Below the pieces are notes generated by a model. That model was not told the DNA's origin, made no database searches, and saw nothing but the letters and a program-made list of their open reading frames with translations. Positions 1 through 64,000 of a stretch of 64,000 nucleotides of DNA are shown here, piece by piece. Source of the DNA: Podarcis liolepis (taxonomy: Eukaryota); the NCBI GenBank assembly GCA_965112155.1, contig OZ218103.1, one strand, 5' to 3'. Both the position numbers and the translations under genes were made by a program. How positions within the stretch are numbered: the first letter of the stretch is position 1; each line of letters opens with the position of its first letter.

Positions 1-950
1 AGAGGATCCTGGGGACTGCAATTTATTAAAGAGGCTGGGGATTATAGCTCTGTGAAGGATAAACTATGTAAATTAAGAAAGGGGACAAAAGTTAAATGTT
101 TTTAATAATAATAAGCCTGGACATAGAAAAGTGGAGTTAAGGCATGCAAGGTAATCATGAAAGGGGGAAAGAAATGACAGGAGATGACTAGAAACACTTT
201 GAGATGTAAGTGGGAAAGGAATATTAGATAGCAAGGATCGGCTATCTCGGCTTAGAATAGCAAGGATCCAGAGCAGTGCGCAGGCCTGCTCAAGCTGCAG
301 AATTCTCCTTCCCAGCTGTTGCTTCCTGTGTTTTTGGAGGAATGGGGTTCAAGGGACTGTGATGGGAAGGCATCTTGGGTCTTGATCAGAAATTCCTGCA
401 CATGTCAGTGCAGAATCCTGGATCGAGGTTCAGATCTCGCCATTCACCCGCACTGTGCATGACCTTGGACATATCATGCTCTCTCAGGCTGTGTACACAC
501 TCCTGTTTGCTCTGCATCCAGTGTGCTCCCATTGCTGATTTGGGAAGCAGGGTCAACATGGTGTTAGGCACAACCCATATCTATTCTGTATCTATCCTGT
601 CATTTCTTACGAAATACTGTATTTTGATGTGTTTCCCCCTAAGCCAGCTTCATTCTGAATTGAGAAAAAGAACAACGTGGGTCCATTTTAAGCCAGTGAT
701 GTGTCTGCAGCCTCTTGTCTAACTGGCCTCACAGGGTTGTTGTGTGAATAAAAGGGGAGGGCATCTATTGCTGCCCTGTGTTCCCTGGAGGAAAAGTGAG
801 ATAAAAAATGAAATATATACATAATTAGCATTGTTGTTGTCGTCGTTTCTAAAGGATCTTAATCTTTTTGAATTGAACAACATATGTTTGTGTTATTTTG
901 CCCCGTTAAGAAATATGGGAGAAAAGGCTTTGGGGAATACTGCCAATGAC

Positions 951-1097
951 CAGTGGCGTAGCGTGGGGGGTGCAGGGGGTGCCGGTCGCACCGGGCGCAA
1001 CATCTGGGGGTTAGGGCTAGGGGGCGCAAATCCACGGGTTAGGGGGCGCAAATTACTTGCCTTGCCCCGGGTGCTGACAACCCACGCTACGCCACTG
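951..1097. mobile_element. Non-autonomous hAT-type MITE (147 bp)
   Basis: Perfect 17-bp TIRs CAGTGGCGTAGCGTGGG/CCCACGCTACGCCACTG and perfect 8-bp TSD CCAATGAC (943-950, 1098-1105). Confidence 0.9.
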
Positions 1098-2473
1098 CCA
1101 ATGACAGCTACATTGTTCTCTCTCTCAATTTGGATCAAAGCTGGTTTGAGGGGAAACACAGTGTTTCTCAAGAAACAACCAAGTAGATAAGGGATTGTGA
1201 CATACCTACTCTTGCTTCCCAGAGCTCACTGGATGTCAAGTTAATTGGGGGGGGGGGGTGCTCACAGCCTCAGTTACTACAAACCTTCCTGTGAAAACAA
1301 GAAGTCAAAGGAGGTCTTGTTTAATGCAAACATGCTGTTTTGCATAACTCTGTGTGCTTACAATGAATGACCCATTCTCCACTGATCTATTTCCCTCACT
1401 CACAATCCCCATCTCCAAAGGCACAATTTCTTATGCTCAGCTGAGTCCTCCTTACACACACACACACCACTGACTACTGAAGGCTTGGTGCTCATTGACC
1501 GAAAATAGCTCCTCTTGCTGCTGGTTTCAGCCCGCCCTGGCTGTGATGCTGCAGATGTCAAATAAGGATAAGGGGGTGACTGTAGGAGTGAGAGATGCAG
1601 GGATAAGGAGGCGGATCTCTAGAAGAAAAACCATGGCAGCCCACACACTTTTTATATGCCACGTAGTAAGTAACTCTGTGTTTAAAGGGGGAAAAAACAC
1701 AGTGGCATTCAGAGGGTGACCTCAAGTCCCCCTCCGCCTCTTGGTGCAAATTATGTTTCTAGGGCACAGTTTTAAGGTTATGTATACAGAAACTGGATAC
1801 TATGTCAACAGTGTGATTAAGTCTTGCTAACATTAGACCGCTAGATGCAGAATAGGAAAAGCCATTGGACATTTCATTAGACTTCCAGAGTGGTGTTAAA
1901 TATTGTTCATGTAATATTGTGGTCCATGTTGGCAGTTAACACAGGAAGCCTTAGGATATCCCCCCCCCAGCACCAAGCAATGTGGTAACGGCTGTTTCCT
2001 ATATTAAAATTGGACAGAGGAACACTGTTGTTGGTTTTTCTGTACACATTATAACTTTAAAGCACATTCGAAGCGCAATCTTTCTCTCAGAGGTCTGGGC
2101 ACTTTAGTTTACCCCCTCATGGAATTCCTAGCTGTCCTTAACAAACCAGCCCTATTCTACAAATATATACTGAAAAGTAAGTCCTACTGAATTTAGTGGG
2201 TTTACTCCCACATGTGTGCTAGGGATTGCAAGCTCAGTAAACTTTATAGCAGGGATGGGGAATCTGGTTCTCTTAATATGTTATTGAACCGCAACTCCCG
2301 TCATTCCTGAATATTGGCCCTGCTGGCTGGGGCTGATGGGACATAGGTGTGGGCCACTCCCCCTAGGCCACATCAGGTAGAGAACTTTCTTCCAGATGTA
2401 ACCCTCATTACCATTTCTTCCTTACAGGACTTTTCTCCAGATGGGCAGTCACTTTGAATTACGGATGCCTCAA

Positions 2474-9467
<6,994 letters not shown>

Positions 9468-10982
9468 TGTAGCTAAAGTGCAGTGTTTCCTCAAATGGAT
9501 TTGGTTGATTGACTGGCTCAGGACTGAATATCCAGATCAGCCTGCTGCTAGTTTTCATACAAGTGGATCCCTTAAAAGCTATTGCATTACCATAATTGCT
9601 CTATTCTCTAAATACAGTCTACATAAGTAGAAAGGACTAGTGTTACTACATCATTTGCTGAGGCCTCCCAAGTATTCTCCAATGAGAACGTGGACTCTGG
9701 GAATTAAGTTTACATCTCACCCTGTCAAAGAACAGAAATAAAATGTTCTCATTGAATTGAAATACAGTGTAAATATACATACAGTTCTGTGTTAATGCTT
9801 AGCAGCCACCGCTTAGTTACAAATAGGCCAAGCTCTATAGCAATAATGACTTCACCGTCATGGGACAATTACCAGTAAGAATAAAAAAACTATGCTTCCC
9901 ATCAGTTGGGTGCAGCTACACAACGGATAGCCTATGCAGTCCAGTGTTGTTGCTTTTTAAGTTTCCTTTTCAGTAGCTGTCCCACCAACTCCTTAAATTG
10001 CTTCTTAATCTCCAGCACCTGCTGGGAAGAGATTGAAAACTCTGATTTCAGAGGCATACCAAACAAGTTCACTCTGAGTCATCAGTTTTCAAGAAACCAA
10101 ATACCAGTCTGCACTCCAAAATGCTGCGTTTTCAACTCAAGGCACAGTTGCTCTGCCATCCCAATACTTTAAAAAAGAAAAAAACATAACAGAACCGGAC
10201 ACAAGTTATTGCATTAGTGAAACCCATAAAAGTTGTGATTTTAGGCAAGTTTACCTAGGAGTAAATCCTATTGAAAAGCATGAGACTTTTCTTTCAACTA
10301 AACTTGCATAGGATTGTGCTGCAAGTCTTCTGGAAAAGGGTTAAAGTTCTTTATATTCAGCCATACAGATGAAGAATTGTCTCTCTCTACATCTTGTATC
10401 TGTAACTTGCTCTCTATTATGACTCTTGTAAATTAGTAGGAATATCTTTTAAGGTTACAGTGAGTGCTGAATCCTACTGGATTCAGCAACAAAGCCAAGT
10501 GCAGAGTGCTTGGCAGGCGCAGTACAGGTGTACAGTATTGCATAAACATTACAATGTTTTCTCAGCATAGCCCTGCCAATCTTCTCTATTTTGTGTTACT
10601 TCCTTGGTTCCGTTCCAGGATTCTCATCTTGCTGCCACTTGCGTGAAATATAATACTGAACCTCTTCAAATGTTCAACAGCACATGGTATTAGTGCTGCA
10701 GGGGCTGTACGACTTCACAGTGTGTGTAGCAGAAATGCCTGTCTTGATTCTGGATGATGTTTAGCTTTAATGGCTGCAATAGAAATTATGATTTAGGATT
10801 GTTGATGGGAGGGGATGCTGCTCTTCGGTGCTAGGATGTTCGGATCATTACCAACCTTGCAATGTTTTTTTAAAAGTTTGGTGGGATTTAAGATTTTATA
10901 ATAAAATATGCCCTAAGATTAAAAGTTCCTAACATGAAGAAAGCTAGCACTTCTCACCAGTATGTTAGCTTTCAGTGTACAG

Positions 10983-11227
10983 GATGGGTAGGCAAACTAA
11001 GGCCTGGGGGCCGGATCCGGCCCAATCGCCTTCTAAATTCGGCAAGGACGGTCTGGGAATCAGTGTGTTTTTACATGTGTAGAATGTGTCCTTTTATTTA
11101 AAATGCATCTCTGGGTTATTTGTGGGGCGTAGGAATTCGTTCACCCCCCAAAAAATATAGTCTGGCCCCCCATAAGGTCTGAGGGACAGTGGACCAGCCC
11201 CCTGCTGAAAAAGTTTGCTGACCCCTG
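10983..11227. mobile_element. hAT (Charlie-like) non-autonomous DNA transposon in the putative KCTD20 3' UTR
   Basis: Ends GGGTAGGCAAACT...AGTTTGCTGACCCCTG with 8-bp TSD GTGTACAG/GTGTACTG. Near-identical to the copy at 49117-49377. Confidence 0.85.
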
Positions 11228-13054
11228 GTGTACTGGGAGATTTTGATGGGTTAAGCTCAGGGAAACATGCTGGTAGTTTGAATGGGAATTGGCTGTTATA
11301 TGAGTTATGCACTGTAGTTAAGGTATACCTGTCCATTACATTAAAGTGCTTCAAAAGCTTAGCCCATCCTCTGCAAGGTAGAGAAAAAACTTTTGACACA
11401 TTCAAATGAAGAATCTTACTGCAGAAGAAAGCAAATACACACCTGAAGTCCTGAATTTTCAGCAACCTAAGTGTGATTTTAGAACAGGTTGTGTATAATG
11501 CTGGTCTGAATTAACATGTAGAGGACTTTGCAACTATCAGCACCTGCAATTATATACTTTTTTTAAAAAAATCAATGCACCAAATATCTCTATCTTAAGA
11601 GCCTCAAAAGAACAAATGTGTAGCTGATTGTCATCTACTTGGGATCTGCTTAGAGGAATTAAGTGAATAGATATTGCCAGATAGTGGAGATAGCTTTCCA
11701 GAGTCAGAATAAATCGAGTTAATACTTCCAGTGAAGGGAAAATCGCCCAAGGTCACTAATTTATGTAACAAATGGTCTTTTTAATTTTCAATTAAAACTT
11801 TTTGGTTTTATTTCCAAGCAAGATTAATGGACTATGCTATTGTTACACTGTTGAAGATGTTAAAACAGACTTGTAGCACAATCTTACACATGCTTACTCA
11901 AAAGTAAGCCCCATTATGTTCAATGGGGCTTTCTGGAAAGTGTGCATAGTTTTGCAGCCTTAGAACTGTATCAAGGAAGCTTTTATCATTTCTGATGCAG
12001 TTATTTTATTTAAACAGCCATTCAACCTCTCACGAAAGTGCCTACAGCAACGTTTTTCAAAAGCTGCACTACTTGTGCTGTCCACAAGGCAAGGTGGTCT
12101 TTTTAGAAATATCTAATTAGAAAAATATAGGGTGATTTATAGACAGGTGTCAACATTGAAAGAAGCTCCAGCATGAAAATTATTGGAGAATACTTCCAGT
12201 ATTAAATTCAAAAATTTGGGTAAGCTAAGTTTGCCATTCTCACATCTGTGTAAGAGCCATTCCCACGAATGCACTGAATGTTGCTAGAAAATTGAACCAC
12301 TTTAACAGCTGGTTTGATGTGCTTGTCCTTTGCAGAAACTACTTACCTGTGAGGGTGGTGAGAATTTTTGATAAAATCTCTAACCTAGGAATTTTCAGAG
12401 TAGCTGCTTGGAAGATTACAATTTCATACAGTAGCCATGCTTGCTGCAGCTACATTGGTGTTTCCAAAAGAAAGTGCTCAAAGTCAGATACACCTTTCTA
12501 GACATTCAGGGATGCATGCTGAGCCCACAATGGCTATAACAACGTGATCATTTCTGCTGCATGTTCACGGAACATATAGCTGCCCTTCACATTTTACATT
12601 TGCTGCAGCAGACATACTAGTATAGGCAAAAACAAAGACAACTGCCACAGAAAATGAGAGGTAACTCTTAGGATTCCAAAAACAAAGAAATTCAAAAGTG
12701 AGGCAACCCCAATGAACTAGAAGAATGCCCATTGCAAACGAAGTCAGACTTGACTTGAAAGATTACACTTACTCCAAATTATAACTAAACAGTCATAGAG
12801 CCAATATAAGCCACTAAAAGCTTTTCACAAATAATAGGTTGCTTTCCCAAAGAAACAATGTATTTATCTCTGATGCAAAATAAAAAAATAAGTATTATAT
12901 AGCATTGTCCAACTAGGAATATTGGACTAATGGGATGTTTCTATTCTGGGGTGATTTACTTCCTCTTCCGTTATCTGTAATTAAAAAGGCACAAAAACAA
13001 GTTTCTCCTTTTTTATTTTGTTCAATATTCAGTGTTTACATTATCATAACTTTA

Positions 13055-13060
13055 AATAAA
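13055..13060 (+). terminator. Probable main poly(A) signal of KCTD20 (3' UTR about 3.6 kb)
   Basis: AATAAA followed by a GT/T-rich tract (TGGTAGTTGTTTACGT...). Other AATAAA hexamers occur upstream in the UTR, so choosing this one is inference. Confidence 0.5.
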
Positions 13061-13728
13061 AAACTTTTAAAATACTTTTCTGGTAGTTGTTTACGTCCCG
13101 CGTCTTAGTTTTCAAAGATTTGCCTTTTATCTGCTGTGTTATGTTTCTAATCCTGTGTTGTCTCTTTGGTTGTCGTTTTTCTAGTCAACTTGAATATTGG
13201 TCTGGAAAATCATTTTCTTTACATTACCTTGATGCTCAAGAACAGTGTGCCCTTACGTGTACTCTCCAGAGGGAGCCACACTGGCCCCAGCCCCCACCTG
13301 TGTGTACACATGGTATAAAGAATGTATATAGCCACATCCCGTGTAACAGGAAACACCTGGTGCCACCACTAACTCTTTAACACACGTGAAGCAACCCTGA
13401 AGATATTTCATGTTAGAACAAAAGTTTGCAAAACGCATGCCTGAGAAGGAGGATGCTCATAAGTGCTCTCAAGCATAACGAAAAGGGTTTTTAAGACACT
13501 TTCTTTTTATGTACTTTTTCAACTTTCAATGAAGATGTCGGGGGGGGGGGAGGAACTCAGCGACTGGAATAAGTGAACATATCTATTACTTATTATTCAC
13601 TCTTATTGCACCTAATCAACACACTTAGCAAATACATCCAGGCACCCCCTTTGATTACCTCAGTGTCATCTGTTGCGAACAACAAGCATTTCAATTCAAA
13701 TAACTCACAAAACATTAGCAAAACTACA

Positions 13729-13734
13729 TTTATT
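13729..13734 (-). terminator. Probable distal poly(A) signal of STK38 (3' UTR about 3.6 kb)
   Basis: TTTATT on + (AATAAA on -), followed on the minus strand by a T/GT-rich tract (TGTTTTGTGAGTTATTTG...). Confidence 0.45.
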
Positions 13735-16700
13735 GAGGAAGTATTTTAAACAGCTCAGAATGCAAAGACACTTCCATAAAAATTGGTCTTCACACAAAAC
13801 CCCAGAATCATGTACAAAGTATATGAAATTTTACACTGCAAGTAGTTACAGCTATATGCAGATACAAAATCAATTTTAATCAGCCATAAGGCGGAACCCA
13901 GGCACATTGGTTAAGCAGTACCTAAGTGCAATACACTGCTAATAATCACACACAACTGGCAGCATTGCTCATCTTAAGTCTCAGCCAGGAATTTTCTCCT
14001 GTACCCAGACACGCCAAAAATGTAGTATTTTGCAGCTTTTGTTGTGCCAGAGAGACATCAGCGCTACTAAATACCTCAGTAGAACAAGAAACAGAAAAAT
14101 GATACGAACTTGCATTATGAGTAAGCTGTGTAATTGTTTGGCTTCTAGATCTACAACTGCTTTCGAAGAAGAAATGCACCACCCCGGAAAGGCAACAGTT
14201 TCTCTAGAATTTACAATGGGCTGCTGCAGGGTGACAAGAGCTAGGAACATGAGATTGGCAGCCACCTGTGGATTGTGCACTGCCTGCCACATTAATTGTG
14301 GTTAAGCATTGGCATTAAGCATTGACACTTACAATGGTCATTAAGGCTTATTAGGATTCCTGTTTAACCAGGATTTAAATACAGGTTTCAGATCTTGGTT
14401 AAATGAGAACCTTAATTCTCTAAATTAGTGCCAACAGACTACTTAACTGATTAAAGAGGACATTTACTGCAGTGGCAGAGTTCATGCGGAAGCTCTCTAA
14501 AAAATTTGTTAAAAGGAAGCCAGCATTATTTGCAACAGCCAATATATGATCTTCTCAGTTAATACTCCTGTTTTAGTGTTGTGGTTTTTTTAAAAAAAAG
14601 CAATACCATAGGAATCCAAGTTATAATGTTGCTATGAGAGGGCAGCATTGATTTTAACCCCCCCCAAAAGAAAATGGTTCACAGACTGATGTTCTAAGTT
14701 CCCAAATGCTTAATTCTCATTTCCATAAGCTTGTTGATGCATAATGTCCTTATTTGTGGGGAGCCTTCATTCACTGCACTGGCAGTGTTAATTAAGCACA
14801 CTGGGTGACCTCTGGCAACTCAACTATGCTCTTGGCTGCTGCAGAGACTACAGGAACAAGGATTCGACCTCAGTTATAACAATATGCTATATTCATTCTC
14901 ACTACAATACACAAAGTAAATCTTTCAAAAATTCCCAACAGTAGAAGACAGAAAATTACACCTTGTACTGCAATTCAATTTACTCACGTACACACAATGC
15001 TTGCACTCATCTGTCACACTGTGGCACAGAGATGCTTTGCTAAATGGTCATAATGCAAAAGGAAACATCAAAGAGGCATGCAAGAATCTTGTTTTCTTCC
15101 CTTTTGTGCAAGTTATTGGCTGGGCAGCTCTCTAGGCAATCAGGTTATCCTGAGACCTTCTACAGCTTTTTTTTTTAAAAAAAGGCTTTTAAAGCACCAG
15201 TTATGTATGCTACATATTTTCAACATTCAGCAAGCACCAGAAATTTAACTTTAAACCCATCATTATCTAACCAGTAAGCAAAACTCTAGCCCCACCATGC
15301 GTAGGACACGTCATTGGAGCACAGTAATAATTACAAACTAGGCACAGAGGATATATTAAAGCAGGAATAAGAGTTACCTCCCTATAGCCTCTTCTCTAGA
15401 TACATTTTGTGGACAAAGCCTAAATGCAAAATATTTCATTAGTGACCTTCTTACTGAAGCTTCTGTGCATTGCCACATCTAGAAAACTAATTAAGGACCA
15501 GGATCTATCTGGATTTATAGGAGTACTAAGAAAGATAGGGAACACTCATGGTATAATGATTTTTTTTTGGGGGGGGGTGTTCCAAACCAGTACATAAGAC
15601 TGCCTACCAGTGAGGGGTATGTGTAACAGTGCAGATTGGAGAACAACCACTATTAAAACAGTTTTTAATGTTTTAGCACATTAATCCCTCCAATTAATTT
15701 GCTAAAACTCCGATCTGATAAGGACAGATGAACCATCAGAGGACAAGTGAACTACTGCATAATTATGCACATTCAGTGAAAATGACTAAGACATCTGTTA
15801 TTGAAATATTGCAGGCTTCATCAGATCTCCTAAAGGCAGAGACAACAATAATATTTGATGACTATCTCCTAAATTACAACTGAATCCTGACCTTTGTACA
15901 AGAACAAAGGACTTCAACTTCTTTCAGCCTATTTGGGCATCAGAGCACCTTACTAAAGGAAAGCTTAATGTTTTTACTAAATCGCCCGGTAACATAGCCT
16001 GATGTACAAGGACCATCCCAAGCTATCATGTTTAGGTCTCCTCCTCTGGCTTTCCTGTCTTCATTTTGACTCCAGATGCACTAGGGCTCCTCCTGTACTG
16101 TTACCTGCCCCCATCCTCAGTCTGGAGCTTAACATTGTCTTGAACAAATGATTTCAAAGATAGTTATCTGAACAATATAGTGAACTACATGAGATACACC
16201 AAATGATGGCAGTCTCATGTATCATGCAGAGCCTGAGAGGGCTTAAGAATCTGAAGAACACTCAGAGGGTCAGTGCCACCTAATGGCAACAGCCCAAGAA
16301 GTAGAACTGCACCATGTAGATCCTTTGAACAACCAGTCACTATGATCCCATTACTTCCTGTAGAGCACTCCTAGGTTATCCCAAAAGGCACTTCAGGGCT
16401 CTCTGCATCCAAGCTTCAGAAAGATAAAGCTCCAAAGTATATTATGCCACTAGCTAAACACTTATTTTACAATTCTCTGCTTGCAGCAACTTCCTAAGCT
16501 TTCATTAATCAAAGTCTTGAGGGTGAGAAGTAGGGAAAGAATCTGAAAAAGCAGGGCTCCTTTCACAGTATTAACTATGGTATCCTAATAATGCTATTAA
16601 CAGTGATTTCTCTCTTACTACCAAGTAGAATGCAGTTACATAAATCTCACAAGGAATCATCTTTAGCTCTCTTGACAATGCTTGTAAAAAAGCGTAACGT

Positions 16701-17335
16701 TCCCCAAATCTGAAGTTTAGAAGGGGGAAAAAGCTCAATACTTTAGGATTACTATTTTAGTACCAACAGTAAAGTGCAGCAGCTTTTGAGGCCATTGTTG
16801 GGTTGAAAAAATTGCTATCCAAAAGGCTTTTGAACTAAGTATACAACACACTAGTGACAATTAAGGCAATACAGGTTTTGCCCTCCTATAGGATAAGCTT
16901 CTGAGAATTTGGTCTACCTCATACTAGTTATTGCTCTGTTTCCTGTACAATACCTTAGCCCTTAGAATTGTGCTGTACCTTTGCACAGCACTTGTAAAAC
17001 AGAAGATACAAAAAAACCAAACCACAATTATGTTATACTCTACAATGTAAATAAAAGCTTGCACTCTCCTTCTTGAAGTAACAGTCTTAGGAATTTTAAC
17101 TAAAGCCAGAATAACCTATTTCTGCAATAAAATCTGCAAAGGCAGGCTCATAAGTGCCATTTGTGGAAGTTTTCAATGCATAAATCCATTTAAATGTAAA
17201 CACTGTGCATAATGATGTTATTTTGCACTCTTCTCAAGATTTCACAGGCCTCAGATAAAGTTTATGAAGCATAGGAGAAAAAACTTGTGCTGACAGGAAA
17301 GAATGAAGGTTCAGGAATAGTTTTGTTGTGAGTCA

Positions 17336-30134
<12,799 letters not shown>

Positions 30135-32179
30135 GGTTCCTGGAAGAGAGAAATTAGAAAATATCTGTGATCCTAAACCTTGAAGCAAGAAATCTACACT
30201 ACATGATGGCTTAAATTTAAATAAAGCAGCCAGTTTAAAAATAAACAAAAGCTTTGCAAATCGCAATATGCCCAAACTGGAAGCTACAAGTGTAAAAGGC
30301 CACAATGTTGCAAAACTTCCTGTTTTTCTACATAAGTTATGAACAAGGAGGAAAGAAATGTGATAACTATTAAGTCTCTGAATGACATTTTCAGGTTACA
30401 TTACAAATGATAAGTCTCTTATTACTTTCATCTCCAGTCAATTAAAATTCTACCAACATGTTTTAAACCAATCATAGTACGTATTTCCATGTAAAAGTAT
30501 TTACATACACAGCACAAGCCACATTTATTTCCTTGGAACTTGCTTCTATTGAGTAACAGACAATATCTGCAGGGCTGTCAACAAAGACTGAGCAAATTTG
30601 TTTCTGTTGCTCTAGAGCCTAGGGAAAGGGAATATTGATTACACTTTGGAAAGAATGAATGTCCTGACCATATGAACTGCTAGACAGTGGAACAGGCTAC
30701 CACACAAGGTAAAGAACTGTTGGAGGTTTCTAAGCACAAGATGGATTGCCACCTAGTTATTGCAGATAACTAGAGTAGCAGATAATATACCTAAGTAGAA
30801 GTGGACTAGATGATTTTTAATCCTTCCAACTAAGATTCTAATCAGTAATTTTCAGTTCAAATTTACTTGGAGATAAGTCCCAGTGACTTCAATGGAGCTT
30901 ACCTCCAAGCAAGTGTTCATAGACTACAGCCCAAGCAGTATTTTTCCTTTGTGTGACAGCAGAAACAAAAGCTTCTGTTCCTATTTTCTTCACAGTGTAA
31001 CTAGCCGACCTAGAACCAATTAGCTCTTACACATTTGCTTTAGTTAACAATTGTAACTGCTTTTAAAATCTTCCCAATTTCATCAGAACTTCTAACCAAA
31101 CAAAGCTTATATAAAATAATTATTTGAACTAATTAGAGTATTTTGCTCGCATGGCTCTTTGAATGCAATTGTTTTATGGTGCACTCCCTTCCAAGAAAAG
31201 CTGTACAAAATATAAATTATCTCTTTGTGATACTAGGCAACTGCAGCTCCTTTTTGCCAGTTGAAATTTCCCATTAAAAAAATTATCATCATCCCCAAGG
31301 ACCAGAGTGTCACTATGGCTCATCTGCAGTGTACCTAGCCTATCGTGCCAGTTACAGGATCATGCCGCATGATACAGCCATGGCGTCCCACAAAGTTTGT
31401 TATAGGCATTAAGAGTTGTTAGGAAGACCCCTGTTTCTTTCAAGGAGCTACAGTTCTCAGGATCTCTGGGAATTGTAGTTCTGTGCAGGGAATAGGGGTA
31501 TCCTAACAACTCTGACCATGCTTAACAAACCACAATTGCCAGGATGCTTTTGGGGGGAAACCACAGATGTTTTAAAGTGGCATGGTACAGCTTTAAATGT
31601 ACAGCACAGGTGGGGCCTACTAGAATTCAAAGCAAAGCCTTCCCCTATGCATTCAAAGCACATTTCCCCCCAACTACAACTTACCCCCCCCCCCAAGCTG
31701 CAAATTCCCAGCACCCTTAACAAAATACAGTTCCCAGAGCTTTGGGGGCGGGAAGGGGCAAGAATTGTGCTTTTTACATGTAGGGCGTATACAATGTCTT
31801 AGAATCCCAGGAGACAACTATAAAGGAGCTGCTCCACTCCCAGGCACATTTACTCGGGAGCAATTCCCTCTCCTCAAGTCAGCCTCACTCGCCAGCAGAA
31901 ACAAGGAGAAGATGAAGAAGGGAAAATGAGCACGAGGTCCATTTTCCACAGAAGTAGTTTGCGAGGGGGAAGAGGCCAGCAGGTGTAAACAGAGGAAGGA
32001 AAGGCAGAGCCAGGCGTCACGCTAAAAACCTAGCAGGAATCTATGTGGTCAAGAAGAAGAAAATGGGGTTGTTTTTTTAAGAGGGGGGAGGCAGGAGACT
32101 CAAGAGGAGGAAGAAGAGGACGGGGCAACTTGAGGCGTCTCCCCTCCCCTCTGTGGATGCTACAAAAGTACCTACCTGG

Positions 32180-32960
32180 CAAGAGGGGGCGGGACAGGAT
32201 GGCGCCCCGGGAGGCAGCTCAGCCTGAGGGGGGAGGAATAACTTTTTTGGGGGGTAAACACCGGAGGAAAAGACGCTTACCAGACCCCCTTCTGGGAGCA
32301 GCGCCGAGGAGCCCCCGCCGTCCAATGCCTTCCCAGCCGACCAACACGGGAGAGAGACGGGGAGCAGCAGTTCCCAGAGGCCGAGCCCCGCCCCTTGCTC
32401 CCCGCTCAGCCGCCCCCACCCCAAAGGAAAGCTGGAGCCCGCGACCGGACAAGCGCCGACTGGAAACTCTGGCACAGCCCGCATGCGCAGAAGAGCTCTT
32501 TCTCTCTCTCTCCCAGCCGCGGCGCCGCCCTCTTCAAGGGGCGAGGCTCGCCTGATGGCCCGTTCCCCGCCCGCAGCCCCAGGAGGCGGGGCCGCCGCAC
32601 TTTTGCCTAGCCTCCGGCGCTGCGCATGCGCCGGCTATCGCTCTAGCGCCTCGGCGAGCGGCCCGGGAAGTTCGTGGCCGCTGCGCGCCGCTCCTTCGGC
32701 GTATGAGGAAGTCGGCAACTGTTTCCCGGGCGGCGCAAGGCGGCGGCGGCCTCCTCCTCCGCCTCGCCCTCCGCTTGCCTACGCGGAAGTAAACGCGGCA
32801 CGACGGGCGTTTGCTCTCCAAGTTAGGGGAGGGAAAGGGGAGGATTGCGGGGTTTTAACGGCTTTGCTGGGAAGTATGTTGGCTTCCGCGCTTAGGATCG
32901 CACTGCGCGGGTGTTTTGGACGGTCACCGTCGAGCCTGGGCTTACGCACGTTTATTCAGA
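32180..32960 (-). promoter_or_regulatory. CpG-island promoter and non-coding exon 1 of STK38
   Basis: GC/CpG-rich island upstream of the ATG exon (acceptor leaves 5 nt of UTR, exon start 30139). Minus-strand donors TCTG|GTAAGC (exon end 32281) and CCAG|GTAGGT (32176). NRF1 motif TGCGCATGCGC at 32621-32631, ETS/GABP-like GCGGAAGT at 32783-32790, and several GC boxes. Confidence 0.8.
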
Positions 32961-44499: not shown

Positions 44500-45560
44500 T
44501 AAGGATTAATGGCGAGGCGGGTTCCCTCCACAATCCAGTGCGGGTTCAGGTTAAAGCTGAAGCGAGAGATGCCGCGCTTCTAAAATAGGGACGCCCTTTA
44601 ATACAAAGAGCTCATCCGGGAAATTTGAAAAGCGGTTGCGTCGAAGTGGAAATGGAGCAGTTGAGCGAAACTCCACCGGCCTTTAGTAAATACTGGGACA
44701 CCTCCCGCCCCACACGTTTCCACCATAAGCCCTGAGCCTCCGTGAGGCACTGTCGGCCCCGCCCCGCCCATCTTTCCCCCCCCTCCCCGTCCCACCTATT
44801 CTCTGGTTGCCACGGTGACAGTGGCCCGGCCTACTGGGCAATAGGAGCAGGCACTACTAAGCGAACAAGAAGCGTCAGGAAGGATCGCTCCTTGAGGCGG
44901 AGCCATCTCTCTGAGAAAGGGGGTAGGGCGCAAGGAACCGTCGATCACCAGAGAAGCGACGTGCAATTGGTGAGAATCCTGGTCACGTGCTAGATGGGCA
45001 GGACGTATATAAACTCGGGGTGTGTAGGAGCCTTCCGCCATTTTGTCCAGTGCGACGAAGTGGGAGAGGCGGCGGAATCGAGTCTTGGCGGGAAAACGGG
45101 CGACGCAGCGATCGAGCTCGGTGGCTGAGGGGCGAGAAGCGAGGGAGACTGCGGAGCCGACCGAAAATTAATAATCATAAAACCGTGTAGCGGTTACTCG
45201 CGAGAGTCGGTCACACTCCTGGCCCGGCAGCCGGTGAGGGAGGGGCTTGGTCGGGATGGAAGGCCTCGCGGTTGCGGCAGCGGACAAAGAGCCGCCGCCA
45301 TTTTGTGTGGTTGAAGTAACGTCAGGTCTCCCGCCGGGATGTTGGTCCCGGGGAGGAGATGAAAGGGGAGGCGGACTGCTTGAGCGTGAGGGGCGGCGTG
45401 GTGGGTATTATATTCGCAAGCTCGAGTCGAACCGACGGAGAATTGTGAGGCCGGAGGCCGCTACGATGGGCGGGAAACCTCTCAGTAGTAGGCGCGCCAG
45501 TTACCAAGCCGTAAGAAGCCCTTTTCGCCTCCTCGTGAGCGAGGAGCCTGAGGCCCAGCT
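44500..45560 (+). promoter_or_regulatory. CpG-island promoter and non-coding exon 1 of SRSF3
   Basis: TATATAAA 45006-45013, YY1 motif CCGCCATTTT at 45035-45044 and 45295-45304, E-box CACGTG 44984-44989, ATTGG 44966-44970, RFX-like GTTGCCACGGTGAC 44806-44819, GC boxes 44757-44769 and CHR-like TTTGAA 44624-44629. Exon 1 donor CCG|GTGAGG is at 45233. Confidence 0.8.
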
Positions 45561-45966
45561 CAAATCACCACAGGCTGCCTTGAAGGAGACCTGCTTTGGG
45601 GATCTAAACACAACACGCCCTTCCAAAACCAGTTGTCAGCCCCTGGATGCCCTGAAATGGGGGAAGGATCGACAACTTTCTTATATCGAGGTCTCCTTAA
45701 TTTTGACTTCGCTTTTGTGTTTCAAGGGCCTGGAGTATGGGTCTTCAATATAATATGATTAGTACCTTGGAACAATGAATTATATTTCTAAAGTAGATTA
45801 TAAGATGGACTTAAATGTATGAATAGTTATGCGTTGTAAGTCAAATCATCTGCACTGTATTTTCAAAATCATGAGCCTGTTTCAAATACCTTATAACCCA
45901 AAAGGTTCCCTAACTAATAAATATGAACAGAAGGCAAACCAGTTTTTCCTTGCATGTCTTCCAGAG

Positions 45967-48900
45967 ATGCATCGTGATTCGTGTCCACTGGACTGCAAGG
46001 TTTATGTAGGTAACCTTGGGAACAATGGCAACAAAACTGAATTGGAGCGAGCTTTTGGCTACTATGGACCACTACGTAGTGTGTGGGTTGCTAGGAATCC
46101 CCCTGGTTTTGCTTTTGTTGAATTTGAAGACCCACGTGATGCTGCTGATGCAGTCAGAGAACTAGATGGGAGGTAAAAATTCACTTACATTTGGGTTGAG
46201 CTTGTGTGTATACTCTGATCTATTAATGTAATATGCTGCTTTGATTGAAAAGAAAATTGGTCACAAATAGCCTGGCTTCTGTATTTGGAGATCCAAAAGA
46301 AATAGAACTGATTTTCTGTGGGGGCTAGTGGGGCTGGGAAGTAATTCTTACTAACAGTCTGTTAAATTTGTGTGAAATGTAATCTTTTGCTTGTGTTAGA
46401 AGAGTTTATTTTGAGTACAGTTAAAACATGTTGCATATTATTCCTGAGCTTCTAGATTTTGCACAGCTACCAAGTTTTGGAAACACTGGTTGTGAGCTCT
46501 TGTGATTCTGAGTGCCCTGTTTCAAACATGTAATTTTTTTTTAAATGGAAATATGCTTAACGTTGCAGGCTCTTAATGGCTCAGACTGTAGCTGAATTTC
46601 ACTCATGTTGATTTAAAAACATTTTTATTTTGACATCTATAATAGCTGAAGCTGAATATGCGTTCTATATGATCAAAACAATCTTAAGTGCTGGCTGCTT
46701 CTTAGGAGTGAAATACTGGTCCCCAGTCTAATTTTCAGTTAAACAAAACAAAATTAGACTGACTTGGTATGGTTTTGTGTTGAAGTTTAAATAACTAGGG
46801 AAATACAGGGGCACTAGTTGAAGTGTCTGGCTTAGTTTTATTAGGCTGTTAGAACTAACAACCCTTCCCTTTTTCTCTTAGAACACTTTGTGGGTGTCGT
46901 GTCAGGGTGGAACTCTCCAATGGTGAAAAACGTAGTCGGAACCGTGGTCCACCTCCCTCATGGGGTAGACGTCCTCGAGATGACTATCGCAGGAGAAGTC
47001 CTCCACCTCGCCGCAGGTATTTAGGAGCAAAGAACTTGTATAGTAATGTTTGGCAGTATTACCATTTGTCATAATAGACTTTTTAAAAAATATATATGCT
47101 TGTCTATACCTACCCAGACACAGAATTTTAAAGCATTGAATATGTGTTAGGGGATACATTGTGTTGAACACTGACTTTTATCCTTAGGTGTCTATACCAG
47201 TTGATAGTGCCCTCTAACATGGATTATCATCTTTCCTTCTGAAGTCTGTTCATCTTCTAGTCACTTTCTTTTTCTTCCCAGTACTCCAACTTGGGTTTTT
47301 TTTTGCTTTTCTTTACACCATTGTTGTAAACATTGCATACAACAGCTTGGCTTTTTCACCCACTTGAGATTTTTCCACTTTAGCACAATGATGCCAGGCA
47401 GGCAACTGTTTTTAAAATGGTGAAGCAATGAACAGTTGCTTAGCTAAATCTGAAAATAGTAAATCTGTTGAAATATGACCAACTTTTGAGTTATGCAGGA
47501 ATAAATTTCAAAATAAAGCAGGTTTTTACAAGTAATGCATTCTCTGACCCTGACAGATTGGTTGGGTGTTTATTAGTCGTACTTAAGGTCTTTATATCTG
47601 CAAGGGCTGATTTTAGCCTGTTTCAGGTAAATGAAGTCCATACAAGATAAGAGAGTGAAATCTGTTCCCTTTCACTGTAGAACACAATAGGAGTATTTGT
47701 TAGCTAATAGATGGTTGTACTGATGGCTTGTTTTTCATTTTTNNNNNNNNNNNNNNNNNNNNNNNNNNNNNNNNNNNNNNNNNNNNNNNNNNNNNNNNNN
47801 NNNNNNNNNNNNNNNNNNNNNNNNNNNNNNNNNNNNNNNNNNNNNNNNNNNNNNNNNNNNNNNNNNNNNNNNNNNNNNNNNNNNNNNNNNNNNNNNNNNN
47901 NNNNNNNNNNNNNNNNNNNNNNNNNNNNNNNNNNNNNNNNNNNNNNNNNNNNNNNNNNNNNNNNNNNNNNNNNNNNNNNNNNNNNNNNNNNNNNNNNNNN
48001 NNNNNNNNNNNNNNNNNNNNNNNNNNNNNNNNNNNNNNNNNNNNNNNNNNNNNNNNNNNNNNNNNNNNNNNNNNNNNNNNNNNNNNNNNNNNNNNNNNNN
48101 NNNNNNNNNNNNNNNNNNNNNNNNNNNNNNNNNNNNNNNNNNNNNNNNNNNNNNNNNNNNNNNNNNNNNNNNNNNNNNNNNNNNNNNNNNNNNNNNNNNN
48201 NNNNNNNNNNNNNNNNNNNNNNNNNNNNNNNNNNNNNNNNNNNNNNNNNNNNNNNNNNNNNNNNNNNNNNNNNNNNNNNNNNNNNNNNNNGAGTAAGCGG
48301 CTTATAAGTAATTACTTTTTCTCAATCAAAGGCTGGCTGTGCATAATTTCGTGGTAACATACATATGTTGCTTGAATAAAACTTTTAAGGGTGTTAAGGA
48401 AACTTAATATAAGAAACTAAACTGCAGTATATTTGCATGCGAGATGGCAAACTACATTTAATTGCTAACTTAGTTCTTCCTTGCAAAAATCTGCCAACTC
48501 CTTTCACCTTTAAACTGTTTTACTAACAGTTTTCGGAACAATTACTTTTGGGATAAACTGGGCAAACTAAGGTTCTTTAGACTAAACACACTATGACATT
48601 TTAATTTTTTACATTCACAAATATGCAGTTCTAATGGTGTTTAATGGCTTTGTCACGGTGTGCATTAGTCTTTCACTTGGTACCTTGTGTCCTGTTGCGG
48701 ACTTTTACCTTGCATGGGTTCCAAAATACTGGTTTATACCAATTTTGGGACTACTTGTGGGACATTAGTATAGTGTTCTAGGCAGTGGATTTAGTTGAGA
48801 TGGAAGTGCTGCATTGGACAGGTTTGCTTATGACATGGTGTTAGTTAAAGCAAACTCATGGTTGGAAGCGTGCTGATCACACTGAGTTTTTAATGCCTGA

Positions 48901-50294
48901 ATCTTTCCATTTTGCTGGACGATGAGTGCCATGTTATTTGGCACATTCACTGGGCCCAACAGTGACTTGACAAGTTGGGAATTGCCTCGCCCCACTGATG
49001 TTGAATTGATGAAAATACTCACTTTTCTATTTTTGATTGTAGATCTCCACGAAGGAGAAGCTTCTCTCGTAGCCGCAGCAGGTAAACTATTGGTGCAGCA
49101 TTTGGGTTGTCTAGATAATGGGTAGGCAAACTAAGACCCAGGGGCCGGATCTGGCCCAATCGCCTTCTAAATCCGGCCCACGGGCGGTCCGGGAATCCGC
49201 ATGTTATTACATGAGTAGAATGTGTCTTTTTATTTAAAATGCACCTCTGGGTTATTTGTGAGGCATAGGAATTCGTTCATTTTTTATTTCCCCCCCAAAA
49301 TATAGTCCACCCGTCTGCCCCCCAAAGTCTGAGGGAAAGTGGACTGGCCCCCTGGTGAAAACGTTTGCTGACCCCTGGCCTAGATAGTGCTTATAGAATA
49401 AGGGACTCCCCACCCCCTTAAACAGATGGCACTGTGGTGCAGATGGCACAGGTGTGACATTTCATAGCCCAAAGGATAGTTGAATTATACACTTGAAGTG
49501 CCATAAATCTCTGACTCCTTTGAAAGTGTACTTGGCCAGCACAGTTGTCAGTATGCTGTGTAAAATGCATGCCAAATGTGTTTATTAAAGTATAGTCTAA
49601 TCTGAATTCAGCTTTAAACAATTTAAAAGTTTTTTTCTGCCATCAAATGCTGTGATAATACCTTTCGTTTTGAATCCAGTATCAATGATGAATTACATAT
49701 TCTTCTAAAATGTGCCTCATAAATTAAGATTTTCAAGCATGTTTACAAGCACTGTACTAGTTAATGCATTGATACCATGTGTTGCTCAAATAGAAAGTAA
49801 AACCTGTGCACATACATTAGTATGTTATAGCCATTAATTTGCAACATATTTAAAAATATGAATTTAAGCTACAAGAAAAAGGTTATTCAAGGAGTGAGAT
49901 TTGAGTATGCTGTTTTTCAAGAATTGCATGAAAAATATATTCTCTTGAAATCCTGATTATTCCTTTTATAGGTCCCTTTCTAGAGATAGAAGGAGAGAGA
50001 GATCACTGTCAAGGGAGAGAAATCATAAGCCTTCCCGTTCATTTTCCAGATCTCGTAGGTAAGAACACTTCCATAACCTTAATGTCTGAATACAGAGTTT
50101 AATTCTGTAGCATATTTACTAGAGAAATGTCATTTTCACTAGTGCACTAATTAAAAGCCTTATAATAGGTCAATTTGTCTAGTTGAAATTTCAGGTGTAT
50201 GTTTAAATAATGATACTGAACTACTTCCATTGTTTGACTGAGAATCTCAATGTATATTCTCTCTAGCCGTTCCAGGTCAAATGACAGGAAATAG
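45967..50294 (+). CDS. SRSF3: Serine/arginine-rich splicing factor 3 (SRp20), 164 aa, 5 coding exons
   Basis: Exons 45967-46172, 46882-47016, 49043-49081, 49972-50058 and 50267-50294 total 495 nt, GT-AG, in phase. The product is the [86 protein letters not shown] followed by an RS domain ending SRSRSNDRK*. Confidence 0.98.
47743..48290 (+). other. SRSF3: 548-nt N run (gap or mask) at the expected site of the SRSF3 ultraconserved poison cassette exon
   Basis: Lies in the intron after the exon ending ...PPPRRR. Left flank GATGGTTGTACTGATGGCTTGTTTTTCATTTTT and right flank GAGTAAGCGGCTTA match, from memory, the ends of the conserved element around the human SRSF3 NMD exon. The content itself is unreadable. 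Confidence 0.75.
49117..49377. mobile_element. hAT (Charlie-like) non-autonomous DNA transposon in an SRSF3 intron
   Basis: Same family as 10983-11227. TSD GTCTAGAT/GCCTAGAT (49109-49116, 49378-49385) fits the NTCTAGAN target preference of Charlie elements. Confidence 0.85.
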
Positions 50295-50601
50295 AACTTC
50301 AGGAACAGCAGTGTACAGGAAGTCATATTAGATCTGAAGAAAGGAGTATGTGAAAGGAGTATGTACAGAACATTGTTTTCTTTTAAGACTTCATAAGCTT
50401 GGTGCATTTTTAAAATGTTTTAGCTGTCAAATTTTGTTTTTCTTGTCTCTTGTAACAGGTGACAAATGTAACAGTTGTGAATCTGTATATGGTTCTGAGC
50501 AGGTCATATGAAGTGTAATAACTTGTTGCTTTACAATGTACCCTTAAGCATAACTTTGATTTGTATTAATGTTTAGCTAATAACCTTGCATAGACTTACC
50601 A

Positions 50602-50607
50602 AATAAA
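50602..50607 (+). terminator. Proximal poly(A) signal of SRSF3 (candidate distal signals ATTAAA 51103-51108 and AATAAA 52717-52722)
   Basis: AATAAA about 310 nt after the stop codon, preceded by 8 TGTA motifs. Confidence 0.55.
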
Positions 50608-52820
50608 ACCTCAAAAGCCATGCAAGTGGCAAATGTTCTTCATATAAATATTGTGTTCTGGAATCTGCAGGATCTAAACTTGAAAGGAAGTACACAACAC
50701 ACATGACCTTTTAATCCTGAGCATTTGCTACAATCACAAATGGGCAATCTATGCAAGGTGAGAGCAGGATTAATGGACAGGATAAAACCAATAGTAAGCA
50801 AAGGGGTTATGAAAGCCTTGTAGGAGCTATATGTTTTTGATACTGTTTTACAAGTTCTGATTTATACCAGTTTAGTCAGAACTACCTTCTACCATGTAAA
50901 AGTGTAGATTAAGTTTTGTATCTTTGTGTGGATCAGTACTTACTGCTGAAATGTGAACTGCCTAATCTGTTCATTATAGAGCAGACCAAAAGAACAGATG
51001 ATTAGCTAAAAGGATTTGGGTGCATAAGGGTACATTGTAGATGCGAAATTTTCTTATTGTGCATAAGTTGTCATGTCACTGTAAACTCTTTGAGATCTTT
51101 GGATTAAAATTTTGGTTACAAATCGTTCTAAGTATTTAACTTTCGTATTTTGACATACTTTCGTTCAAATATAACATTCAGATGGACTTGTGTACAGTTT
51201 AATTCAAATCTGTTATTGTGAACAATTTGAAGCCATAATCAAATTTCACTGTGTTAATGTTTGGATAAAGAGCTATTCAGAGAACGTTCATATGTAAGTA
51301 ACAGACCACACATAGTTCCTTTTAAAATACCTCTTCAAATACCTAGAGGCAATTGCCTCAGTCATCATCTATGGTAATACATGGTTATTTACTACAACAC
51401 ATTCACAACAAGTTACAATAATGATTGGCTTAGCATGCTGCACTCCAATGAGCATTCATTTTAGTAATGAAGCACTCAAACTTGTATACCAAAAGTGAAC
51501 TTGCTATGCAGGGATTCAAGTTAAGCATAAAAATTAAGCTTTGTAATGCCGACAAAGCTTTAAATGCTCTGCATTAAAACAAATGTTGCATGCAACGTTT
51601 ATCCATTGGTCTTGTGCCCAGAAAATAATTGGTCTTGTGAATTTTAGATTAAATCCATACTACTTGAAAACATTTGGTTTAATTTCATTATCTAGCCTTT
51701 TAAGGAAAATTACATGGTCATCCAAAGATTGTTAATGTTTAATATTCTATCTTAAACGGCTTCAAAAAGGGGAAATGCATGCTTCATTAAAGACTTGTCT
51801 TGCAGAGTTCCATTGTGCCTTGTCAACCTATGTGGATAAAGCATTTGTAAAAAAACAAAAAACTCACAGCAGAATGAGCTGTTGAAGTAGGTGTCTTTTT
51901 GGGGAGACAGGCTTGGAGGGGGCAATTGCGAACTAAACCCTATGAAAACAACACTCAAGACTCCACATGAGTCACTTTTATGTACTACCTTGAACCTTTG
52001 CACATGGGTCATATCACATGTAACCCAGGTATCAGAAGCCTTGCTGAAAAATGTGAAGGAGGGGATATAGTTAAAGCATGTCAAATTGCAGAGTTAGAAG
52101 TGCCTGCACTATGCCATGTAGTAAACATCCAGCTCAGTAGTTTTAGTGTGTAAGCTCCCTGTACCATAGAGGTTCTGAAACCTGTGTGAGGAGCAAGAGG
52201 GACTGCAGAGTATCAGCCCAAAAGAGTTGCACATTAAATTCTCCTGGTAAATTTATTGGTTAAAAGCCTCTGGTGGCTTCCTGATCCCCTTTTTATTCTT
52301 TGTGCAATACAAATGTTTCCTTTGCCTGGCAAGCTTGCATCTGGGTCTGGTGATGCTCATCTGTGCAGGTACCTATGATGGATGTGAATTGTGCATTCCC
52401 ACTCCCACTGTGTCCAAAATACTGGTGTAAGCATACAAAGGGGGAAGAAGTCACATTCTCAAATTGGTATTGAAATTTAAGGGAGTTTGGGGTATAACGA
52501 GAGGTGCACATGTACTCTTCAATGCAGCTGTCAACATCTCATTGTCAAGGCAATTTAAGTCCACAGAGAAGTGCATCGTTCTTCACAAAATGGCAATAGT
52601 ATACAAACAGCTTATTCTACTTTTAGAAGAAATTGTACCATCAAGTGATGTTTGCCTTCTCTTGCCCTAGGCACATGGGAGCAGTTGGTTTCTTTGGATA
52701 TGCATCATAAAGTTGTAATAAACTAAAATTGCTATTGTGGGCTCCTACTGAGTAGCTAAGAGATACTCTCTGGCTGAAAAATGGTTACTTGACAGCCTAC
52801 AGCAGTAATGTTTGCTAGTA

Positions 52821-53171
52821 CAGTGGTGCCTCGCAAGACGAAATTAATTCGTTCCGCGAGTTTTGTCGTCTTGCGATTTTTTTCGTCTTGCGAAGCACGG
52901 TGTCGGGAAAGTTTTGGAAAAGCTTCAAAAATCACCAAAGTCTTTAAAAACCTCAAAAAAGGCTACCACACCGCGTTCTATGAGTTGCTCCTCGAAGTCA
53001 AGTCGCAACTGTATTAACGGTGTTAAGAAAAAGGAAACTTGCAAGACGTTTCCGTCTTGTGAAGCAAGCCCATAGGGAAAATCGTCTTGCGAAGCAGCTC
53101 AAAAAACAAAAAACCCTTTCGTCTAGCGAGTTTTTTGTCTTGCGAGGCATTCGTCTTGCGAGGTACCACTG
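52821..53171. mobile_element. Tc1/mariner (Tigger/pogo-like) MITE, 351 bp
   Basis: TIRs CAGTGGTGCCTCGCAAGACGAA/TTCGTCTTGCGAGGTACCACTG, TA TSD, and repeated subterminal TCGTCTTGCGA motifs. Confidence 0.9.
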
Positions 53172-56100
53172 TAGAACATGCAAAGTAATTGTAGTGACAA
53201 GCCTTTGTGCTATATAGCTGTAGGTATGCCCTGACGCTATAACCCAAAGAATGTTGCCACAGAAGAATTCCTGAAGTGGTAACCTATCCATACCTTTCTG
53301 GCTTTCCTTACTCTTACATATGTGGAGGAGACAACGATGTTAACTTCATAACCATGTGATTTATTACAAGCAGTGTGCTTAAAACAACCCATTATAAAAA
53401 GCTCTCAACTGGTGATTAGGTACATAGGCTGGAACCTTAAATCTCCTTTTAGGTGTAACGTGAGGTGGAATATATTTAATGGGATTAAATTTTTTGAAAA
53501 AATAATACTGTGAGTAGGAAGCTAATGACATGGCTTTTTAGGTTATTATATAAAAACCTTAGCTGTGATTGCAAAGTAATGTATGCATATTTTAACAATT
53601 GACAGACGTGTAGGCACAACTTGAATATTGCTGTCTGAAGTTCTAGCTTCAGGTTGGTTATTGAATTCATCCACAAATGCACTAAAACCTTTAATCAGTA
53701 AGGGGACCAATTTCTGGTCATCTTGACAGAATGCAGGCATAATCTGCATAATTAGGTTGCCTGTTTCTCTTGACATTGGTCAAACTACATTTTCTTTGTA
53801 GATAGCTTTCCAGAACAGTTAATTGTTTTTGTTAGAAGGAACAAGGTAGTAAAGTTTAAATGGCAAAATCTGAGAAGTTCACTAATTCAGAGAAATGTCC
53901 TTGGTGTGTGAATATGGAGGGTGTGTGTGTGGATTTGGGGAGGATATGTGGTTGCAGGTAAGAGTCATAGTACACAAGTAGGAACTGATAAGCTGTCTGG
54001 ACACTCACCAGAGCTTCCAGTGCTGTTTTTCTTGGTTCCCTTCATGCTTGAATAATCATTGATTCAGTACAATCAAGAGCAAGAAGACCATAAACCATGT
54101 GACTGGATGAATATTGACTGAACGAACGACCATCTGCACTTTACTTCATCTGTACTGCACTTTACAACGCCGAAACCTCCAATGGAGGTTGAGATTCTGG
54201 TGGCAAACATTCCAAATGGTCACAGAACAAAGTGTCAACAATATCACAGTTTTTGTGAGAATGGGATTAAAATGTCATCCTGGGGGAAGGAAGAATCAGG
54301 GCTAGAAAGCTGACTGGGAAGGAGATACTAGTGGGTTGCAAATCTTTGAAGATAAGAAATCCTAGAGGGCAGTGTAAGTAGATTCAGGAATTTGTGTGAA
54401 GGGCAGATAGATGGGCCTTGAGAAAAAGGCTTTTGAGTTTCCAAGACTAGTCCCTAAGAAGTTCCTGGACCTTGCATGGAACAATTCTGCTTCCTCTGGC
54501 TTCTACGATAAACTGCAGTGGGGTTACATTCTTTTATATGCTACATGCTAATTGAAACTAGTCAATTAATTCTTTGTGGTTTTCTAGTATCAATAAATCA
54601 GTACCATAACACTAAGATATTTAATTAGATCAGCTTCTGTTGGGTATGCGTGTACACACTTTGAATACCATACTCTAATCAGATTGCCAGGAAAGACACA
54701 TCATAAGCACACGTGAACTACCTGCTATATTAAAATCTCTTAAATAAAAGCATGACTTAGTGTATTTGCTTTCAGTGTTAATATTTTGGTAATATAAAGA
54801 TACAGTATAAGCTTGTTTATAGTTGGGTGGGATACACTTGGCATTGGATATGGGAAACCTATGTAAGTGTCCCTTGCCTTCTGCCAAGAAGAATCCCAAG
54901 AAATTTAGGAGTTGCTTGCATGTGCTTGTGGTTTGAATATGAAAAAACAGGCATTTCTTCTGGCTTATCCATGTCTCCAGCACTAGTGAAACAAGATAAC
55001 AACTCCTTTTCCTCTAGAATAGATACTTTGTAGGAATCAAGGAAAAATTGAGATTTGGCTAGCAAGCCAAAGTGATAATTTGTGGAACCCAGTCAGCTCA
55101 TATGTAGGGGTGGAGTGGCACAGTGGATTTTACCGACAGCGTGAAAAGCTGTCTCCTGTTACAAACAGGAGGTTACTTTTTCCATGCTGAATTCAGTCTG
55201 CAGTGGACAGTTGTTAGCAGGATACTTCTATTTTTTTAACTAGCTGTGTTTTAGTGCTGAATAGAGAAGGAATACTCCCAAGATTGAATGAATGGATTTA
55301 TTATGGTCACAGACCAGAAATCTCCCAAGATTAAGCCCCTTGTGACAAGAAAAAATGATTCATCTATATCAGAGGTGAGTCAAATATGTTGAGAAACCTC
55401 TTTTAAGGCCATCTAGTGATGTCCTTTAAGAATTTTTATCTCCTTACCCAGGCACTGCTGGAGGCACTAGGCAAATGAAATTGCATGGCTGCCTAGTTAC
55501 TGCAACTTTGCTGTTGGGACTAAACTCTTCTTCTAATGCAATATAATATAGTAGCTGCCACCATCTTAGATACTGTAAAAGACCATTGTTAGGAGTAGTT
55601 GGTGGAGGCATCCAGTTGCAATGCTAACAGCTGCTAGTTTTCACTAACCTCAAATATTAACGCGTTCTTCATAATTTTGACAAAAGAACTCTATGGTGGT
55701 GTTGCTACTCTAAAATCAGTTGGACTTAAACACTTCCCGCACATATTCTAGCAAGGTAATGGTCATATTTGTGAGTGCAAAAGAAAGTGCTTGGCATTCT
55801 GAACTGGAGCACCTGGCTGTCACTGGAAATGGGAGAAGCCGTCTGAGGAGCATCACAGGTGCCTGGACCAAATTGGAAGTGATACTCCACCCACATCTTC
55901 ACAGCTCCCTGTTGAGTTATTTAAGAAATGTATATCTTGATTTTCACTTATTTCAAAGCAGCTAGGAGCGCTCCTAGCAGCATGAAAACTGCAGTCGCTG
56001 ACTTAAAAAGACAAAATCTTGGTGAGCACCTTGTTTCATTTAAATAGGTATATGGGATATGGATAGTGGTAGTTTTTTGTTTAATTTACTACGATTAAAA

Positions 56101-57202
56101 CACCTTCAAAAGGCATCAAGTCTGTGTGCTCTATTCATCCTACCTGCTCCTTGAAAGCCTTAACGTGGCATGAAATCATGGGAGGGAGGCTGACATGCCT
56201 GTTTATATTTGGTGCGGGTGGGATGCAAGATTATGAACTTGAATGGCAGTTCTACCTAGCACATAGCATTGGTGCAAGGCTTTGTGGCAAATTAAAATGG
56301 CACTGAAGATGGCTTTTTTAATTACTGTGGGGATTTATAATGGTGATTGGCTCCCAGAAACAGCTGTCTGGAATAGTGTCCACTTCAACCAGGCATCAAT
56401 ACAGTGGTGTACCCTATTGCATCCCTCATAGGTGCTGAAGGATGTTGCGTGTCTCGGACAGCCATGCAGTTACAGTTCACTCGCTTACAGATCTATTAAT
56501 GTGCCACAGTTCCTAATTTAGAAACGAAATTTCCTTTCTGCCACCTGGGGAGTCTGGGTGCATCATAGAAAGCAGACAGCATAGTTTTTCCATTAACTTC
56601 AGACTAAAGACAATTTAAAACAGTCAGCTGCATTCTTACATATAAGCTTGGCTGTTGACACAGCCTTAGGCATAACATGGTCCTGGAAGTTAGAGTAACA
56701 GAGAAGGAAAATTGCAGGCTTGTTCTGGTCACGTAAGACACATCTGTGGTAGTTTCTTCGTGTTTGTGGTGATCAGCAAACAACAGCTGGGATTAAACGC
56801 CTCTATGTAACCTGGTCTCCTAGGAACAACTGCAACTAACAAATGCAGACACATATTTATAAAATAAATATACCTCTGATAGGTAGTCATGTTGGTCCAT
56901 TTACGGAAAATGTCCAGCATCCCCTAGGCGTAGTCAGGTGCAGTACTCCAGCCTGCTAATTTTAACACCTCTAAATTCTTCATTCTTAAGTGAGAGAGGA
57001 ATTCCCAAGAACTAGGTGTTATTTTTCCTTTAGAGATGGTGCAATTACCTGTTAAATCCCCAATTATCACTGGGCAAATTCAGCCTGTTTTACTGTTTTC
57101 CTGCACTTAGTTAAAGCATGTAGTGCAAAGAGGTATAGCACACATGAGATAATTCCTTGGAATATACATTAGGTTTAAAAAACAAACAAACTGAAGAATT
57201 TG

Positions 57203-57546
57203 GGTAAAGGTAAAGGGACCCCTGACTATTAGGTCCAGTCGCGGACAACTCTGGGGTTGTGGCACTCATCTCACTTTACTGGCCGAGGGAATCGGTGTAC
57301 AGCTTCCGGGTCATGTGGCCAGCATGACTAAGCCGCTTCTGGTGAAACCAGAGCAGCGCATGGAATCGCCGTTTACCTTCCCGCCGGAGCGGTACCTATT
57401 TATCTACTTGCACTTTGACATGCTTTCGAACTGCTAGGTGGGCAGGAGCTGGGACAGAGCAATGGGAGCTCATCCCGTCGCAGGGATTCAAACCACCGAC
57501 CTTCTGATCAGCAAGGCTCTGGGTTAACCCACAGCGCCACCCGCGT
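57203..57546 (-). mobile_element. Sauria SINE, near full length
   Basis: (ACCTTT)n tail on the minus strand, core GGTCATGTGGCCAGCATGACT...GGTACCTATTTATCTACTTGCAC, and a tRNA-like head with B-box GGTTTGAATCCC on the minus strand. Confidence 0.88.
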
Positions 57547-58370
57547 TATTTAAAAAACCAAAACACATTGCTCCCTAAGTAGCCGGCTCTAGACAGAAAC
57601 TCTTAAAGGGGAAGGATCACCTTTGATATTCAATAGCAGATACCTGAATAGACAGAAAGGATGACATCATCTCAATTTTTATCCAAATACTCAGAGGAGA
57701 GGCAAGAGTATCTTTTAATTTGATGTACCCATTGTAGTTATGACGGGCCATCTTTGAACGCTGTGGGGCATGGCGTTCCACATGGGCAGGGAACCTTGGG
57801 CCCTCCAGATGTTGAACTGTATCTCCCATCGTCATGCTCGCTGGGACTGGTGGAAGCTGGAGTCTGTCAACATCTGGAGAGAGACAGGTTCCCCACCAAG
57901 GAAGCTGAGCCATTAATACTTTACAACAACCCAAGAAGGTACAAAAATAAGAGATGTGAACTAGGAGAGATTTCTTATTTACATTTGATACACCCATCAA
58001 AGGGGGAAATTCCGTCCTGTGTATTTGAGAGGTGCTTGAAACATCACAGAACAGCTGTTCTGGATTGGTTAAACTAGGCCAGTGGTCCAGAGATAGAGGG
58101 ATTTTTTCTTTAAAGAAAGAGACGTGGCTTTTTCCTTAAGTCATTTTCCTCACTGAGCAAGCTTTCAAGTTCTCCAGCTTGGATGGAAAATGGAGAGAAT
58201 GGGGAAGATTAGTCCTTGCAGGAACACGTTTTGTACCCAGGGCAATTTAATTAAGTCTGCAAAACCCCTCCTGCACTCCCAACTTAAGACCTACAAACTG
58301 CAGAATGAGATTTTTATATCCTAACTTTAGTGTCTATCCTTTTGGAACTTTAAATTGGAAGGCCTTAATC

Positions 58371-58780
58371 TAGGGTTACCAGATGTCCCCGGTTCCCTGG
58401 GACAGTCCCCAGATTTGCAAATCTGTCCCCAGACAAATTCCGTCTCCTCAACAGCCCAGAGCCAGCCTGGTAGTGCAATTGGCTCTGGCTGGCTTCTGGA
58501 GTTGCTCTCTGCCGCCGCCACCAGGGGTGTCTGGTGGTACAGATCTCCTTTCCCCTATGTTTTGACAGATTAGGGGAGGCTCGGGAGTCATGGGCAGGTG
58601 GCTGTCACAGGGTACGAAAGAAGTGCTTTGCACCTTTATACAATATGCGTGTGTGCTTGGGCCCAGGGTCTTTTGACTCACCATCCCCACTACTGACTCC
58701 CTGTTGCTACTCAGCTTCAAAAATAAAAAATAAAAAAGGCCCCCCCCCCCGGATTCATTGAAAAAAATCTGGTAACCATA
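58371..58780. mobile_element. hAT (Blackjack-like) non-autonomous element, 410 bp
   Basis: TIRs TAGGGTTACCAGAT/ATCTGGTAACCATA and perfect 8-bp TSD CCTTAATC (58363-58370, 58781-58788). Confidence 0.88.
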
Positions 58781-60299
58781 CCTTAATCTGTTCCTTTTCT
58801 CTGACTTTGCAAGCCAAGCAGAGGGATGGCATGGTTGGCAACTTACTATGCACATGACTGTGCAACAAATAGATGTCCCTCTCTCTTCTGTCCTCTTTGG
58901 CTGAGCCCATTGCTATCAGCAAGACATGGAGCTCAGTTAGTTGAACACGTTTGTATGGCAGGAGGCAGCCCGGCACATATCCTGATCATAAACTGTGCAG
59001 GTCTCTGTATATCTGTGTTTCCCAAACTTTTTCCGACCGTGGCCCCCTTCCGACCCTGTGCCCCCCCAATTGACGTAGGCAAGGGGGGCAGATCCCCCCC
59101 AATAAGAAAACATCAATACAAATCTGAAGTTCTGCCCCCGCCACAAAAATCCTGGCTATGCCCATCCACACCCCCCACGTCCTACCGGTAGAAAGGTAGC
59201 TATTTAGGTAAATATTTTGTTTGTAAATAGAGCATGCTTTATTTCTATTTATTATTTATACAATTACATAAAATGACAGGAACATAATGAAATAAGCATA
59301 AAGACAGACTCATGGAGCTGGAAGGGACCCCAAGGGTCAGCAATGTAGGAAACTCAGCTAAAATATCCATGAAATATCCAACCTCTGCTCAGAAACCTCC
59401 AAGGAAGGAGAGTCCAGAATCTCCCAAGGGAGATCCATCTTCAAAGTATTATAAAAAAAGAAAGAACACTTATTTGACCCCAGTTATTTGACACAGAGGG
59501 GGAAACCTATGGATACAGTCCAAAAGGTGCACAGGGAGTTCCGTATATATGGGAGAATTTTAAAAAGCAAGTGGTCTTCACTGAACTGGTGCAAAAAGAT
59601 CTTGCCATCTGGAGGAGCCCTGGGAGTGAGGCCCACTGAACTTAGTGCAGCTTTCTTAGTTATTTACTAGATGCAAGTCAGCAGCAACAGACAACCCTCT
59701 CTGCTAGGCGCTGGGTAGATTGCACCCTGCACCTTGCAGAGTCAGGCCCAGGCTGCCACTGGGCCCAGGACTGGCAGCAGCAACAAGCAGCTCTGGCTCT
59801 CCCAGTCCTACCCATTACCACCCCACCACCGCACTTACCTGACCTGGGGGTTCTGGATTGCTGGCTCTACTGGTCAAAACGGGAGCCTCAGCAATTGCCC
59901 TCTCCCATCAGAAAGAAACCAGGACTGCTCCAGGAAAACACACATGGCAAAAAGGAGTGCCAGGGCCACCCCCTTACCCGCTTGTGATTGGCCAAGTGGA
60001 TAGCCAATCAATCAGGATTTTTTATTTTTTAAAAAATATTCCCCCCATCACTTCCCACTTCCTTCTGTGGTCTCCTAGCCTTGCGCTGTGCCCCCCCCCT
60101 TATGTGATTTTCACCTGTGGCCCCCTTGAAATATCTGGGGGGTGGGCAGAGGGCAATATGGCCTCCGGTTGGAAAACACTGCTGTAGGTGATCAGTGTTT
60201 AGAACTGGACCTGGAATCAAACTACAATGAAGGTAAAAATAAAGGCACGGCATGCTCCTGATAACTGGCTCCAGTCAGAAGTCTCACAGCAATGTTATG

Positions 60300-61300
60300 T
60301 ACAAGTTTCTGAACATTTTGCAATGGTAGCCCCATGTAGCTGGAGCACCAGATTCAGCTAGGCAAAATTGATCAAGGATACATCTGCCACCAAAGCATCT
60401 AGGAGCACGCTGAATCTGCGAACTTTAAGGAGAGTGCTCCTTCATCCAAGATTGGTTATTTTATCAACAGGAACACTTCTGACTTGTCTGGATTAATCTT
60501 CAGTTTGCTAACCCCCGTTTGCTTTGTTAACCTTTGCTCAACATTGCTGATTCCAGGCAGTGATTCAGAATCTCCATGGCTTTCCTTGATTAAGATGGAA
60601 AGAAGAAACGAGAGCTGAGCAACAGCTGCATACTGATGGCAGTGAACTCCAAATCTTCAGATCTTGATACGTTTCATATAGATGTTAAACAGCATGGGAG
60701 ACAAGATGAGCAGTCGTCCTCAGCACCATCTTTCAGAACTGTGTGTTTCCATTAAGGACTGGAACCGCAAGCAAGCAGAGTCTATCCCAGGCAGGTCCAT
60801 GAGAACCATATTGTGGTGGATAGTACTGAAAGCTGTTGACAGGTCCCGCAGACCACCAGAGACAAGACTCCCTGGGTCTAGTTCCTAGTGTAGATTGTCT
60901 AGAGCAGTAACCAAACTGTGGCCTGTGAGCTTCATTCAGGTGGTCTACGCAGTGTTGGTAAAATTAAAATTAAAAATCATACAGCATCTAGCATAGCACA
61001 TTATAATTGCTACAACATTATAATCATTAAGTAGCCTGTCAAGCAATATTCAAGTGGTTCGAGGGCAAAAAAAGAGTTGGGAACCACCAAATCCATTTCA
61101 GTACCAAAGTCAGGCCAGAAATCAGATTGAAATTTATAATGATCCTCCACAAACCTTTGGCAGGGAGACACCATTGCATGCTTGCCCCCAAGATAAATTG
61201 GTGACTGGCCTGAAATTATCCAGTATGGTGAATTCAATCAGACACGGCCCTTTCAACAATCTTACAACAATCTTCTTCAACAGTTTTCAGGTAGAACTAT
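60300..61300 (-). mobile_element. Degraded L2-like LINE reverse-transcriptase remnant, interrupted by a hAT-like fragment (about 60905-61090)
   Basis: The minus strand near 60855-60800 reads LRDLSTAFSTIHHN, a decayed LLDLSAAFDTIDH RT motif. The inserted piece shares CTGTGAGCTTCATTCAGGTGGTC with about 28743. Confidence 0.55.
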
Positions 61301-61869
61301 TCACCCACTGAAGGTACCATAGCCCATTGGGTCACACTTTTCTTATGCACTTGGCCAGCTGTCCTCTGATGGGTGAGGACTGAGTGTGCAGGTGACTGCC
61401 CTAAACACTTCAAAGATCCTATTCTCATACAAACTGGAAAGTACATCTGAAACTACTGCTAACATGATGTCCAAATTGGAACAGATGTGAGTGATTTTTA
61501 CCCATGAAGAGCTCTGCAATCTGGTCACAGCAGCTTACTGAGTGCTGGGATGTATGCTACACTGATGTGCTCCTATTGCATGCATTTCATTTATATCTGA
61601 TACCTCCAAAGGTTTAGAAACACAGCAGGTAAGTCATAATCTCTCTCTCTCTCACACACACACTTATTTAAATTGGGCTTCAAGGATGGTCAGCTTTTTC
61701 TCTGCGCCTTTTAATATCTGTATGACTAGGCATAGCCCTCCTACAACTCCCAGCATCCCTAACTATTGGCCATGTTGGTTAGGATTTACAGTAGTTGGGA
61801 ACCCAACATCTGGAGGGCCATCCCTGTATTAAGGCATAGAGACCCTGTCAACATAGTGCTATGGTAGCA

Positions 61870-63125
61870 GGGACGCGGGTAACACCGTGGTCTAAACCAC
61901 TGAGCATCTTGAGCTTGCTGATCGGAAGGTTGGCGGTTCGAATCCATGTGATGGAATGAGCTCCCGTTGCTCTGTCCCAGCTTCTGCCAACCTAGCAGTT
62001 TGAAAGCACACCAGTGCAAGTACAGTGGTGCCTTGCAAGAATAATTAATTCGTTCCGCAAGTCTCTTCGTCTTGCGGTTTTTTTGTCTTGCGATGCACGG
62101 TTTCCCATAGGAATGCATTGAAAATCAATTAATGCGTTCCTAGGGAAACCGCCTTCAGACCAGGTCCGGGGACAGACTGTCCCCGGACCTCTTCTGAAGG
62201 CTGGGGGGGGGGGACAAGGGCTTTTCTTCCCACCCCCAGCATTTTAAAAAACCCCGGGACAGCGGAGGACTTCTCCGCTGTCCGGGCGATCTTAAAATGC
62301 TGGCGGGCGGCATTTTAAAATCGCCCCGGGACAGCGGAGGACTTCTCCGCTGTCCGGGGTGATTTAAAAGCCCCTGGGAAGTCAGGCAGGGGGGACAAAG
62401 ACTTTTGCCCCCCGCCAGCCTTCAGAAGAGGTCCTGGACCTCTTCTGAAGGCGGGCGGGGGGCGAAAGTCTTTGCTCCCCCCTGCCTGCCTTCAAAAGAC
62501 CTCCGGGACAGGCAGGCAGGGGGGAGCAAAGACTTTCGCCCCCCGCCTGCCTTCAGAAGGTGTTCCCTCCCCCCCGCCCAGCTTCGGAGCACCGGGAGAA
62601 GCGATCTCCCCGCAGCCCCTTGCTTCAAAAGAGGTCGGGGGCAGCGGGGAAGAAGCGCTGCGCTTCCCGCTGCCCCCGGACCTCTTTTGAAGCAAGGGGC
62701 GGTGGGGAGAAGCGATCTCCCCGCAGCCCCTTGCTTCAAAAGAGGTCCGGGGCAGCGGGGAAGAAGCGCTGCGCTTCCCGCTGTCCGCGGACCTGGGGCT
62801 GCGGGGAGAAGATCGCTTCTCCCCGCCGCCCCTTGCTTCAAAAGAGAAGACCCGCTGTCCCCGGGGCAAGCTTCGTTTTGCGAAGCAAGCCCATAGGGAA
62901 ATTCGTCTTGCGAGGCAACTCGAAAACAAAAAAACCTTTCGTTTTGCGAGTTTTTCGTCTCGCGAGGCGTTCGTCTTGCGGGGTACCACTGTAGATAAAT
63001 AGGTACTGCTGTGGTGGGAAAGTAAAGGGCGGCTCCCTTGGCCTGAAGCAAGATGAGCACCGTACCACATGCCATGGTCACCTCTGGCAGGACTTAATCA
63101 TCCAGGGGTCCATTACCTTACCTTT
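61870..63125 (+). mobile_element. Sauria SINE interrupted by a DNA transposon
   Basis: Head GGGACGCGGG...GGTTCGAATCC at 61870, resumes at 62992 (TAGATAAATAGGTAC) and ends ACCTTACCTTT. TSD is GCTATGGTAGCA/GCTATGGTAGTA (61858-61869, 63126-63137). Confidence 0.85.
62023..62991. mobile_element. Tc1/mariner (Tigger/pogo-like) non-autonomous element, 969 bp, with a GC-rich repeat interior
   Basis: TIRs CAGTGGTGCCTTGCAAGA/TCTTGCGGGGTACCACTG and TA TSD (62021-62022, 62992-62993). Same termini as 52821-53171. Confidence 0.9.
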
Positions 63126-63704
63126 GCTATGGTAGTAGTTTTGTCAGTGCGAGCATTTCAACTTCCCAGAAGGAACAATTCCCCCTCTTCTACTTCCAAA
63201 TGCTGATCTGGGGGACGGGGGGCGGGGACAGGGGAAGCGGGATTCATTGCACTAGTGGAAGTCCTGCACAGGCTTCTTCTAGCAGGATTCATTACTTGAA
63301 TCTAGCCTGATGTGCAAATATAAAACTGCCCCTTGGCTAAGGCTAAGTGATGAAGAAAAACCTGAAAGTCCAACTCCATTTGCAATGGTTGAAAGACTGT
63401 AACCCTGATTGGGAAGCAACATCTTCTGGAATTGGTGGATATATGACAAACTATAAAGAATAGTTTGTTATTATTACAATTACATTAATTTTAAAATTGC
63501 TGGTTTTGGTGCTTTTTGTTCTCAGATTCTTCATGAGACAGGTTGCCTTTCATTTTAATTTTTCAGGGACCTGTTTCTACATTTTTTTTTTTGCATACAC
63601 AATATTAAAACAGTAATTTGTGCACCATAAAAGTGTTCGTTGTGTGATTTATGGCAGTTCTCATGGGATTTTCTGGCTTGACGTGGCAGCTGAAACAAGC
63701 AGCA

Positions 63705-63791
63705 ATCTACAAGCCCATACATGTCTAATCAGAGGTAAGCACTACTGAGTGCAAGGGGACTTACTCCCAGGTGAGGATAGGACTGCAGCCT
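63705..63791. repeat. Representative of a dispersed ~90-bp imperfect palindromic repeat
   Basis: Pattern CAATCCTA..CATG..TACTCAGAAGTAAGTCCCA.TGA.TTCAATGGG.CTTACT..TAGGATTGCAGC. Decayed copies lie near 2150, 10250, 11877, 26085, 30860, 35772, 37195 and 39055. Confidence 0.6.
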
Positions 63792-64000
63792 AGGAGTCAT
63801 TCAGCAACTGTGGCTGCAATTTTGTGGTCACCTATTGGTGCGTAAGCCCCTCAGTTTTCACAAGCTGGTGATGCGGAGGGCAAAAGGGAACCCCCAGCCA
63901 CGTGGCTGCAGCCTCTGGCGCCCAGCATTCAGCTGTGAATGGGACAGGTGCAGCCAATATGCTTAGCTGTAATTAAACTTCAGCAATTGGAGTGAGTCAG

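What the first reader, a model, noticed from the sequence alone, without database searches (positions are those of the whole stretch)
47710..48304. The N run hides the SRSF3 ultraconserved poison exon (autoregulatory AS-NMD switch)
Seen: 548 Ns begin inside a T-rich polypyrimidine tract in the intron between coding exons 2 and 3, and all coding exons are accounted for outside the gap. Established: SR-protein genes carry ultraconserved stop-containing cassette exons, and SRSF3 promotes inclusion of its own roughly 450-nt exon 4 to trigger NMD. From memory, both visible flanks (GATGGTTGTACTGATGGCTTGTTTTTCATTTTT and GAGTAAGCGGCTTA) match the ends of the human element (uc.189 as I recall), and the gap size fits exon plus splice flanks. 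Inference: the element is present and conserved in this lizard but unsequenced or masked.
Basis: partly seen in the sequence, partly recalled or inferred. Interest (0 to 1): 0.75.

Follow-up and report, generated by a model that had tools for sequence, protein, structure and literature searches.

The report
Hidden stretch over SRSF3 poison exon
A blanked-out 548-base stretch lies in the third intron of an intact SRSF3 splicing-factor gene, where mammals and birds carry a well-known self-limiting 'poison' exon, so it likely covers that ordinary, long-known exon, although its letters were not seen.

Summary
The N run is real (47743-48290, 548 nt, the window's only one) but is not itself a biological feature. 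The host gene is SRSF3: intact 495-nt/164-aa frame, all coding exons outside the run, first 68 residues identical to human SRSF3. Reads show a non-coding exon 1, so the run lies in the intron that holds exon 4 in mammals. Published coordinates give uc.189 as 573 nt and the poison exon as 456 nt, starting 81 nt inside it; such an exon fits wholly under the run. The left flank looks like a branch point plus pyrimidine tract with no AG, so an acceptor is expected under the N. Both flanks are single-copy. The paralog SRSF7 in the same genome shows a visible 448-nt stop-containing candidate exon with human-like spacing. Not shown: the hidden letters, any junction into them, or the recalled match of the flanks to human sequence. 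Both flanks cannot be the ends of uc.189 without 22 extra bases (595 versus 573 nt). Verdict: very likely the known SRSF3 autoregulatory poison exon, already reported at over 97% identity in birds and 92% in coelacanth. Ordinary; low interest.

The parts
45041..45233 (+). SRSF3 exon 1 (non-coding; 5' end approximate)
   Evidence: Read depth begins in the bin 45041-45087; GT-AG joint to exon 2 in 29 and 36 reads of 2 runs
45965..46172 (+). SRSF3 exon 2 (208 nt; ATG at 45967; RRM N-terminal part)
   Evidence: aa 1-68 identical to human SRSF3, PDB 9asq_H; read-supported borders
46882..47016 (+). SRSF3 exon 3 (135 nt), upstream partner of the predicted cassette exon
   Evidence: loose ends behind exon 2 read its first bases in 29 and 35 reads
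47710..47742 (+). Visible left flank: branch-point-like CTGAT (A at 47723) and pyrimidine tract, no AG after 47710
   Evidence: the only such site in this intron on the + strand under a filter drawn after seeing it
47743..48290 (.). N run, 548 nt; letters not seen
47791..48246 (+). Predicted place of the 456-nt poison exon 4 if 47710 is the first base of uc.189 and there are no indels (start could lie 47745-47835); inferred, not seen
   Evidence: Human coordinates; arithmetic
48291..48304 (+). Visible right flank; probably intron just beyond uc.189; holds a weak donor-like GA|GTAAGC (GT at 48293)
49043..49081 (+). SRSF3 exon 5 (39 nt)
   Evidence: AG/GT borders, frame kept
49972..50058 (+). 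SRSF3 exon 6 (87 nt)
50267..50607 (+). SRSF3 exon 7: stop at 50292-50294, 3' UTR to the proximal AATAAA at 50602 (next ATTAAA at 51103)
   Evidence: two such signals reported for human and mouse

Best explanation
The N run lies in intron 3 of an intact, expressed SRSF3 gene and likely covers the orthologue of the 456-nt ultraconserved poison exon 4 (uc.189), which would send exon-including transcripts to nonsense-mediated decay and so let SRSF3 limit its own level. Shown here: the gene, its exon order, the position and size of the run, and a branch-point-like tract whose AG is not visible. [quoted passage not shown] The N itself is a property of the copy, not of the organism.
For: Gene: 495-nt frame, 164 aa, four GT-AG introns, equal to the human ORF and protein length; aa 1-68 identical to human SRSF3; 2 matches at E<=1e-8 in the genome, this one and SRSF7. 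Numbering: exon 1 and 2 read-supported; six visible exons plus one gives the seven of the human gene, with exon 4 between 3 and 5. Size: uc.189 573 nt, exon 456 nt, 81 nt inside its start and 36 nt inside its end; it fits wholly under the run. Left flank: 1 such site in this intron, 11 in both strands of the window; human branch points are spread through this conserved upstream region. Flanks single-copy, 1 match each. [quoted passage not shown] NMD logic: a random 456-nt intron-like exon stays open in 1 of 20,000 trials, and any stop lies at least 126 nt above the last junction. Paralog SRSF7 (L001) has a visible 448-nt candidate exon with an early stop, in an 859-nt intron spaced 180/231 nt, versus human 448-449, 876 and 183/244.
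Against: The letters under the run were not seen, and no junction into or out of it was examined. Flank identity to human or bird DNA was not tested (searches found no printed sequence). The 595-nt span exceeds uc.189 by 22 nt. The branch-point filter was drawn after seeing the site. The predicted acceptor would lie 68 nt from the candidate branch A, longer than usual. The SRSF7 candidate borders were picked by eye and have no read support here. Exons over 407 nt can escape NMD by one published rule, though the human exon responds to UPF1 knockdown and cycloheximide.
Confidence: 0.9

Rival explanations
1. The run covers unrelated or decayed intron sequence (an ordinary assembly gap or an inserted element), and this lineage has lost or moved the poison exon.
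For: An N carries no information on its letters; a gap and a blanked stretch cannot be told apart in the window. Turnover of poison exons is documented in the SRSF4/5/6 family.
Against: Flanks are single-copy with no direct repeat of 14 nt or more within either flank; the run has the size and place of the element; the exon is kept in birds and coelacanth; the pyrimidine tract has no visible acceptor.
Confidence: 0.05
2. The conserved element is present but is used differently here: a longer exon ending at the visible GA|GTAAGC (about 502 nt), or mainly retention of the flanking introns as a nuclear non-coding transcript like mouse T-uc.189.
For: The GT at 48293 ranks 3rd of 92 GTs in the visible intron on a rough donor matrix, with one base unknown. 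An intron-retaining 3451-nt T-uc.189 RNA is reported in mouse.
Against: Its score (1.3) is below all 4 real donors (2.6-5.9). Exon length is 456 nt in human and mouse. Retention coexists with exon inclusion in mammals rather than replacing it.
Confidence: 0.05

Closest known systems
SRSF3 (SRp20) poison exon 4 / ultraconserved element uc.189
   Same: Same gene, same intron (between exons 3 and 5), size of the hidden stretch fits the 456-nt exon plus flanks, branch-point-like upstream tract.
   Different: No difference shown. The visible span is 22 nt longer than uc.189; the hidden letters, inclusion and decay were not observed in this species.
SRSF7 (9G8) poison cassette exon
   Same: Closest paralog; stop-containing exon of about 450 nt in the intron after exon 3, phase 2; visible as a candidate in this genome (L001:3137-3584).
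   Different: A different gene on another contig; shorter intron (859 versus 2026 nt). Sequence likeness between the two exons could not be compared.
SR-protein AS-NMD autoregulation in general (TRA2B, SRSF5, SRSF6 poison exons)
   Same: Same logic of negative feedback by a stop-containing cassette exon in conserved sequence.
   Different: Different genes and introns; SRSF5 and SRSF6 events arose at different intron positions.

Membership tests
SRSF3 gene | Single RRM identical or near to SRSF3, not SRSF7 | tested here: met
   68/68 identical to 9asq_H, 153 bits versus 102 for SRSF7
SRSF3 gene | 495-nt ORF, 164 aa, EKRSRNR at 84-90, RS tail, no zinc knuckle | tested here: met
   Translation against the description
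SRSF3 gene | Transcribed and spliced, non-coding exon 1 | tested here: met
   2 of 2 runs, one study, about 12% of each read; fixed differences at 4 exonic places in both, so a close relative or another population
SRSF3 poison exon 4 / uc.189 | Lies between exons 3 and 5, room for 456 nt plus splice sites | tested here: met
SRSF3 poison exon 4 / uc.189 | Very high sequence identity to the mammalian element | not testable with these tools
   Letters read N; no vertebrate DNA collection; flank strings not in print; the published alignment figure is a picture
SRSF3 poison exon 4 / uc.189 | 3' splice-site elements upstream of the exon | tested here: inconclusive
   Branch-like CTGAT and pyrimidine tract visible; the AG is not
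SRSF3 poison exon 4 / uc.189 | In-frame stop more than 50-55 nt above the last junction | tested here: inconclusive
   Distance at least 126 nt; the stop itself unseen, near-certain for any exon of this length
SRSF3 poison exon 4 / uc.189 | Alternative inclusion in mRNA | not tested
   No reads were examined at the exon 3 donor or exon 5 acceptor
SRSF3 poison exon 4 / uc.189 | Decay by NMD and inclusion driven by SRSF3 itself | not testable with these tools
   Shown in human and mouse cells; needs knockdown or overexpression here

The most novel reading that the evidence does not exclude
If the animal is an ectothermic reptile, its SRSF3 poison exon works as a temperature-read switch, with CLK-dependent inclusion retuned to a much wider body-temperature range than in mammals, despite near-identical exon sequence. 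This would test whether the exon's ultraconservation is tied to endothermy. A review states that most SR poison exons are temperature-sensitive in mammals; nothing in this window bears on it.
Probability: 0.2. Interest if true: 0.4.

Novelty: already known. Interest (0 to 1): 0.08.

Why it matters
Little as a discovery: the exon is one of the best-studied poison exons and is already reported from mammals to coelacanth, so its presence in another vertebrate is expected. The informative outcome would be the opposite one (loss or change), which the evidence makes unlikely. For the scan, it is a case where an N run drew attention to a conserved element without adding information about it. I saw no paper on a squamate SRSF3 poison exon among the 15 listed of 1,254 or the 15 listed of 17; these searches are too shallow to claim absence.

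Tried and rejected
Text search for the visible flanks: 0 papers, 0 hits in one supplement set; the published exon 4 alignment is a picture and names no reptile in its text. Rfam: no family near the run; 1 hit in the window, a tRNA-like one far away. Transposon ends or repeats at the run: none seen. ORFs listed across the run are artefacts of N codons. Lareau and Brenner 2015 was read for SRSF3/SRSF7 ancestry but covers SRSF4/5/6 only. No RNA holder was listed for the SRSF7 stretch, and no read evidence on its candidate exon was obtained, so its splicing is open. Earlier findings of the scan: none. The strong donor-like site at 47627 has no good acceptor upstream (best pyrimidine share 0.7 of 13 candidates) and was not taken as the poison exon's end. 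No structure or complex prediction was run: the protein is identical to solved SRSF3 over the part tested.

Full report
Observation. The window has one N run, 47743-48290, 548 nt. It follows TACTGATGG and a T-rich tract and precedes GAGTAAGCGGCTTA. An N here may be a blanked stretch or an assembly gap and says nothing about its letters, so everything about the content below is inference from context.

Host gene. Five coding exons (45967-46172, 46882-47016, 49043-49081, 49972-50058, 50267-50294) join through four GT-AG, phase-2 introns into 495 nt and 164 aa, the ORF and protein length given for human SRSF3. Residues 1-68 are identical to human SRSF3 and score 153 bits against 102 for SRSF7; full-length identity was not tested. 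The genome gives 2 matches at E<=1e-8 among 25 candidates scored: this locus and one at 79%, which is SRSF7 (58/58 to 2hvz_A). An STK38-family kinase gene lies upstream on the minus strand (STK38 versus STK38L not resolved), and the best of 3 CDK-inhibitor-family matches lies about 36 kb downstream. The human order STK38-SRSF3-CDKN1A is recalled, not from a call.

Exon numbering. Two RNA runs of one study (about 12% of each read; 152 and 175 reads laid) show a GT-AG joint from 45233 to 45965 in 29 and 36 reads, and exon 2 running on into exon 3 in 29 and 35 reads. Both runs differ from the window at 4 exonic places, so they come from a close relative or another population. Thus there is a non-coding exon 1, and the run lies after exon 3. 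Six visible exons plus one gives the seven of the human gene, whose exon 4 lies between 3 and 5.

Size and place. A UCR catalogue lists uc.189 at 6:36599740-36600312 in SRSF3, 573 nt. Two papers give the poison exon as chr6:36599821-36600276, 456 nt, 81 nt inside the start and 36 nt inside the end. If 47710 is the first base of uc.189 and there are no indels, the exon is 47791-48246 and the element ends at 48282, all under the N. More loosely, a 456-nt exon fits under the run with any start from 47745 to 47835. The finding's span is 595 nt, so the two flanks are both ends of uc.189 only with 22 extra bases; the right flank is more likely intron just outside. A random 548-nt block would fall in this intron 2.3% of the time.

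Flanks. The left flank has a branch-like CTGAT (A at 47723), 14 pyrimidines in 16, and no AG after 47710. It is the only such site in this intron and one of 11 on both strands of the window, under a filter drawn after seeing it. Human branch points for this exon are spread over the conserved upstream region, so a 68-nt distance is not excluded. The right flank holds a weak donor-like site, below all four real donors. Each flank matches only itself in the genome. The recalled match to human DNA could not be tested: no paper text held the strings, and supplements I could not see (one scanned file, one too large, the alignment picture, the sequence picture) may hold the sequence.

Paralog. SRSF7 in this genome (L001, no N) has, in the intron after exon 3, an AG/GT-bounded 448-nt candidate exon with a stop starting at its 26th base, 420 nt above its donor; intron 859 nt, spacing 180 and 231 nt. 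Human values are 448-449, 876, 183 and 244 (from coordinates). Borders were picked by eye; there is no read test. It shows that this species keeps the layout in the sister gene, not that the SRSF3 exon is there.

Mechanism. Shown: gene, intron, room, upstream tract. Inferred from mammals: SRSF3 promotes inclusion of exon 4; the exon has an in-frame stop near its 5' end; included transcripts rise on UPF1 knockdown or cycloheximide; PTBP1/2 and SRSF1 oppose inclusion. Here, any exon of that length would almost surely carry a stop (open in 1 of 20,000 random trials) at least 126 nt above the last junction. [quoted passage not shown] Loss in this lineage is therefore unlikely: 0.90 for the orthologous exon, 0.05 for unrelated content, 0.05 for changed use.

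Papers. Passages only were seen for PMC8329457, PMC10321290 (supplement search 43), PMC12660711 (supplement list 15 and search 17), PMC5959240, PMC12809107, bioRxiv 2025.10.01.679902 (26), PMC4586487, PMC11346455, PMC13228269 and PMC4379411. Others were seen only as search listings. Jumaa and Nielsen, Lareau 2007 and Ni 2007 were seen only as cited in these.

Verdict. Already known. Interest 0.08.

Noticed in passing
window 17339-27509 (-): Exons of an STK38/NDR-family kinase gene; the CpG-rich block near 32-34 kb may be its promoter, divergent from SRSF3.
   Followed up: partly
L001:3137-3584 (G000:C3): Visible 448-nt candidate poison exon of SRSF7 with an early stop and human-like spacing.
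   Followed up: partly
window 47627: CAG|GTAAAT, the top donor-like site of 92 GTs in the visible intron and stronger than 3 of the 4 real donors, about 80 nt upstream of the left flank, with no good acceptor upstream. Possibly a decoy or cryptic site; unexplained.
   Followed up: partly
window 35402-35474 (-): Rfam tRNA hit, 44.3 bits, not called by ARAGORN; likely a tRNA-derived repeat head or pseudogene.
   Followed up: partly
window 52819-53173 and 62021-62993: Two related MITE-like elements with the same terminal inverted repeats (24 and 20 nt); the second holds many GC-rich internal palindromes.
   Followed up: partly
window 45294 and L001:1589: GCCGCCATTTT near the 5' end of both SRSF3 and SRSF7; resembles a YY1 site (recalled).
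   Followed up: no
window 45234-45930: Low sense-strand read cover over intron 1, mainly in one run, falling from about 8 to 2: nascent or retained intron.
   Followed up: no
window 50339-50364: 13-nt tandem duplication in the SRSF3 3' UTR.
   Followed up: no
G000:C6:46586589-46586735 (+): CDK-inhibitor (PF02234) match about 36 kb past SRSF3, probably CDKN1A.
   Followed up: partly
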